Source: an uncultured candidate division Zixibacteria bacterium (GTDB lineage: Bacteria > Zixibacteria > MSB-5A5 > UBA10806). Taken from it: 64,000 nt of DNA. The stretch is from positions 1,408,001 to 1,472,000 of the forward strand of contig CAWDFP010000006.1 in NCBI GenBank assembly GCA_963801605.1, in the 5' to 3' direction. The translations under genes were made by a program, and so were the position numbers. Below, piece after piece: positions 1-64,000 of the stretch (positions are counted from its first letter, which is position 1; each line of letters starts with the position of its first letter). The notes below the pieces were generated by a model. It did not search any database, was not told where the DNA came from, and saw nothing but the letters and a program-made list of their open reading frames with translations.

Positions 1-34
1 CTCTTTCAAAAACCGTGTTGGGAGGAATCCCCGA

Positions 35-1042
35 ATGAGATTTTATCTTCCCCAATATCTCTGGTTGTTGGCGGCGCTGCCAGTTGTACTTGGCTTTTTT
101 TTAATTGCCGACAGATTTAGAAAAGCCCGCTCCCAAAGAATCGGCCAACCCACTACTGTTTCCCGTCTTTTTGGACGATCCAATTTTGCGGCCTCCAACC
201 TTTCATTAATTTCATTTCTGGCAGGAATTGCCTTTATCATCGCGGCCATGGCCCGCCCGCAATACCCTGGCGGCGTTGAGAAAATCGAGGCTCGCGGCGG
301 CAAAATCGTAGTGGCGCTCGATCTCTCGCTATCGATGAAAGCCCAGGATTTTCAGCCTGACCGTCTGGAGAAAGCCAAACGCGAGATAATCGATCTGGTC
401 GAAAAGCTAAAAGCGCAGACGGTCGGCCTGGTTATTTTTGCTGGTGAGGCCTTCGTGCAGTGTCCGCCGACCATCGATTACTCTGCCTTCCGGATGTTCC
501 TCGATGTCGCTGATGTGGGAATGATTTCGGATACAGGCACGAATTTAGCTGATGCTATCACCGTATCGGCCAAACTCCTTGACGATGGCTCGACAGTTGA
601 CAAGGCCGTCATCATCTTCACCGATGGCGAAACTTTCGAGGGTGATGCCGAAAAGGCCGCCTCTGCCGCCGCCGATAAGGGCGTCAAAGTCTATACGATT
701 GGAGTGGGCAGTGTCAGCGGCCGTCCCATTCCCGACCCCGAAGGCGGTGGCCTGAAGAAAAATGAAAACGGTGAAATTGTGATTTCCAAACTCGACGCTG
801 ATATCCTTGCCAAAATCGCGGATAAGGGCAACGGCAAATTCTTTCGCGCCACCCCTGGTGAATCGGAGCTTGATGATCTCTATGCCGATATCAAAGGGCT
901 CAAAGGCGAGGAAAAGGAAAAAAAGTTCCGCACTCTGTATAATGAAAAATATCGCTGGCTTCTTCTGCCGGGAATTGTTTTAGTTGGGGCGGCAGCATTT
1001 ATTCCTACCAGCAGGAGGGAGGACGATAGCGATGCGGCTTAG
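35..1042 (+). CDS. batB: VWA-domain membrane protein, BatB-like
   Basis: N-terminal TM helices, ARPQ motif, MIDAS DLSLSM, FTDGE; first of a BatB-C-D-E-type series. Confidence 0.85.
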   Translation: MRFYLPQYLWLLAALPVVLGFFLIADRFRKARSQRIGQPTTVSRLFGRSNFAASNLSLISFLAGIAFIIAAMARPQYPGGVEKIEARGGKIVVALDLSLSMKAQDFQPDRLEKAKREIIDLVEKLKAQTVGLVIFAGEAFVQCPPTIDYSAFRMFLDVADVGMISDTGTNLADAITVSAKLLDDGSTVDKAVIIFTDGETFEGDAEKAASAAADKGVKVYTIGVGSVSGRPIPDPEGGGLKKNENGEIVISKLDADILAKIADKGNGKFFRATPGESELDDLYADIKGLKGEEKEKKFRTLYNEKYRWLLLPGIVLVGAAAFIPTSRREDDSDAA

Positions 1043-1763
1043 ATGGTTTATTATTCCCATGATTTTGCTTGTGACACATATTACCTATGCCGATGAGTAC
1101 CGCAGCAAGATTAACGAGGGGTACGATCTTTATAAGGACGGGGAATACGAAAAGGCCGCAGAGAAGTTTAAGGATGCCGGCATTCTGAAACCCGATAAAG
1201 CCTTGCCATCCTACGATAAAGGCACAGCGCTTTATAAGTCGAACGATTTCGAAGGCGCCGCCAATGAGTTCCAGGGCAGCGTCGCCAAAAACGATCCAAT
1301 CGTTAAGGCTGACGCTTTTTACAATGCCGGAAACGCCTATTATAAAGCCGGAAAATATGACCAGGCGATTAAATCTTATGTTGACGCGCTTAAGCTTAAG
1401 CCCAAAGATACTGATTCCAAACATAATCTTGAAATGGCCCTGTTGCAGATGAAACAACAGCAGCAACAGCAGCAAAATAAGCAGAATAAAGACAACAAGC
1501 AAAATCAACAAAAACAGGATCAGCAGAAACAAGATCAAAATAAGGATCAGCAAAAGCAGGATCAGGCTCAAAACCAGCAGAACCAGGATAAGCAGGACGA
1601 AAAAAAGCAGGAACAGCAGCAGCAATCGTCACAACAAAATAAAGATGAAATGGATAAACAGAAGGCGCAGGAACTGCTGGCCCGCTTTGCAAATGATGAG
1701 AAAGACATTCAAAAACGTCTCAAGCAGGTTCATGTTAGAGGGAAATCGGCTAATGATTGGTAG
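1032..1763 (+). CDS. batC: TPR protein with Q/K/N-rich tail, BatC-like
   Basis: Signal peptide from ATG 1032, TPRs (YNAGNAYY), Q-rich linker, C-terminal ...NDW typical of BatC. Confidence 0.8.
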   Translation: MRLRWFIIPMILLVTHITYADEYRSKINEGYDLYKDGEYEKAAEKFKDAGILKPDKALPSYDKGTALYKSNDFEGAANEFQGSVAKNDPIVKADAFYNAGNAYYKAGKYDQAIKSYVDALKLKPKDTDSKHNLEMALLQMKQQQQQQQNKQNKDNKQNQQKQDQQKQDQNKDQQKQDQAQNQQNQDKQDEKKQEQQQQSSQQNKDEMDKQKAQELLARFANDEKDIQKRLKQVHVRGKSANDW

Positions 1764-3549
1764 GAAGCTATTTACAATTTCCCTGTTCCAATTGCTGTTA
1801 ACTGGAATCGCTTCGGCCATCACTATTACTGCCTCGATTGATAAACAAACAGTCAGCCTCGGTGATCCCATAACACTTACGCTCACAATTGTAGGCAAGG
1901 GGGGGACGCTCCCGGAGCCGACAATGCCTGATTTGTCAGCTTTCGAAATTTACTCTTCGGGAAGAAAGCAGAATATTTCCATTATAAACGGAGCTTTCTC
2001 ATCGTCGCTTGATATCAGCTATATCCTCGTCCCCAAAAAGGTGGGAGATTTTATCATCGGTCCCATTACGATTCGAGATAACACCGGCATGGCGTCAACC
2101 GAACCAATTAAGATTCATGTCTCAAATCAAGGCGCCGCTTCTTCCAGCGGCAACGCGGCAACTCAGCCGGGGCAGTCTCCCGAGGCCAAAGCCCAGCCTC
2201 CTCAAAAAGGCGGGGATTTTTTCATAGATCAGTTTGTTAACAAAACTAATCCCTATGTCGGCGAACAGATAACTCTGACCTTTAGATTTTACCAGGCAGT
2301 TAATCTTTGGGATCAACCCACGTTGGAATGGCCCAAATACGCCGGATTTACTGTTGAGGATTTACCGCCCAATGGACGATATTACCAGGTCGTTAATGGA
2401 CGGCGTTATCTCGTCACCGAAATCAAACGCGCCCTATTCCCCCTTTCATCCGGGAAAATGGTAATTGATACTCCCAGGCTTACCATCAAACCCGATGATT
2501 TCGGAAGCGCCTTCGATCCCTTCAGCATGTTCGACCGCGATCTCAAAGAACTGTTTCGCCGCGGCCAACCCAAGATTTTAACTGCTGACGCTCTTAGCTT
2601 AAACGTCAAGCCTCTTCCCGAACAAAACAAACCGGCCGATTTTGCCGGAGCCGTTGGGAAATTTTCAATACAGGCGGAAACCGATAAAGATTCAGTTGGA
2701 GTCGACGAGCCGATCACCTTCAAGGTCACTCTTTCGGGTACCGGTAATATCCGCTCACTCTCGCCTGTCAAGCTTCCGGAGCTTTCCGATTTCAGAATTT
2801 ATGATTCCGGCAATACTGAATCCGTGTCCAACAACAATCAAGTGGTAGCGGGCACCAAAACTTTCGAACAGGCTATTATCCCCAAAACTTCGGGGATTTT
2901 TACAATCCCGGCAATTAGCTTGAGTTATTTTGATCCCTCATCGGCAACCTATAAAACGATCGAAACTCAACCCCGACGAATCGTGGCCTCAGGCCAGGGT
3001 TTGGCTGATGTTGGCGGAGCGCCCAAGAATATCATCGGAGCCGGCAAACTTTCTTTAGGCTACATAGTAACCGATTTCCCCAAGGTCGATACTCCCATAA
3101 ACCTCTTTGGCTCAGGTTGGTTCTGGTTTTTGCAGTTATTGCCTTTGTTTGGAATCATAGCCGCGTTGGTTTATAGATCGCATTCCCAAAAACTTCTGGC
3201 CGATCGTGGTTATGCCCGTCGTCTAGGCGCCGGAAAACGCTTGCGTTCGATATTTAAAACCGCGGCGGCCTTAAAGGCCAAAAATGATTTGGTGGGTTTT
3301 TACGGAGCATTATATGACGCTGTCCTTGGTTTTGTAGCTGACCGCCTGAATCTCGAAAAGGCCGGCCTTACTATTGAGGATTTGAAAATACATCCTAAAA
3401 TTCCTGATGATATTAAAAGCGAATTGTCGACATTTCTGGATAATTGTCAGATCGCCCGTTTTGCTCCCGGCGGTACTACGAAAAACCATGCCGAGGACCT
3501 TCTCGAAAAAGCCGGCGATTTAGTTGGTCGACTGGAAAAGATGCTATGA
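1753..3549 (+). CDS. batD: BatD-family protein
   Basis: Signal peptide from ATG 1753, repeated Ig-like modules (PYVGEQ, FAGAVGKF), C-terminal TM; overlaps batC stop. Confidence 0.85.
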   Translation: MIGRKLFTISLFQLLLTGIASAITITASIDKQTVSLGDPITLTLTIVGKGGTLPEPTMPDLSAFEIYSSGRKQNISIINGAFSSSLDISYILVPKKVGDFIIGPITIRDNTGMASTEPIKIHVSNQGAASSSGNAATQPGQSPEAKAQPPQKGGDFFIDQFVNKTNPYVGEQITLTFRFYQAVNLWDQPTLEWPKYAGFTVEDLPPNGRYYQVVNGRRYLVTEIKRALFPLSSGKMVIDTPRLTIKPDDFGSAFDPFSMFDRDLKELFRRGQPKILTADALSLNVKPLPEQNKPADFAGAVGKFSIQAETDKDSVGVDEPITFKVTLSGTGNIRSLSPVKLPELSDFRIYDSGNTESVSNNNQVVAGTKTFEQAIIPKTSGIFTIPAISLSYFDPSSATYKTIETQPRRIVASGQGLADVGGAPKNIIGAGKLSLGYIVTDFPKVDTPINLFGSGWFWFLQLLPLFGIIAALVYRSHSQKLLADRGYARRLGAGKRLRSIFKTAAALKAKNDLVGFYGALYDAVLGFVADRLNLEKAGLTIEDLKIHPKIPDDIKSELSTFLDNCQIARFAPGGTTKNHAEDLLEKAGDLVGRLEKML

Positions 3550-4301
3550 ACCGACTTCTTATAATGACATTGTTATTTACGCTTATTCTTTTTGTGATAA
3601 GCTTTGCGGCTGATAATCAAACGCTCTGGCAGGAGGCCGCCACTTACTACGATCAGGCTAATTACCGCGCCGCTATCGACGATTACAATAAACTAATCGA
3701 GAAGGGTTTTATTAATCCTCAAATATATTATAATCTTGGTGATTCCTACTTTAAAGCGGGCGATCTCGGTCACGCCATTTGGAGTTTTCGAAAGGCCCTG
3801 CTGCTCGATCCCGGATTCAAACCCGCATCTTCAAACCTTGATTATGTCCGCACGTTCAACACCGATCAAATCGCCGCCAAACAACACGGGTTTGTCATCG
3901 ATATTTGGGATGCCTTAAGCGGCCTGTTGTCTGCTAACGGTTATCTCTTGCTATTAATGCTTGGATGGTGGGCGCTGGCGGGAATTTTGATTTTCAAGAT
4001 CATCAGGCCTTATAACTTCTCCTGGTTATATTATTTGTTGATAGTTCCGGCAATACTCATTATCTTTTCAGGTACGTCAGCTGCCAGGCGGATCAATGAG
4101 GATCGGCTGACTCATTGGGGGGTTCTTATTCAGGAGACCGCCGATATCCGCGAGGGACCCGGCGAGGAGTTTAACCGCGTCGAGGTTGCCCATGAGGGAT
4201 TGGAGCTTAAGATCCTCGGAGCCAGAGAAAATAGCTATCTGATAGAGCTCGGTAACGGTCTTAAAGGCTGGGTAACCAAAAAAGCCGTGCTGGAAATTTG
4301 A
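3546..4301 (+). CDS. batE: TPR + SH3b protein, BatE-like
   Basis: YYNLGDSYFK TPR, two TMs, C-terminal SH3b (REGP...GWV); ATGA overlap with batD. Confidence 0.8.
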   Translation: MNRLLIMTLLFTLILFVISFAADNQTLWQEAATYYDQANYRAAIDDYNKLIEKGFINPQIYYNLGDSYFKAGDLGHAIWSFRKALLLDPGFKPASSNLDYVRTFNTDQIAAKQHGFVIDIWDALSGLLSANGYLLLLMLGWWALAGILIFKIIRPYNFSWLYYLLIVPAILIIFSGTSAARRINEDRLTHWGVLIQETADIREGPGEEFNRVEVAHEGLELKILGARENSYLIELGNGLKGWVTKKAVLEI

Positions 4302-5359
4302 AATTACTAAAGTCGAGAAGATTCTGGGGATTGCTACTGACGGTCGGCCTCCTGGTCTACTGCTTTTATGACTTCGATTTTTATAGCGTCTGGCAGGCCA
4401 TTGCCGCCGTTCATTTCTGGTACTTGATTCCGCTGATTTTCCTCGAGGCTGTCATCGCTTATATACGCACCGCTCGTTTGAAATATATTATCGATCCCGT
4501 TAAAAGCATCAAAGTATCCGCTCTCTATCCAATCTATTGCATTGGAATGATGACCAATCTGCTCATGCCTTATCTCACGGGCCAGGTAGCCCGTATTTAC
4601 CTCTTGAGCAAACGAGGGCAGCTAAAGAAAACTCTTCTTGTGACCACAACCGTGCTCGAGGTGCTCTTTGATGGTTTGGCTCTGATCGGCATCACATTAG
4701 TTATTTCTCTATTTTTTGTTTTGCCATCCGAATTTCACCTCTGGCATTTGTTCCTGTTGGCTGGCATTTTAGTTTTGGCCATTTCTTTTTTATTTTGGAT
4801 ATCACGCCGTCGAGGTAAAAGCGCCGGAGTTCTGGGCTTTTTAATTGGCAAATTACCTTCCAGGTTCGGAAAAAAAATCGATGAAGTTCGATCCTCGTTT
4901 TTGGCCGGGCTTGAAACCCTTCGAAGCTCCAAACATCTTCTCATGGTCTCGTTGCTTTCGATTCTTTCCTGGGTGGCTCAAGCGGCCATGGTATATGTCC
5001 TGATTCTGGCTTTCGGCTTTAAAATCAGTATATGGGGCGCTGTCATCATTACAACAGTCGTTACCGTTATGATGATTATAGTCCTTTCGCCGGTTAATAT
5101 CGGTACTTTCCAGGCTGCCACGCGCGCCGCTTTGCTGCCATTCGGTATTATTAAATCCGAGGCTTTAGCTTTTTCGTTTTTACTTCATATTGCGGTTTAT
5201 ATTCCTCCCATTATCCTGGGGGCATTTTTCAGCTTTAAGGAGGGTTTAACTTTAAAGCAGCTTCGTGATGAAGGCGAAAAAAGCGTCGATGATGATACCA
5301 ATAATGGCTCTAACGATTCCCTGGACTCTGCCGCCAATCAAATTTTCGAAACACGTTGA
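4298..5359 (+). CDS. Lysylphosphatidylglycerol synthase TM / flippase-like membrane protein
   Basis: Polytopic hydrophobic protein with IGMMTNLLMP..GQVAR and SPVNIGTFQ motifs of the LPG_synthase_TM family. Confidence 0.75.
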   Translation: MKLLKSRRFWGLLLTVGLLVYCFYDFDFYSVWQAIAAVHFWYLIPLIFLEAVIAYIRTARLKYIIDPVKSIKVSALYPIYCIGMMTNLLMPYLTGQVARIYLLSKRGQLKKTLLVTTTVLEVLFDGLALIGITLVISLFFVLPSEFHLWHLFLLAGILVLAISFLFWISRRRGKSAGVLGFLIGKLPSRFGKKIDEVRSSFLAGLETLRSSKHLLMVSLLSILSWVAQAAMVYVLILAFGFKISIWGAVIITTVVTVMMIIVLSPVNIGTFQAATRAALLPFGIIKSEALAFSFLLHIAVYIPPIILGAFFSFKEGLTLKQLRDEGEKSVDDDTNNGSNDSLDSAANQIFETR

Positions 5360-5486
5360 AAAATTTTTTTGATGTTTTTAACCGAAGAGTAGTTCGGGTT
5401 CCGAGTCCCCTAAAGGACGAGAAACCAGACATGATCGTATATCAAGACCCCTGCGGTTTTAACGACATGTCCCGTTTAGGACTGAT

Positions 5487-6173
5487 ATGACCAAATCCCA
5501 ACTCCTGCAGCGCGCAAACGCCATTGACCGCATTCTGGCCAAAACCTACGGCGCTAAAATCCAGAATCGCCGCACCGACCCCACCTCGGAGCTCATTCTT
5601 ACTATCCTCTCTCAAAACACCAATGATACCAATCGCGACCGTGCTTTCAATTCCCTTCGTGAGCGTTTCCCAACCTGGGATGATATCGCATCCGCCAACT
5701 CCTCCCAAATCGCTAAGGCAATCGAAACCGGCGGGCTATCGAGCATTAAATCTAAAAGAATAAAAAAGATCCTGTCCCAAATTGCCCAAAGATCATCCGA
5801 TTATAGTCTTTCTTTTTTGGATAAAATGAATGATCAAGAAGTTTGGGATTATCTTATTTCATTTGATGGCGTTGGGCCAAAGACTGTATCCTGCGTGCTG
5901 CTTTTCTCGTTGGGACGAAATATTATGCCGGTCGATACCCATGTGCATCGTGTAGGTCAGCGCTTGGGATTAATTCCTGACGATTTTACTGCCGAGAAGG
6001 CCCATCAATATTTTATTGAAATGAATCTGCCTTTCGGCATGTATCAACTACATCTCAATCTCATAGCCCACGGACGTGCCCTCTGCCGTCCCCGCAACCC
6101 CGGATGCGACAGATGCCCCTTGAAACGTTATTGCCTCTACTATAAAAAATTTGTAGCCAATAATTTAGTGTAA
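5487..6173 (+). CDS. nth: Endonuclease III / HhH-GPD glycosylase
   Basis: ILSQNT, HhH GVGPKT, VDTHVHR, 4Fe-4S motif C-x6-C-x2-C-x5-C. Confidence 0.9.
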   Translation: MTKSQLLQRANAIDRILAKTYGAKIQNRRTDPTSELILTILSQNTNDTNRDRAFNSLRERFPTWDDIASANSSQIAKAIETGGLSSIKSKRIKKILSQIAQRSSDYSLSFLDKMNDQEVWDYLISFDGVGPKTVSCVLLFSLGRNIMPVDTHVHRVGQRLGLIPDDFTAEKAHQYFIEMNLPFGMYQLHLNLIAHGRALCRPRNPGCDRCPLKRYCLYYKKFVANNLV

Positions 6174-6316
6174 TAGGACATTAGTATCATAACGTTTCAT
6201 CCCGCAACACCACTGAATCCACTTGATTTCAATGGCCTGCCCCCCTTATATCTACGTTTATACGATATATAGAATGGTAAACTCATTTGTATAACAGCCT
6301 GAAAAGAGGCAAAATC

Positions 6317-6550
6317 ATGTTTCAGCAATTCTGGTCAATAGCGCAAATGAGGCTTTATCTCCCGTTGGAGAAATTCGAGGCCTGGCCGGAGGATACTTTC
6401 TCCTTCTGCCCTCGATGCGCCCTGGATAGTTTCGAACTGCTCCTTGATTCCGGATTCGAAAGCTATATCCGATGTAAGGTCTGTGGTTCGCTCTGGATCG
6501 TGCATTCCCTGGCCCAATGCGACCATCCTGTTGAGGCGTCCATAGCTTGA
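6317..6550 (+). CDS. Small putative zinc-ribbon protein
   Basis: CPRC and CKVC pairs; GAGG RBS before ATG 6317. Confidence 0.5.
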   Translation: MFQQFWSIAQMRLYLPLEKFEAWPEDTFSFCPRCALDSFELLLDSGFESYIRCKVCGSLWIVHSLAQCDHPVEASIA

Positions 6551-6625
6551 ACCATAATGGTCTTTTCCCTGTTTTGTGCGACTCGAAATACCCCTATTCT
6601 TTATTTATTCTAACCTTAAAAAAAC

Positions 6626-6655
6626 TTGACTCTATAAAACTCCTGGGAGTATAAT
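6626..6655 (+). promoter_or_regulatory. sigma70-type promoter upstream of pfkA
   Basis: TTGACT-N18-TATAAT. Confidence 0.6.
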
Positions 6656-6918
6656 TAAGTGTTTTCTGGGAGGCAGCGGTCATCCTTGATATCTAATGGC
6701 TGTAAAATAAGTTACGCCGCTAAAAGGACTTAGCCCGGCTGCCGAAAAGGATATTGGTTGCTAAAAGATATCACCTGTCATAAGAATAATGTTTTTAACA
6801 ACAATCGGCTGTGTTCCTCGACCGACTCGGCTAATTGGTTTCTGCAGAGCACTAAAAACGATCCGTCTGTTGAATGGTCGATTTTAAGATTATCTAAATT
6901 TAAAGGGGGAGAATATTT

Positions 6919-7968
6919 ATGCCTGAGAGGGTAGGAATTCTTACAGGCGGTGGCGATTGCCCCGGCCTGAATGCCGTTATTCGAGCCATAGTTCGAAGAT
7001 CCATCAATCGCTATGATTATGAAATTGTAGGCCTTATGAAGGGTTGGCGCGGCCTGCTTGAAATGGACTACGAAATCATAGACCGTGAAAAGGTTTCGGG
7101 GTTATTGCCTCGCGGTGGAACCATCATTAGGACCTCGCGCACCAATCCATTTAAAGTCGAAAACGGCGTAAAAACCATTTTCGAAAATTTCAAAAAACTC
7201 AAACTTGACGCCCTGATCGCTATCGGCGGGGAGGATACCCTTGGCGCCGCCAATCAGCTTTACGCCCAGGGCCTAAAAGTGGTCGGAGTCCCTAAAACAA
7301 TCGACAACGATCTTGAGGGCACCGATTACACCTTTGGATACGATACCGCCGTAAATATCGCTATGGAGGCCATTGATCGGGTGCATACCACTGCCGAATC
7401 GCATAACCGGGTTATGGTGGTCGAGGTTATGGGACGACATGCCGGATGGATTGCCCTCGAATCTGGAATTGCCGGTGGCGCCGATGTCATCCTGATCCCT
7501 GAAAAACCATTCGAAATTGAGCAGGTTTGCAGGATTATCAAGCATCGCCATGAACGAGGCCGCGATTTTTCAATCGTAGTGGTGGCCGAGGGCGCCAGCT
7601 TTAAGGCGGATGGCCAAACCGAGGGTAAGCTCGTTTTGCAGGACGCTGAGGTTGATTCATTCGGCCATGTACGGCTTGGAGGCATAGGCACTTTCCTGGC
7701 AAAGGAAATCGAAAATCGTACCGGATTTGAATCGCGAGTTGTTATACTGGGTCATATCCAGCGCGGAGGATCGCCTACCGCTTTTGATCGCGTTCTGGCT
7801 ACCCGCTTTGGTATAGCCGCGATCGATCTCGTTCACAAAGGCGAATTCGGGAAAATGGTTGCCTTGCAGGGCAACAAAATTGTCAATATCCCGATCTCCG
7901 ACGCTGTGCAGAAATTAAAAACTGTAAGTGAGGATTTATACCAGGTAGCTGAAGTCTTTTTTGGATAA
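6919..7968 (+). CDS. pfkA: 6-phosphofructokinase (PfkA family)
   Basis: GGDCPGLN, IGGEDT, PKTIDND, EVMGRHAG, LGHIQRGG. Confidence 0.95.
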   Translation: MPERVGILTGGGDCPGLNAVIRAIVRRSINRYDYEIVGLMKGWRGLLEMDYEIIDREKVSGLLPRGGTIIRTSRTNPFKVENGVKTIFENFKKLKLDALIAIGGEDTLGAANQLYAQGLKVVGVPKTIDNDLEGTDYTFGYDTAVNIAMEAIDRVHTTAESHNRVMVVEVMGRHAGWIALESGIAGGADVILIPEKPFEIEQVCRIIKHRHERGRDFSIVVVAEGASFKADGQTEGKLVLQDAEVDSFGHVRLGGIGTFLAKEIENRTGFESRVVILGHIQRGGSPTAFDRVLATRFGIAAIDLVHKGEFGKMVALQGNKIVNIPISDAVQKLKTVSEDLYQVAEVFFG

Positions 7969-7989
7969 AGAAATGGAGGATTTCTTAAA

Positions 7990-8997
7990 ATGGCAGCGAA
8001 AATAGGGATAAATGGTTTTGGACGAATCGGGCGTCTGATTATTCGCGCCGGCCTGAATAATCGAGATTTGGAATTTGTGGCGGTCAACGATGTAACCGAC
8101 GCCAAAACTCTGGCTCATCTTCTGAAATATGATTCTGTGCATGGGATTTATCCCTGCGAGGTGAAAGCCCTGGAGGGTGCAATTTCAGTCGATGGCAAAG
8201 TCATCAAAGTCCTTTCCGAAAGGGACCCGGCGAAGCTTCCCTGGAAAGATATGGGAGTCGATATCGTAATCGAATCGACCGGCTTATTCACCAAAAAAGA
8301 GGATGCCATCAAACATATCCAGGCCGGTGCCAAGAAGGTAATCATTTCTGCGCCCGCCAAGGGACATGACGGCACCTTTGTGATGGGTGTCAATTTCGAT
8401 CAATATGATCCCGCCAAGGATCAGGTGATTTCGATCGGTTCTTGCACTACCAACTGCCTGGCGCCGGTCGTCAAGGTTCTGCATGATACCTTCAATATCA
8501 AGCGTGGTTTTATGACCACCATTCATGCTTACACCAACGATCAGAAAATCCTCGATATGCCGCATAAAGACTTGCGCCGAGCCAGAGGCGCGGCCCTCTC
8601 GATGATTCCCACCACCACCGGTGCGGCCAAGGCGATTTCCGAGGTAATCCCTGATATGAAGGGACGGCTCGACGGCGTGGCAGTGCGCGTCCCTACTCCG
8701 GACGGTTCGCTGGTTGACCTCGTTGTCGAAGTTGAAAAACCGACCACTAAAGAAGAAGTTAACGCCGCCATAAAGAAAGCCGCTGATGGCCCCATGAAAG
8801 GCGTTCTGGAATACACCGAGGACCCGATTGTTTCTATCGATGTTGTCGGCAATTCGCATTCATCGGTGTTTGATGCTTTATCGACGATGGTATCCGGTGG
8901 CAATTTAATCAAGGTCTTCTCCTGGTACGATAACGAGTGGGGTTTCTCCTGCCGGATGGTCGACATGATGAAGATTATGGCCGCCAAGCTTAAATAG
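7990..8997 (+). CDS. gap: Type I glyceraldehyde-3-phosphate dehydrogenase
   Basis: GINGFGRIGR, SCTTNCLAP, WYDNEWG. Confidence 0.98.
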   Translation: MAAKIGINGFGRIGRLIIRAGLNNRDLEFVAVNDVTDAKTLAHLLKYDSVHGIYPCEVKALEGAISVDGKVIKVLSERDPAKLPWKDMGVDIVIESTGLFTKKEDAIKHIQAGAKKVIISAPAKGHDGTFVMGVNFDQYDPAKDQVISIGSCTTNCLAPVVKVLHDTFNIKRGFMTTIHAYTNDQKILDMPHKDLRRARGAALSMIPTTTGAAKAISEVIPDMKGRLDGVAVRVPTPDGSLVDLVVEVEKPTTKEEVNAAIKKAADGPMKGVLEYTEDPIVSIDVVGNSHSSVFDALSTMVSGGNLIKVFSWYDNEWGFSCRMVDMMKIMAAKLK

Positions 8998-9133
8998 GCT
9001 TTTTCCGGATAAATTGCTTTGAAATTTCTGATATTGAAATAGTTTTTAAAAGGGGCGTTGCACAGATAAACTGCGACTCGCCCCTTATCTACTTTTTTTC
9101 TGGGGGCATAAAACTTTAGCGGGTGAGGGTTAT

Positions 9134-11377
9134 ATGTTCCGGAAAACTTTCGCGTTGGCCTTGGCCTTAAGCGCTATCCTTTGGCTGGCCTGCTCTAAAG
9201 ATAACAAATCGACTGCTCCCACGTCGGGTACCATCAGCGGCAGCGTAACCGCTGACGGTATCGGTGTTCCCGGTGTAAGTATCGTAGTTTCGCCTTATCT
9301 TTTCACCGATGGCGGGCAAAAAGTCGATAATGCCTTCGAGCAGGCAGGTTCTGCCGCTGACGGGGATTTCCGGGTTGAAGTGCTCGCGGGGCGCTATAGA
9401 ATTTCTTTCAGCGCATTTATAACGGCGAAAGTTTCAATACTGCCCGCTATCCTATCGACGTTGCCGCGGGGACAGAGGTGACTGTCAATGTTGAACTGAA
9501 AAACCCGGCGCCCGTAAATCTTCTTCTAAGCGAAAGGGAAGCCGCTGTACAAGTTACTTGCGAACCGGGTTATAGAGCGATTTCACATAATATCTATCGC
9601 TCTCCGCTCGAACTGGATAACTATGTCTTGGTCGGGTCCTCGGCGGGCGGCGGCGCCGTCAGCTATCTCGATTCACCTCCGGTGTTGGGAGGATATAAAT
9701 ATCGGGTAACGGCCGTTTCCATAAACGGAGAATCAGCCCCCAGCAATGAGGTCCCGATCGATTTCACCGGAATGATCCCGGCGCCCTCAAACTTTACAGC
9801 CAGCGATCAGGTAAGTTATGTGCGATTGCAATGGAATCGCGTTAGTTCGGCGGTCCAATACAAAATTTACAGATCAAGCACATCGAACAATTGGACTTTC
9901 CTGACTTCGACGACTGCCTTGACCGGCGCTGACGTCCCCGATCAATTTGGGACTTATAACTACCGCGTAACTGCCATATCTTCTTACGGCACCGAGTCGA
10001 TTCCATCTATGGCGGTTTCGGTGAATTTCGATGGCCGTATTGATGCTCCTCAGAGACTGACCATCATAGATCGCGGCTCAAATATCTATCTTACCTGGGA
10101 GGAATCCGAACAGGCCGGACAATACTATATCTATCGCTCGCCTGGCAATGAAAATGCCTACGCCAAAATCGATTCGACCGAATCAGCCAATTATACCGAT
10201 CACCCCGACAACCAATGGACGATTCTTCTATAAGGTTTCCGCGACCGGGCCTAATGGTTTGGAATCATTCCAATCCAGTTCGGTTTATATCGACTATGAC
10301 GGTCGCCTCGATCCGCCGCACTCCGTTTCAGCCTACAACCAGGGATTATCGGTTGCCGTCACTTGGGAAACTGTACCATGGGCCGGTGCTTATGTTGTTT
10401 ACCGCTCCGACGATAATGGGTCAACCTACCACCAGATCGCCCGGGTTTCGCCGGCTTCAACTCAATTTATAGATACTCCTCCCGCATCCGGTGATTATCT
10501 CTACAAAGTATCTACCGAAACTATTGATGGTATCGGCGGACCTCTATCTGCCCCGGCTGCTGTGCATTACCTGGATAATTTATTACCTCCTTTTAATGTC
10601 ACCGCCCAGAATATGGGACTGAGCGTTCGCTTAACATGGCAACATGTGGATAACGCCACTGCCTATACCGTTTATCGAGCCCCCGAACCATCAGGCGATT
10701 ATGTCGAAATCGAGGATTCCACCGGTAATATCGATTTTAGCGATACTCCGCCTGTTGCCGGGCCGTACTACTATCGTGTCGAGGCTTTCGATAACCATGG
10801 GCATAGGTCTCCTCTGAGTTACTACGCTTATACATACTTCACCGCTCGTCCAATGACACCTTATAATCTACTTCTTGAAAATTTGAATTATTATATAAGA
10901 CTTGATTGGGATTACTCAGGCCCTATCGATTCTTTCCTGGTTTTCAGGGCAACAACTTTCAATGGCACGTTTGTACCTCAGTTCTGGAGCCGGCAATCCT
11001 ATGCTAATGATTGGCCTCCGTCAGCAGGACATTATTTTTATAAAATTCAGGCAGTTTATCACGGGATATCTTCAGAACAATCGGAGTATGGCCATGTTTA
11101 TTTGTCGGGCATATTCAATTCTCCGAGCGATCTTTCGGGCTATGACGCTGGCAGCAATGTTCGCCTGGATTGGAGTTCCGTTACTGGCGCGGCCAGTTAT
11201 GACGTTTATCGTGGTACTAATCCGGACAACATGATATTAAACCAAACCGTCTATTTGCCCAGCGCCTCCGATACGCCGCCGGAGTCCGGATCCTATTATT
11301 ACGCCGTTTCGGCTAAAACAGTGGGCGGGTTGGAATCTCCTGTTTGCTCGCCGATAATGGTACAATTTACTCCCTGA
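9134..11377 (+). CDS. Fibronectin type III-repeat lipoprotein, split by two single-base indels (~9416, ~10205)
   Basis: Lipobox LAC; three ORFs 9134-9481, 9478-10233, 10148-11377 join colinearly with the intact paralogue at 11667; both breaks lie in homopolymers. Confidence 0.8.
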
Positions 11378-11666
11378 TCAGATGCAATTTAGTTGTTTTG
11401 AAAAGGCTTTGGAAAGTGGATTGTATTTATTTATAATGAATTACAAAGGCGTCCTTTTAATTTGCAGTTGCCGCGGCGCTGGCAACCCGGGCGGAACCAT
11501 CGCGTTCTTGCCTTGATGATGATGGAGGAGAGAAGCATTTTACCTCGGGATGCTTATAATGATTTAATTCCGAGCATAACTATTTTTTCGCGGAGCAATT
11601 AACAAACGCTTCCGCGAACATGATATCAATCCGTCATTTTTTGGAATTGGTTGATTCGAGGTGATT

Positions 11667-13916
11667 ATGAAAACTCAGGTTCTTATCTCAAGCGCGATCA
11701 TCGCGGGATTTGTGTTATTTGGATGCAGCGATGAGCGGACTACAACACCATCGTCCAACACCGGTTTTATCGAAGGCCATGTCACGGTGGATGGTGTCGG
11801 CGCTTCCAGCGCCTACGGCTTAATTATATCTGTAACTCCCTATGTTATACTTAATGGTGGCAGCCCCAAACCCGATCAATCTCTGAGTCAATCCTCAATC
11901 TCCGAAGATGGCGACTATAGAATCGAAGTCACGCCTGGCTCATATAAAGTCTCGTTTACCTCTTCTGGAAACTATTACGGATTGTCCGCCTACAGATATC
12001 CAATTGAGGTTACCCCCGGCCAGACTACGACATTAAACGTAGAAATGAGAGAGCGCGGTGCCGTTAACCTTCTGGCCCTGGATTTTGATGCCCAGGTTTT
12101 GCTAACATTTGAAGGTGGCTATAACGCCGACCGATACCGTTATTATCGTTCACTCTCCGAGCTTAACCAGTACGAACTTATTTTGGAATCTTCTAACAAT
12201 TATAGGAACCTGACTGATCGTCCCCCATCTGTTGGAAATTATAAATATAAAGTTGTCGCCATTAATTCAAACGGAGAGACTCCGCCTTCAAATGAGGCCA
12301 TGGTCTCGTTCAGCGGCATTCCTCTGCCTCCGTCAATCTTGATTGCCCATGATCATATCAATCACGTTTCGCTATCCTGGCAGCGAAATTCCGACGGGCA
12401 GTCTTATGATATTTATAGATCCCTCAACGGTAACGATTGGACGCTCATTAAGACATCCACAAGTACCAGCTACGATGATTCTCTTCAAAATTATGCCCTT
12501 TATTATTATCGCCTTAAAACCCTTTCCCAGTACAATCTCGAATCGCCGCCAACTCAAACTGTGAGCGTTAATTACGATGGCCGCCCCGATGCGCCCACTA
12601 ACCTTGGGGCTCAAGATGCGGGGAATGAGATAGAATTATATTGGAATTCTTCCTTACCCGGCACGATATATAAATTATATCGAGCCTTTGGCGAAAATGG
12701 GAATTATGAGTTTATCGCAACGGTAAATACTAATAGATTCGTCGACCGCCCAACCGAACCTGGAACTTATTATTATCAGGTTACCGAATTGATAGCTGGT
12801 GGTTTCGAATCAGAACGTTCAATTCCTGTTTCGATTTACTTTGACGGCCATTTCGATCCTCCTACTGCTGTTGCGGCCAGTCTTCAGGGATTTCGCGTCT
12901 ACATTAGTTGGAATTCAGTCCCCAATGCCAGATATTATGGAGTCTATCGCTCCGCAGATAATGGCGAGCATTACCAGCGGACTGATATGTCTAACGGAAA
13001 TCAATGGGACGTTCCCCCTGCCATCGGGACTTACCTTTATGCTGTTACTACAATTACTGATGATGGCATGGTCGAAAGCGAAAAATCGGTTCCTGCCCAG
13101 ATATATTATTCAGGCCAGGGGACCGCTCCAAATTATATTAATGTTAATAGCTATGGCACATTTCTTCAAATCTATTGGGGGTCAGTGGAGGGCGCCGACT
13201 ACTATAAATTATATAGATCGCCTACTCTGGATGGAGAATATATTTCTATCGTGGACAGCCTTCATAATACCAACTTTTCAGATTCTCCCGATACCGCCGG
13301 TTACTACTATTATAAGGTCCAGGCTTTTACGCAGGACGGTTTATCCTCCGCTCTTAGCAATGCCACTTATATCTATTTTACTGACAAACCTATTCCGCCG
13401 CAATTCTACATTAGCAATATGGGATACTGCCTTCAATTAACCTGGAATACCGACACTACCAGATCGCTTTATATCGTTTATAGATACGACACCTACGCCA
13501 ACGATTATATCCCTATCGATTCCACCACCGGTTTTACATTGTATGATTATTTGGTTGCTCCGGGTAATTATAGTTACAGGATGAGAGTCAAACAATATGA
13601 CATCTATTCCGATTTTTCAGAACCGGCCTGGTGCTATTTTTCAGCGAGACTTGATGCTCCCCGTTTGTATTATCTCAATGATATCGGCCTATCGATCTTA
13701 TTCACCTGGTATAATCTTGAGGGCGCTAGTAAATATAATATTTTTCGAGGAACCAGCCGTAATAACCTCGTCTGGATAAATTATGTCATTGGTGATTGCG
13801 CTGTTTACGATACCCCGCCTTCCGAGGGTTGGTACTTCTATGCTGTTACCGGCGAAACAGAAGGTGGCCTGGAATCCCCAATGTCGGCTATCGATAGCAT
13901 TTACTTTACTCCCTGA
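11667..13916 (+). CDS. Fibronectin type III-repeat lipoprotein
   Basis: Lipobox FGC; repeated ~90-aa units (L.W...Y.IYRS...YYY.V.A...ES.PS); ends in FTP like its paralogue. Confidence 0.85.
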   Translation: MKTQVLISSAIIAGFVLFGCSDERTTTPSSNTGFIEGHVTVDGVGASSAYGLIISVTPYVILNGGSPKPDQSLSQSSISEDGDYRIEVTPGSYKVSFTSSGNYYGLSAYRYPIEVTPGQTTTLNVEMRERGAVNLLALDFDAQVLLTFEGGYNADRYRYYRSLSELNQYELILESSNNYRNLTDRPPSVGNYKYKVVAINSNGETPPSNEAMVSFSGIPLPPSILIAHDHINHVSLSWQRNSDGQSYDIYRSLNGNDWTLIKTSTSTSYDDSLQNYALYYYRLKTLSQYNLESPPTQTVSVNYDGRPDAPTNLGAQDAGNEIELYWNSSLPGTIYKLYRAFGENGNYEFIATVNTNRFVDRPTEPGTYYYQVTELIAGGFESERSIPVSIYFDGHFDPPTAVAASLQGFRVYISWNSVPNARYYGVYRSADNGEHYQRTDMSNGNQWDVPPAIGTYLYAVTTITDDGMVESEKSVPAQIYYSGQGTAPNYINVNSYGTFLQIYWGSVEGADYYKLYRSPTLDGEYISIVDSLHNTNFSDSPDTAGYYYYKVQAFTQDGLSSALSNATYIYFTDKPIPPQFYISNMGYCLQLTWNTDTTRSLYIVYRYDTYANDYIPIDSTTGFTLYDYLVAPGNYSYRMRVKQYDIYSDFSEPAWCYFSARLDAPRLYYLNDIGLSILFTWYNLEGASKYNIFRGTSRNNLVWINYVIGDCAVYDTPPSEGWYFYAVTGETEGGLESPMSAIDSIYFTP

Positions 13917-13952
13917 TAATTTTGTTCTATTTCGTTTTCAAAAGGAGGATTG

Positions 13953-15161
13953 GTGAACAAACTGACAATTGACGATATCGATTTGAAAGGCAAACGAGCC
14001 CTGCTCAGGGTCGACTTTAACGTTCCTATCGATGGTGGTAAGGTCACCGATGATACCCGGCTGGTGGCTTCTATACCAACAATCCAAAAATTGATTCAAT
14101 CCAACGCCAGGGTTATCCTCATGTCACATCTCGGCCGGCCCAAAGGCGGCCCCGATCCCAAATATAGCCTGCGTCCGGTGGCGGAGCGTCTCTCGAAGCT
14201 CATGGGCATCCCCGTTAAATTTGTTGATGATTGTATTGGGGCTGCTGCCCAGAGCGCCGCAAAAAATCTCGGTAATGGTGAAATTCTCCTCCTGGAAAAC
14301 TTACGTTTTCATCCCGAGGAGGAAAAAAACGAACCCAATTTTGCCAAAGAGCTGGCGTCCCTTGGCGATATTTATATCAATGACGCCTTCGGGTCTGCCC
14401 ATCGCGCCCACGCCTCCACCGAGGGTGTAACCCGCTATATCCAGCCCGCGGTCGCTGGATATCTCATGAAAAAGGAACTGGATTATCTTGGTATGGCCCT
14501 CGAGGATCCTGTCAGGCCGTTTGTAGCCATCCTCGGCGGAGCCAAGATATCCGGAAAGATTGATGTTATCTCCAACCTGCTTGATAAAGTTGACTCGCTT
14601 CTTATCGGAGGCGGCATGGCTTTCACCTTTTTCAAAGCAAAAGGGCTCAACGTTGGCAAATCCCTTTTGGAAGAAGATAAAATTAACGAGGCCAGCAATA
14701 TTATGCTGCTTGCCGAAAGCCGCAAATCCAATCTGGTATTGCCAATCGATGTGATAGTCACGACCGATTTGAACGACCCCAACGCTCCTTCCGAAATTGT
14801 CGGCGCCGCCGGTTTAAAAGGAGATATGATCGGTGTCGATATCGGACCTCGTACCGTTGATGCATTTCTTGAACATATCTCGTCCGCTGGCACCGTAATC
14901 TGGAATGGCCCTATGGGCATTTTCGAAAATCCGCGCTATGCATCCGGTACTTTTGCAATTGCCAAGGCGTTGGCCGATGCTACCGACCGCGGTTGCATCA
15001 CAATCGTAGGCGGCGGCGATTCAGCGGCCGCCGTTGCCAAAGCCGGGTTGGCCGATAGAATGTCCCATGTCTCAACTGGCGGTGGCGCTTCGTTGGAATT
15101 TCTCGAGGGCAAAAAACTGCCCGGTGTGGCGGCATTGACCAACAAAGGAGGCAATAAGTGA
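13953..15161 (+). CDS. pgk: Phosphoglycerate kinase
   Basis: [31 protein letters not shown]. Confidence 0.98.
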
Positions 15162-15907
15162 GAAAAGCATTCGTCGCCGGCAACTGGAAAATGTACACCG
15201 ATTTCGCATCGGCAGGGGAGTTGGCCGGGAAACTTAAAATCTCCCTGGGAAGCGCTGACTGGACCGATATCGCGGTATTTCCGCCTTTTACTTCGCTTGG
15301 CTCCGTTATTACCGCCTTACAGGGAACAGCGATCTCTGTTGGCGGCCAGAATCTGTTTTGGGAAAAGGAAGGCGCTTATACCGGCGAAATTTCCCCATTG
15401 ATGCTTAAGCACGTCGGCTGCAGCATGGTTCTGATTGGACATTCCGAACGACGCACTTATTTTGGAGAAAAAGATTCCACCGTCCTTCGTAAAATCCACG
15501 CGGCTCTGGGGGCCGGTCTCAAGCCTATCGTTTGTGTAGGGGAGACTTTGGAACAGCGCGAATCAGGCATCACCGAGTCGGTCGTGGAACGCCAGATCAA
15601 AGAAGGACTGGGTGAGATTAAGAATATTTCTAATATCACTTTGGCTTATGAGCCGGTATGGGCTATTGGAACCGGCCGCAATGCCACGCCTCAGCAGGCG
15701 CAGGATGTCCATAAATTTATTCGAAACCTCGTAGCCCAATGCTGGAACCTCGAAACAGCTGAGGCGATCCGCATATTATATGGCGGTTCGGTCAAACCGG
15801 ATAACTCCCGAACCCTATGGGAAATGGACGATATCGATGGTTTTTTGGTGGGTGGGGCCAGCTTAAAAGCCGATTCTTTTACGGCGATTGCGGAATCGGT
15901 TAAATAA
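15158..15907 (+). CDS. tpiA: Triosephosphate isomerase
   Basis: [28 protein letters not shown]. Confidence 0.98.
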
Positions 15908-15980
15908 GGCCTTGACATATTTGGCTCAGTAAATATCTTTAGAGGTTACTGAAAATTTTTTTGGAGGATTGAAATAAGAA

Positions 15981-16475
15981 ATGGCATTTTTGTATCCCAT
16001 ACTGATCGTAATACATATCTTGATCAGCGCTTCGCTGATTATCGTAGTATTATTACAGTCATCAAAAGGTGAAGGCCTGGCAGGCGCTTTTGGTGGCGGC
16101 GGCTTGAGCGGCGCGGTTTTTGGTGGACGTGGCGCGGCCACATTCTTGTCCAAGGCCACTTCGGTATTAGCTATCTGCTTTATGCTTTCGAGCATTGGAC
16201 TGACAGTTGTTTCATTAGGCGTAAAAGGCAGCAGTACCTCATCCGGTGTTATCCAGAATTTGAAAACTGGCCAATCGCAGCAGCTTCCCGAGACTCCAAC
16301 TACTGTTCCTGGAGCCCCCCAGCAGGGTGCTCAGCCAGGCGCTCAGAATGGTACGGGATCGGATTTGTTTAATCAAACTGCCCCGGCTCAATCGCAGCAA
16401 CCTGCTACGACCGCACCTCCTCCGGCTTCCCAGCAACAGACTCCGGCCACGCCAAAGCCGGCTGGGACCAAGTAA
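15981..16475 (+). CDS. secG: Preprotein translocase subunit SecG with Q/P/T-rich tail
   Basis: VLLQ..KG.GL.GAFGG, FLSKAT; tpiA-secG-tRNA-Leu synteny. Confidence 0.93.
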   Translation: MAFLYPILIVIHILISASLIIVVLLQSSKGEGLAGAFGGGGLSGAVFGGRGAATFLSKATSVLAICFMLSSIGLTVVSLGVKGSSTSSGVIQNLKTGQSQQLPETPTTVPGAPQQGAQPGAQNGTGSDLFNQTAPAQSQQPATTAPPPASQQQTPATPKPAGTK

Positions 16476-16486
16476 AGCTATCTAAC

Positions 16487-16568
16487 GCGGAAGTGGCGGA
16501 ACTGGCAGACGCGCCATCTTGAGGGGGTGGTGCCGAAAGGCGTGAGGGTTCAAGTCCCTCCTTCCGCA
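16487..16568 (+). tRNA. tRNA-Leu (anticodon GAG), CCA not encoded
   Basis: GCGGAAG/CTTCCGC acceptor stem, CCATC-TTGAGGG-GGTGG anticodon arm, long variable arm, GGTTCAAGTCC T-loop. Confidence 0.96.
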
Positions 16569-16580
16569 GATAAAGATATA

Positions 16581-16609
16581 TCCCGCAAGTCGTTGTAAGA
16601 CTTGCGGGA
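16581..16609 (+). terminator. Hairpin downstream of tRNA-Leu
   Basis: TCCCGCAAGTC-GTTGTAA-GACTTGCGGGA followed by T-rich sequence. Confidence 0.55.
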
Positions 16610-16741
16610 ATCTTATTTTCTGGGAGCACTTACAGTGTTTTTCTCAGATTTTAAGTCAGTATATCTACCAATAACTTACAACGAATTTATAGGCATATAT
16701 GTAACAGTCACAAAATAAGAATGTCCATAGACGGGTAAAAA

Positions 16742-16931
16742 AGACGGATAGAAGCCGTCTCAGGCTGTTAACAATTAGTCATTTCGAGAATTGTTGCTTG
16801 CAAGAGTATATTTCCCTATTGATTAAAGTGTAGGGGCGTATTGCAATACGCCCCTACAATAAAATAATTAAATTTCGAATGGGATAAATCTATGACTTTG
16901 TAAACAATCTCAGACGGATAGAAGCCGTCTC
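16742..16931. repeat. 20-bp direct repeat AGACGGATAGAAGCCGTCTC (16742-16761, 16912-16931)
   Basis: Identical copies; each is itself a small inverted repeat. Confidence 0.85.
16829..16858. repeat. Perfect 30-bp palindrome, GTAG-type REP-like
   Basis: TGTAGGGGCGTATTG|CAATACGCCCCTACA. Confidence 0.85.
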
Positions 16932-16979
16932 TTTTTCGGGTGGAGCAACGCATATGCCAATTGGTATCCCATTGAGATT

Positions 16980-17441
16980 CTAGTAGGGGAGAAGATTGAT
17001 TTTTTCGCGGTTCACATCGGGGGCATGGTAAGCGTAAATGAGCGTTGACTGAATATCGGAATGCCCCATCCACGCTTGGATATCTCGAATCGGCACTCCC
17101 GATGCAAGGGTATACGTTCCAAACGTACGACGCAAGTCGTTCAGTTTGTCTAATTGCCCAAGTTTTTGTAATTATCTCTGGTAAGCTAATGACAATTCCT
17201 GTGGCCTGTGGTACTTAATGGTTACCCCTTCTTTTTTGCTTCTGGGAAGTGCCCATGAATCCTTGAGCACATTGGTTTGCTTGAGAATTTTAGCCAGCTG
17301 ATGACTCAGGGGGATCGTACGTGGCCGCTTACCTTTGGAAGTATAGCTGCGATCGGACCGTATTTTTATTTCCATCTTCTTGAAATCGATGTCCGACATT
17401 TTTAATTCAACCATTTCAGATCTTCGCAAACTAGAATATAC
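16980..17441 (-). pseudogene. Tyrosine recombinase/integrase C-terminal relic
   Basis: One frame: YSSLRRSE...TSKGK...in-frame TAA (17172-17174)...NDLRRTFG...WMGHSDIQSTLIYA; N-terminal half missing. Confidence 0.85.
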
Positions 17442-17532
17442 TCATAATCCAATCAGCCTCTTAATATATGGCGAAGCGGCTGTCATCAGGAGCCTTTGGG
17501 AAGTCGACAGCAGGGTATGGTAAGCCTCGAAA

Positions 17533-17670
17533 TCAATTTGGTTTTCCACTGCCGGGTACCGAAGCGTTCTTAGATTGCTTCTCCTGCTTTCTCAATGTCT
17601 CCTGGCCCTGTTTATCTAACTTTTGTTTTTGGCTCTTGTTCTTATCCTTTTTCCCGCCTTTGTCTCCCAT
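17533..17670 (-). CDS. 45-aa Lys/Gln-rich small protein (MGDKGGKKDKNKSQKQK...)
   Basis: Below ORF-track cutoff; GAAAGGAG RBS, perfect promoter upstream. Confidence 0.75.
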   Translation of the reverse strand: MGDKGGKKDKNKSQKQKLDKQGQETLRKQEKQSKNASVPGSGKPN

Positions 17671-17799
17671 TTCGTGACTCCTTTCAATTTACCATTTTCC
17701 CTCTTACTGAGGAGGGCATTAGCCGCACCATAGATTTAAGGCGGCTAATCTGCATCGTATTTAAGGCCATTAGTATAAATTACAATAATTATCTATAAT

Positions 17800-17828
17800 A
17801 TTATAGCCCGCCAATTAATTAGTGTCAA
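17800..17828 (-). promoter_or_regulatory. Consensus sigma70 promoter for the 45-aa gene
   Basis: TTGACA-N17-TATAAT on the minus strand. Confidence 0.8.
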
Positions 17829-18044
17829 CCAGAATCAAGGTAAATGGTCGAGTTGGCGGTTCGAGTTTGATGTCTATTGCTGCCATATTATTTGTACTAA
17901 GGCAATTCATTTTCAACTTGACGAATTAGGCTTTTTTTTGCTAATCTTGGCATTCGTAATACCCGCTTGCCCCGCTGTTATAATGGTAGGGGTGTCGCGG
18001 CGGCCAGAACATTAACGCCTAGACGGTTGTGGAGGCACAATCGA

Positions 18045-18716
18045 ATGTCGAAAATCAGAGTACTGCTGATCGAAGATAACCGCCTTCTACGAGAAGGCAT
18101 AGAAGCCATGCTCAACGAGCAGGAGGATATCAGGGCACTTTCGGCCGCCGGGAATGGTGATGCCTTTGAAAAAGCGGAGAAGCTCAATCCACATGTCGTC
18201 CTCCTGGATCTTGGTCTCAGGAGCCAAAACAGCCTAAAGGTGGTAGGACACATCAGGAAGAAGTTTCCCGGGACAGAGGTGGTCGTGATGGATCTTATTC
18301 CCGTGCATGCCGAGGTCATTGAATTCGTGAAAGCCGGTGTTTCGGGCTTCATTCTCAAAGACGCCACTCTCGATGATTTTCTGCATACCATCAGGTCAGT
18401 TGCGAAAGGGAAAAAAGTTCTTCCGCCACCATTAACCGATTCGCTCTTTTCCCATATTGTCGAGCACGCTGTCCAGGCGGGTAAAGTAGACGAACTAATC
18501 GAGTCGGTTAAGTTGACTAAAAGGGAACAGGATGTAATAGATCTGATAGCCCTTGGCCGAAGCAATAAGGCAATCGCCTCGGAACTTAATATCGCTATCC
18601 ATACAGTCAAAAGCCATGTGCATAATATTCTCGAAAAGCTGGCCCTGCATACGCGTCTTGAATTGGCCAGTTTCGCTCATACCAAAAACACAAATATCGA
18701 TAACTCTGAACGGTAA
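18045..18716 (+). CDS. NarL/LuxR-family response regulator (paralogue 1)
   Basis: REC (IEDN, LLDLGL, GFILKD) + LuxR HTH (LTKRE..SNKAIA..TVKSHVHNILEKL); GGAGG RBS. Confidence 0.93.
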   Translation: MSKIRVLLIEDNRLLREGIEAMLNEQEDIRALSAAGNGDAFEKAEKLNPHVVLLDLGLRSQNSLKVVGHIRKKFPGTEVVVMDLIPVHAEVIEFVKAGVSGFILKDATLDDFLHTIRSVAKGKKVLPPPLTDSLFSHIVEHAVQAGKVDELIESVKLTKREQDVIDLIALGRSNKAIASELNIAIHTVKSHVHNILEKLALHTRLELASFAHTKNTNIDNSER

Positions 18717-18751
18717 CCTAAGAACCGTAAGTAGAAATCAATCAAAGGGAT

Positions 18752-18806
18752 TAGACCCTTTTTCAATCCTTAGAGCGATTGACCCAATTTTAAATCTTTA
18801 TATAAT
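18752..18806 (+). promoter_or_regulatory. Island promoter motif copy 1
   Basis: TAGACCCTTTTTCAATCCTTAGAGCGATTG running into TTGACC-N16-TATAAT. Confidence 0.8.
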
Positions 18807-18961
18807 AGGTCCATAGATATGTACCGTTTTCCGGAAGACTAAAAGGGGGCTTCCGGAGAACTGAATTTTCATGAAGTTTGATTCATGAAGAGGCGAACTC
18901 GGCGAGGGGACAATCAATTAAGGGACGAGTTAGAATATTATTGTGTGGTGATGAGGTTATC

Positions 18962-19075
18962 ATGAAAACCCTGAAGGAGATTACCGTCGAGTTAGACTTG
19001 CTTTTTGCAAGGCTGTTCAACATGGACGATAAGGTAGAAATGCTGGAACAGCAAATTGGGGGAGTATCAGTCTGA
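18962..19075 (+). CDS. 37-aa putative coiled-coil peptide
   Basis: GAGGT RBS, MKTLKEITVELDLLFARLFNMDDKVEMLEQQIGGVSV, heptad-like pattern, first ORF after motif copy 1. Confidence 0.45.
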   Translation: MKTLKEITVELDLLFARLFNMDDKVEMLEQQIGGVSV

Positions 19076-19516
19076 TTATCTGGAGGAACTCGATAATTCT
19101 AAGGCGGAGCAAAAACAAATTGTAATTGATTCAAAAAATATAAGTAAGGAATATTGGGGTACCTTGTAGAGTATTTCAAAATTCAATTGCCATTTATCAT
19201 GATGCAATTTGGCATAATTTATTAATGGTTCATAGAGAAATAAAATAAGGACATTGTTCGAATCTACATAACCGGGATCAAGGAGCGGTAGGGCGTTCTC
19301 TGGAAACCCATGAGGGGTCTTTAGAGAAATAATATTCCCTGGAATGAGGGGAAATTTCCAGGGAAAAGATCCCCCGAGAAGCTGATAAGGCTTCCGGGGG
19401 AGTAAATAAGACTCAGGAATAAATCAAGATCGGGAAATTATAAATGCTCCCACAGCCAAGTTGTATTCGTCCGAACGCCCGTACGTATGCCTAACAATTA
19501 ATAGATAGGATTTTCC

Positions 19517-20056
19517 ATGACCTATGAAACGATAGGGAAAAATGAACTCCAAGACGAGGCCCTATTAAATCTGGATGCTATCTGGCAAACAGCTCTATGG
19601 TTCGCCAATAGCGACCACGAAGCTGAAGACCTGGTTATGAATACCTACGTGAAAGCCTCTACGTTTTGGGTTGATACTATTTCCAAAGACGGCTGTAAGG
19701 CCCAATTGTTCAAGGTTTTGATGAAGTTGCTCTTTGGAAAAACCCGGCTGAATTTCCGCGCACATTCATCCGTCAGTTTCGAAAATATGCATGATTCAAT
19801 ACCACCAGATAAAGTTTCAGAATTCGAGACAATTCCCAGGGACGTGATAATTGGGGCCATCAAGGGGCTTCCGGTAGAAATTCGCCTGGTTATGGTATTA
19901 TCGATTTTTGAAAAGTTCTCATATCAAAAGATCGCCGAAATATTAGGCGTTCATAAGAAGGCTGTAAGACTAAATATATATCAAGGATATATGCTTCTTC
20001 GACGAGATATCATCGATTCTTTTGCTGCGGGGAATAATAAAATGGCAGTTGGATGA
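19517..20056 (+). CDS. Divergent ECF sigma-70-like protein (copy 1)
   Basis: sigma2-like EAEDLV..TYVKA; sigma4-like AIKGLP..IR.V..L...EKFSYQKIAEILG. Confidence 0.8.
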   Translation: MTYETIGKNELQDEALLNLDAIWQTALWFANSDHEAEDLVMNTYVKASTFWVDTISKDGCKAQLFKVLMKLLFGKTRLNFRAHSSVSFENMHDSIPPDKVSEFETIPRDVIIGAIKGLPVEIRLVMVLSIFEKFSYQKIAEILGVHKKAVRLNIYQGYMLLRRDIIDSFAAGNNKMAVG

Positions 20057-20089
20057 TACCAAAGAATCAAATTCGCAAGGGGGCAATCT

Positions 20090-20471
20090 GTGACGAAATA
20101 CGTGGAACTCGATAGACTTAGACCTAACAGTTGGTTTCTTAATAGGAAAAAGGTTGAAATTGTCCGCCAAATTTGGCGCGAAGGGAAGCAGCATCATCTC
20201 CATTGCTATACTTGTAACCACCATCGATAACGAACTAAGTTTGCTTGATGGCCATTGCCGGGCTTTTGTAGCCTGGGAAAATGGAGCTTTAGAAATTCAG
20301 GCGAATATTGTATCACTCGACCAGGTCAGCGGCCCCACGGAATTATATATTATCTTTCATCATCAAGCGCCCAGCGTCGGTATTCGAAATGTTCATGATC
20401 TAGGCAAAAGAATATATGATTTGTCTGATACAACCGACCCTGACATCGCGATTGCAATTACAGACGTATAA
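20090..20471 (+). CDS. ParB/sulfiredoxin-fold small protein (copy 1), +1 frameshift near 20200
   Basis: GTG 20090 MTKYVELDRLRPNSWFL joins ...LLDGHCRAFVAWENG; colinear with intact copy at 49230. Confidence 0.75.
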
Positions 20472-20539
20472 GTTGGAAATATAAGCCTTAGTTGCAATAG
20501 AATATTCAATGCGCAAATACATAATATTTGGATAATTAA

Positions 20540-20566
20540 AAAGGCCAGGCAAATTGCCTGGCCTTT
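20540..20566. terminator. Bidirectional intrinsic terminator
   Basis: AAAGGCCAGGC-AAATT-GCCTGGCCTTT between convergent genes. Confidence 0.75.
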
Positions 20567-20601
20567 AATAATTCCATCTATGTGAGTGAAATTACATGCT
20601 G

Positions 20602-20877
20602 TTAATAGCGGGAACCGCGGTCGCGGTTGTCTGTGCGTGGACGAGCCTCGCTGACAGTTATCGAACGACCATCGAGATCCTTGCCATTAAGATTGAGAAT
20701 GGCTGCGTCGGCTTCAGTTTTATTCGGCATTTCAATAAAGCCGAACCCCTTTGACTCGCCGCTCATCTTGTCTTTGATAATGTTGGCGGTCGAAACCTGG
20801 CCATGGCTTTCAAACGCCTGTCGAAGGCTGTCAACTTGTGTCTGGTGTGATAGATTTCCGATGAATATATTCATCAT
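20602..20877 (-). CDS. RRM-domain RNA-binding protein
   Basis: RNP2 IFIGNL, RNP1 KGFGFIEM, C-terminal V.EARPR. Confidence 0.95.
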   Translation of the reverse strand: MMNIFIGNLSHQTQVDSLRQAFESHGQVSTANIIKDKMSGESKGFGFIEMPNKTEADAAILNLNGKDLDGRSITVSEARPRTDNRDRGSRY

Positions 20878-21048
20878 TTCTCCTTTTTTCGTTCATCTCG
20901 CGACTTGCATCGATTAAGACGCACATTCTGGCAAAATAAACAGATTCTTGCGCGTTATTGCGCTTGACTCCGGGATTAATATTTTGCCAAGGATTGGGTG
21001 TTAGGCAAGGCTTGAGAAAACTTAATTAGGGAGGTCGTTAACATAATG

Positions 21049-21077
21049 ATAATAACTATTAGATTCTTGAATGTCAA
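21049..21077 (-). promoter_or_regulatory. sigma70 promoter of the RRM gene
   Basis: TTGACA-N17-TATTAT on the minus strand. Confidence 0.6.
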
Positions 21078-21132
21078 GGAATATCTTCTGGTTATAACAG
21101 ACAAATCAACCTTTGAGACTTAACACAAAAAC

Positions 21133-22075
21133 TCAACTTTGTTGTTCAAGCCATTTTAGGATGACACTTAAGCTTCCGGTTGCCAGTGCAATGCTCGAAT
21201 CCGCCGCTCCATAATATAGGTGAATGGTATCACCATCCGGAGCAATTGTGCAGCCACACGGGAATACAACGTTATCGACATCACCGCGCTGTTCGTATGG
21301 TTTTACCGGACCGAATATCCATTCGTCGCCTCGTTTAAGGCACTTTTCCGGCGCTTGTAAATCAAACAACGCCAGGCCAAGCCGATAAATTGCGCCAGCT
21401 GCATTTTGTCGAACACCGTGATAGATTACAAGCCAACCTCTTTCCGTTTCGATGGGCGGAGACGAGAGTCCGATTTTATTTGCATCCCACCATCCACCAA
21501 GCCGAGCTTCCAACATCATTTTATGATTACCCCATTGACGCAAATCGGAAGAATAGGAAATCCACATGTGCGCCCCTGGCGAACTTACCGGACGGTGGAT
21601 CAAGGCCCAATTTCCGTCAATCCGATGCGGCAAAAGAGCCGCGTCTTTATCTTCCGGCTGCATAATTAAACCGTATCGTTCAAAGTGTCGAAAATCTTCT
21701 GTGAGGGCCAGGGCTACACCTGGCGCCATCACGCGTGTAGGCAGTGTATACGACGGCGTAATTCCTTAATTCTGGTACATAAGTAATGCGCGGATCTTCA
21801 ATGCCCCACAATTCTTCCGGAAAACGTTCGGGATCGGCCATTAAAGTGGGCTGTGAATCAATTTTCCAGTTATCGATGCCGTTGGCTGAGCGGGCCGCGC
21901 ATAAGTGAGAATGACCTCGACGATCTTCCACTCGACACAACAACAGAGTGGTTCCATCCGGCAACAATACCGCTCCAGGGTTGAATACGCTATGCACTGG
22001 GTAAGGCCAGTCGGCGGCGGTTAGGATTGGGTTTAGATTATGGCGAATAAATAATTCGGGATATTGATTGCTCAT
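21133..22075 (-). CDS. GH130-like glycosidase/phosphorylase, single frameshift near 21724
   Basis: NPIL, VFNPGA, GIEDPRI, EDKDAAL, IYHGV, VVFPCG, YYGAAD split over two ORFs by one extra base. Confidence 0.85.
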
Positions 22076-24354
22076 TATGATCCTATCTCTGTGGTTAGAA
22101 GGGGATTTTCTGCCAGTCGCAATTCCAGCAATGATTGAAGAAAGGCCAGAGTCGATTCCGCGCCTTGATTCTCGTTTGGTCGGTCAGGATGCAAGCCATC
22201 CCTGCAGCCGCCTGTTGTTGGGTCGTAAAGCGGAAGGTTCAAGTCGTTGCGCCCAAGAAACCATTCGAAGGCGCGACGGGCTTCTTTACGCCATTGTTTA
22301 TCGCCAGTGGTCCTAAAAGCTTCGAGACAAGCGGATACCATCGCCTGAGCTTCTATCGGCTGCTGATCGAATCGAGCGCGCTCGCCATCTTGATGATAAA
22401 AGCCATTAGATCCGATCGGAACAAAGTGCCCGGCTTTGGAGCGCTGCAGATCAGCCAGCCAGTGGAGTGCCTCAAGTGCATTCTCAATCATGGCGGTATT
22501 CGGAATCCATTGGCCGCACATAAGCATCGCGTGCGGCAAGGCAGCGTTACAGTAGGTCAGCTTGTCTTCATACCAACGCCATTTCTCCGAACTATTACTT
22601 TTATACATTGCCAGCAACCGCCCGGATAATTCCTCCCTGACCTGGTTGGCTCTACTGTCTCCGGTAAACCGTTGCAGGTATTCATGAATTCCGATAAGCG
22701 CGAAGGCCCAGGCTCGAGGGCTGGTCGTGTTGATAATTGCGGGCAAAGCCTGCTCAAACAACCGACCGGCCATACTCTGTAAGGACGGTATGTTCGAGCG
22801 TCCGAGGACTGTGCCCAACGCCCATAGTGTACGACCATGGCTATCATCCGATCCATTGACTTCCAGCCAATTACGCTGGTAATCCATAAAATTGCGGAAG
22901 TATCCCGTTTCAGTATTAAAGGCATACCAAATAAAAGCAAGATAACGAGTGGCAAATTCAGTGGCCTCCTCATTTCCAGTTGCTTCCAAAAGAGCGCTTA
23001 CCATCAACGCGCGGGCATTATCATCGGTGGTGTAACCCTCGATATAGTTGGGGATCGTGAAAATAGCATGCTGCAAAATGCCGGTTTCATCCGTCATGTG
23101 GCGCAAGTGGTCAATTTTAAGTGGCGGCAATTCACCTGGGCGTTTGTCTAACGGCTTGACTGCGAGCTCCTGGCGAGAAGAATGACGCCGCTCCGCTCGG
23201 GCCCGTTCAAAGCTCTCCATATAACGGCTGGCGACTTGTGGCCAGATCATATCTCGTCCAAAAACGTATGCCTTTTTGCGCATGGCATGACGCAGGGATT
23301 CATTATCCAAAAGGTTGATTACCTGATTGGCCATCGCTACTGGATCTCGGAATGGTACCAGCGCCCCGCGTCCATCTGCCAGCATTTCCTCTGCGTACCA
23401 GTAAGGAGTTGAAATGACCGCCTTTCCTGCTCCCACAGTATATGCCAGCGTACCAGACGTGATCTGGGCAGCATCGAGATATGGTGTGATATAAATATCC
23501 GCCACGCTAATGAACTGAATAAGCTCATCCAAACTGACAAAGCGATCATAAAAGATCACCTGGCCTTCTACACCTTTTTCCTGGGCCAGCCATTGCAGAG
23601 ACAGTCTATACGATTCGCCTTCATTTAGCAGTACGTGTGGATGGGTAGCACCCAGAATGATGTATACTACATTTGGGTGTTTGGCCAATATATCAGGTAA
23701 AGCGGAAATTACGTTCTCGATCCCTTTATTCGCTGATAGTAAGCCAAAGCTAAGCAGGACAATTTTACCTTCCACTCCAAACAGGTCTTTGTGAAAACTG
23801 GGATCAACAAATGGCACATCGGGTATGCCGTGTGGGATCAAGTCAATCTTACCGGGATCTACACCATATACTTCTTGCAGGAATTCAACTCCTCGAGCGC
23901 TCATAACCACCAATCGATCTGACAAAGCTGCCACTTCTTTTAATACCCGTAGCTGATTGAGATCGGGTTCGCGCAGTATTGTATGGAGGGTTGTAACAAT
24001 GGGCATCCGCAATTCGCGCAAGAGCGCTAGAATATGGCTGCCCGCCCGTCCTCCAAAAATTCCATACTCGTGTTGCAGGGATATGAGATCTACATCGTTA
24101 ATATTCAAGAAATCTGCGGCGCGGCGATAGGAATTAATATCCTTCTCCGTGAGTTCAAATCGGACGCGGGTCGGATATGAGTAACCGGCCTCGATGTCAT
24201 TGACAGGCAGAACAATGCACGTCTTTTGGCTATATTGGGTGGAAATAGCCTCGCACAAATCGGTGGTAAATGTTGCAATGCCACAATGGCGGGGCAAGTA
24301 GTTGCCGATAAATGCAATGCGATCAAGTTTCGAATTGTTTGAGCTATCATCCAT
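22075..24354 (-). CDS. GT4 glycosyltransferase fused to a six-hairpin glycosidase-like domain
   Basis: PRHCGIATF, QHEYGIFGG, QITSGTL, then GYTTDDNARA, FDQQPIE, NQGAESTL. Confidence 0.88.
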   Translation of the reverse strand: MDDSSNNSKLDRIAFIGNYLPRHCGIATFTTDLCEAISTQYSQKTCIVLPVNDIEAGYSYPTRVRFELTEKDINSYRRAADFLNINDVDLISLQHEYGIFGGRAGSHILALLRELRMPIVTTLHTILREPDLNQLRVLKEVAALSDRLVVMSARGVEFLQEVYGVDPGKIDLIPHGIPDVPFVDPSFHKDLFGVEGKIVLLSFGLLSANKGIENVISALPDILAKHPNVVYIILGATHPHVLLNEGESYRLSLQWLAQEKGVEGQVIFYDRFVSLDELIQFISVADIYITPYLDAAQITSGTLAYTVGAGKAVISTPYWYAEEMLADGRGALVPFRDPVAMANQVINLLDNESLRHAMRKKAYVFGRDMIWPQVASRYMESFERARAERRHSSRQELAVKPLDKRPGELPPLKIDHLRHMTDETGILQHAIFTIPNYIEGYTTDDNARALMVSALLEATGNEEATEFATRYLAFIWYAFNTETGYFRNFMDYQRNWLEVNGSDDSHGRTLWALGTVLGRSNIPSLQSMAGRLFEQALPAIINTTSPRAWAFALIGIHEYLQRFTGDSRANQVREELSGRLLAMYKSNSSEKWRWYEDKLTYCNAALPHAMLMCGQWIPNTAMIENALEALHWLADLQRSKAGHFVPIGSNGFYHQDGERARFDQQPIEAQAMVSACLEAFRTTGDKQWRKEARRAFEWFLGRNDLNLPLYDPTTGGCRDGLHPDRPNENQGAESTLAFLQSLLELRLAENPLLTTEIGS

Positions 24355-24682
24355 GCCTAAAATCTCTTTCCCTGCAACAAGCCTGCCCTTTGGCTGCTAA
24401 AGCTCTATTAACATAAAGAGGCGGTTGCTCCCGCGACTGCCCCTACAAGCACCTTAATAGACACCTGTAAATCCTTGCCAATCGGATATCGGAATTGGTT
24501 TTTATTATAATAACTAGATTCCGGCTCGAATGCAAGTCATATAACCAAGCTCCCTCGGATAGCTCAATGAAAATGAAGGGCGCCGAACAATACAATTTTT
24601 TCAATTCGAGATTAATGGCTTGATCTCAAATTTGATTTTATTCTCGAAATAGAAAGAAAATCATAAAGGCTAAAAGAAAGGC

Positions 24683-24777
24683 TTTCTAACAATTTTCTAA
24701 CATAACACGGCGTAATGTGGAATAAAACGGGACAATACCGGAAAAGACAGCCAGGCGTTAGTCTTTGCCCTCGTTGT
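24683..24777. repeat. ~95-bp imperfect direct repeat, copy A
   Basis: Ungapped match to 38830-38924 (offset 14147), e.g. AACAATTTTCTAACA, GACAATACCGGAAAAGAC, AGTCTTTGCCCT. Confidence 0.9.
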
Positions 24778-24819
24778 CGCTTATTGTTCGGTAATGACCC
24801 GTGTTAGGTGGTTATATCC

Positions 24820-24866
24820 GGCTTATAACCCAAAGGTCCTAAGCTTAAATCCCAGCCCCGCTACCA
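24820..24866 (+). pseudogene. Decayed 3' half of initiator tRNA-Met (att-site relic)
   Basis: GGCTTATAACCCAAAGGTC CTAAG CTTAAAT CCCAG CCCCGCT ACCA vs tRNA-fMet GGCTCATAACCCGAAGGTC..TTCAAAT..CCCCGC.ACCA; no 5' half. Confidence 0.75.
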
Positions 24867-25003
24867 AGTTAAGCCGCTGAGGTTCAACAACTCAAGTGGT
24901 TGCGTTTTTTAGGAACACCTTCGATTTTAGGGTTGACAATGTTACGTTAATCTTTTATTTTTTTTGTTGGGTTACCCAATAATTTCTTAAGGAGGAATTA
25001 TAG

Positions 25004-25693
25004 GTGCAGAAGATACAGGTGCTATTGTTAGAAGACAATCGCCTGCTTCGTGAAGGAATCACCAAAATGCTGAATGCCGAGGCGGATATCAAGGTGATTT
25101 CGTCTACTGACAGCGGTGACATCTTTGAGAATGCAAAAACACCGGCGCCAGATGTAGTGCTACTCGATTTAGGCCTAAAAGATCAAAACAGTCTGACGGT
25201 GGTCGAAGTAATCAGAAAACAATTTCCGACTACATATGTGGTTGTCATGGACCTGATACCGGCGCATGCGGAAATTGTTGAATTTGTCAAAGCTGGAGTT
25301 GCAGGTTTTATCCTCAAAGACGCGACTCTTGATGATTTTCTACATACGATCAGATCGGTTAGCAAAGGGGAAAAAATTCTCCCTCCTACGATGGCCGGTT
25401 CGCTTTTTTCTCAAATCATAGAGCATGCGCTTCAGGGCGGGAAAATCGAGGAATTAAAATCAGCAGTCAAAATGACCGCCCGTGAGCGGGACGTAATTAG
25501 TCATATCGCCGCCGGAAAAAGCAATAAAGAGATCGCCAGTGATCTCAATATTGCTGTTTATACGGTTAAAAGCCATTTGCACAACATCCTGGAAAAACTG
25601 GCTCTTCACACTCGTCTGGAGTTGGCGACATTCGCGCATTCACAACAAATAAGCCATAAACCATCCGCTGGAACTCCCGAAGATAGCGATTAG
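25004..25693 (+). CDS. NarL/LuxR-family response regulator (paralogue 2)
   Basis: Same REC + HTH motifs; AGGAGG RBS, GTG start. Confidence 0.93.
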   Translation: MQKIQVLLLEDNRLLREGITKMLNAEADIKVISSTDSGDIFENAKTPAPDVVLLDLGLKDQNSLTVVEVIRKQFPTTYVVVMDLIPAHAEIVEFVKAGVAGFILKDATLDDFLHTIRSVSKGEKILPPTMAGSLFSQIIEHALQGGKIEELKSAVKMTARERDVISHIAAGKSNKEIASDLNIAVYTVKSHLHNILEKLALHTRLELATFAHSQQISHKPSAGTPEDSD

Positions 25694-25711
25694 CATATCT
25701 ATCAAAAGAAT

Positions 25712-25766
25712 TAATCCTTTTTTCATCCCTTCGAGCGATTGATTCTAATCGAATTGGTCGTATCCT
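25712..25766 (+). promoter_or_regulatory. Island promoter motif copy 2
   Basis: TAATCCTTTTTTCATCCCTTCGAGCGATTG; TTGATT-N16-TATCCT. Confidence 0.75.
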
Positions 25767-25859
25767 TTACATAGAAATTTATAATGCTTTGGACTTTTCC
25801 CGCTAAGCTTACCCGGCCTGGAAAGGTCATCCGCTAATTAATAAGGGGAGTGTTCAGTT

Positions 25860-26513
25860 ATGAAAAAGATAAAAGTATTGCTAATCGAAGACAATCGTCT
25901 TCTGCGAGATGGGACAACCGCACTTCTTAATGAACAAGAAGACATTCGGGCAGTTTCTTCCCCGGGTAACAAAAGTGCGCTTGAGAAAGCCAAAAAGCTG
26001 GCGCCGGATGTGGTCTTGCTCGATTTGGGCCTAAAGAGCAATAATAGTATGAGGGTGCTCGAATCAATAAAGAAACAACACCCTCAAACGGAAGTTGTCG
26101 TCATGGACTTGATCCCGGTACATTCGGAAGTTGTTGAATTTGTAAAGGCTGGAGTCGCAGGTTTTATCCTCAAAGATGCGACTCTTGATGATTTTCTACA
26201 TACGATCAGATCGGTTGTCAAGGGAGAGAAGATTTTACCTCCGACAACGGCCGGCTCGCTTTTTTCTCAAATCGTGGAGCACGCGCTGCAAAGCGGCCAA
26301 ATTGACGAGGTGATGTCTACCCTTAAAATGACCAGCAGAGAGAATGAAGTGATCAACCATATAGCCAGGGGAAAAAGCAACAATGAAATTGCAGATGCGC
26401 TCAACGTTGCAGTTCATACAATCGAAAACCATATACGTAACATTTTGGATAAGTTAGCCCTTCATACGCGCCTTGAATTGGCCACACTCACTCATATTAA
26501 AGAAGTTTTGTAA
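25860..26513 (+). CDS. NarL/LuxR-family response regulator (paralogue 3)
   Basis: Same REC; HTH reads SNNEIA..TIENHIRNILDKL. Confidence 0.93.
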   Translation: MKKIKVLLIEDNRLLRDGTTALLNEQEDIRAVSSPGNKSALEKAKKLAPDVVLLDLGLKSNNSMRVLESIKKQHPQTEVVVMDLIPVHSEVVEFVKAGVAGFILKDATLDDFLHTIRSVVKGEKILPPTTAGSLFSQIVEHALQSGQIDEVMSTLKMTSRENEVINHIARGKSNNEIADALNVAVHTIENHIRNILDKLALHTRLELATLTHIKEVL

Positions 26514-26565
26514 CCGTCTGTAAAGACCAGGATAGGTTGTCGATTTATCCCTCGCTCTAAAGGGG

Positions 26566-26621
26566 TAGCTATTTTTTCAACCTTTTGGGCGATTGACCAA
26601 CCCCGGCGTATCTATTAAACT
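26566..26621 (+). promoter_or_regulatory. Island promoter motif copy 3
   Basis: TAGCTATTTTTTCAACCTTTTGGGCGATTG; TTGACC-N17-TAAACT. Confidence 0.8.
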
Positions 26622-26974
26622 AAGTTAATTATACGACATTTCTATGGAGCATATCTTCCGCTAGCACAAATCGCGTATAATCGACAATTATTAATTGGTT
26701 ATTGAAACAGGCTTTACTAAAGCAATGGAAAAGAGAGACGGTTGTTTGCGTGCGATTTAGGCGGGGAGAAATCCAGGCTTGTTATTACGATGGCCATGTA
26801 GATTGCTGCACAACGTCTAAGGCAAGTATAAAAAGATCAAGTTTATGAAGGGAATGGAGGTCCTTTTTATATACTTTAAATAGATACATTAGGGTCGAAC
26901 GACCAGCCTGAATCTCGATAAGTTGAGACCGGGTTTTGATTCACAAAAACAGGTAAAACCAAAGGAAATACATC

Positions 26975-27511
26975 ATGCGTTACATACTAGCATTAATTGC
27001 GGCAGTGCTTTTTTCGAGCGCTTTAAGTGCGCCAGCAAGCGCAGAGGTTAATATCAGTGTTAACTTCAACGTGGATCGTCAACCAATTTGGGGGCCGACC
27101 GGCTACGATCATGTTGATTATTACTATCTTCCGGACATTGACATTTATTACTACGTTCCCCAGCACAGATATTTCTATTTTGAAAAAGAACAATGGAGGA
27201 ATTCCACATCGTTACCGAGCTGTTATCGGGGATTTGATTTTTACCACTCTTACAAAGTAGTAATAAACGAGCCAACCCCTTACCGTAATGACAAAATGTA
27301 TAGAGATAGATATGCTTCGTATAAAGGTCGTCACGATCAAGAGGTAATCCGCGACAGCCGCGATTCAAAATATTTTGTAAACCCAAAACATCCCGAACAT
27401 AAAAACTGGGTAAAGCAAAATAAGCAAGCCAAGAATAATGGACGGGGTAATGGCAATGATCAGGGTAATCGCAATGGAAACGATCACGGTAATAACTCCG
27501 GACGAAAGTAG
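26975..27511 (+). CDS. Exported Tyr-rich hypothetical protein with G/N-rich tail
   Basis: Signal peptide (ASA), QPIWGPTGYDHVDYYYLPDID motif, AAGGA RBS. Confidence 0.8.
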   Translation: MRYILALIAAVLFSSALSAPASAEVNISVNFNVDRQPIWGPTGYDHVDYYYLPDIDIYYYVPQHRYFYFEKEQWRNSTSLPSCYRGFDFYHSYKVVINEPTPYRNDKMYRDRYASYKGRHDQEVIRDSRDSKYFVNPKHPEHKNWVKQNKQAKNNGRGNGNDQGNRNGNDHGNNSGRK

Positions 27512-27646
27512 CCGATTCGTAATGTGAGGTCTGTTTAAGGGCTTTGGCAAGTATACTGATTCCGCTTCGTCGATTTAGAGATATCGGCGAAGCGGGTTAA
27601 ATCAATTTCGGAAATCATAAAAGCTATTAAGACAGATAGAGCGAAT

Positions 27647-29368
27647 ATGGGTTTCAGGAATATGCGACCGATCTTAGAAGGGCAAATGATTGGCGTTAGG
27701 AAGAGATCAATTAGGATAAATGCAGGAACGATAAAACTGATGGCCTTAGTTGCGCTCATCTTAATATTAGTGTTTTCTATGCCTCTGCAAGCACAGGATA
27801 CCGGTAAGGACGATAAAGGAACTTCGCTGAATTCTAAAACGGTGGCAGATTCGACCGCCGTTAAACAAGCCGCACCAATTCCCAAGACTCCTGCAGATAC
27901 TGTTGCCGCTGAGAAAGTTGCACCACCGCCAAAGGCGGGAGCAGATTCATCCGCAATACAGAAGCGAATTGAAGTTCATTCCGAATTGGGCTTAAATACC
28001 AAATGGTATTCGGCGAGAGACTCTATTTTTTACACCAAGTACAACAAGTACGGTTATTTGAAGGATGACGACCCTGTATACAATCCTAAAAAGCCCTGGT
28101 GGCATGTGGCTCTTAAGATTACTGCCTCCAATGTTTTTACAAATACTTATGACATGCATATTCTAAAAGATAACTTTGCGAGAGTGAGCATTCATTCATG
28201 GTCTCATAATATAAAGACAGGATGGGAATGGGATACAGATAGATTCGGAATGAATTTTTTCTTTCATCCATATTCAGGGGCAAGTTATTTCAATTCGGCT
28301 CTTTCCAGTGGATATAATTACTATCAGGCGATCCCCTTTGCAATCGGTGGCAGTTTGATGTGGGAATATTTTGGGGAAAACACTCTTCCGTCGTACAACG
28401 ATATTATCAACACTCCTGTCAGCGGCATGTTTTTGGGAGGAATACTCTACCGGATAAGTTCGAATATTTTGGATGACAGAGCCACCGGTATCGGTAGGTT
28501 TTGGCGAGAGTTAGCAGCTGCGGCCGTAGATCCTTCCAGAGGTTTTGGCAGGCTTACATCGGGCAAGCTTTGGAGGCATACATCGAGAGAGATATATCAG
28601 AAAGAACCTCTTAACATTACATTATCCACCGGGTTGCGTAAACTAAATAATGGACATAGCTTTGGAACGGGATCCAATAGCGCAACATTCAACATTCATC
28701 TTGATTACGGAAATCCGTTCGAAGTAAGATCTCGAAAGCCCTTTGATTACTTTAAATTTCGAACCGATTTAAATTTCGGCGTGGGCAGGAAAACTCTGGA
28801 TAATATAACTGGCTCCGGAATCATATATGGCAATAATTATCATATCGGCTCATTGGAAATGCTGGCGGGTATATTTCAACATTATGACTATTGGGACAAC
28901 AAGACTTTTGAGTTGGGCACAATGGCCTTCGGCGGTGGTGTTGTTTCCAAATTACCCCTCACGAAGAACTCTCAGCTTTACATAACAATTCACCTTAATA
29001 TTGTGCCTCTTGCCGGAAACAGCACCCAATACGGACCCGATACATCTCAATTTAGAGACTATAATTACGGTGGCGGATTCGGAGGAAAAATCGATAACAC
29101 TCTCGAAATTGGGAAAGCGGTTAGCGCTACCTTCATCGGATATTATTATTGGATTCATACCTATGTCGGCCATAAAGGGGATCATTACTTAGGTTTGATC
29201 AGGCCCAGAATCGAACTCAGAATGATTCGCAATTTTAGCCTGGGATTTGAACATCTGGTCTATTACAGCGATAGATACCCGACTGATTTTCCTTCAATCC
29301 ACAAAGTACGGACTGAGCAGAGGGTATATTTAAAAGTATATTTTGAACAGTTCAAGCGAAAAGAATGA
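27647..29368 (+). CDS. DUF3943-like exported/outer-membrane protein (start possibly 27740)
   Basis: WEWDTD.F.MN.F.HPYSG.SYF, WEYFGE...PS.ND...T. Confidence 0.75.
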   Translation: MGFRNMRPILEGQMIGVRKRSIRINAGTIKLMALVALILILVFSMPLQAQDTGKDDKGTSLNSKTVADSTAVKQAAPIPKTPADTVAAEKVAPPPKAGADSSAIQKRIEVHSELGLNTKWYSARDSIFYTKYNKYGYLKDDDPVYNPKKPWWHVALKITASNVFTNTYDMHILKDNFARVSIHSWSHNIKTGWEWDTDRFGMNFFFHPYSGASYFNSALSSGYNYYQAIPFAIGGSLMWEYFGENTLPSYNDIINTPVSGMFLGGILYRISSNILDDRATGIGRFWRELAAAAVDPSRGFGRLTSGKLWRHTSREIYQKEPLNITLSTGLRKLNNGHSFGTGSNSATFNIHLDYGNPFEVRSRKPFDYFKFRTDLNFGVGRKTLDNITGSGIIYGNNYHIGSLEMLAGIFQHYDYWDNKTFELGTMAFGGGVVSKLPLTKNSQLYITIHLNIVPLAGNSTQYGPDTSQFRDYNYGGGFGGKIDNTLEIGKAVSATFIGYYYWIHTYVGHKGDHYLGLIRPRIELRMIRNFSLGFEHLVYYSDRYPTDFPSIHKVRTEQRVYLKVYFEQFKRKE

Positions 29369-29417
29369 AACACTTTTTGGTAATATTGGGAAGAGTTTGA
29401 AGGCTTCATTAAATATT

Positions 29418-30194
29418 ATGCGACGAAGAATTATATTATCATTCCTTCTTGTATTCATCTACGAATCCTCGCTGTTTGCGCAAAACCATTACAATATCTC
29501 GCGGTTTACACATGAAACCGGTGATTTCTTCAAACAACCTGGCAATTGGCAAGGCAACGATTGGCTTAAATTTAGCCTGTTAGCTTCTGGAACAATTTTA
29601 GTAATGCAAGTTGATCGGCCAATCCGCGATGTTGTCCTAAGAAATAACGGAAGTTACTACCACAGCATTCCGATTGAAGCCGGTAGAGTTTGGGGGGAAT
29701 GGTATACCCCGCCTGTCGTCGTAGGCGGGTTCGCGCTGCATGGATGGCTGGCGCATAATAGCTCGTCAAGAAAAGTCAGCTTTGAAATATTGCAGGCCGT
29801 GCTCTACTCCGAGTCAATTACGGGAGTATTAAAATTCGCTTTTGGAAGGGCCAGGCCGTACGAGAACGAAGGCGCATTCTCTTTTCATCCATTCTCGTTC
29901 AAGAAAGTCGGCTTTCAATCATTCCCCGGCGGACATAGCACCGAAGGTTGGGCAATGTCGGCGGTTCTTTCTCGAAACGCCCAATCAACTGCATTGAAAA
30001 TCGCTGCTTATGCCCCGGCAATACTTACTTTTGTATCACGAATTTATCAGGATCAACACTGGACATCCGATTGTTTTCTCGGCGCCGCAATCGGATATAC
30101 AGTCGGGAATTGGGTTGTGGATATTCATGAGGAAAAGGCATCGGCGGTGAAAGTTTCGGCGATCTATCCATTTATTCTAAGAATCAGCTTTTAA
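29418..30194 (+). CDS. PAP2-family phosphatase
   Basis: K.AFGRARP, SFPGGH, SRIYQDQHW.SD. Confidence 0.88.
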   Translation: MRRRIILSFLLVFIYESSLFAQNHYNISRFTHETGDFFKQPGNWQGNDWLKFSLLASGTILVMQVDRPIRDVVLRNNGSYYHSIPIEAGRVWGEWYTPPVVVGGFALHGWLAHNSSSRKVSFEILQAVLYSESITGVLKFAFGRARPYENEGAFSFHPFSFKKVGFQSFPGGHSTEGWAMSAVLSRNAQSTALKIAAYAPAILTFVSRIYQDQHWTSDCFLGAAIGYTVGNWVVDIHEEKASAVKVSAIYPFILRISF

Positions 30195-30258
30195 TTAGCA
30201 GAATAATCCACCAATCGCGCTCCGTAAAATTACCCGAAAGTGTCTCATCCCAATGGAC

Positions 30259-30313
30259 TAACCCCCTTTTCAATCCTTTGGGCGATTGATAATAAAGCAT
30301 ATCAATATATAAT
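30259..30313 (+). promoter_or_regulatory. Island promoter motif copy 4
   Basis: TAACCCCCTTTTCAATCCTTTGGGCGATTG; TTGATA-N16-TATAAT. Confidence 0.8.
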
Positions 30314-30417
30314 AGGTTCATAGAAAAGTATTAATCGTGGGAAGACAATAGGGGGCTTCCAGTTTGTATTCAAATCCGGTACCTATCCGGTAAAATTTTA
30401 AATCCGTGGAGGATAGT

Positions 30418-31077
30418 ATGTATAAGTCTAAATTAGTGATTCTCTGTTCTGCAATTTTCCTGAGTGTAACCTTGCTTTTAGCCGGAGGCTGCCAACAGGG
30501 CGCGGAAAATGCCTCGGCGGCCAAAAGCAACGTTACTCCTGTTGTACCGCAGCAAGCCAAGCTGATCGTTCCGGGTTCGACACAGTTCCTCGTCACCCTT
30601 AATGAGACTGTGGAAACCAATAAAAACCAGGTTGGTGACATTGTTAGTGGCCAACTGGCTAAATCCATCGATGTGGCAGGAAAGGTAGTCCTTCCCGAGG
30701 GGTCGAATGTTAATATGATCATCACCCAGCTTGTTAAAGGGGGTACGATGAAAACGAGACCTGAAATCGCCTTTACTATCAGGGATATCACCCTGGCCGA
30801 TGGGAGGGTCTATTCCATAGAGTCAAACCAAGTCTATGAAAAGGGACGAAGTCACACCGGGCGTGAGGTTGGAATGATCGGTGGCGGAGCAGCAGCGGGC
30901 GCGGTTGTTGGCGCCTTGCTTGGTAAAGGGAAAGGGGCCGTTATCGGAGCGGTTGCCGGAGCAGCGGCAGGAACCGGCGCTTCGGCTCTAACGGGTCGAC
31001 AGAATCTGGTTTATTCGGCTGGCGAGATGATAACTTTCACTTCGACACAACCAATAACCGTGACCATGCGGCGGTAA
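30418..31077 (+). CDS. Lipoprotein with C-terminal glycine zipper
   Basis: Lipobox AGGC; IGGGAAAGAVVGALLG.GKGAVIGA. Confidence 0.8.
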   Translation: MYKSKLVILCSAIFLSVTLLLAGGCQQGAENASAAKSNVTPVVPQQAKLIVPGSTQFLVTLNETVETNKNQVGDIVSGQLAKSIDVAGKVVLPEGSNVNMIITQLVKGGTMKTRPEIAFTIRDITLADGRVYSIESNQVYEKGRSHTGREVGMIGGGAAAGAVVGALLGKGKGAVIGAVAGAAAGTGASALTGRQNLVYSAGEMITFTSTQPITVTMRR

Positions 31078-31144
31078 TGATTCAGGGGGTTGTTAGTTTA
31101 ATAATAGGAGTTTTCAGCGTAACATTTTCTGAAAGGATTGAAAA

Positions 31145-31651
31145 ATGAAAAATTGGATTACCATCACATTTATTATTCTGCTATTCGCGGTTACTGCGAA
31201 TGCCGGCAGCCGTCACATCGGTTATTACGGCATGGGGCCGCGGGTTGGATTTACGATTAATCCCGACCAGTTTCATTTCGGGGGCCAGGTGGATTTCGGA
31301 GAAATCACCACTAATTTGATGATGGTTCCGAATTTGGAAATCGGGTTTGGCGATAACCTGACTACGGTTGCACCATCTTTTGAGCTTGATTATCGCTTTC
31401 GCACTGATTGGGGAGTCTGGTCGCCATATCTGGGCGGCAGCGCGGGCCCGATTTTCTATTCATACAGGCATCATGGCAACGATCCTTACGGGCACAATGG
31501 CAGCGATACCCAATTTGGTTTATATATTCAAGGCGGAATCCTCAAAGGATTTTCTGGCAGAAATTCGGGATATTTCTTCATGGAAGGCAAGCTTGGACTG
31601 GCCGATGCGCCCGATGCGAAGTTTACTATCGGTTGGACATTCGGGAATTAA
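31145..31651 (+). CDS. Small outer-membrane beta-barrel-like protein
   Basis: Signal peptide, alternating aromatic/Gly strands, PYLGG, C-terminal IGWTF. Confidence 0.7.
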   Translation: MKNWITITFIILLFAVTANAGSRHIGYYGMGPRVGFTINPDQFHFGGQVDFGEITTNLMMVPNLEIGFGDNLTTVAPSFELDYRFRTDWGVWSPYLGGSAGPIFYSYRHHGNDPYGHNGSDTQFGLYIQGGILKGFSGRNSGYFFMEGKLGLADAPDAKFTIGWTFGN

Positions 31652-31852
31652 CCGTTGACTAAACCATTGGAAAATTTGACTCCCGGAAAGCAAATTGTTT
31701 TGCTCAGGGGGGCAACACGAGGAATGCGTAGATAACAAAATGACCATCAAGGCATCGTAATCCTCGACTGATTAGATTAAAGGATTTACGCCGGCCGATA
31801 GGGGGATTTATCGGTCGGCGGCAATTCCCAAACTTAGGGAAAGGAGATTTAT

Positions 31853-32002
31853 ATGTTGTGGACAATAGCAGTAGTGCTGCTGATTTTATGGGCACTAGGA
31901 TTAGTTGCCGGCTACACGATAAGTGGATTCATTCACGTTTTGCTGGTGATCGCAATTATAGTCGTACTGATTCGGGTAATAACCGGACGAAGGCCCGTTT
32001 GA
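31853..32002 (+). CDS. lmo0937-family (DUF5670-like) 49-aa membrane protein
   Basis: MLWTIAVVLLILWALGL..GFIHVLLVIAIIVVLIRVITGRR; AAGGAG RBS; absent from ORF track. Confidence 0.9.
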   Translation: MLWTIAVVLLILWALGLVAGYTISGFIHVLLVIAIIVVLIRVITGRRPV

Positions 32003-32030
32003 AGCGGTCTACTTCAAGATAGGAGTATTA

Positions 32031-32270
32031 ATGAATACAACGACGGTAATCGGCATTATTCTAATCGCGCTTGGCGTGGTGGGACTTATATATGGAGGCA
32101 TTACCTATACTTCCAGCAAAGATATTATCGATATGGGATCGATGCATCTCAAAGTCGATCAGAAAAAAGAGATTCCGCTGTCACCAATCGGCGGAGCGGT
32201 GGCCGTGGCGATCGGAGTCGTGCTAATTCTTGTGGGGCGGCGGCGAACCTCAAACGGCAATGCAATATGA
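32031..32270 (+). CDS. DUF3185-like small membrane protein
   Basis: IGIILIALG..GL.YGG.TYT....ID.G......K..IPLSPI.G; two TMs. Confidence 0.7.
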   Translation: MNTTTVIGIILIALGVVGLIYGGITYTSSKDIIDMGSMHLKVDQKKEIPLSPIGGAVAVAIGVVLILVGRRRTSNGNAI

Positions 32271-32301
32271 GTGAGGTAAATTTGAAAGAGAGGAGTTAAA
32301 C

Positions 32302-33516
32302 CTGAAGCTGGTAAAACTCATTGCTCCTGCTCTGATATCGCTCTGTTTTGTCTGCGCATTTAGCGCGCGAGCGGAGCAAAGGTCTACTGTGCTAATTCGA
32401 TTACCACTTGAGGATATAAGCGTTAACGTCTCCATCGACAATACGGTGTACTATCCTGGTGATACCGTGCATGTGTCGATAGCCTGGGATAGCACCGAAG
32501 CAAAGGTTGACGTGATCCCAATATTGATTATCGAGGGAACCACGCTTGATTCTGTCGGGCACAATGAATACATCGCTGTTATTCCCCGAATAGCTACTCC
32601 TGGCTCTTATCCTATTCATCTTAATGTTCTGGATTCTCGGGGGCGGCGTCTTGCTTATGAGACGGATTGTGTTGTATTGGTTGAAGAACATCAGGAAATC
32701 GAGCGGATCGCCAATTATGTTCAGTTGGGTCCCGAAGATGGCAGTATAGATCCGCTTCAAGCAGTTACCCTCAATCGCGATCAAATACGGAAACTATATG
32801 TGGACTTCAAGCAAGAAAGAATCCAGGATGGTATGGGACCGCAATACCTCACAATAAAAACGTCGGTGCTTTCACGAAAAGGAACGGTAACGGCAACATC
32901 CGAACGACGCATGATGACTTTTCGGAATAGCGGCGATCCAACTCGGGATATGGAAAAGTTTTTGCGGTACCGCATGGCCTACGGTGCGTACGCGGTAATC
33001 CATCCTGAAGAAATTGGGCGGGTGCGATTGTTTCTGGATTCCCTGCCTTCCTGGGCCATCATCAAGGTCAGTATCGAATCTGATTATGCTATCAATATCG
33101 GTGCAGTGGATCAGTCCAATTCCGTCACCAGTTACTATCGCGTGAAAGGTCCATCAATCGAAATGGGGTTTACGCTTGGCGTTCCCAAGGTTTTGTACGA
33201 TACTCAGGCCAAAGATAGTATGGACTACGGCAAAACCAGTGCGATGCTTCGATTTTATTATGTCAGCAGTAAATCGGGAAATCGGTTTCCTGTCAGCTTT
33301 GGTATTGGCACCTTCGGAGTAAACACGCCGATAGATGTGGGTAAAGGCCGAGGCGGTTTTGCTGCATCATTTTTTCTGGATGTTATCGAGCTTGCCCGAT
33401 GGTTCAATTGGAATGTCGGCGGAAAAGCCAGCGCGGGTTTGGAATTGACACCCTTTTTGCCTATCCAAAAGAGATCGCGCATCTTGTTTGATGCCCATGT
33501 GGGCCTGGCGCTCTAA
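32302..33516 (+). CDS. Exported hypothetical protein, probable CTG start
   Basis: GAGGAG RBS before in-frame CTG 32302, giving a signal peptide ending A-R-A. Confidence 0.65.
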   Translation: MKLVKLIAPALISLCFVCAFSARAEQRSTVLIRLPLEDISVNVSIDNTVYYPGDTVHVSIAWDSTEAKVDVIPILIIEGTTLDSVGHNEYIAVIPRIATPGSYPIHLNVLDSRGRRLAYETDCVVLVEEHQEIERIANYVQLGPEDGSIDPLQAVTLNRDQIRKLYVDFKQERIQDGMGPQYLTIKTSVLSRKGTVTATSERRMMTFRNSGDPTRDMEKFLRYRMAYGAYAVIHPEEIGRVRLFLDSLPSWAIIKVSIESDYAINIGAVDQSNSVTSYYRVKGPSIEMGFTLGVPKVLYDTQAKDSMDYGKTSAMLRFYYVSSKSGNRFPVSFGIGTFGVNTPIDVGKGRGGFAASFFLDVIELARWFNWNVGGKASAGLELTPFLPIQKRSRILFDAHVGLAL

Positions 33517-33576
33517 ACAAAAATTATGCAGGAATTAATCGAGATTCAGGTATTTTTAAATTAACAGGAGAGAATA

Positions 33577-34134
33577 ATGCCGACAACTTATATTGAACTG
33601 TGTGAGGCGTTTTCGCAGGCCCGCCAAAGCTATCTTGATTACAGAGGAGAATCCTATGAACTTGCTGACAGGATATATAAAGAAATGATCTCCTATTTAG
33701 GCTGCTCTGAAAATGATCTGAAATTGGTACCCGATAAGGAAGGTTATGATGATACCTTAACATATACTCCCGCCGGAGCGTCGTGCCTGGGCAATGATTC
33801 ATACTGGCATATCGGCTTTATTCTCCAATTGAAGGCAACCGACTGCGAAGGTCCGTTCGAGAGCATACGATTCGCCATATTGTTTAAGAAAACACCGGAT
33901 GGGTATTCGACAAAAATAGCAACTAAGGCAACTGAGTTTAATATCATCCCCAACGATCCTTCAACATTTAATCTATTATTTGACGATTTATTCAGCCATA
34001 TTAAGGAATCGTATGAGGTTGGTTTTAAGGATTTTCTTAGTACGGGCAAATCATCTCATAATATAGGTTTCGATATTGGCAAACTACGCGATAAAAATGA
34101 AATGCAGATTGCTGCGGTGACCCCTCCCAAATAA
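33577..34134 (+). CDS. Hypothetical protein
   Basis: AGGAG RBS, 185-aa ORF, no family recognised. Confidence 0.75.
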   Translation: MPTTYIELCEAFSQARQSYLDYRGESYELADRIYKEMISYLGCSENDLKLVPDKEGYDDTLTYTPAGASCLGNDSYWHIGFILQLKATDCEGPFESIRFAILFKKTPDGYSTKIATKATEFNIIPNDPSTFNLLFDDLFSHIKESYEVGFKDFLSTGKSSHNIGFDIGKLRDKNEMQIAAVTPPK

Positions 34135-34454
34135 TGGCGGACAATTCTTTAGCTTCCGACTATTTCAAACAACCGCGGCTCTGCAACCCCGTATTTTCTG
34201 TGGGGGCGCGCTTGTTCCGATCTTCCCGGGCGCACGCGATAATTCAAATAGTCATAAGTTGAGCGCTAAAAGTCACGATTGACAATCCCAGCTGAAATTT
34301 AAGACAAATTACGAATATTTATAACGGCGTTTTGATTATCAGCATTTCATGACGTCTACGATACTGTTATAGGCGATTTGGAAAATGCGATGACCGGCGG
34401 TATTAAAAACGCCATGGACCATGAAAGCCCGATTATTTCCTCGTTCTAAATAGT

Positions 34455-34510
34455 TAGCTATCTTTTCAACCCTTTGGGCGATTGCTCTACTCCTGCATAA
34501 CCACTAAATT
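34455..34510 (+). promoter_or_regulatory. Island promoter motif copy 5
   Basis: TAGCTATCTTTTCAACCCTTTGGGCGATTG; TTGCTC-N17-TAAATT. Confidence 0.75.
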
Positions 34511-34767
34511 CCTTTCATACAAAGAATTTTCTATAGGACGTGTCTGTCGATAGCACAGATCAAGTCTGATCGAAAAACACACAGAATGCTATCGCAGAAA
34601 ACTCTCATTCACGCACCAGGAAAAGGCGGTATGTGAGCGTGCGAGCGAAACCCTGAGAAAAGAAGGTACCTGCCACAAGTCATCGGTAGGTTGTGCGGAA
34701 ATTTGAAAGGAATTTTATGAATATCGTCTCTAAGTTGATAGGAAAAAACCGTTATCCGGGAGTAAAT

Positions 34768-37700
34768 ATGAAAAGACCAATATTGACCGTAGATTCGTTT
34801 AGGAGACTGTTCTTGCATCTATTTTTATTGATTGTTCTGTGGTGGGGAATCCATGGGAATGTAAATGCCCAGCAGGTGACCCAACCGCAGGCAATAGCGA
34901 CTTCTTATGCATCGGATGGCGCGACTCTGGCTATCCCAATATGGAAGGGATATATGCTGGAATCCAATTCCAACAATGTCTGGCTGGTTTATTCTCAATC
35001 GGGGTCATCGCGGAGCAATATTATATTCACCACCGATGGAGGCAGTAACTGGAGCTCCAATGTCTTTCAGGCGGCTAATGACGGAAATCTGGATATGCAT
35101 AGCGCTCTGTTCGGTAAGAACGGCGATCTATTTTTCACCTGGCCCGGCGCCAGCAGCATTAATTTCAGGAAGATCGATTCGCCGGCTCATGACAACAGCA
35201 GCCGCGAGCCGATATATGCCATCCCCGGGACTTCCGGCGCTAACCGATCCAGCGTTATGACCCAGAGCTCGGGCAGAATTTGGGTTTTCACCCGTCTGGA
35301 TGGAACCTCTGCCCAGAATGTCAATTACCACTATTCCGATAATAACGGTCTGAGTTGGACTAACGGAGTGGCCTTTGCCACTAATTTTCCGATTGTCAGG
35401 ATCGGTTCCATACCTTATGTCAATGGTAATCCGGCCCTGGTGGTACTCTATTCAGGCGACAATCGGGGCTATGAATATTACATCTGGAATGGCACATCCT
35501 TTGAGGCTAAAGCCGATCATTCCATATATCCGGCCTGGATGGGGGATACCCGGGTATTTACCAACAATGTCGTCAACGACACCACCATGCACCTGATATT
35601 CGGACTGGGCAACAACCTCATCCACGTCTGGAAGAACTACAATAACGGCCAGGGAACCTGGAACAACGAAATAATTGATTCCTCTCCCACTACCCTCAAC
35701 AATGACTGGTTTACAACCTCGACTGTCAGAGGGGGAGAGCTTTTTCTTTTCTATACGAAAAAGTCCGCATCGAGCTTCACAACTTCTCAGGTCTATTACA
35801 AGAAATGGAATCAAGCTTCCCAGACCTGGACAGCTTCAGTGCTTGTGTCCGGCACAATTGCCTCCAACCGCGATCCCAACACCTGTTTTCAGACAAATCC
35901 AAGCTCTAATTATATCCCTGTTTTTTGGAATTCCGATCCTGGCAGCGCCAAGACAATTTATTTTGCTAAAATTTTGATGGGAACCGCACCAGTGGACACA
36001 ACGCCTCCATCTGTAACGGTATCCGTGCCCAATGGTGGCGAGACATTATCCGTTGGATCAAGTTATAATATCATTTGGACAGATAACGATAATGACGGCA
36101 TAGCCGCCCACAAGCTGGAATATTCCATCGACGGGGGTACAAACTGGCTTCTGATTCGGGATTGGACGACTGGTGATCCTCATACCTTTGCCTGGACTGT
36201 GCCCAACGCGCCTTCCATTCAGAGCAGGATCAGGGCTTCGGTCAGGGATAATACCGGCCTCACCAACTCCGATATTTCTAATAATAACTTCACCATCAGA
36301 AGCGGCCCAGTTCTGACAACTGCCGTAACATTGCCCAACGGCGGGGAGACATTAACCGTTGGAGCAAATTATAATATCATTTGGACTGATAGTAGTAGTA
36401 ACGGCATAACCGCCCACAAGCTGGAATATTCTATCGATGGGGGAACAAGCTGGATTCTGATTCGAGATTGGACCACCGGTGATCCTCATGCCTTTGCCTG
36501 GACCGTGCCCAACGCGCCTTCCATTCAGAGCAGGATCAGAGTTTCGGTCAGGGATAATACCGGCATCACCAACTCCGATATCTCTAACAATAACTTCACC
36601 ATCAGAACTAACTCGGTTCTAACAGCTACTGTAGCATTGCCCAATGGCGGCGAGACATTAACCGTTGGATCAAGTTATAATATTACCTGGACAGATAGTA
36701 GTAGTTACGGCATATCTGCCCACAAGCTGGAATATTCAATCGATGGGGGAACAAACTGGCTTCTGATTCGGGATTGGACGACTGGAGATCCTCATACCTT
36801 TGCCTGGACTGTGCCCAATGCGCCTTCCATTCTGAGCAGGATCAGAGTTTCAGTCAGAGATAATACCGGCCTCACCAACTCCGATATCTCTAATAATAAC
36901 TTCACCATCAGATCTCAAGATCGGCCTCCTGTTGTCGTGCCAATTCCGCCACAGGTTGTAATTGCCGGAGGTCATTTGTCCGTACCAATAACTGCTTCTG
37001 ATCCGGATGGCAATACCATTATCCTCAGTGCCCAACAGCTACCGCTTAATTCCACATTCATCGATTCGACCGGCGGGCGAGGCGCTTTTATATTTGATCC
37101 CAGTGTTTCCCAGGCCGGTTCATATCAGGTGAGAATAATTGCATCATCTAATGCACTGGCCGATACTGAATTCATCGGTATTACAGTGACACCAAACAAC
37201 CCCGGCCAGGAACAATTGACGTCCCCTGTAAATATCGCGACTACATCTCAAACTGATGGCTCTACCATTGCAATTCCACTCTGGAAGGGGTATATGTCTG
37301 AAACCGACCCCAACAGTTTCTGGCTGTCTTATTCAACTTTAGCTAATGCCAGCGGTAATATTAAGTTTACTACCGATGGCGGTAACAACTGGAATAGCAA
37401 TATATTTCAAGTTGGCTCGGACGGTTATTTGGATTGTAATGTTTCTCTGTTTGGTCAGAATAATAATCTATATATCACCTGGCCCGGCGCCAGCAGCATT
37501 AATTTCAGGAAGATCGATTCGCCGGCTCATGACAACAGCAGCCGCGAGGCGATATACACTATTCCCGGGACTTCCAGCACGCATCGATCCAGCATTATGA
37601 TCCAGAACAGCGGCAGAATATGGATCTTCACCCGTCAATCGGGAAACTCTGCCCAGAATGTCTATTACCACTATTCCGATAATAACGGTCTGAGCTGGAC

Positions 37701-38712
37701 TAACGGAGTGGCCTTTACCACTAATTATCCGGATGTCAGGATCGGTTCCATGCCTTATGTTAATGGCAATCCGGCCCTGGTGGTACTCTATTCAGGCGAC
37801 AATCGGGGCTATGAATATTACGTCTGGAACGGCACATCCTTTGAGGCTAAGGCCGATCATTCCATATATCCGGCCTGGATGGGGGATACCCGGGTATTTA
37901 CCAACAATGTCGTCAACGACACCACCTTGCACCTGATATTCGGACTGGGCAACAACCTCATCCATGTCTGGAAGAACTACAATAACGGCCGGGGAACCTG
38001 GAACAACGAGATAGTTGATTCCTCTCCCACTACCCTCAATAACGATTGGTTTACAACCTCGACTGTCATGGGCGATAACCTTTATCTGTTTTACACCAAG
38101 AAGTCATCATCGAGCTTCACAACTTCTCAAGTCTACTACAAGAGATGGTCCCAGTCGACACAGAGCTGGACCGCCCCAGTTTTAGTTTCAGCTCAGTTGG
38201 GCAGCAACCGCGATCCCAATACCTGCTTCCATGTCCCCCAAAACTCCAACTACATCCCTGTCTTCTGGAACTCAGGCTCCGGCTCATCCAGAAACATCTA
38301 CTTCGCTAAAATCGTCCTGTCCCCAGCAATCAATGATGTCCCACTGGTTATCGTTAATTCACCCATGGATTCGATTCAAACCAGCGTTGACGAAGCGAAT
38401 AACATGTTGGAATCGAACTCTACAGATCTTATTACAGGGGCTATCCCCACTCATTACTCACTGGCTCAGTCTTACCCCAACCCTTTTAATCTCTCAACGA
38501 CGATCAAATATGAACTTCCCAATTCCGAATTTGTAAATATATCCGTCTATGACTTGTTGGGAAGAAAAATGACAGAATTGGTCAATGAGGATCAGCAAGC
38601 TGGATACCACTCAGTAATTTGGAATGCAGCTCAAATGCCATCAGGAATGTACTTTTACCGGATTCAAGCGGGCCCTTTTACTGAGATAAAAAAGATGACA
38701 TTGCTAAAATAA
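34768..38712 (+). CDS. Large secreted protein: two BNR/Asp-box propeller-like domains, tandem Ig-like repeats, T9SS-type-A-like C-terminal tail
   Basis: FTTDGG.NW and YSDNNGLSW Asp-boxes, 3x PNGGETL units, QSYPNPFN...KKMTLLK. Confidence 0.85.
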   Translation: MKRPILTVDSFRRLFLHLFLLIVLWWGIHGNVNAQQVTQPQAIATSYASDGATLAIPIWKGYMLESNSNNVWLVYSQSGSSRSNIIFTTDGGSNWSSNVFQAANDGNLDMHSALFGKNGDLFFTWPGASSINFRKIDSPAHDNSSREPIYAIPGTSGANRSSVMTQSSGRIWVFTRLDGTSAQNVNYHYSDNNGLSWTNGVAFATNFPIVRIGSIPYVNGNPALVVLYSGDNRGYEYYIWNGTSFEAKADHSIYPAWMGDTRVFTNNVVNDTTMHLIFGLGNNLIHVWKNYNNGQGTWNNEIIDSSPTTLNNDWFTTSTVRGGELFLFYTKKSASSFTTSQVYYKKWNQASQTWTASVLVSGTIASNRDPNTCFQTNPSSNYIPVFWNSDPGSAKTIYFAKILMGTAPVDTTPPSVTVSVPNGGETLSVGSSYNIIWTDNDNDGIAAHKLEYSIDGGTNWLLIRDWTTGDPHTFAWTVPNAPSIQSRIRASVRDNTGLTNSDISNNNFTIRSGPVLTTAVTLPNGGETLTVGANYNIIWTDSSSNGITAHKLEYSIDGGTSWILIRDWTTGDPHAFAWTVPNAPSIQSRIRVSVRDNTGITNSDISNNNFTIRTNSVLTATVALPNGGETLTVGSSYNITWTDSSSYGISAHKLEYSIDGGTNWLLIRDWTTGDPHTFAWTVPNAPSILSRIRVSVRDNTGLTNSDISNNNFTIRSQDRPPVVVPIPPQVVIAGGHLSVPITASDPDGNTIILSAQQLPLNSTFIDSTGGRGAFIFDPSVSQAGSYQVRIIASSNALADTEFIGITVTPNNPGQEQLTSPVNIATTSQTDGSTIAIPLWKGYMSETDPNSFWLSYSTLANASGNIKFTTDGGNNWNSNIFQVGSDGYLDCNVSLFGQNNNLYITWPGASSINFRKIDSPAHDNSSREAIYTIPGTSSTHRSSIMIQNSGRIWIFTRQSGNSAQNVYYHYSDNNGLSWTNGVAFTTNYPDVRIGSMPYVNGNPALVVLYSGDNRGYEYYVWNGTSFEAKADHSIYPAWMGDTRVFTNNVVNDTTLHLIFGLGNNLIHVWKNYNNGRGTWNNEIVDSSPTTLNNDWFTTSTVMGDNLYLFYTKKSSSSFTTSQVYYKRWSQSTQSWTAPVLVSAQLGSNRDPNTCFHVPQNSNYIPVFWNSGSGSSRNIYFAKIVLSPAINDVPLVIVNSPMDSIQTSVDEANNMLESNSTDLITGAIPTHYSLAQSYPNPFNLSTTIKYELPNSEFVNISVYDLLGRKMTELVNEDQQAGYHSVIWNAAQMPSGMYFYRIQAGPFTEIKKMTLLK
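36025..36912 (+). repeat. Three intragenic tandem repeats with 306-nt period
   Basis: TATTC.ATCGA.GGGGG at 36121, 36427, 36733. Confidence 0.9.
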
Positions 38713-38762
38713 ATGGCTGCCAAGCATTTGGATTTTGCCGGGCCTGTTAGAGTATCAACCGA

Positions 38763-38793
38763 AAAGGGTCGTCTTGCCAAGAGGCGACCCTTT
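38763..38793. terminator. Intrinsic terminator
   Basis: AAAGGGTCGTCTT-GCCA-AGAGGCGACCCTTT-type hairpin after the large gene. Confidence 0.7.
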
Positions 38794-38829
38794 ATAATTG
38801 CAAAATCTGCTTTTTGATATGGCTTTTAT

Positions 38830-38924
38830 TTTCAAACAATTTTCTAACACAACACGCCGTAATACGGAATAAACCGAGACAATACCGGAAAAGACGACAA
38901 GGCGTAAGTCTTTGCCCTTGTTGT
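38830..38924. repeat. ~95-bp imperfect direct repeat, copy B
   Basis: Matches 24683-24777. Confidence 0.9.
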
Positions 38925-39394
38925 TTAATGTTGCTCCCCTTTTAACTAAACACTAATTATCATAGGTTGAGCAAAACCGGCCAGGCGGAAATTTTCGCTT
39001 CCTATATAATCCCGATTAGTAAAATTTATCAAAAAGATACGCGGAGCAGACTTTAGCATGTTTGACGTCAGCAGAATCTGGACGGATGGAGGGGTTGAGT
39101 TAAGAGAAGATTTTTCTTACAAAGCGATGCAAATTTACTCTGACCAACTGGGGGAGAGGGTATCGTTGCGAGCACTTCGTTTGCACTCTCGCAGCGGCTC
39201 TTTTTTTATTCCCGATATTCAAATAACGAATCTTTATTGCCGACCATATTGTCATTTAATCGGGTACGCGGATGAACAAGATAAAACCTGAATGCTTGGC
39301 ATATCAACCTTCGTTAATCTCATATTCCGCCGCTTTCCTGTTGACTGAAACCTCTTTATTATATATGATGACCTCAGATGAATCGGGAGGATTT

Positions 39395-39727
39395 ATGTGG
39401 ATAATAAAATCTGCTTTAGGCGTGATCGTTTTTTTGGCTTTCCTCGGGTTTTCTTTCCAGAACTCATACCAGGTCACAACCGTAAATCTCGCGGGTAAGC
39501 AGTATGCATCGGCGCCGCTCATTATTGTTCTATACATTGCTTTCTCTGCCGGTGTTATTTTTTGGTTCATCGTTTCGATTTTTCAATATTTTAAATACAC
39601 CGGCCAAATCTCCGATCTCAAACGTAAAAATAAGCAGCTCCTGGAGGAGATTAAGGCTTTGAGAAACCTGCCGTTAGAGGAGATTGCGCCACAGGACCTG
39701 GCGCCCGACATTGGAATCGATGATTGA
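39395..39727 (+). CDS. lapA: LapA-family membrane protein
   Basis: F..QN...TTV, two TMs, C-terminal coiled coil; precedes LapB-like gene. Confidence 0.75.
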   Translation: MWIIKSALGVIVFLAFLGFSFQNSYQVTTVNLAGKQYASAPLIIVLYIAFSAGVIFWFIVSIFQYFKYTGQISDLKRKNKQLLEEIKALRNLPLEEIAPQDLAPDIGIDD

Positions 39728-40865
39728 CATAACAGCGTACTGGTGGCTATTAATTCCCATAGCCATCGTTATCGTTTTAACGGTTTTTGCCCTTTCCAAA
39801 CGACGTTTGGGACCGCGCGAAACCGCTATGGAGGCTTATGTCGAGGGTCTCAGGTATTTTGCCTCCGGTGATGAGCATAATGCCTTTATCAAATTTCGGC
39901 AATCGGTTGATCAGGATACCGGTAATATCGATGCCTACCTCAAAATGGGCGATATCTTCCGCAACCGCGGCTTGACCGATAAAGCCCTGCAAATTCATCG
40001 TGAACTAACCTTGCGTCGCAATGTCCCCTCCGAGATATTTGTCGAAATTGAAAAAAGCCTGTCGCAGGATTATATCAAAGCCGGTATGAAAGAAAAGGCT
40101 TACGAAATCCTGGAGCGCATGGCCAAGGATGGCGGCTCCAAAGTCTGGGCGGCTGAACGTCTTCTCGATCTCTACGCTAAGGATCGCAAGTGGAAAGAGG
40201 CCTGTGAGCTTTATCAGGACGTTTTTAAGAAAAACTCGCGAACCAATGGAGCCATGCTGGCCGGGTTCAAGCTCATGATGGGCCTCGAACAGTTTCAATC
40301 TGAGGAATATCATAAGGCTCGCCTGCTTTACAAAGAGGCTTCGTCGCTTAATAAGTCAAACCCTCTGCCGTACCTTTACATCGCTGAAAGCTATCTTGCC
40401 GAAAAGAGGGTGGAGGATGGCTTGGATTTCCTCAAGCGGCTTTGCTCCGAGGCTCCTCAGCACGCTTATCTCGCGTTTCCGCTGATAGAAGAAACACTTT
40501 TTCAGCTGGGCCGTTATGGCGATGTGGAAGTTATTTATCGTAATTTACTTAATCAGGATCCTTCTAATATTCCAGCCAAAGTTGCTCTTTCCGGAATACT
40601 TGAGAAGAAAGGCGAATTATCTGCCGCGGAAAATCTGCTCAAATCGGTTCTCGAAATCGATCCATCCAACTATCTGGCTACGCTTCGTCTCATGAGCATT
40701 ATGTCCGCCCGCCGCCGTTACGATGATGTCCTCAATACTCTCTCCGGCCTGGCTGATAAAATCGATAGTAAAAATCAGGAATTTAAATGCCGCAAGTGTG
40801 GCAAAACGCTTTCCCGGATTCTGCCGATTTGCCCGCATTGCGCCTCGATAGGGACTTTCATTTGA
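39720..40865 (+). CDS. lapB: LapB-like TPR protein with C-terminal rubredoxin-type knuckle
   Basis: N-terminal TM, GDIFRNRG..DKALQIH, CRKCG...CPHC. Confidence 0.8.
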   Translation: MIDITAYWWLLIPIAIVIVLTVFALSKRRLGPRETAMEAYVEGLRYFASGDEHNAFIKFRQSVDQDTGNIDAYLKMGDIFRNRGLTDKALQIHRELTLRRNVPSEIFVEIEKSLSQDYIKAGMKEKAYEILERMAKDGGSKVWAAERLLDLYAKDRKWKEACELYQDVFKKNSRTNGAMLAGFKLMMGLEQFQSEEYHKARLLYKEASSLNKSNPLPYLYIAESYLAEKRVEDGLDFLKRLCSEAPQHAYLAFPLIEETLFQLGRYGDVEVIYRNLLNQDPSNIPAKVALSGILEKKGELSAAENLLKSVLEIDPSNYLATLRLMSIMSARRRYDDVLNTLSGLADKIDSKNQEFKCRKCGKTLSRILPICPHCASIGTFI

Positions 40866-41833
40866 TACGTAATCTTTTATTTTGGTTTTTATTGCCGGGA
40901 ATAGTCCTGGCTGCCGATCAGCAAATTCAATCGCTGATCAATAAAGGCGACTATGAATCAGCCTTTGATCTTCTCCAGGAATCGGCAGATACTTCTGCAG
41001 GAAACGAGGAGACGCTTTATCTTCTTGGCGTAACCGCGCCATCGGGAAAAAGCTCCTCGTCATATTTAAAAGAATATATGCAGAAATTCCCTCAGGGAGC
41101 CCATATAGATACCGTCCGGCGGCAGCTTGCCGACTATTACGCCGCCCAGGGTCTCAATATCACCGCCAGCCGCATGTATCCGGATACCTTAAATAACGCC
41201 GTGAGTTTTAACGAACAATATCAGGTCGGGTTATACCGTCAACAGGCCGGTGAGTATAAATCCGCTATCGATATCTATACCCAAATCCTGACCGGGGCCT
41301 CTGATGGCCTTACCGATTGGGCTCGCCTCGGAATTGCCGACTGTAACCTCCTCTTGGGACGATTCGAATTGGCTATCGATGGCTATAAAGAAATTATCGG
41401 AAGCTCCTCGATTACGGCTCCTTTTGCTCTGTTGGGTATATCCGAGGCTTTTCAGCGCCAGGGAAAACTCGATCGAGCCGAAAGTTATTATCGTACCTAT
41501 AAACAGAATTATCCTGATGCCCCCGGTTCACTGGAACTCGAGACGGCCCTTGCCGAGCAAAAACCGACCGAAAACGAGGCTAAGGTTGCCCAGGCCATTA
41601 AAGCCGGATACTTCATTCAGGTTGGTGTATTTTCTAAAAAAGATAACGCCAAAACCTGTCTTCGAAAATTCAAAACTATGAAATTCCAGGCCAGGATTGA
41701 AAACTTCGACGAGGATGGTCAGCGCTATTATAGAGTTATTTTGGGGCCTTATGTTGACGAGATATCCGCTCGCAAAACCAAAGCCGAATTGGAAAAATCG
41801 CAGGGCGAGGAATTTCTAATCTTTGTTGAATAG
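40862..41833 (+). CDS. TPR + SPOR domain protein
   Basis: TPR helices; YFIQVGVFSKKDNA...YRVILGPY. Confidence 0.85.
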   Translation: MIRNLLFWFLLPGIVLAADQQIQSLINKGDYESAFDLLQESADTSAGNEETLYLLGVTAPSGKSSSSYLKEYMQKFPQGAHIDTVRRQLADYYAAQGLNITASRMYPDTLNNAVSFNEQYQVGLYRQQAGEYKSAIDIYTQILTGASDGLTDWARLGIADCNLLLGRFELAIDGYKEIIGSSSITAPFALLGISEAFQRQGKLDRAESYYRTYKQNYPDAPGSLELETALAEQKPTENEAKVAQAIKAGYFIQVGVFSKKDNAKTCLRKFKTMKFQARIENFDEDGQRYYRVILGPYVDEISARKTKAELEKSQGEEFLIFVE

Positions 41834-41939
41834 CGGGGGCGTTTCTTCAGACCGCTAATACTTTAGTTAAGTTTTCGGCAATATTGACATACGCAGCCCA
41901 ATGGCCGCCCCAAAATTGATTATAATATTTGATTAAATT

Positions 41940-44552
41940 ATGAAATCTCCCGAAAAACTCACTCCGCTTCTCAAACAATATTACGCCATAAAAAAGCAGC
42001 ATCCGGGACGACTCCTGCTTTTTCGCATGGGTGATTTTTATGAGTTGTTTGGAGATGATGCTGTCACCGCCTCATCTATTCTCGGGATCGCTCTTACTTC
42101 CCGCGCTCATGGTGAATCCGGCAAACTGCCCCTGGCAGGCGTGCCCTATCATACTCTCAACCGTTATCTGACCAAGCTTCTGCAGGCCGGATTCAAAGTT
42201 GCCGTTTGCGATCAGGTGGAAGATCCTAAGCAGGCTAAGGGGATTGTCAAACGCGAGGTAACCGAGGTTTTTACTCCTGGCAGCATCACTCTCGATGGCG
42301 CTCTCGATGCTGACAAACCAAACTATCTGGCTGGGATCAATATTAAAGATGATATCATCGGCCTGTCCCTCATGGATATCACTACCGGCCGCTTTATTAT
42401 CGACGAATTTCCTCTAAGCTCTCTGGCCGATAACCTCTCCTTTCATCATCCATCCGAGATAATCATCGCGGAGTGCTTCCGATCTTCCCTTTCGCAAATT
42501 ATTGCCTCGGCCGTACCCCAGGCGACCGTCACTCCTATCGATGATTACAGATTTGATTTTTCACTCGCTTACGGCGATCTCCTCACTCATTTCAAAACTC
42601 CCAGTCTTGACGGTTTCGGCCTGGGAACTCTGGGACCATCCATTGGAGCCGCCGGTGCTGTTTTGGCATATATCAAGGATTTGAAAGCGGGGAAAGTCGG
42701 ACAAATCACCCGCATCGAGAAGCTTCACAAAGAGCAGTATATGGAGCTTGACTCTGCCACCATCAAAAATCTCGAACTGGTGGAAACTCCTTATGAGGGA
42801 CGGAAAAATTCGCTTCTTTCCGTAATTGATCGAACCCAAAGCCCCGGAGGAGGCAGGCTTCTGCGAAATTGGCTGTTATCGCCTTTGACAATGCTTGAAC
42901 TTATCGAGGCTCGTCAGAAAGCGGTGATAGCCTTGCGCCAATCGAGCGGACCTCGAAAGGAAATTGCATCATCATTGCAGGGAATGCCCGATTTAGAACG
43001 CCTCTCATCCAAGGTCTCGATGAAAAAGGCCGGGCCCAGAGATATCGTCTATCTCCGTCACGGCCTTGAAAAAGTAATGGCGATTAAAGAAAGCGCCCAA
43101 AGCCTGGATTCCAAACTTATCAGGGAATCTCTATCGCATGTCGCCGATTTTACCGATTTGACTGACCTTATCGCCAGGGCTATTATCGATGAACCTCCGG
43201 CTACGCTTCAAGATGGCGGTCTTTTCCGACGAGGTTATTGGCCGGACCTGGATAATCTTATCCTGGGCATTGACGATGCCCGCAAATATATCCATGACCT
43301 CCAGAAAATTGAACGCGAGAAAACCGGAATAACCTCGCTTAAAGTTGGTTATAACAGGGTTTTCGGATATTATATCGAGGTTACCAAGCCTCACCTTTCA
43401 AAAGTGCCCGACTATTTTATTCGCAAACAAACCCTGGTCTCAGCCGAAAGATTTATCACCGAGGAACTTAAGACTAAAGAAGAGCTTATTCTAAATGCCG
43501 AAGAAAAAATCAGGACTTTAGAATGCGATCTTTTCTATAAACTTCTGGATCATATCGGCGAATATGTGTCAAAAATCCAGGATGCTGCCCGAGCCATTTC
43601 GACAATCGATGTTCTTTTAAATTTCGTATCACTGGCTGATCAAACCGGATATCTAATCCCCACCCTGAATCAGTCGCTCGAAATAGAGATTCTCGACGGC
43701 CGTCACCCGGTTCTCGAAACGATTTTACCACCCGGTAAATTCGTACCCAATGATATTTTTCTCGATGGCAGTAAAAAGAGGTTTGGAATTATTACCGGTC
43801 CAAATATGGCCGGAAAATCAACCTTCTTGCGCCAGGTGGGCTTATTAACGCTTTTAGCTCAGGTAGGTGCTCCTATCCCGGCGCGAAAAGCCACGATTGG
43901 CATCTGTGATCGCATCTTTACCAGAGTAGGAGCATCCGATGACATTATTCGGGGTCGATCTACATTCATGGTTGAAATGACCGAGGCCGCCGCCATTTTG
44001 AACACTGCTACCGACAGAAGTCTAATACTGCTTGATGAGCTTGGCCGAGGCACGTCCACCTATGATGGTTTAGCCATCGCCTGGTCGTTGGTTGAGTATC
44101 TCACTAATGTTCGAGGCAAACAGGCCCGCACTCTTTTTGCCACTCATTACCATGAGCTGATTGAACTTGGCGAGAATGGTAATGCCGTGTTCAATCTTCA
44201 AGTGGGTGTCAAACAATGGCAGGACACGATTGTTTTCCTATATAAAATTCTGCCCGGCGGTTGCGACGATTCCTATGGTATCCAGGTGGCTCGATTGGCT
44301 GGGTTGCCTGAACGGATGCTCGACCGCGCACGGGAAATCCTTTCGCGGCTGGAATCTGAGGATATAGCCGGAAAGGGCAGGGGCGCAACCGGCTCGGCCA
44401 CGGCCTTTCAGATTTCGCTTTTTTCGCCTGAGGAAGATAAACTCAAAAAAATAATAGATAATATCGATCCTGAGAAGTTGACACCGTTGGAATCTTTGAA
44501 TATAATAGCACAGCTTAAACGAATTGCGGGGGAGCAGAAAGACAAGGTATGA
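41940..44552 (+). CDS. mutS: DNA mismatch repair protein MutS
   Basis: FRMGDFYELF, TGPNMAGKST, STFMVEM, DELGRGT, FATHYHEL, SYGIQVA. Confidence 0.98.
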   Translation: MKSPEKLTPLLKQYYAIKKQHPGRLLLFRMGDFYELFGDDAVTASSILGIALTSRAHGESGKLPLAGVPYHTLNRYLTKLLQAGFKVAVCDQVEDPKQAKGIVKREVTEVFTPGSITLDGALDADKPNYLAGINIKDDIIGLSLMDITTGRFIIDEFPLSSLADNLSFHHPSEIIIAECFRSSLSQIIASAVPQATVTPIDDYRFDFSLAYGDLLTHFKTPSLDGFGLGTLGPSIGAAGAVLAYIKDLKAGKVGQITRIEKLHKEQYMELDSATIKNLELVETPYEGRKNSLLSVIDRTQSPGGGRLLRNWLLSPLTMLELIEARQKAVIALRQSSGPRKEIASSLQGMPDLERLSSKVSMKKAGPRDIVYLRHGLEKVMAIKESAQSLDSKLIRESLSHVADFTDLTDLIARAIIDEPPATLQDGGLFRRGYWPDLDNLILGIDDARKYIHDLQKIEREKTGITSLKVGYNRVFGYYIEVTKPHLSKVPDYFIRKQTLVSAERFITEELKTKEELILNAEEKIRTLECDLFYKLLDHIGEYVSKIQDAARAISTIDVLLNFVSLADQTGYLIPTLNQSLEIEILDGRHPVLETILPPGKFVPNDIFLDGSKKRFGIITGPNMAGKSTFLRQVGLLTLLAQVGAPIPARKATIGICDRIFTRVGASDDIIRGRSTFMVEMTEAAAILNTATDRSLILLDELGRGTSTYDGLAIAWSLVEYLTNVRGKQARTLFATHYHELIELGENGNAVFNLQVGVKQWQDTIVFLYKILPGGCDDSYGIQVARLAGLPERMLDRAREILSRLESEDIAGKGRGATGSATAFQISLFSPEEDKLKKIIDNIDPEKLTPLESLNIIAQLKRIAGEQKDKV

Positions 44553-46042
44553 TTCCAAGGCTGCTGCTTGCAGTATTAATTTCTCTCCCGACGGCCCTGT
44601 ATTCCGCCAGTTCTGAATCCGTACTTAATCAAAATCCCATATTATTACTATATAATCAAAATGATTTACCTGCCGGATTAACGCCAATCTATTCGGATAA
44701 TGGAATCATGTTGGTTTTCGGGGACACGGCTATTTATAAAACCGGGCAGCCTTTGCTAACCGCTGAACGCGGAGATTATTATTTACTGCGTCTTTATTCG
44801 CCTGATGCTTTAGCGCCTTTCGCTGATAATCTATCATTTATTATCTTGGGCAAAACCGCAGTAATAAGGGCAACTCCTGAAAAGGCCGAGGCCTTATCAA
44901 ATTATGGATGGGGCTTAACGAAACTAAACGAGACTATGGTAACTGCCACACCTGGCGAAACTCCTACATTTCCCAGTATAGCCGTCGCCGATAGCAATAT
45001 TTCAAATTTGGTTTCAATTATTACCCCGGAATCATCACGAAGATTAATTGCTGATCTTTCAGCGATTCCAACCAGACATTCGAATTATCCGGGATGCCGT
45101 CAAGCCGAACAATATATTTACAATAAATTTGATAGCTTGAATTTATCGACGTCATTTTTTACTTTCCAATATAATAATATCGATATGCGTGACGTGATTG
45201 GCCAGTTGAATGGAATTGTACATCCCGAATCGGTAATTATCGTGTGTGCGCATCTTGATTGCACCAGCGAGACTCCGTCTCAGCGAGCTCCTGGTGCCGA
45301 GGACAACGGTACTGGGGTTGCGGTAGTTCTTGAGGCCGCCCGTGTCTTAAGTCAATGTCAAACCGATTTAAGCGTACGTTTTATTACTTTTAGTGGTGAG
45401 GAACAGGGGTTGATCGGCTCTGACCGTTATGCCTCGTATGTTCAGGAGCAGGGGCAAAATATCGCAGCGGTAATAAATATCGATATGGTGGGTTACAGCG
45501 GCTTATACGCTCAGGATATGCATGTCTTTTCTGATCAAAATTCTTATGCGCTTGGAGCCTTAGGAACCCAGATTCTGGCATCTTATACGTCGCTTGATAC
45601 GGTGCCTCATTATAATCCGGCGCCGGAGTATGGTTCGGACCATTATCCGTTTGCGACCAGGGGATATCCATCGATGTTCTTTATTGATGCTTGGCAGGGT
45701 TTCGACTGGTATCCATACTATCATACAGTTGCGGATACTGTGGGAAATCTGAATATGATTCAGCAGTCAGCAATCGGACGAGCTGTCGCTGCGATGACGA
45801 TAACGCTTGCCGGGATAAATGCCGGTCCTGCATTTTTACCCGGCGATGCCAACGGCACCGGTGATGTGAACGGCTTGGATGTTGTTTATTTGATTAATTA
45901 TCTTAAAAGCCTCGGACCCGCTCCAGATCCCCTTTTACGGGGTGATTCTAATGGCGATTGTGTTACAAATGGCCTTGATGTGGTCTACTTAGTGAGCTAT
46001 CTAAAAGGCGGCCCCCGCCCCATTTCCGGCAACTGCCAGTAG
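44549..46042 (+). CDS. M28 aminopeptidase with C-terminal dockerin-like domain
   Basis: AHLD, GAEDNGTG, GEEQGL, SDH, YYHT; two GDxNG.G..NGLDVVYL repeats. Confidence 0.88.
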   Translation: MIPRLLLAVLISLPTALYSASSESVLNQNPILLLYNQNDLPAGLTPIYSDNGIMLVFGDTAIYKTGQPLLTAERGDYYLLRLYSPDALAPFADNLSFIILGKTAVIRATPEKAEALSNYGWGLTKLNETMVTATPGETPTFPSIAVADSNISNLVSIITPESSRRLIADLSAIPTRHSNYPGCRQAEQYIYNKFDSLNLSTSFFTFQYNNIDMRDVIGQLNGIVHPESVIIVCAHLDCTSETPSQRAPGAEDNGTGVAVVLEAARVLSQCQTDLSVRFITFSGEEQGLIGSDRYASYVQEQGQNIAAVINIDMVGYSGLYAQDMHVFSDQNSYALGALGTQILASYTSLDTVPHYNPAPEYGSDHYPFATRGYPSMFFIDAWQGFDWYPYYHTVADTVGNLNMIQQSAIGRAVAAMTITLAGINAGPAFLPGDANGTGDVNGLDVVYLINYLKSLGPAPDPLLRGDSNGDCVTNGLDVVYLVSYLKGGPRPISGNCQ

Positions 46043-46218
46043 CAAAACAAAAATATATTTCATCAACATAATGTACTCGTGTAGAACAGCATTTTCTACA
46101 CATGCAATAAAAGGCTGATTACAGCTCATTATATTATTAAAATTACTTGACTAATGGGATATTAAATCTTATGGTATATCAAATTTAAATAAATTTGTTG
46201 ATTTTTGCCGGAGGTTAT

Positions 46219-47985
46219 ATGAATTTTATAGCAGCAACTTTAGTATCAATTTCTATAATTTTTTTAGTACCTATATCGGTCGCATTTGGAATAACGTTTA
46301 GTAATGTTACTCATCAGGCTCATTTAGAGAATTTTCCTGTGTGCAGAGCCTCTACTTGGTTAGATTATGACCGAGACGGATATCTTGATTTATTGATTGG
46401 AAGTGAAGTTGGGGCAAATCGACTACACAAAAATCTTGGCGATGGCACCTTCACTAATGTGACTGCTCAAGCTCACATTCCGCAAAGATCGGGGATATGG
46501 GGAGTGAATTTTGCGGATATAGATAATGATTGGTTTCAAGAAATTTATTTATCCGCTAGAGCTCCCGATACATTTAGCGCGGGGAGGAATATTCTACTTT
46601 ATAATTCCGGGCGGGGGAATTTTATTGATATCTCAGATTCTTCCTACACTAATGTTCCTGGTGGAGGAGTTGCTGCTTGTTTTGCGCCGTTTTCAAAAGG
46701 CCCATATTTGGATATTTTTGTTCCGAATCAATATTATCCAAATCAAGAGTATCCTTTTTTTTTAAGAAACAATGGGGATGCAACATTTTCTGATAGGACT
46801 GCTATGGTAGGTTTATTCCTCAGGGACTGGTGGGATATTCCTATCGCTTTTGATTATGATAACGATAATAGACTTGAACTTTTTTGTACCAAAGACTTTC
46901 ATGGTAATAGTATGTATGATCAACCTTATGGGACAGCATTTGTTGATATTACTGATAGCCTTAACATACAGACTCCATGTGGATATGGTGCAACTGTAGG
47001 TGATATTAACAATGATGGATGGTTTGATTTATATATTACGAACTGGCACGAATTTGATGATAATCTCTTTCTTTTTGATACCCTAAGCCATCATTATATC
47101 GATGTAACGGAAGATTGGGATGTTCCGGGTGGGTCATGGACATCGGCGGCTCATTTTGCGGATTTTGATAACGATGGGTGGCTTGATCTTTTTATTACGG
47201 GTGCGGGTGTTGGAAATAGATATTACCATAATACTAATGGAATTGGTTTTAATGATCAAACTGACGAAGTAGGCTTAATTAATTTTGGTTACAATTGGGG
47301 GGCAAGTATCGCGGATTATAATAATGATGGCTTTTTAGATATATTTGTCCCCGAATACTATCAGGGGAGCGGCGGGGAATTATATCGTAATAACGGTAAC
47401 AATAATAATTGGGTTAAATTTGAGCTCGAAGGGCGATATTCCAATAGAGATGCTATTGGGGCGAGGCTAATCTTAGAAGCATCTACTTTTACTCAAACAA
47501 GACAAGTTATTGCTGGTTCAGGATTTGGTTCTCAAAACACTTTGGTTCAACATTTTGGTTTGGGACAAGACAGCATTATTGGTAAATTAACCATTTTTTG
47601 GCCAAACAGGGGATTTGATATATTTGAAAGCTTAGGAGTTAATACATATTATCATGTGATAGAAGGCGAAGCATTATCCAACGACGATAATACAACGAAT
47701 CTCCCGATTGAATTTAATTTCACAAAATTATTTCCAAATCCATTTAATAATCAAACACAAATAGAATTATTGGTTAGTCGGGAGGGCGAACTGATTGTCG
47801 AAATATTCGATATACTTGGAAGAAAAGTAAAAACTCTAATATCAGGCAATGTACCTTCGGGGACTATCACATTAATATGGGACGGTAAAGATCAAACCGG
47901 GGTTGGAGTAAACTCCGGAATATATATATGCCGTGCTGCAAATTGTATGCATTCTAATTACCGCAAAATGGTATTATTGAAGTAG
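46219..47985 (+). CDS. FG-GAP/ASPIC-UnbV (CRTAC1-like) secreted protein with FlgD-Ig/T9SS-like tail
   Basis: DxDNDGxxD repeats, SNRDAIGAR, HFGLG, FPNPFN...WDG. Confidence 0.85.
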   Translation: MNFIAATLVSISIIFLVPISVAFGITFSNVTHQAHLENFPVCRASTWLDYDRDGYLDLLIGSEVGANRLHKNLGDGTFTNVTAQAHIPQRSGIWGVNFADIDNDWFQEIYLSARAPDTFSAGRNILLYNSGRGNFIDISDSSYTNVPGGGVAACFAPFSKGPYLDIFVPNQYYPNQEYPFFLRNNGDATFSDRTAMVGLFLRDWWDIPIAFDYDNDNRLELFCTKDFHGNSMYDQPYGTAFVDITDSLNIQTPCGYGATVGDINNDGWFDLYITNWHEFDDNLFLFDTLSHHYIDVTEDWDVPGGSWTSAAHFADFDNDGWLDLFITGAGVGNRYYHNTNGIGFNDQTDEVGLINFGYNWGASIADYNNDGFLDIFVPEYYQGSGGELYRNNGNNNNWVKFELEGRYSNRDAIGARLILEASTFTQTRQVIAGSGFGSQNTLVQHFGLGQDSIIGKLTIFWPNRGFDIFESLGVNTYYHVIEGEALSNDDNTTNLPIEFNFTKLFPNPFNNQTQIELLVSREGELIVEIFDILGRKVKTLISGNVPSGTITLIWDGKDQTGVGVNSGIYICRAANCMHSNYRKMVLLK

Positions 47986-48663
47986 TTTTCGATTAAATCT
48001 TATAGCGATTTACTTATAATATTTTAATATACGAGCTATTTCCGAAAGGAGTTAATTATTTCGGTTGATTATAGGCATTATCAAGTATTTATAGAATATA
48101 GGGCACTAAAAGCAGCCCAATAGAGCATTCCATATTAAATAATTCCAATCTTGAAAAGGCAAATGTACTTAGGCTAATTCGAATAGTGGAGCGAAGCACA
48201 TATTTAGCCTATTATCATCAAGATTCCATATTAGGGCCGCTGCCTAAGCCCATAAATAATTATAATTTATCGTTAAGATTCAATTTAGTATCCCATCCCC
48301 GCCCCCAGATTATCCCAATCCCTCTTGACAACCACAAGATAATCAACAACATAGCAATCATGATGAAAATGTTTGTTCTGCGCCATAGTGCGAAGTTTGG
48401 TATACTCATTATCTACGGCCTTAATCCCCGTTGACCATTACGCCTTATTCCTCATATTTAGCGCAAGTCAATGATGCGATACCAAAATAAATTAAATTAA
48501 TCGTTTGATTTGAAAATGTATGACAGCAAAAAATGAAAACCTTAAATTTGATTGTAACTATTACACCTAGTGTTTATTTCAGAATTAATAAAATCACTAG
48601 CATTTTTTAATTATTAAAAACCAGATTTTACAAATGATTTCAAATATTAAAACGGGAGTTGCC

Positions 48664-49197
48664 ATGACCAAACAAACAGAATCCAGCTTCAAAGAGAAAG
48701 CCCTGCCGCATTTGGACGCAATGTGGAATACGGCCCTGTGGTTTGCGGAAAATGATATCGGCGCCGAAAGTCTGGTCGAGGATGCCTATCTCGAGGCATA
48801 TCGGAAATGGGACGATTCGGTTACCGTAGCGGGTGCAAAAACCTGGATGTTTAAATTTCTGGTGAGACTGGTACTCGAACGAAGCAGAATGATTTCGAGA
48901 AAATCGTTTCCACAAAATCTTGATAATGTTTTAATGTCCCTTTTGCCCGACGAGACACTTCAAATTAACAATATTCCTAAAGAAGTCATCGCCGATGCCA
49001 TTAAAAATCTGCCAGTGGCGATCCGCCTGATGATGGTACTCTCGATTTTCGAAAAATTTACTTACAGCCAAATTTCCGAAAGCACCGGGATTCAGAAAGA
49101 CATCGTCAGCGCCAAAATTTATCAGGGTTACACCCTTATTCGTAAAACAATTTTTAATTATTGCACTGCTCAACATGCCGGACTGCAAACCTGTTAA
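48664..49197 (+). CDS. Divergent ECF sigma-70-like protein (copy 2)
   Basis: ALPHLDAM..TAL, AESLVEDAYLEA, AIKNLP..IRL..VL...EKFTY. Confidence 0.8.
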   Translation: MTKQTESSFKEKALPHLDAMWNTALWFAENDIGAESLVEDAYLEAYRKWDDSVTVAGAKTWMFKFLVRLVLERSRMISRKSFPQNLDNVLMSLLPDETLQINNIPKEVIADAIKNLPVAIRLMMVLSIFEKFTYSQISESTGIQKDIVSAKIYQGYTLIRKTIFNYCTAQHAGLQTC

Positions 49198-49229
49198 AAA
49201 TAAATAATAGGTCTGATGGGGGGGAGAAA

Positions 49230-49637
49230 ATGACACAATACATTGAACTCGAAAGGCTTCGACCAAACAACTGGTTCCTTGATAGAACGAAACTCAACCG
49301 CATTAGGGATGCTTGGAGTCAGGGAAACCAACGCCTGTTACCGGCTGTCCTGGTAACTATCATAGATGGCGAATATAGCCTCATAGATGGGCATTGCCGC
49401 GCATTTGTAGCCTTTGAAAACGGTTCTTGGGGGATTTTGGCCGAGATAGCCGAGGCCGATCAGGTAACCCATAATATTAATCTGCTTACAATTTTCCATC
49501 GCCAGGGGCCATTCATAGGTGTGAAATGCATTCAGGATCTCGGCAAAAGGATAATTGATTCCATAAGTGTCGAGAAGCCAACTCCAAAAATTCAGGATCG
49601 CTTGAAGCAACTCGCGTTGGTTGCTGTTAATTTATAA
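49230..49637 (+). CDS. ParB/sulfiredoxin-fold small protein (copy 2)
   Basis: LRPN, PAVLV, LIDGHCRAFVA. Confidence 0.75.
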   Translation: MTQYIELERLRPNNWFLDRTKLNRIRDAWSQGNQRLLPAVLVTIIDGEYSLIDGHCRAFVAFENGSWGILAEIAEADQVTHNINLLTIFHRQGPFIGVKCIQDLGKRIIDSISVEKPTPKIQDRLKQLALVAVNL

Positions 49638-49732
49638 AATTATAATAATCGTATGAATTTATATTAGAATATTTTGCTTGAAATTTATTAAATTCCATGA
49701 TAAGGTCTTCTCGAATGCTTCAAGGAGGAGGT

Positions 49733-50128
49733 ATGAATTCAATTTTGGTGGTGGAAGACGAAGCCAATCTTCGTGATCTATATGTTGATGAACTAAAAGA
49801 TGCTGGATACCATGTAAGGTCAACTGCATCCGGCAAGGAGGCCCTCGACTGGGTTAAGAGAGAACGCCCTCAATTAGTCGTTCTGGATATTATGTTGCCG
49901 GATATTAATGGCTTACGGGTCCTGGAAGAAGTTAAGGCTTACGATAAATCAATTCCAGTGCTGCTGAACTCCGCCTATAGCGTTTACAAATCCGATTTTT
50001 CGAGCTGGATGGCTGATGATTACGTCGTAAAATCATCCGATACCAGCGAGCTTATTGATAAAGTCAGATTTCTAGCGAAAGGCAAAAATCCCGATTACGT
50101 TAAATCTTGTCTCAAATCAAATTATTAA
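49733..50128 (+). CDS. Single-domain response regulator
   Basis: VVEDE, LDIMLPDING, SAY, YVVKS. Confidence 0.9.
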   Translation: MNSILVVEDEANLRDLYVDELKDAGYHVRSTASGKEALDWVKRERPQLVVLDIMLPDINGLRVLEEVKAYDKSIPVLLNSAYSVYKSDFSSWMADDYVVKSSDTSELIDKVRFLAKGKNPDYVKSCLKSNY

Positions 50129-50550
50129 CCAAAGATTTATTAACTTATTCAATACTAACCGAGGTTTAGATTAGCCGCGGTTATTTTTTTGCGATAATCC
50201 CTTAATTCGATCCTGATTTTTCATTACTTTTACATTTAGCAAAACTCTATTCCCTGATTTATAAATAAAATCTCGATTTTCAGTGATTTTTACGGGAATA
50301 TTGCCAATTTCAATCTGTTTTTAGCTAACATTTTACCGAAAAGCAGGTAATTTTTAGTCTAATATCTTTTCCCCGCGATCTCCAACCTGGTGAAATAATT
50401 ATCATATTGTTTATAATAACTGTTATTATTTGCTTGCAATTGCCGATAATTTATGATAAATGTCATACCGTATACAGGTTATGATGTTTTTGGGAAACGC
50501 GAATTATGAATGAGCAAAATTGACAAATACTTAACTTGAAGGAGGAGTTC

Positions 50551-51549
50551 GTGAATTACAAACTTAGTATCTTAATTGTCATCCTGGCGGCATCGATTCT
50601 CTTAATTGGCGGTTGTTCGGGTGAAAGAGGAGTAAAAGGCGATTCGGGAACCGCCGAATGTATTCAATGCCACAGCGATAATACTACCATCGTTGCTATT
50701 GATGGCCAGTGGCAACATTCTATCCATGCCACCGGCGGAAATTTTGAACGCAATACGCCGCCCTGTTCAGGCTGCCATACCAGCGAGGGTTTCGTTGCCC
50801 TGATCAACACCGGAGATCCTGGCACGCCCGAAAATCCATCGCCGGTTGGCTGCTTTGCCTGTCATGAGCCCCATACCAATAAAAATTTCAATCTAAGAAC
50901 CAGCTCGCCCGTTACCCTTGAAATCAGCGGAGCCGTTTATGATCGTGGTTTGAGCAACCTGTGCGCCAACTGCCATCATGCTCGCACCCTTTCGCCTCCT
51001 CTAACCGGCGGCGAGGTTACAATCACCTCCAATCGCTGGGGCCCGCATCACGGTCCACAGGCCGATATTCTCAGTGGCACCGGCGCATACGTATTTGAGG
51101 GAGCGACCTATCGCAATTCGCCTCATACATCGCAAGTTACCAACGGATGTCCGACTTGTCACATGGCTGCACCTTATGGAACTCAGGCCGGGGGCCATAC
51201 TATGAGCCTGGCCTACGATTCCCACGGCACCACGACGGACCTGGTTGCCGGCTGCAATAACGATGGTTGCCATAGTGGTTTAGCCGATTTCAACGTTGAT
51301 GGTCTCCAGGATTCTGTCGAGACTTACATGGGGAACTTACGTGCCGCTTTGGTATCAGACAGCCTTCTCAGCGACGCGACCGATCTGCCTAACGCTTCAA
51401 GTTCACATCCATTAGTTATGTCCGCGGACCAGGCAGGCGCCCTATACAACTACCTCCTGCTTGAGGCCGACCGTTCCGGCGGCGTTCATAATTCCAAATA
51501 TGTGCTCGATGCCCTAAAAGCGTCAATCGGGGTTTTAGCTACTAAGTAA
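50551..51549 (+). CDS. Multiheme c-type cytochrome lipoprotein
   Basis: Lipobox IGGC; five CxxCH plus one Cx4CH; C-terminal D.SGGVHN. Confidence 0.88.
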   Translation: MNYKLSILIVILAASILLIGGCSGERGVKGDSGTAECIQCHSDNTTIVAIDGQWQHSIHATGGNFERNTPPCSGCHTSEGFVALINTGDPGTPENPSPVGCFACHEPHTNKNFNLRTSSPVTLEISGAVYDRGLSNLCANCHHARTLSPPLTGGEVTITSNRWGPHHGPQADILSGTGAYVFEGATYRNSPHTSQVTNGCPTCHMAAPYGTQAGGHTMSLAYDSHGTTTDLVAGCNNDGCHSGLADFNVDGLQDSVETYMGNLRAALVSDSLLSDATDLPNASSSHPLVMSADQAGALYNYLLLEADRSGGVHNSKYVLDALKASIGVLATK

Positions 51550-51572
51550 TAGAAGCAAACACTTGTTTTAAG

Positions 51573-51606
51573 ATCCCGCCATAATTTGGCGGGATTTTTT
51601 TATTTT
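51573..51606 (+). terminator. Intrinsic terminator
   Basis: ATCCCGCC-ATAATTT-GGCGGGAT-TTTTTT. Confidence 0.85.
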
Positions 51607-51718
51607 AGGTACCAGGATGATTAAAATCGATTCATTTTTTAATTGTAATTTTATAGTTTGGCCACAATAATATTCAAATGCTAAATTTGCCTCATTTTAA
51701 TGACGATAAATTAGTAGT

Positions 51719-52213
51719 ATGCGCAAATTAGGCTTATTGTTCATCGTTGGGGCTATGCTTCTGATATCCTGTAGCGGCCCCATAAGACGCTCGGATAATT
51801 ACCCCAAACCTTTGCCGGCAAAATCGTCCAAACGTCTTATTAAAGAAGCTACCAGGCATATTGGCGAGCCTTACCGCTACGGCGGATTATCTAAAAAGGG
51901 ATGGGATTGCTCGGGTTTCGTAAGGACTATCTACCAAAAATCACTAAATATCGCTCTTCCCAGAACCGCCAACGAAATGTACCGCTTGGGTTTTCAGATA
52001 CCTTATAATCATGCGCGGCCCGGCGATCTCTTATTCTTCAAAATCGGTCGAAAAAACGTCTCGCATGTTGGTATTTTTATGGGGAACGGCAAGTTTATCC
52101 ATGTGAGTAAAACGGACGGCGTAATTGTTTCCTCGATAACAGATCCTTACTATCGACGGCATTTTCTCGATCTCCGGCGCATACCGGTTGAATTAGTGGC
52201 ACTAAAAAAATAA
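51719..52213 (+). CDS. NlpC/P60 (C40) peptidase lipoprotein
   Basis: GEPYRYGG, DCSGF, PGDLLFF, HVGIF, FIH. Confidence 0.92.
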   Translation: MRKLGLLFIVGAMLLISCSGPIRRSDNYPKPLPAKSSKRLIKEATRHIGEPYRYGGLSKKGWDCSGFVRTIYQKSLNIALPRTANEMYRLGFQIPYNHARPGDLLFFKIGRKNVSHVGIFMGNGKFIHVSKTDGVIVSSITDPYYRRHFLDLRRIPVELVALKK

Positions 52214-52292
52214 ACGCGTTGCCAACTGGTCTTCTTAGGATCTCAGTTAAAACGATATATTTAGATTTACATTCGAATTACAACCGCGCGAA

Positions 52293-53057
52293 TTATTTCT
52301 TAAATTTCAGTAACCAGATATCGCCGAAATAGTCATTTCCCCACAAATACTCTTTTTTCGATCTGACAAAAAGCATCATGCCGTCATCGGATGAGAAAGA
52401 CGTGAGGTAATCTGCTATGTCCTCGTCGTTCTCCGGTCGTTCAATTTTATAAATGTGATTAGTTTTCAAATCAAATATTAAGAGCCAGGTTGGTCCGGAG
52501 TTATAGACGGCGGTCAGATACCGGCCGGTATTTGAAAATCTTTCTACAAAGCAGGGGATATCGCCGTAGGTAAGTTGACGAACTGAATCGCCTTCGCTCA
52601 AATAAATTAAATGAGTTTTCTCTTTGCTTTTAGTTGGTATGGTCTCAAATGCGATTGTAGCGCTGTCGGGCGAACGCACTCCCCAGACTGTCTCCTCGCC
52701 CACAATTTGCGGCAGCTTGGAAACCTCAATCTCCCTTGTTGACGGAAATTTCGGCTTTCCCTCCAAAGTATACAGCTCGCCGTTTTTGATATTTACTCCG
52801 TATGGCTTGATGATATCTTCGGGAAAATATGCAAATGTATCGGCCAGGTCAGTCAGCAGCAGCCGTTGATAATAAACGATAGTGTCCCCGGGATCGAATG
52901 AAGGATAGATGCTCCTGCCATCATCAGTTAGCTTCTTAAGAGTCCCAATTTGCAGAACGTTTTCCGGCAAATTCTTGAATTTGATAGTTTCTTTGGACCT
53001 ATCTGAACCGCAGGCCAAAACGGCAATAATAACAAATGGGAAAAGCGCCTTTCTCAT
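52293..53057 (-). CDS. Lipoprotein with TolB/PD40-like propeller segments
   Basis: Lipobox LAC; LTDDG..IYPSF, SPD..TIAF, RQLT, SFSSD. Confidence 0.6.
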   Translation of the reverse strand: MRKALFPFVIIAVLACGSDRSKETIKFKNLPENVLQIGTLKKLTDDGRSIYPSFDPGDTIVYYQRLLLTDLADTFAYFPEDIIKPYGVNIKNGELYTLEGKPKFPSTREIEVSKLPQIVGEETVWGVRSPDSATIAFETIPTKSKEKTHLIYLSEGDSVRQLTYGDIPCFVERFSNTGRYLTAVYNSGPTWLLIFDLKTNHIYKIERPENDEDIADYLTSFSSDDGMMLFVRSKKEYLWGNDYFGDIWLLKFKK

Positions 53058-53239
53058 GACTGCTGATTATATCCATAATCCTGGCTCTTGTCAAACCCTC
53101 TAACGCTATTCGCTTGATTTTATTTGCGTTATGGCTGGTAAATTCCTATAATCCAAACACTGATGCAGGTAGTTTGGCAGAAACTTATTACCCGGTATTT
53201 TATCCCCAATGGGGAATAATATCTTAATCGGAACGTATA

Positions 53240-53521
53240 ATGGATGGAATGGATAGAAATGACAATGATCAAGGCCGAACCCAGATTCAGAAGATCCATT
53301 CCGGAATACTCGATTGGATCTTTCTGCCTTTGCCATTAGCCTTTGTGGTTATAGGGTTAGGCATCTTAACCGGGCTTATTTTTAAGGAGAATTTTCTATT
53401 ACAGGGAACCATGAAATGGATCATCGGGCTGGCCTTTATCATCTACGGCTCGATTCGCGCGGGAATGATTATCCAAAAGTATCGTCGAAAAAGGAAAGAC
53501 CTATGGATAGAAAAATCTTGA
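53240..53521 (+). CDS. Small two-TM membrane protein
   Basis: Two hydrophobic segments, GLAFIIYG..R; start uncertain. Confidence 0.55.
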   Translation: MDGMDRNDNDQGRTQIQKIHSGILDWIFLPLPLAFVVIGLGILTGLIFKENFLLQGTMKWIIGLAFIIYGSIRAGMIIQKYRRKRKDLWIEKS

Positions 53522-53595
53522 CAACTTATTATGAACTATTATGTTTACAATCTGGTAAATTTTGGGGTCCTTTTATGTTGGGAGGTAAAGTTTTC

Positions 53596-55293
53596 TTGAA
53601 ACCACTAATAATCGCCCTTATCGCTCTGACCATACTCGCCATACCAGCTTTGGCTGGCCCTGGTGACGTCGCCTTAAAACAAGCGCAGGATTTGAAAAGC
53701 AAAGGCGATCTATCCGGTGCTCTGGTCGCGGCCAACTCCGCCTTAGCCCTTGAACCCGCCAATCCCAAAATATCGCTATTTGTGGGTGATATCTATTTCG
53801 CCCAGGCAAAATATGATAGCGCCCTGGTATATTATCAAAAAACACTCGAGAAAAAAGGCAAAGACCCTGACGCTCTTTACGGCGCGGGCATGTCGGCTTT
53901 CAATCTCAAATCGTACGATCCGGCTGTCCAGTATTTTTCCGATGGCCTGAAAACCGGAAAGAATAAACCCAAATTTTTCTACGGTATGGGCCTGGCGCTA
54001 ATGGAAAAAAAGGACTATGCCAATGCCGATATTAATTTCCGTCAGGCGATCGATAAGGATAAGAAAAACCCCGCTTACCATCTGGCGTTAGGCGAGGTTA
54101 ATTATCGCAATAAAACTTATCCGATCGCTATCTCGGAGTTTTCCAAAGCCATCGAGCTTGATTCATCGCTCTACGCCGGCCAGCCGGATATCCATTATAA
54201 ATTGGCGCAATCGCAATTTAATTTGCGAAATGTAACTCAGGCCATTCAGGAATACCAAATCGATGTCCAGCTTCATCCGGCCGATACCACTGCCTGGGTT
54301 GAGCTTTCAAGAATTTATGATGTTTCCGGCAACACCCCGCAAGCGGTTCTCTGTTATGAAAAATACCTGGCGCTCTCGCCTAATAACGGGCAATCATGGT
54401 TTGAACTGGGCAAGCTTTATCTGAAAGCTCAGGATCCGGAAAAAGCCGCTACCGCCTTCGAAAAAGCCGTGGCTCTCAAGGCTAAAGAAGCCGAATCGTA
54501 CGGTTACCTCGGCAAGATTTATTCGGACCGCAAGGAATACGAAAAAGCGTTGGATGCTTATAATCGTTTTGAGGCAGCTCTGGGCGCTCCCGATAGCGTT
54601 GAGTACTGGTTTGAAAAAGGCAAAGTCTTGATGAAAGTGGGCGAGAAAAACGCCGCTTATTTCGATAGCGCGCTGATAGCCTTCGATAAGTGCATTGCCC
54701 TCAATCCCAAGCTTCCGGCTTCCTATGAATATGCCGGTCTGACTCGTTATTATCAGAAAAATTATAGCGCCGCTATCTCGTATTTTGATCAGGAGATCGC
54801 GCTCGATTCCACCAGTATCAATACCTATCGCAACCTGGCATTTTCATATCTGAAAACCGAGCAATACAGTAATGCTGCCAAATCATTTGCCCGGGCCCTC
54901 GAACTTAAGCCCGATGATATCTTAATGCGCTCCATGCTCGGCAGAATTTACAGCTTTAATAAAGATTTTAAAAACTCCGTGGATCAATATGAATATATCC
55001 TGAACCATGAGAATCCCGATCTTAACGATTCGGTCCGCTGCGAGATTTATCCCGAGCTTGGATCAGGTTACCTGCAAATGCAGAACTGCCAAACCGCTTT
55101 GACATATCTGCTTAAGGCCGAACGATGCAAACCGAATGATTTTACGATCCTCATGAATATCGCCGCATCTTATGAACTGTGCGATAAAATTAAAGATGCG
55201 AATACATATTATAAAAAAGCGCTGGTAGTTAATCCATCCAGCAGGGAAGCCAAAAAGGGTGATATGCGGACTACTCTTGTAGGCAAGGGATAA
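53596..55293 (+). CDS. Exported multi-TPR protein
   Basis: GGAGG RBS, TTG start, signal peptide ALA, many TPRs. Confidence 0.88.
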   Translation: MKPLIIALIALTILAIPALAGPGDVALKQAQDLKSKGDLSGALVAANSALALEPANPKISLFVGDIYFAQAKYDSALVYYQKTLEKKGKDPDALYGAGMSAFNLKSYDPAVQYFSDGLKTGKNKPKFFYGMGLALMEKKDYANADINFRQAIDKDKKNPAYHLALGEVNYRNKTYPIAISEFSKAIELDSSLYAGQPDIHYKLAQSQFNLRNVTQAIQEYQIDVQLHPADTTAWVELSRIYDVSGNTPQAVLCYEKYLALSPNNGQSWFELGKLYLKAQDPEKAATAFEKAVALKAKEAESYGYLGKIYSDRKEYEKALDAYNRFEAALGAPDSVEYWFEKGKVLMKVGEKNAAYFDSALIAFDKCIALNPKLPASYEYAGLTRYYQKNYSAAISYFDQEIALDSTSINTYRNLAFSYLKTEQYSNAAKSFARALELKPDDILMRSMLGRIYSFNKDFKNSVDQYEYILNHENPDLNDSVRCEIYPELGSGYLQMQNCQTALTYLLKAERCKPNDFTILMNIAASYELCDKIKDANTYYKKALVVNPSSREAKKGDMRTTLVGKG

Positions 55294-55303
55294 AGGAGCG
55301 TAG

Positions 55304-56005
55304 ATGGGCAATAAAGAATCCAATGGACCTGTTATACCGGAAAACGATGATATCATTAAATACCTTGGCTTTAATGTTCATCCTGGTAAGATCGAGGAAT
55401 TTTGGACTTCGACTGATGAGGAAAAAGAGTTTCGCCAGAGGGTAAAGGCCCGTGGCGGCAAGGTGGATGTATTAAATCGCGAAGCCGCCCTGCTGAACAC
55501 CAAATTAATGTCCAAAGCCGATAAAATTATTTCCTATATCGGTTCGCTGCTTCTTGTCATTGGTCTGGTTTTTCCAATCTATTCATATCAGATCGGCGAA
55601 AAGGTCATTTCCGGATCGTTTTTTTCCTATTTGGCCAATATCGGTACAATTATGGGCGGCGCGTCCGATAGCGGTTTTATCCTGATTTTGGCTTTCCTGG
55701 TTTTCACTCTTTATCTTATCGCCTGCCCGGTAGCAGGCGTAATCAATTTCCTCGGGTTGCTCAACAAGGCCGGGGGTGACGAATACCTCGAAAATGTAAA
55801 GAAAAATTCCCGTATTTTTTTCATTCCCATGGCCCTGTTCGGCCTGATGATTTTATTGCTGCTGGTTGGGTCGCCGATGCCAGGAGACTTATCTTCTCTG
55901 GGAGGTTCGTTCGGATTTGGAGCCATCTTCACGATGACTGGCGCGGGTTTCTGGCTTCTCGTAGCCGGATTGGCGATTGGATTCGCAGAGCGGCGCGGCA
56001 TTTAG
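55304..56005 (+). CDS. Uncharacterised four-TM membrane protein
   Basis: Soluble N-terminus then ~4 TMs; AAGGAG RBS. Confidence 0.75.
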   Translation: MGNKESNGPVIPENDDIIKYLGFNVHPGKIEEFWTSTDEEKEFRQRVKARGGKVDVLNREAALLNTKLMSKADKIISYIGSLLLVIGLVFPIYSYQIGEKVISGSFFSYLANIGTIMGGASDSGFILILAFLVFTLYLIACPVAGVINFLGLLNKAGGDEYLENVKKNSRIFFIPMALFGLMILLLLVGSPMPGDLSSLGGSFGFGAIFTMTGAGFWLLVAGLAIGFAERRGI

Positions 56006-56079
56006 TTTTTTGGTAGATTTGGCATTTGAATATTAGAAGTTTATTTGGTGAATAAATTCTAAATAAGGAGGCATTTAAG

Positions 56080-56838
56080 TTGCGTCAAGTAATTTTCACA
56101 ACAATCCTGATCATAGTGGCATTCGGTGTCGGTATCGGTATTTGGGCCGGTATTTTTAAGACCTCTCCCGATGGCTCTCTGATGCAAACTATGTACAAGG
56201 GCGGGCCGCTGGTCGTAGCCCTGATCGCTTTGCTGGTCATGTTATTCGGATTCATTATCGAGCGCGCCATTACGCTCTATCGCGTAGCAGCCGGCAAATC
56301 GTCTGTTCAGGCGTTCTTCAAAAAAGTCATCAATGCGATTCAATCCAACGATTACGAAGCCGCCATCGCCGCCTGCGACAAGCAGAAAGGCACCGTGGCT
56401 AACATTCTGCGCGCCGGTATCGAACGATACAATGCGATTAAGCAGGACAACACTATGAATCATGAGAAAAAGATCTCCGAGACCCAGCGCGCTATCGAGG
56501 AAGCCAATGCTCTCGAAGTTCCGCTTCTTGAGAGAAATCTGATTGCTCTGTCGACCATCGCTTCAATTGCCACCATGGTGGGACTATTGGGAACCACCAT
56601 CGGTATGATCCGCGCCTTTGCGGCTACCGGCAAAAAGACCGGAGGCGTCATTAACGCCGAGGCGTTGGCGACTGGTATTTCCGAGGCTCTGGTTAACACC
56701 GCTGGCGGTCTGACCAACGCTATTATCGGTATCGTGGCTTACAACTTTTTCGTAAACAAGGTAGATGCCTTCAATTACACTATCGATGAAGCATCTTACG
56801 AGGTGGTTCAACTTCTGAAAGACAAAGAAGGTAAGTAA
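56080..56838 (+). CDS. exbB: MotA/TolQ/ExbB proton channel protein
   Basis: IERA, GLLGTTIGMI.AF, GISEAL.NTA.GL. Confidence 0.93.
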   Translation: MRQVIFTTILIIVAFGVGIGIWAGIFKTSPDGSLMQTMYKGGPLVVALIALLVMLFGFIIERAITLYRVAAGKSSVQAFFKKVINAIQSNDYEAAIAACDKQKGTVANILRAGIERYNAIKQDNTMNHEKKISETQRAIEEANALEVPLLERNLIALSTIASIATMVGLLGTTIGMIRAFAATGKKTGGVINAEALATGISEALVNTAGGLTNAIIGIVAYNFFVNKVDAFNYTIDEASYEVVQLLKDKEGK

Positions 56839-57374
56839 TGTCAAAAAGGGCAAAAAGGAGAATAGGCATTGCCATCGATATGACCCCCATGGTCGATATC
56901 GCTTTCCTCCTTTTGATCTTCTACATGACTACCACCCAGTTCAAACCGCCGGAGAAGCAGCAGGTGACCCTGCCGATGTCGGAATCGCAATATAAAGTCC
57001 CGATTTCGGATATCATCAACATTACCGTCAATAAAGAAGACAGCATTTTCCTGGAATATATTACCAATTACGCAGCCATTAGAGATACCATGATCGATGG
57101 CGTTCTGCATAAAGCCGGTGACACAACTACCATCCGGCAGTATGTGGATGTCGACGCCAGAACTCTCAACCAGGAGTTCATCAGAGTTCAAAGCGAATTC
57201 CTTAGAAACCACGTGAACCCGATGGTTATCGTCAAAGCCGATAAAGAGGCGCGTTACGGTACGATCAAGAAAATCATGGATACTCTCCAGGATATTAATA
57301 TCAACCGCTTTTCTTTAATGACGGAAATCAAACGAGGCGAGGCGCCACCACCGCCTCCAGGCTCGGCGGGATAG
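56838..57374 (+). CDS. exbD: ExbD/TolR family protein
   Basis: IDMTPMVDIAFLLLIFYM, VKAD..A.YG. Confidence 0.93.
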   Translation: MSKRAKRRIGIAIDMTPMVDIAFLLLIFYMTTTQFKPPEKQQVTLPMSESQYKVPISDIINITVNKEDSIFLEYITNYAAIRDTMIDGVLHKAGDTTTIRQYVDVDARTLNQEFIRVQSEFLRNHVNPMVIVKADKEARYGTIKKIMDTLQDININRFSLMTEIKRGEAPPPPPGSAG

Positions 57375-57387
57375 GGGGTAGAATAAT

Positions 57388-57988
57388 ATGGCTGGAGTAG
57401 ATTTAGGCGGAGGAAGGCCGAAAAAGCAAGCCAAGGGCGGAGGACTTAAACGCCCCAAACATCGCATTGGCATCCGCATCGATATGACCCCGATGGTCGA
57501 TATCGCATTTTTACTGTTGATTTTCTATATGGTTACGACCATTTTTTCGGCGCCGCTCTCGATGGAAATTTCGCTTCCTCCCAAGCAGGAAAAGCCTGCT
57601 GAGGGTGTGATCGCGGCCTCGAAGCTCCTTCAAATGTTTGTCGATCAAAATAATACGATTTACTATCAGATCGGCGAAGACATGAAGCAGCCTCTTGTAA
57701 CCGATATGGCTAAGCTTGACAAAATAATCGACGATAAAAACCGGAACGTTTCTAAACTGGTTATGGTTCTAAAGGTCGACCCCAAAGCGTCTTATCAAAT
57801 GATGGTAAATATCATTGATGCTATTCAGGGCACTGAACGAAGCATTAACGCTAATCCGCAACAACTTGCGGCCCTGGGCGTAGAACCAGGTGAGAAGTTT
57901 TCGGTTAGATTCAGCCTTGCAGGATATGAGTGCCTGGGATCAGCATGTCTTGGAGGTTGTAAAAGCCGGAGGGACGGTGGAAGAATGA
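57388..57988 (+). CDS. exbD: Second ExbD/TolR protein; extra base near 57916 makes an apparent fusion to TonB
   Basis: IDMTPMVD; removing one base gives ...RFSLQDMSAWDQHVLEVVKAGGTVEE* with TGA overlapping the tonB ATG. Confidence 0.75.
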
Positions 57989-58704
57989 GTACAAGATCAC
58001 TTCTATTGGATTCCTATGAGCTTAAGGCAACCTATCAGAGGAATATGGCGATCGGCTTCGGCGTTTCCGGCGCCGCTCACGTCGTTGCGATTCTGTTGGT
58101 TATCTTAATCGGCTCGCTTTCGAGCAAGCCGGTGCAAGCTCCGGAAATTGTTATTACCAGCAAGCAGAATCTGATCGCGCCACCTTCGCTTTCGCAGACT
58201 CAGGAGCAGATCAAGCTCGCGGTGCAGGAGCATATGGCCAAACCCAGTATCGTCAATCTCAAACCGGTGCCTGATGAGGAAGCGCCTGAGGAAGCTCAGG
58301 TTTTGAATCAGCAGGAATTGGCCAATCTGGCTCCCGCGACCCCGGTCGCAAACCTCGATGCCAACATCAACGTCGATGTTAACAAGGTTATGGATGAGCT
58401 TATGCCAACACCTGATGAGTTCGTACCCTTCGAGGATGCGCCGGTTCAGATTACTCAGGTACAGCCCAAGTACCCGGAGTTGGCCCAGCGCGCCAATATT
58501 CAGGGAACGGTTTGGGTTAAGGCTCTGGTGGATAAGGAAGGCAAAGTTCGCGATGTCTTGATCGCCAAGGATTCGGGCGCCAACGCCGGATTCGAAGAGG
58601 CTGCTATTGATGCTGCCAAGCAGACGATCTGGAAACCGGCCATTTCCAATGGTCAACCGATCGCTGTGTGGGTGACATACAAAGTCGAATTTAAGCTGAA
58701 ATAA
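57985..58704 (+). CDS. tonB: Energy transducer TonB
   Basis: YELK..YQ.N, TM with S..H, PKYPELA...G.V.V..LVDK.G, KPAISNG; colinear with paralogue at 58917. Confidence 0.85.
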   Translation: MSTRSLLLDSYELKATYQRNMAIGFGVSGAAHVVAILLVILIGSLSSKPVQAPEIVITSKQNLIAPPSLSQTQEQIKLAVQEHMAKPSIVNLKPVPDEEAPEEAQVLNQQELANLAPATPVANLDANINVDVNKVMDELMPTPDEFVPFEDAPVQITQVQPKYPELAQRANIQGTVWVKALVDKEGKVRDVLIAKDSGANAGFEEAAIDAAKQTIWKPAISNGQPIAVWVTYKVEFKLK

Positions 58705-58729
58705 CTTTTGCGAAATATCCTATTTCGAT

Positions 58730-58757
58730 GGGCGTGCCGTATGGTGCGCCCTTTTTT
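58730..58757 (+). terminator. Intrinsic terminator
   Basis: GGGCGTGCC-GTAT-GGTGCGCCC-TTTTTT. Confidence 0.85.
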
Positions 58758-58916
58758 ATTGATTAATGCCATCAAGTCGTACGTCGTTACGACCGTGACT
58801 CGATGGATTAGGACTGAAGGTTGAGTCGCCTGCGACCTGACTATTTTTCAATAAAATGGAATAATTCCCGCCTCCATTCGTATCCGTTGTGAAGATAAAA
58901 CAGATCGGAGGTGGAT

Positions 58917-59636
58917 ATGAACTCAAGATCACTGCTTTGTGGGGCCTACGAACTCAAACGTCCCTATCAGATTAATCTCGCAATCGCTTTTGCCATTTCA
59001 GGATTAATGCACCTGGCATTTGTTGCCGTCATTTTCGTGTTGGCATCTTACCAGCCCGAACTCCCTGGTCCAATAGACCCGCCGAGATACTCCGATGGAA
59101 TCAAAATTCTTCCGCCCGTCGTTAAAAATCCTGAACCGCCAAATCCAGGCTCAACGGATAATACAGGTATTGTCCCCAACATCGATAAATTCATACCAGT
59201 ACCCGATACGGCGATTGCGGAACCGACCGATATTCCCACTCAAAACCAGTTGGCCGCGATGGTACCATCCAATCCTGCTATCGATTTCAGCGACAACCCC
59301 ATTATTAATTCCGGCAAGGTCATCGATTCGCTGCTGGTTCCCCGCGGGACTTTCGTTCCGTTCGATGAACCCCCGGTGGCAATCAGCTCCGTAATGCCGG
59401 ATTACCCCGATCTGGCGCGCCGAACTGGTCTCGAAGGCGTAGTTTGGCTGGAGGTGCTCATTGATAAAGATGGTAGCGTGCGCGATGTGTCGGTCATCAA
59501 ATCCAATAATAAAGATATGGGTTTCGAGGATGCCGCTATGGCCGCCGCCTGGAAATCTGTTTGGAAACCGGCCATCTCCAACGGTCTTCCCATCGCAGTT
59601 CGGGTGACTTATTCGGTTGTCTTTAAGCTGAAATAG
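58917..59636 (+). CDS. tonB: Energy transducer TonB paralogue
   Basis: GAYELKR.YQ, Pro-rich linker, PDYPDLA, KPAISNG. Confidence 0.88.
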   Translation: MNSRSLLCGAYELKRPYQINLAIAFAISGLMHLAFVAVIFVLASYQPELPGPIDPPRYSDGIKILPPVVKNPEPPNPGSTDNTGIVPNIDKFIPVPDTAIAEPTDIPTQNQLAAMVPSNPAIDFSDNPIINSGKVIDSLLVPRGTFVPFDEPPVAISSVMPDYPDLARRTGLEGVVWLEVLIDKDGSVRDVSVIKSNNKDMGFEDAAMAAAWKSVWKPAISNGLPIAVRVTYSVVFKLK

Positions 59637-59657
59637 GAAATTAAAAATAGGTTTAAG

Positions 59658-59684
59658 ACCGGGGACTAATAAAATGTCCCCGGT
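59658..59684. terminator. Bidirectional terminator
   Basis: ACCGGGGAC-TAATAAAAT-GTCCCCGGT between convergent genes. Confidence 0.75.
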
Positions 59685-59696
59685 TTGATTTTATAG

Positions 59697-60254
59697 CTAA
59701 TGCAATTTCCTGTGTAAAATTGTCGGGCTTCCGAATGCTCCCGGATCGTCCTTCGCATCTACCCTGATAAGCCGTTGAAGATCGGCTGTCTGCGCCGTCA
59801 AAATCAGACTATTATCAACGTCCTCATGAGCAATTTTGATATAGCCGCTGTCTATCTTTTCCCGTAACCAGTCGCCATCAAATAGAGACAGGCTTAAGGA
59901 ATCGCCGCTCAACTCTGCCTTTCCAAAAATATGGGCAGGCACAAAATGTAACTGATAAAAATCGTTCTTAAATTCATCGACTGGATACGTATCCACATAA
60001 AGGATCTTATCGAGTTGCAGGAGATACGCCTCGAAACGCTTTGTATCGCCTTTCGTAGTTTGGCTCAGGTTATATGATACGCTGTCGCTGGCCAGGCTAA
60101 ACTCCCAGATCTCGGTGTTGTCATCATTAATCCAGGTGCCAATCAACCCAGGTTTTTGAATGAGATCTGAATCATTATATAACGGGTACAACGACGGTAC
60201 GCATCCCAGAGCCAGTAAAATCAATACCGATGCTATCTTCAAAATATCGCGCAT
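59697..60254 (-). CDS. Hypothetical lipoprotein
   Basis: Lipobox ALGC, VPSLYPLY, LIGTW; AAGGAGG RBS. Confidence 0.8.
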   Translation of the reverse strand: MRDILKIASVLILLALGCVPSLYPLYNDSDLIQKPGLIGTWINDDNTEIWEFSLASDSVSYNLSQTTKGDTKRFEAYLLQLDKILYVDTYPVDEFKNDFYQLHFVPAHIFGKAELSGDSLSLSLFDGDWLREKIDSGYIKIAHEDVDNSLILTAQTADLQRLIRVDAKDDPGAFGSPTILHRKLH

Positions 60255-60445
60255 TGTAACCTCCTTGTGAGGAATTCTCTTAACGGAAATAAGTAAATTA
60301 TCGCGATGAATATCAAGTCATATTTAAATAATAATGATATTTCGCCTTGTATAATTAATGCGGCTCAATGCAATTGGGATTGGTCGAAAATAAAACCGGG
60401 GCTGACTTGAGCCCCGGTTGGAAAGCAAATTATTTGGCTTTATCA

Positions 60446-63395
60446 CTATTTCAACAGCGACATCCTGATTACGCCGCTCTTATCGCCGGTTGCTAATCTC
60501 GCGAAATATACGCCCGATGAAACCGGGACGCCCTCGCTCGATTTCCCATCCCATTCGATCAAATGATTTCCCGCCGTAAGGGATGCGTCAAGAAGCGTCG
60601 CTACCTTGCGGCCAAGTATATCGAATACCTCCAATTTTACCGCCCCGGCCTCCGGGATCGTAAAGGAAATCTTGGTCGACGGGTTGAACGGATTAGGATA
60701 GTTCTGATTCAAAGCAAAATCGTTTGGAAGAGGCTCTCCCGATTGATAGACATCCTGCGCAATGCCGGTGCCTACAATCCTTATTCCCCAGCTATTCAGA
60801 TGGCCAACGTTGCCGGTGGCTCTGTCGGCGACATATAGAATCCAGCGCCCCTGGCAGGAATCACCGTTAAATATCGTCATAGCGCCGGGGCCGTCAGGCG
60901 TGATATCGTCATCATACCAGCCAACGATGCTGTCGCCATCCGCGCCGGATCTATTATGCAGCGTGACCCGCCTGTTGCCCGTACTGCCATATATGTAAAA
61001 ATAAAGATCGCCGATATAAGGATGAGTAATGTTCACATAGATATCGACGGCGTAAATCCGCAAATGTTCCGGTATTATTATCGTATCCGCTACGCTGCGG
61101 GCGCCATCGGGAATGTCGAAACCATCCGCCATATATTCGGCTGTCTGCGTTTCGAGGATTCCGAATGAAAAATAACCGCTGCCAGGAAGATAGGTCACGT
61201 TGTGCGCCACCGCCCGGTCTCTGGCCTTTATGCGATAACTTACAGTATCAAACGGAACCACTGTGCCGGTCAATACGCCTCTAAAGTTATTTGTGGTATC
61301 AACCCTGGCCAAAGCAATAGTCGTTGTTGAATCACCATTGATGTTGAATTCGACCCAAACGGAATCAACACCGAGATTATCCGTAACTGTCGCATTTATG
61401 GTCGGAGGCCAGCCTATAGGTGGCAAGTCTCCTATCGGGGTATGCGTGATAATCGGTCTGATGGTGTCAGGGCCTACATAAAAATGGAACGGTGTTGCCG
61501 GCGCAGTTACGGGAAGGTTCGATGTAAAGTTCATGCTATCCGCCGCATGAAGGTAATAGAAAACCGTATCCTGATGGCCGGGGCCGGGTAACAGACCTTG
61601 ATACTCATGAGGATTCGCAGTCGGTGTCATTTCGACAATTGAAAAAGCGGTGTCTCCCTGAAAACGATAATTAATCGAAAGCGAAGCCATCGGGAATGTA
61701 TTATTCATTGTGGCTAAAATAGGATAAGGTCCGGCCTGATTCTCAGTGGTAGTTAACGCTGCATGATGAATTTCAAGATGCACCGGCAGCTCGGTGAATA
61801 TACCCCTGTCAAGGAACGCCTGACCGATATCCATAAGATGGCGGCCGTTATAAAGATCCATATCGGCCTGTACTATGGCATTGGCCGCTAATCTGAAAGT
61901 GGCGGTGGGAGTAAGGCTGAAATGGCTTTCAAGAACCACCTGTAGCGAGGTATCATAACCGATATCGTTCATAATATCCCAGAGGGCGCGGCTCCAAATT
62001 TCGCCGTCGTCATGCACTTCTCCGTCCATATCCGCTGGATAATGCTTGTTGCCGTCAACTCGTCGTCCCGGCCAGAAATTATCGTTATGATTGCCATCCC
62101 AATCAAAAACCTGGGCTTCATGCCAGTTGCCCGATATTGGATGAAAAAACGCCACCGTCAGAAAATCGCCAAATCCCTCACCCATGGCCCCGCCTTCTTC
62201 AAGCTGTCCCCAGCCCAGGGACCTGATCATATTGCGTGGCGTGACCGTACTCATGAATAATTACATCGCCATCCTCGGCATCATCGACTCCACCGGATCC
62301 GTAAGTAATTCGACGCTGGCTGGGAGTAAACCAGGAATTATCGTCAGTGGTACCGTTGACAGCCAGTCCGATCGAATAATCCATGAGGCTGTCGAAGCCG
62401 AGCGTCCGATAAAACCTGGCGCAGGTATCTATCTGGAAATATGCCATGGTCTCTTCAAACTTGGGATTGCTGCGCGTAAAATTGAAAGAATCGGGGCTCG
62501 TAAAGCGCGCCCGTCCCGATGTGGGCGTCGTATTAACAAATGTACCGGATAAATAATAATAACCGCCTGATGGTGGATTTAGGTTCCTCAAAACCATGGG
62601 GAACCTGGCATTGGTTAAAATCGGATAATCCCTGTTCGATGAGTCTCTCAATCCCGCATTCTGAGTGCTGACTATCGGATTGGGATTAAACACCATTCCC
62701 GCGCCATCGACAAAACACATATCATTTCTTTTTGCAGTGATACTGCCGTTACTTGCATTTACAAATACCTGCCAATCACCAAGCGGACGGTCGGCGGGAA
62801 TTGTCACCAGCCAGCAGAGAGTCGGAGTTATATTCTGCGCATATATTATGATCTCGGTTGTGGGGTCACCCGTAAATGACACCACGCCAATTTCTTTTAT
62901 CGCAATGTCCTGGGCAGCCGATGCGGACAGCGATGGCGTTGTGGATATATTCATGTTGGTTTTATAATCTGAACTTACCGATGATATCACCCCGTCACGC
63001 CTGATATTAATCAGGACCTGGGATGCGTATACCGGCACACCCTGCCACATCTGTTGATATCTATAATGATACCCGGCCAATGACGGTTTTGCCGACATCA
63101 GGCTTAAATCGCTGCCATCACCCTTCAGACCCAAAAGAGCGCTGTTCATCTTTAGATAATCAGATACAATCTCCGCGGTCGTGGTTTTTTGCGAATTAAA
63201 ATTCGGGTAATAGAGCACTTTGGCAATGCCGTCAGATGTTATTTCGTCAAGCATCGGCTTGCCGGAACTGGCCTGCATAGGCGGATATTGCCCGGGGACG
63301 ATACTCTCCGGTCCCGGCGCCTTCTTGGCCAGACTCAATGAAAAAGATAGAGCGATCATGATAGTTGATGCGATCAGAATTCTTTTTACTAACAC
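60446..63395 (-). CDS. Secreted M36/M4-like zinc metallopeptidase with FTP/PepSY-like propeptide, P-domain and FlgD-Ig/T9SS-like tail; frameshift near 62215
   Basis: AEDGDVIIHEYGH, then MGEGFGDF and EVHDDGEIW in the next frame; ITHPYIGDL P-domain; QNYPNPFN. Confidence 0.85.
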
Positions 63396-63713
63396 AAGGA
63401 CCTCCGCTTAAGCTGTTTGTATAAATATATGTAGCTTAATAATACTTATCAAGAAGAAGTTTAATTTACTTTTGAATCCCTTTTAATATACTATATTTAT
63501 TCTATTTTTCATCTTGCCGAATCAAGCGCCTTCGCAAATTTATAGCCAAACGAAGCCGATTGATATTGACTCGTATGCCCCTATCTGCTAAGTTTGATGT
63601 TTCGTGGATGGGGGGAATTAGTTAATCGCTTGGGTTTAAAGATTAACATGAATTTGTTCGAATCCCTTGAGGATAAATAAGATAAGTTGATTTAATTTTC
63701 TTTTTGCGAAAGT

Positions 63714-64000
63714 TTGAAGGATTTGACAGGATTATTAATAGCAGTTTTTGCTTCCGGTGGAGGCACTAATTTAGAGGCTTTAATCGAAGCTTCCCAACAG
63801 GGTATATTTAATGGCCGAATAAATGCCGTCATATCCAATAATTCAGCGGCTTTTGCCTTGGTGCGGGCTTCGCAGCACGGCATCCCCGCCTATCATATCA
63901 GCTCCAAAACCGCGCCCGACTCGGAAACCTTCATAAATCAAATTCAACAGGTTCTACAAAATCATTCGATAAACCTAATCGTATTGGCCGGTTATATGAA
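63714..64000 (+). CDS. purN: Phosphoribosylglycinamide formyltransferase (truncated by window end)
   Basis: IAVFASGGGTNLEALI, VISNN, LIVLAGYM; start 63714 or 63723. Confidence 0.92.
   Translation, partial: MKDLTGLLIAVFASGGGTNLEALIEASQQGIFNGRINAVISNNSAAFALVRASQHGIPAYHISSKTAPDSETFINQIQQVLQNHSINLIVLAGYM

Follow-up and report, generated by a model that had tools for sequence, protein, structure and literature searches.

Does a gene that resembles an ECF sigma factor and is followed by a stand-alone ParB/sulfiredoxin (Srx)-fold gene encode a working sigma factor with an unusual regulator, or a sigma-derived protein that does something else? The question is raised by a stretch of Zixibacteria DNA of 64,000 nt (the window), in which a first-pass annotation had noticed such a gene pair twice, in the same order and with a spacing of about 33 nt. 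We call the sigma-like protein a pseudo-sigma, for the reasons given below, and the ParB/Srx-fold protein its partner.

The two-gene unit and its surroundings

The coordinates of both copies were confirmed (Table 1), the spacer being 33 nt in copy 1 and 32 nt, with a G-rich ribosome-binding site, in copy 2; spacers of 21-33 nt with ribosome-binding sites were found in all seven pairs measured. The two sigma-like proteins of the window have 73 identical residues (42.7% identity) and share the segments TALWFA, VLSIFEKF and IYQGY, and the two partners share RLRPN.WFL, DGHCRAFVA and DLGKRI, as the annotation had quoted. The genome of the window (G000) has no further partner copy. The remark that no anti-sigma gene is adjacent also holds, no zf-HC2-type gene being found next to either copy. 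The partner gene of copy 1 is 382 nt long, with one extra base that splits its frame. This may be an assembly error, since indels are frequent in the G000 assembly: of 119 genes orthologous to G002 ORFs, 26 (about one in five) carry a frameshift, so that any frameshift or pseudogene seen in this genome should be confirmed by reads. G001 also has a frameshift in its copy-1 partner, at a different place, while the copy-1 partner of the close relative L010 is intact. A further SigH-like ECF of G000 (contig C7, L072:1767-2343) is split in two overlapping ORFs, probably by an assembly indel.

Table 1. Features of the window (positions without prefix) and related loci elsewhere
Feature	Position	Strand	Remarks
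Pseudo-sigma, copy 2	48664..49197	+	177 aa; sigma2+sigma4 fold; SigH/SigR-type ECF-derived; promoter-reading residues lost
Partner, copy 2	49230..49637	+	135 aa; single-domain ParB/Srx-fold protein, DGHCR clade
Pseudo-sigma, copy 1	19517..20056	+	179 aa
Partner, copy 1	20090..20471	+	ParB/Srx-fold; GTG start; +1 frameshift near 20197-20204
Single-domain receiver protein	49697..50128	+	directly downstream of copy 2; same position in G001
Conserved non-coding element, 33 nt	48403..48435	+	upstream of copy 2; 30/33 identical in G001
NarL/LuxR-type response regulator	17967..18716	+	upstream of copy 1; homologue precedes degenerate sigma in G001, G002, G021
Sigma70-like promoter match TTGACC-N17-TATAAT	18779..18806	+	after response regulator; equivalent in G001, G002
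Three tandem hairpins	19295..19402	+	upstream of copy 1; in L009 with compensatory changes
Hairpin counterparts outside window	L009:3-114; L123:3851-3890; L015:1490-1529		
Degenerate sigmas without ParB/Srx partner	L015:1691-2206; L123:4072-4587; L075:1486-1986; L076:1468-2034; L084:756-1349		
RsrA-like anti-sigma	G000 C6:1270014-1270295		
trxA promoter motif loci	L147:255-590 and L150-L173		

The neighbours of the two copies differ. G001 holds both copies in the same contexts as the window, copy 2 being flanked by an FG-GAP-type gene and the single-domain receiver, and copy 1 following the NarL-type regulator. The copy-1 region of the window lies behind an integrase fragment that follows a tRNA-Leu (16487-17429); it includes NarL-type regulators at 17967, 25004 and 25860, a glycosyltransferase and an RRM protein gene (20602-20877), and is partly syntenic in G002. 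The tandem hairpins upstream of copy 1 have purine-rich loops (z -4.4 and -5.0) and show two-sided changes in 4 of 10 consensus pairs across 8 units; a single hairpin of this kind precedes the degenerate sigma of G001 and G002. They gave no credible Rfam match and could be a leader RNA or an operator. Together with the sigma70-like promoter match, the conserved hairpins suggest that the copy-1 locus is expressed. The conserved element upstream of copy 2 is a probable promoter or operator; the promoter/terminator scan around this copy stayed at chance level. A defence or phage origin was also considered and is unsupported: PADLOC returned no matches for five proteins, and viral contigs gave two weak partial matches to the partner and none to the sigma-like protein.

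Descent of the sigma-like protein and its DNA-contact residues

The sigma-like protein has full-length NCBIfam ECF matches, all below the curated cut-offs, and the best solved relative of the family profile is M. tuberculosis SigH (E 1.6e-18). The ESM Atlas returned generic ECF clusters, together with an unnamed/ParB_N cluster. The phylum search retrieved a canonical ECF that is followed, in the loci inspected, by a zinc-finger-type anti-sigma gene and preceded by GGGAAC-N17-TGTT in 23 of 24 loci. In the tree, the 12 sampled pseudo-sigmas and five degenerate relatives that have no partner (from G001, G002, G019, G021 and G022) form one group (100/99), which joins the phylum-wide canonical ECF (97/95) and has far longer branches than it; it should be noted that the tool warns of some long branches meeting. 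The SigH-like paralogue of G000 itself was dropped as a candidate ancestor, the pseudo-sigmas being closer to the phylum-wide ECF. Judged from profile and tree, the pseudo-sigma descends from a SigH/SigR-type ECF. The ancestral autoregulatory GGAAC/GTT promoter is absent from all ten upstream regions examined at pseudo-sigma loci. Three of the partnerless degenerate sigmas follow the same NarL-type regulator as copy 1, so that this linkage predates the partner; G001 carries two degenerate sigmas in tandem.

An intact circuit of the SigH/RsrA type is present in G000, where a canonical SigH-like ECF is followed by a zf-HC2 (RsrA-like) protein. Upstream of trxA, the motif GGAAC-N16-18-YGTT is present in 21 of 24 genomes of the order, compared to 3.9% of random windows, which indicates a thiol-stress regulon of the SigR/SigH type (the ECF12 group; PMC7826278) in Zixibacteria. 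The motif is not enriched in the genome as a whole, the 50 strict matches being close to the base-composition expectation by a rough estimate; thus, it is the conservation at trxA alone that counts. The motif was also seen in G000 before a peroxiredoxin-like and an Mrp-like gene. In L164 and L165 (G022 and G019, which carry a distinct degenerate sigma type), trxA is preceded by GGAAAC and not by GGAAC. The ancestor's own anti-sigma, of 265 aa, has no full-length match in G000.

Using SigH numbering for DNA-contact positions, we counted residues in 17 pseudo-sigmas and 25 canonical relatives. The residues of the -10 pocket and of promoter melting, F72, N77, W81, I85 and N88, are invariant in the canonical relatives and occur in 0, 3, 4, 3 and 0 of the pseudo-sigmas, respectively; the -35 recognition residues S182 and R186, and also R183, occur in none of them. 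Alanine at F72, N77, W81, I85, N88, S182 or R186 impairs transcription by SigH (PMC6411747). The replacements at these positions vary among the 17 proteins. For example, the -35 helix has S, R, C or A at position 149, A, L, N, F or Q at 150, and K, N, Y, A or Q at 151, and its net positive charge is +2.8 compared to +5.0 in the canonical relatives. A recognition helix that is freely variable within the family makes it less likely that a new DNA specificity has become fixed. These counts speak for one option raised in the first-pass annotation, a sigma-derived non-canonical regulator, as the best-fitting one, and make the other, a working ECF with the partner in the anti-sigma place, unlikely, because the residues that read the -10 and -35 elements are gone family-wide. 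The protein is best read as a pseudo-sigma and not as a sigma, and probably has no transcription activity.

What remains is mostly the frame of the protein. There are 22 positions kept, mostly of the hydrophobic frame, and ten positions switched to a new fixed residue, R26W and R156Y being fixed in 17/17 each; position 156 is R, R, R, S and F in the five partnerless relatives, so that only the partner-linked clade has R156Y. In the DAEDLxQE motif, AE is present in 17/17, the first D in 8/17, D36 in 2/17, E40 in 1/17 and Q39 in none, and region 2.2 is still acidic (net -3.8 vs -3.4). The hydrophobic frame of sigma4 (A112, I113, L116, P117, R121, L126, F132 and Y134) is kept in 15-17 of 17. Open frames of 177-191 aa were found in 16 of the 17 aligned pseudo-sigmas, in addition to one truncated record, with 34-73% identity to the query. 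In the AlphaFold model (pLDDT 81.8), both the sigma2 and the sigma4 domain are present and form a closed bundle that matches anti-sigma-bound SigW/RpoE (Z 15.2, rmsd 3.2-3.5, 144 aligned residues) and PhyR (Z 11.2, rmsd 2.9, 120 aligned). The sigma2-sigma4 linker is unrelated to that of SigH and about 15 residues shorter. Positions of anti-sigma contact were provisionally mapped onto the pseudo-sigmas through RpoE numbering. Among the published class I contact positions, A13 (16/17), D18, E35 and S127 (17/17 each) are kept, whereas E10, Q39 and F128 are lost or switched (0/17 each), and the equivalent of RpoE R178 is Tyr in all 17. In ECF12, an Arg at this position pairs with an Asp of the anti-sigma (contact list in Table 2 of PMC7406223).

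The partner family and its linkage to the pseudo-sigma

The partner is a single domain of 135 aa with no HTH, and both its model (pLDDT 88.3) and the fold searches bear out the ParB/Srx fold that had been proposed from the sequence. The top Foldseek matches are sulfiredoxin (E 5.6e-05) and Atu1540; by VIA-align, the model matches Atu1540 (Z 10.5, rmsd 4.2, 106 aligned), Arabidopsis sulfiredoxin (Z 9.7, rmsd 3.3, 85 aligned) and SerK (Z 8.9, rmsd 3.1, 99 aligned). Sequence searches gave no Pfam or NCBIfam match above cut-off, weak contact with ParB_N for 3 of 33 homologues, and nothing under E 0.4 in the PDB search with the partner profile.

Across the 33 close homologues, the partner itself included, D53, G54, H55 and R57 are invariant (the GxxR phosphate motif, Box II), and all 21 sequences examined for it have DGHCR. 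The Cys that had been pointed out in this motif is indeed present, but it does not occupy the catalytic position of sulfiredoxin. The sulfiredoxin signature is F(S/G)GCHR, with the catalytic Cys99 and the phosphate-binding His100 (PMC4619093, PMC9925728); the partner has His at the place of Cys99 and Cys at the place of His100, and its identification as a sulfiredoxin was rejected on this ground. The wider family, an unnamed DGH[T/S/A/C]R family, has 326 representatives at E 0.001. At the place of the motif Cys, 150 of these have Thr in 82, Ser in 26, His in 10, Cys in 4 and Ala in 4 cases (20 have no motif match and 4 show other variants). Given Thr or Ser in 108 of the 150, the Cys may be a small-residue substitution. 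Conversely, the DGHCR clade (26 rows, SH-aLRT 93) gained the motif Cys and lost a C-terminal W-x-x-x-C helix on the same branch, this helix being present in 0/26 rows of the clade vs 34/37 non-Cys rows, so that the alignment is compatible with a functional cysteine that could have been relocated. One unrelated row, P0035, has both the motif Cys and W-x-x-x-C.

In a scan of 52 proteins of the wider family, many stood alone and some carried a fused GNAT, NUDIX, nitroreductase or methyltransferase domain, and no constant neighbours of the wider family or of the partner's sister clade were found in the 27 loci inspected. In three related loci (L023:4366-5304, L051:5478-6329 and L057:4055-4969), sister-clade genes precede a PLP-dependent cysteine-synthase-like gene, a weak lead toward SerK-like serine kinase activity. 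Nucleotide specificity in the ParB/Srx fold is unpredictable from sequence or AlphaFold3 (PMC12704722); ATP as the nucleotide of the partner is a guess by analogy to Srx, which has no HTH, and to SerK.

Linkage to the pseudo-sigma is a property of one clade. Among 63 loci fetched from the partner alignment, a sigma-like gene lies directly upstream in all nine DGHCR loci, whereas the 54 other loci have no ECF-like match within the fetched DNA, at least 700 nt of upstream sequence being available for 42 of them. Some of the nine are the same G001 loci fetched more than once; counted once each, there are seven distinct pairs outside the window (two in G001, and L009-L012 and L025). These seven share one ancestor, and thus represent a single evolutionary event and not a statistical sample. 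The partner profile matched 2 of 285 genomes of the phylum, both of one genus, and the pair and the partner are absent from the third genome of this genus (96% complete); a search of this kind can miss remote homologues, and it omitted the distant family member L053, a Zixiibacteriota record.

The dN/dS ratios (Nei-Gojobori) are 0.20-0.51 for the pseudo-sigma (21 unsaturated of 28 pairs; 0.25 at dS 0.38 for the closest pair) and 0.07-0.21 for the partner (13 of 28 pairs), values that are rough, with dS mostly >1 and about 12 codons of one partner out of frame. Synonymous sites are saturated between copy 1 and copy 2. By these ratios, which lie below 1, both genes are under purifying selection, and the pair is conserved in other genomes. 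The distances of pseudo-sigmas and partners are congruent (Mantel rho 0.74, 59/5040 permutations). It should be noted that neither the linkage nor the congruence needs an interaction, because co-inheritance alone yields both.

Possible roles of the unit and comparison with known systems

A sigma shape that was selected after its DNA contacts were lost must act through a protein surface. We tentatively favour, ahead of the alternatives, the reading that the pseudo-sigma is a stand-alone PhyR-like decoy for the RsrA-like anti-sigma, modulated by its partner. PhyR binds an anti-sigma and thereby releases the sigma that it holds (PMC4598750, PMC8999054). By analogy, a pseudo-sigma that does not read promoters would bind the RsrA-like anti-sigma, titration of the latter would release the cell's intact SigH-like factor, and the co-encoded partner would be a probable nucleotide- or thiol-dependent modulator of the decoy. 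This reading is favoured by the match of the closed model to anti-sigma-bound SigW/RpoE and to PhyR, by the contact positions kept, and by the existence of a target, i.e., the SigH-like/RsrA-like pair of G000 with its conserved trxA promoter. Closed conformations occur in real sigmas too, however, and the contact positions kept double as fold or core-binding positions; the loss of E10, Q39, F128 and the R178-equivalent Arg weakens the case further. Since the ancestor's anti-sigma is unmatched in G000, the decoy would have to cross-bind the anti-sigma of a paralogue, and orthogonality is the rule among anti-sigmas (PMC7406223). As a ligand, core RNA polymerase is just as plausible, because region 2.2 stays acidic with AE in 17/17. 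A decoy that works with the partner is also at odds with the partnerless degenerate relatives in G002, G019, G021 and G022 and with the frameshifted copy-1 partners of G000 and G001, although that of L010 is intact. Taken separately, anti-sigma binding by the pseudo-sigma falls somewhat short of an even chance, and a physical or enzymatic link between pseudo-sigma and partner comes close to one. The decoy reading has a bolder form, which we hold to be unlikely: a second, independently evolved sigma-mimic switch, in which the pseudo-sigma would titrate an RsrA-type redox anti-sigma and the ParB/Srx protein with its relocated cysteine would gate the decoy by nucleotide or thiol state. If so, the thioredoxin regulon would gain a non-oxidative input.

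Next in rank, and also unlikely, is a complex of pseudo-sigma and partner that has taken on a new function apart from the SigH circuit, in which the sigma fold would serve as a scaffold or phosphotransfer substrate. The fixation of R156Y in the partner-linked clade only, the exchange of the C-terminal helix for the motif Cys and the uniformly short spacers all suit such a complex; yet these are single events on one branch, and the differing neighbours of the two copies point to no target or pathway. Behind it we place three readings of about equal and rather low probability. The pseudo-sigma might occupy core RNA polymerase without reading promoters and thereby damp other sigmas, with the partner setting its availability. 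The contact of sigma2 with the beta-prime coiled coil is electrostatic and that of sigma4 with the flap tip is hydrophobic (PMC6411747), and both the negative charge around AE in region 2.2 and the hydrophobic frame of sigma4 have been kept; on the other hand, D36, Q39 and E40 are nearly or entirely gone, and so is the original form of the linker, which SigH needs for its activity (PMC6411747).

An active but highly divergent ECF of new promoter specificity, with the ParB/Srx protein as its anti-sigma or activator, would agree with the ECF-like fold of both domains and with the Lys or Arg at the N88 position in 13 of the 17 pseudo-sigmas, Arg being found there in some real ECFs (PMC6411747). 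Divergent ECFs were moreover filtered out in the ECF reclassification and so escaped it (PMC7826278). Against this stand the DNA-contact positions, none of which is conserved in a new state, the reduced charge of the -35 helix and the upstream regions of the two copies, in which no common promoter motif was seen. The remaining reading is that the two are unrelated passengers of one stress operon, a slowly eroding sigma remnant and a small, mobile enzyme whose gene came to lie after it. The sister clade without constant neighbours, the absence of the pair from the third genome of the genus, the frameshifts in two copy-1 partners and a dN/dS about twice as high for the sigma as for the partner would all be expected from it. 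It does not sit well with the open frames kept by the pseudo-sigmas and their newly fixed Trp and Tyr, nor with a pair that was duplicated and kept as a unit until synonymous sites between the copies were saturated.

The literature searched, which was thin on subscription papers, yielded no description of the pair or of a stand-alone SigH-derived mimic, and "ParB" is absent from the main text and one supplementary file of the ECF reclassification (PMC7826278). Proteins of this kind are either labelled ECF sigmas in annotations or dropped from ECF surveys. The reach of the case is one genus of uncultured bacteria, with a mechanism that we infer. Through the clade-specific pairing, a ParB/Srx family that is widespread and has no name becomes testable for the first time.

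PhyR is the standard example of a mimic that arose from a sigma factor. The same conversion appears here to have started from a SigH/SigR-type ECF, and intermediates survive in neighbouring genomes, so that one can trace stepwise how DNA contacts were lost and new residues became fixed. The likeness to known systems is partial in each case. As in SigR/SigH-RsrA/RshA (ECF12), the closest solved sequence is SigH, and zf-HC2 anti-sigmas and a GGAAC/GTT promoter are present in the canonical relatives; unlike SigR/SigH, the pseudo-sigma has no promoter-reading residues, adjacent anti-sigma or autoregulatory promoter. The partner resembles sulfiredoxin in being a single ParB/Srx domain with no HTH and with a Cys within the GxxR motif, and differs from it in the order of His and Cys in DGHCR. 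Judged by their defining residues, the two proteins are neither an ECF12 sigma nor a sulfiredoxin. The partner also has the fold and the GxxR phosphate motif of Atu1540, SerK/SbnI and the ParB CTPases but, unlike these, consists of 135 aa with no HTH or dimerisation domain and has no parA neighbour. In ECF43 (EcfP-like) factors, Ser/Thr replaces the DAED glutamate and a Ser/Thr kinase is adjacent (PMC8999054). The pseudo-sigma is similar in its partly eroded DAED and in a possible phosphotransfer protein adjoining it; it differs in the lost DNA-contact residues, in E35 kept in 17/17 and in having no kinase among the adjacent ORFs, and EcfP-like phosphorylation was rejected on the last two points. 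The bundle of PhyR, which likewise consists of ECF-derived sigma2 and sigma4 and does not act as a sigma (PMC4598750, PMC8999054), comes closest: here, too, a predicted sigma fold has no promoter-reading residues, and response-regulator genes adjoin both copies. In contrast to PhyR, the pseudo-sigma stands alone at 177-191 aa with no fused receiver, the receivers being separate neighbouring genes; it derives from a SigH/SigR-type ECF with a zinc-binding anti-sigma and not from EcfG; and it is co-encoded with a ParB/Srx-fold protein. By analogy, the unit most likely works like PhyR, yet it is no PhyR.
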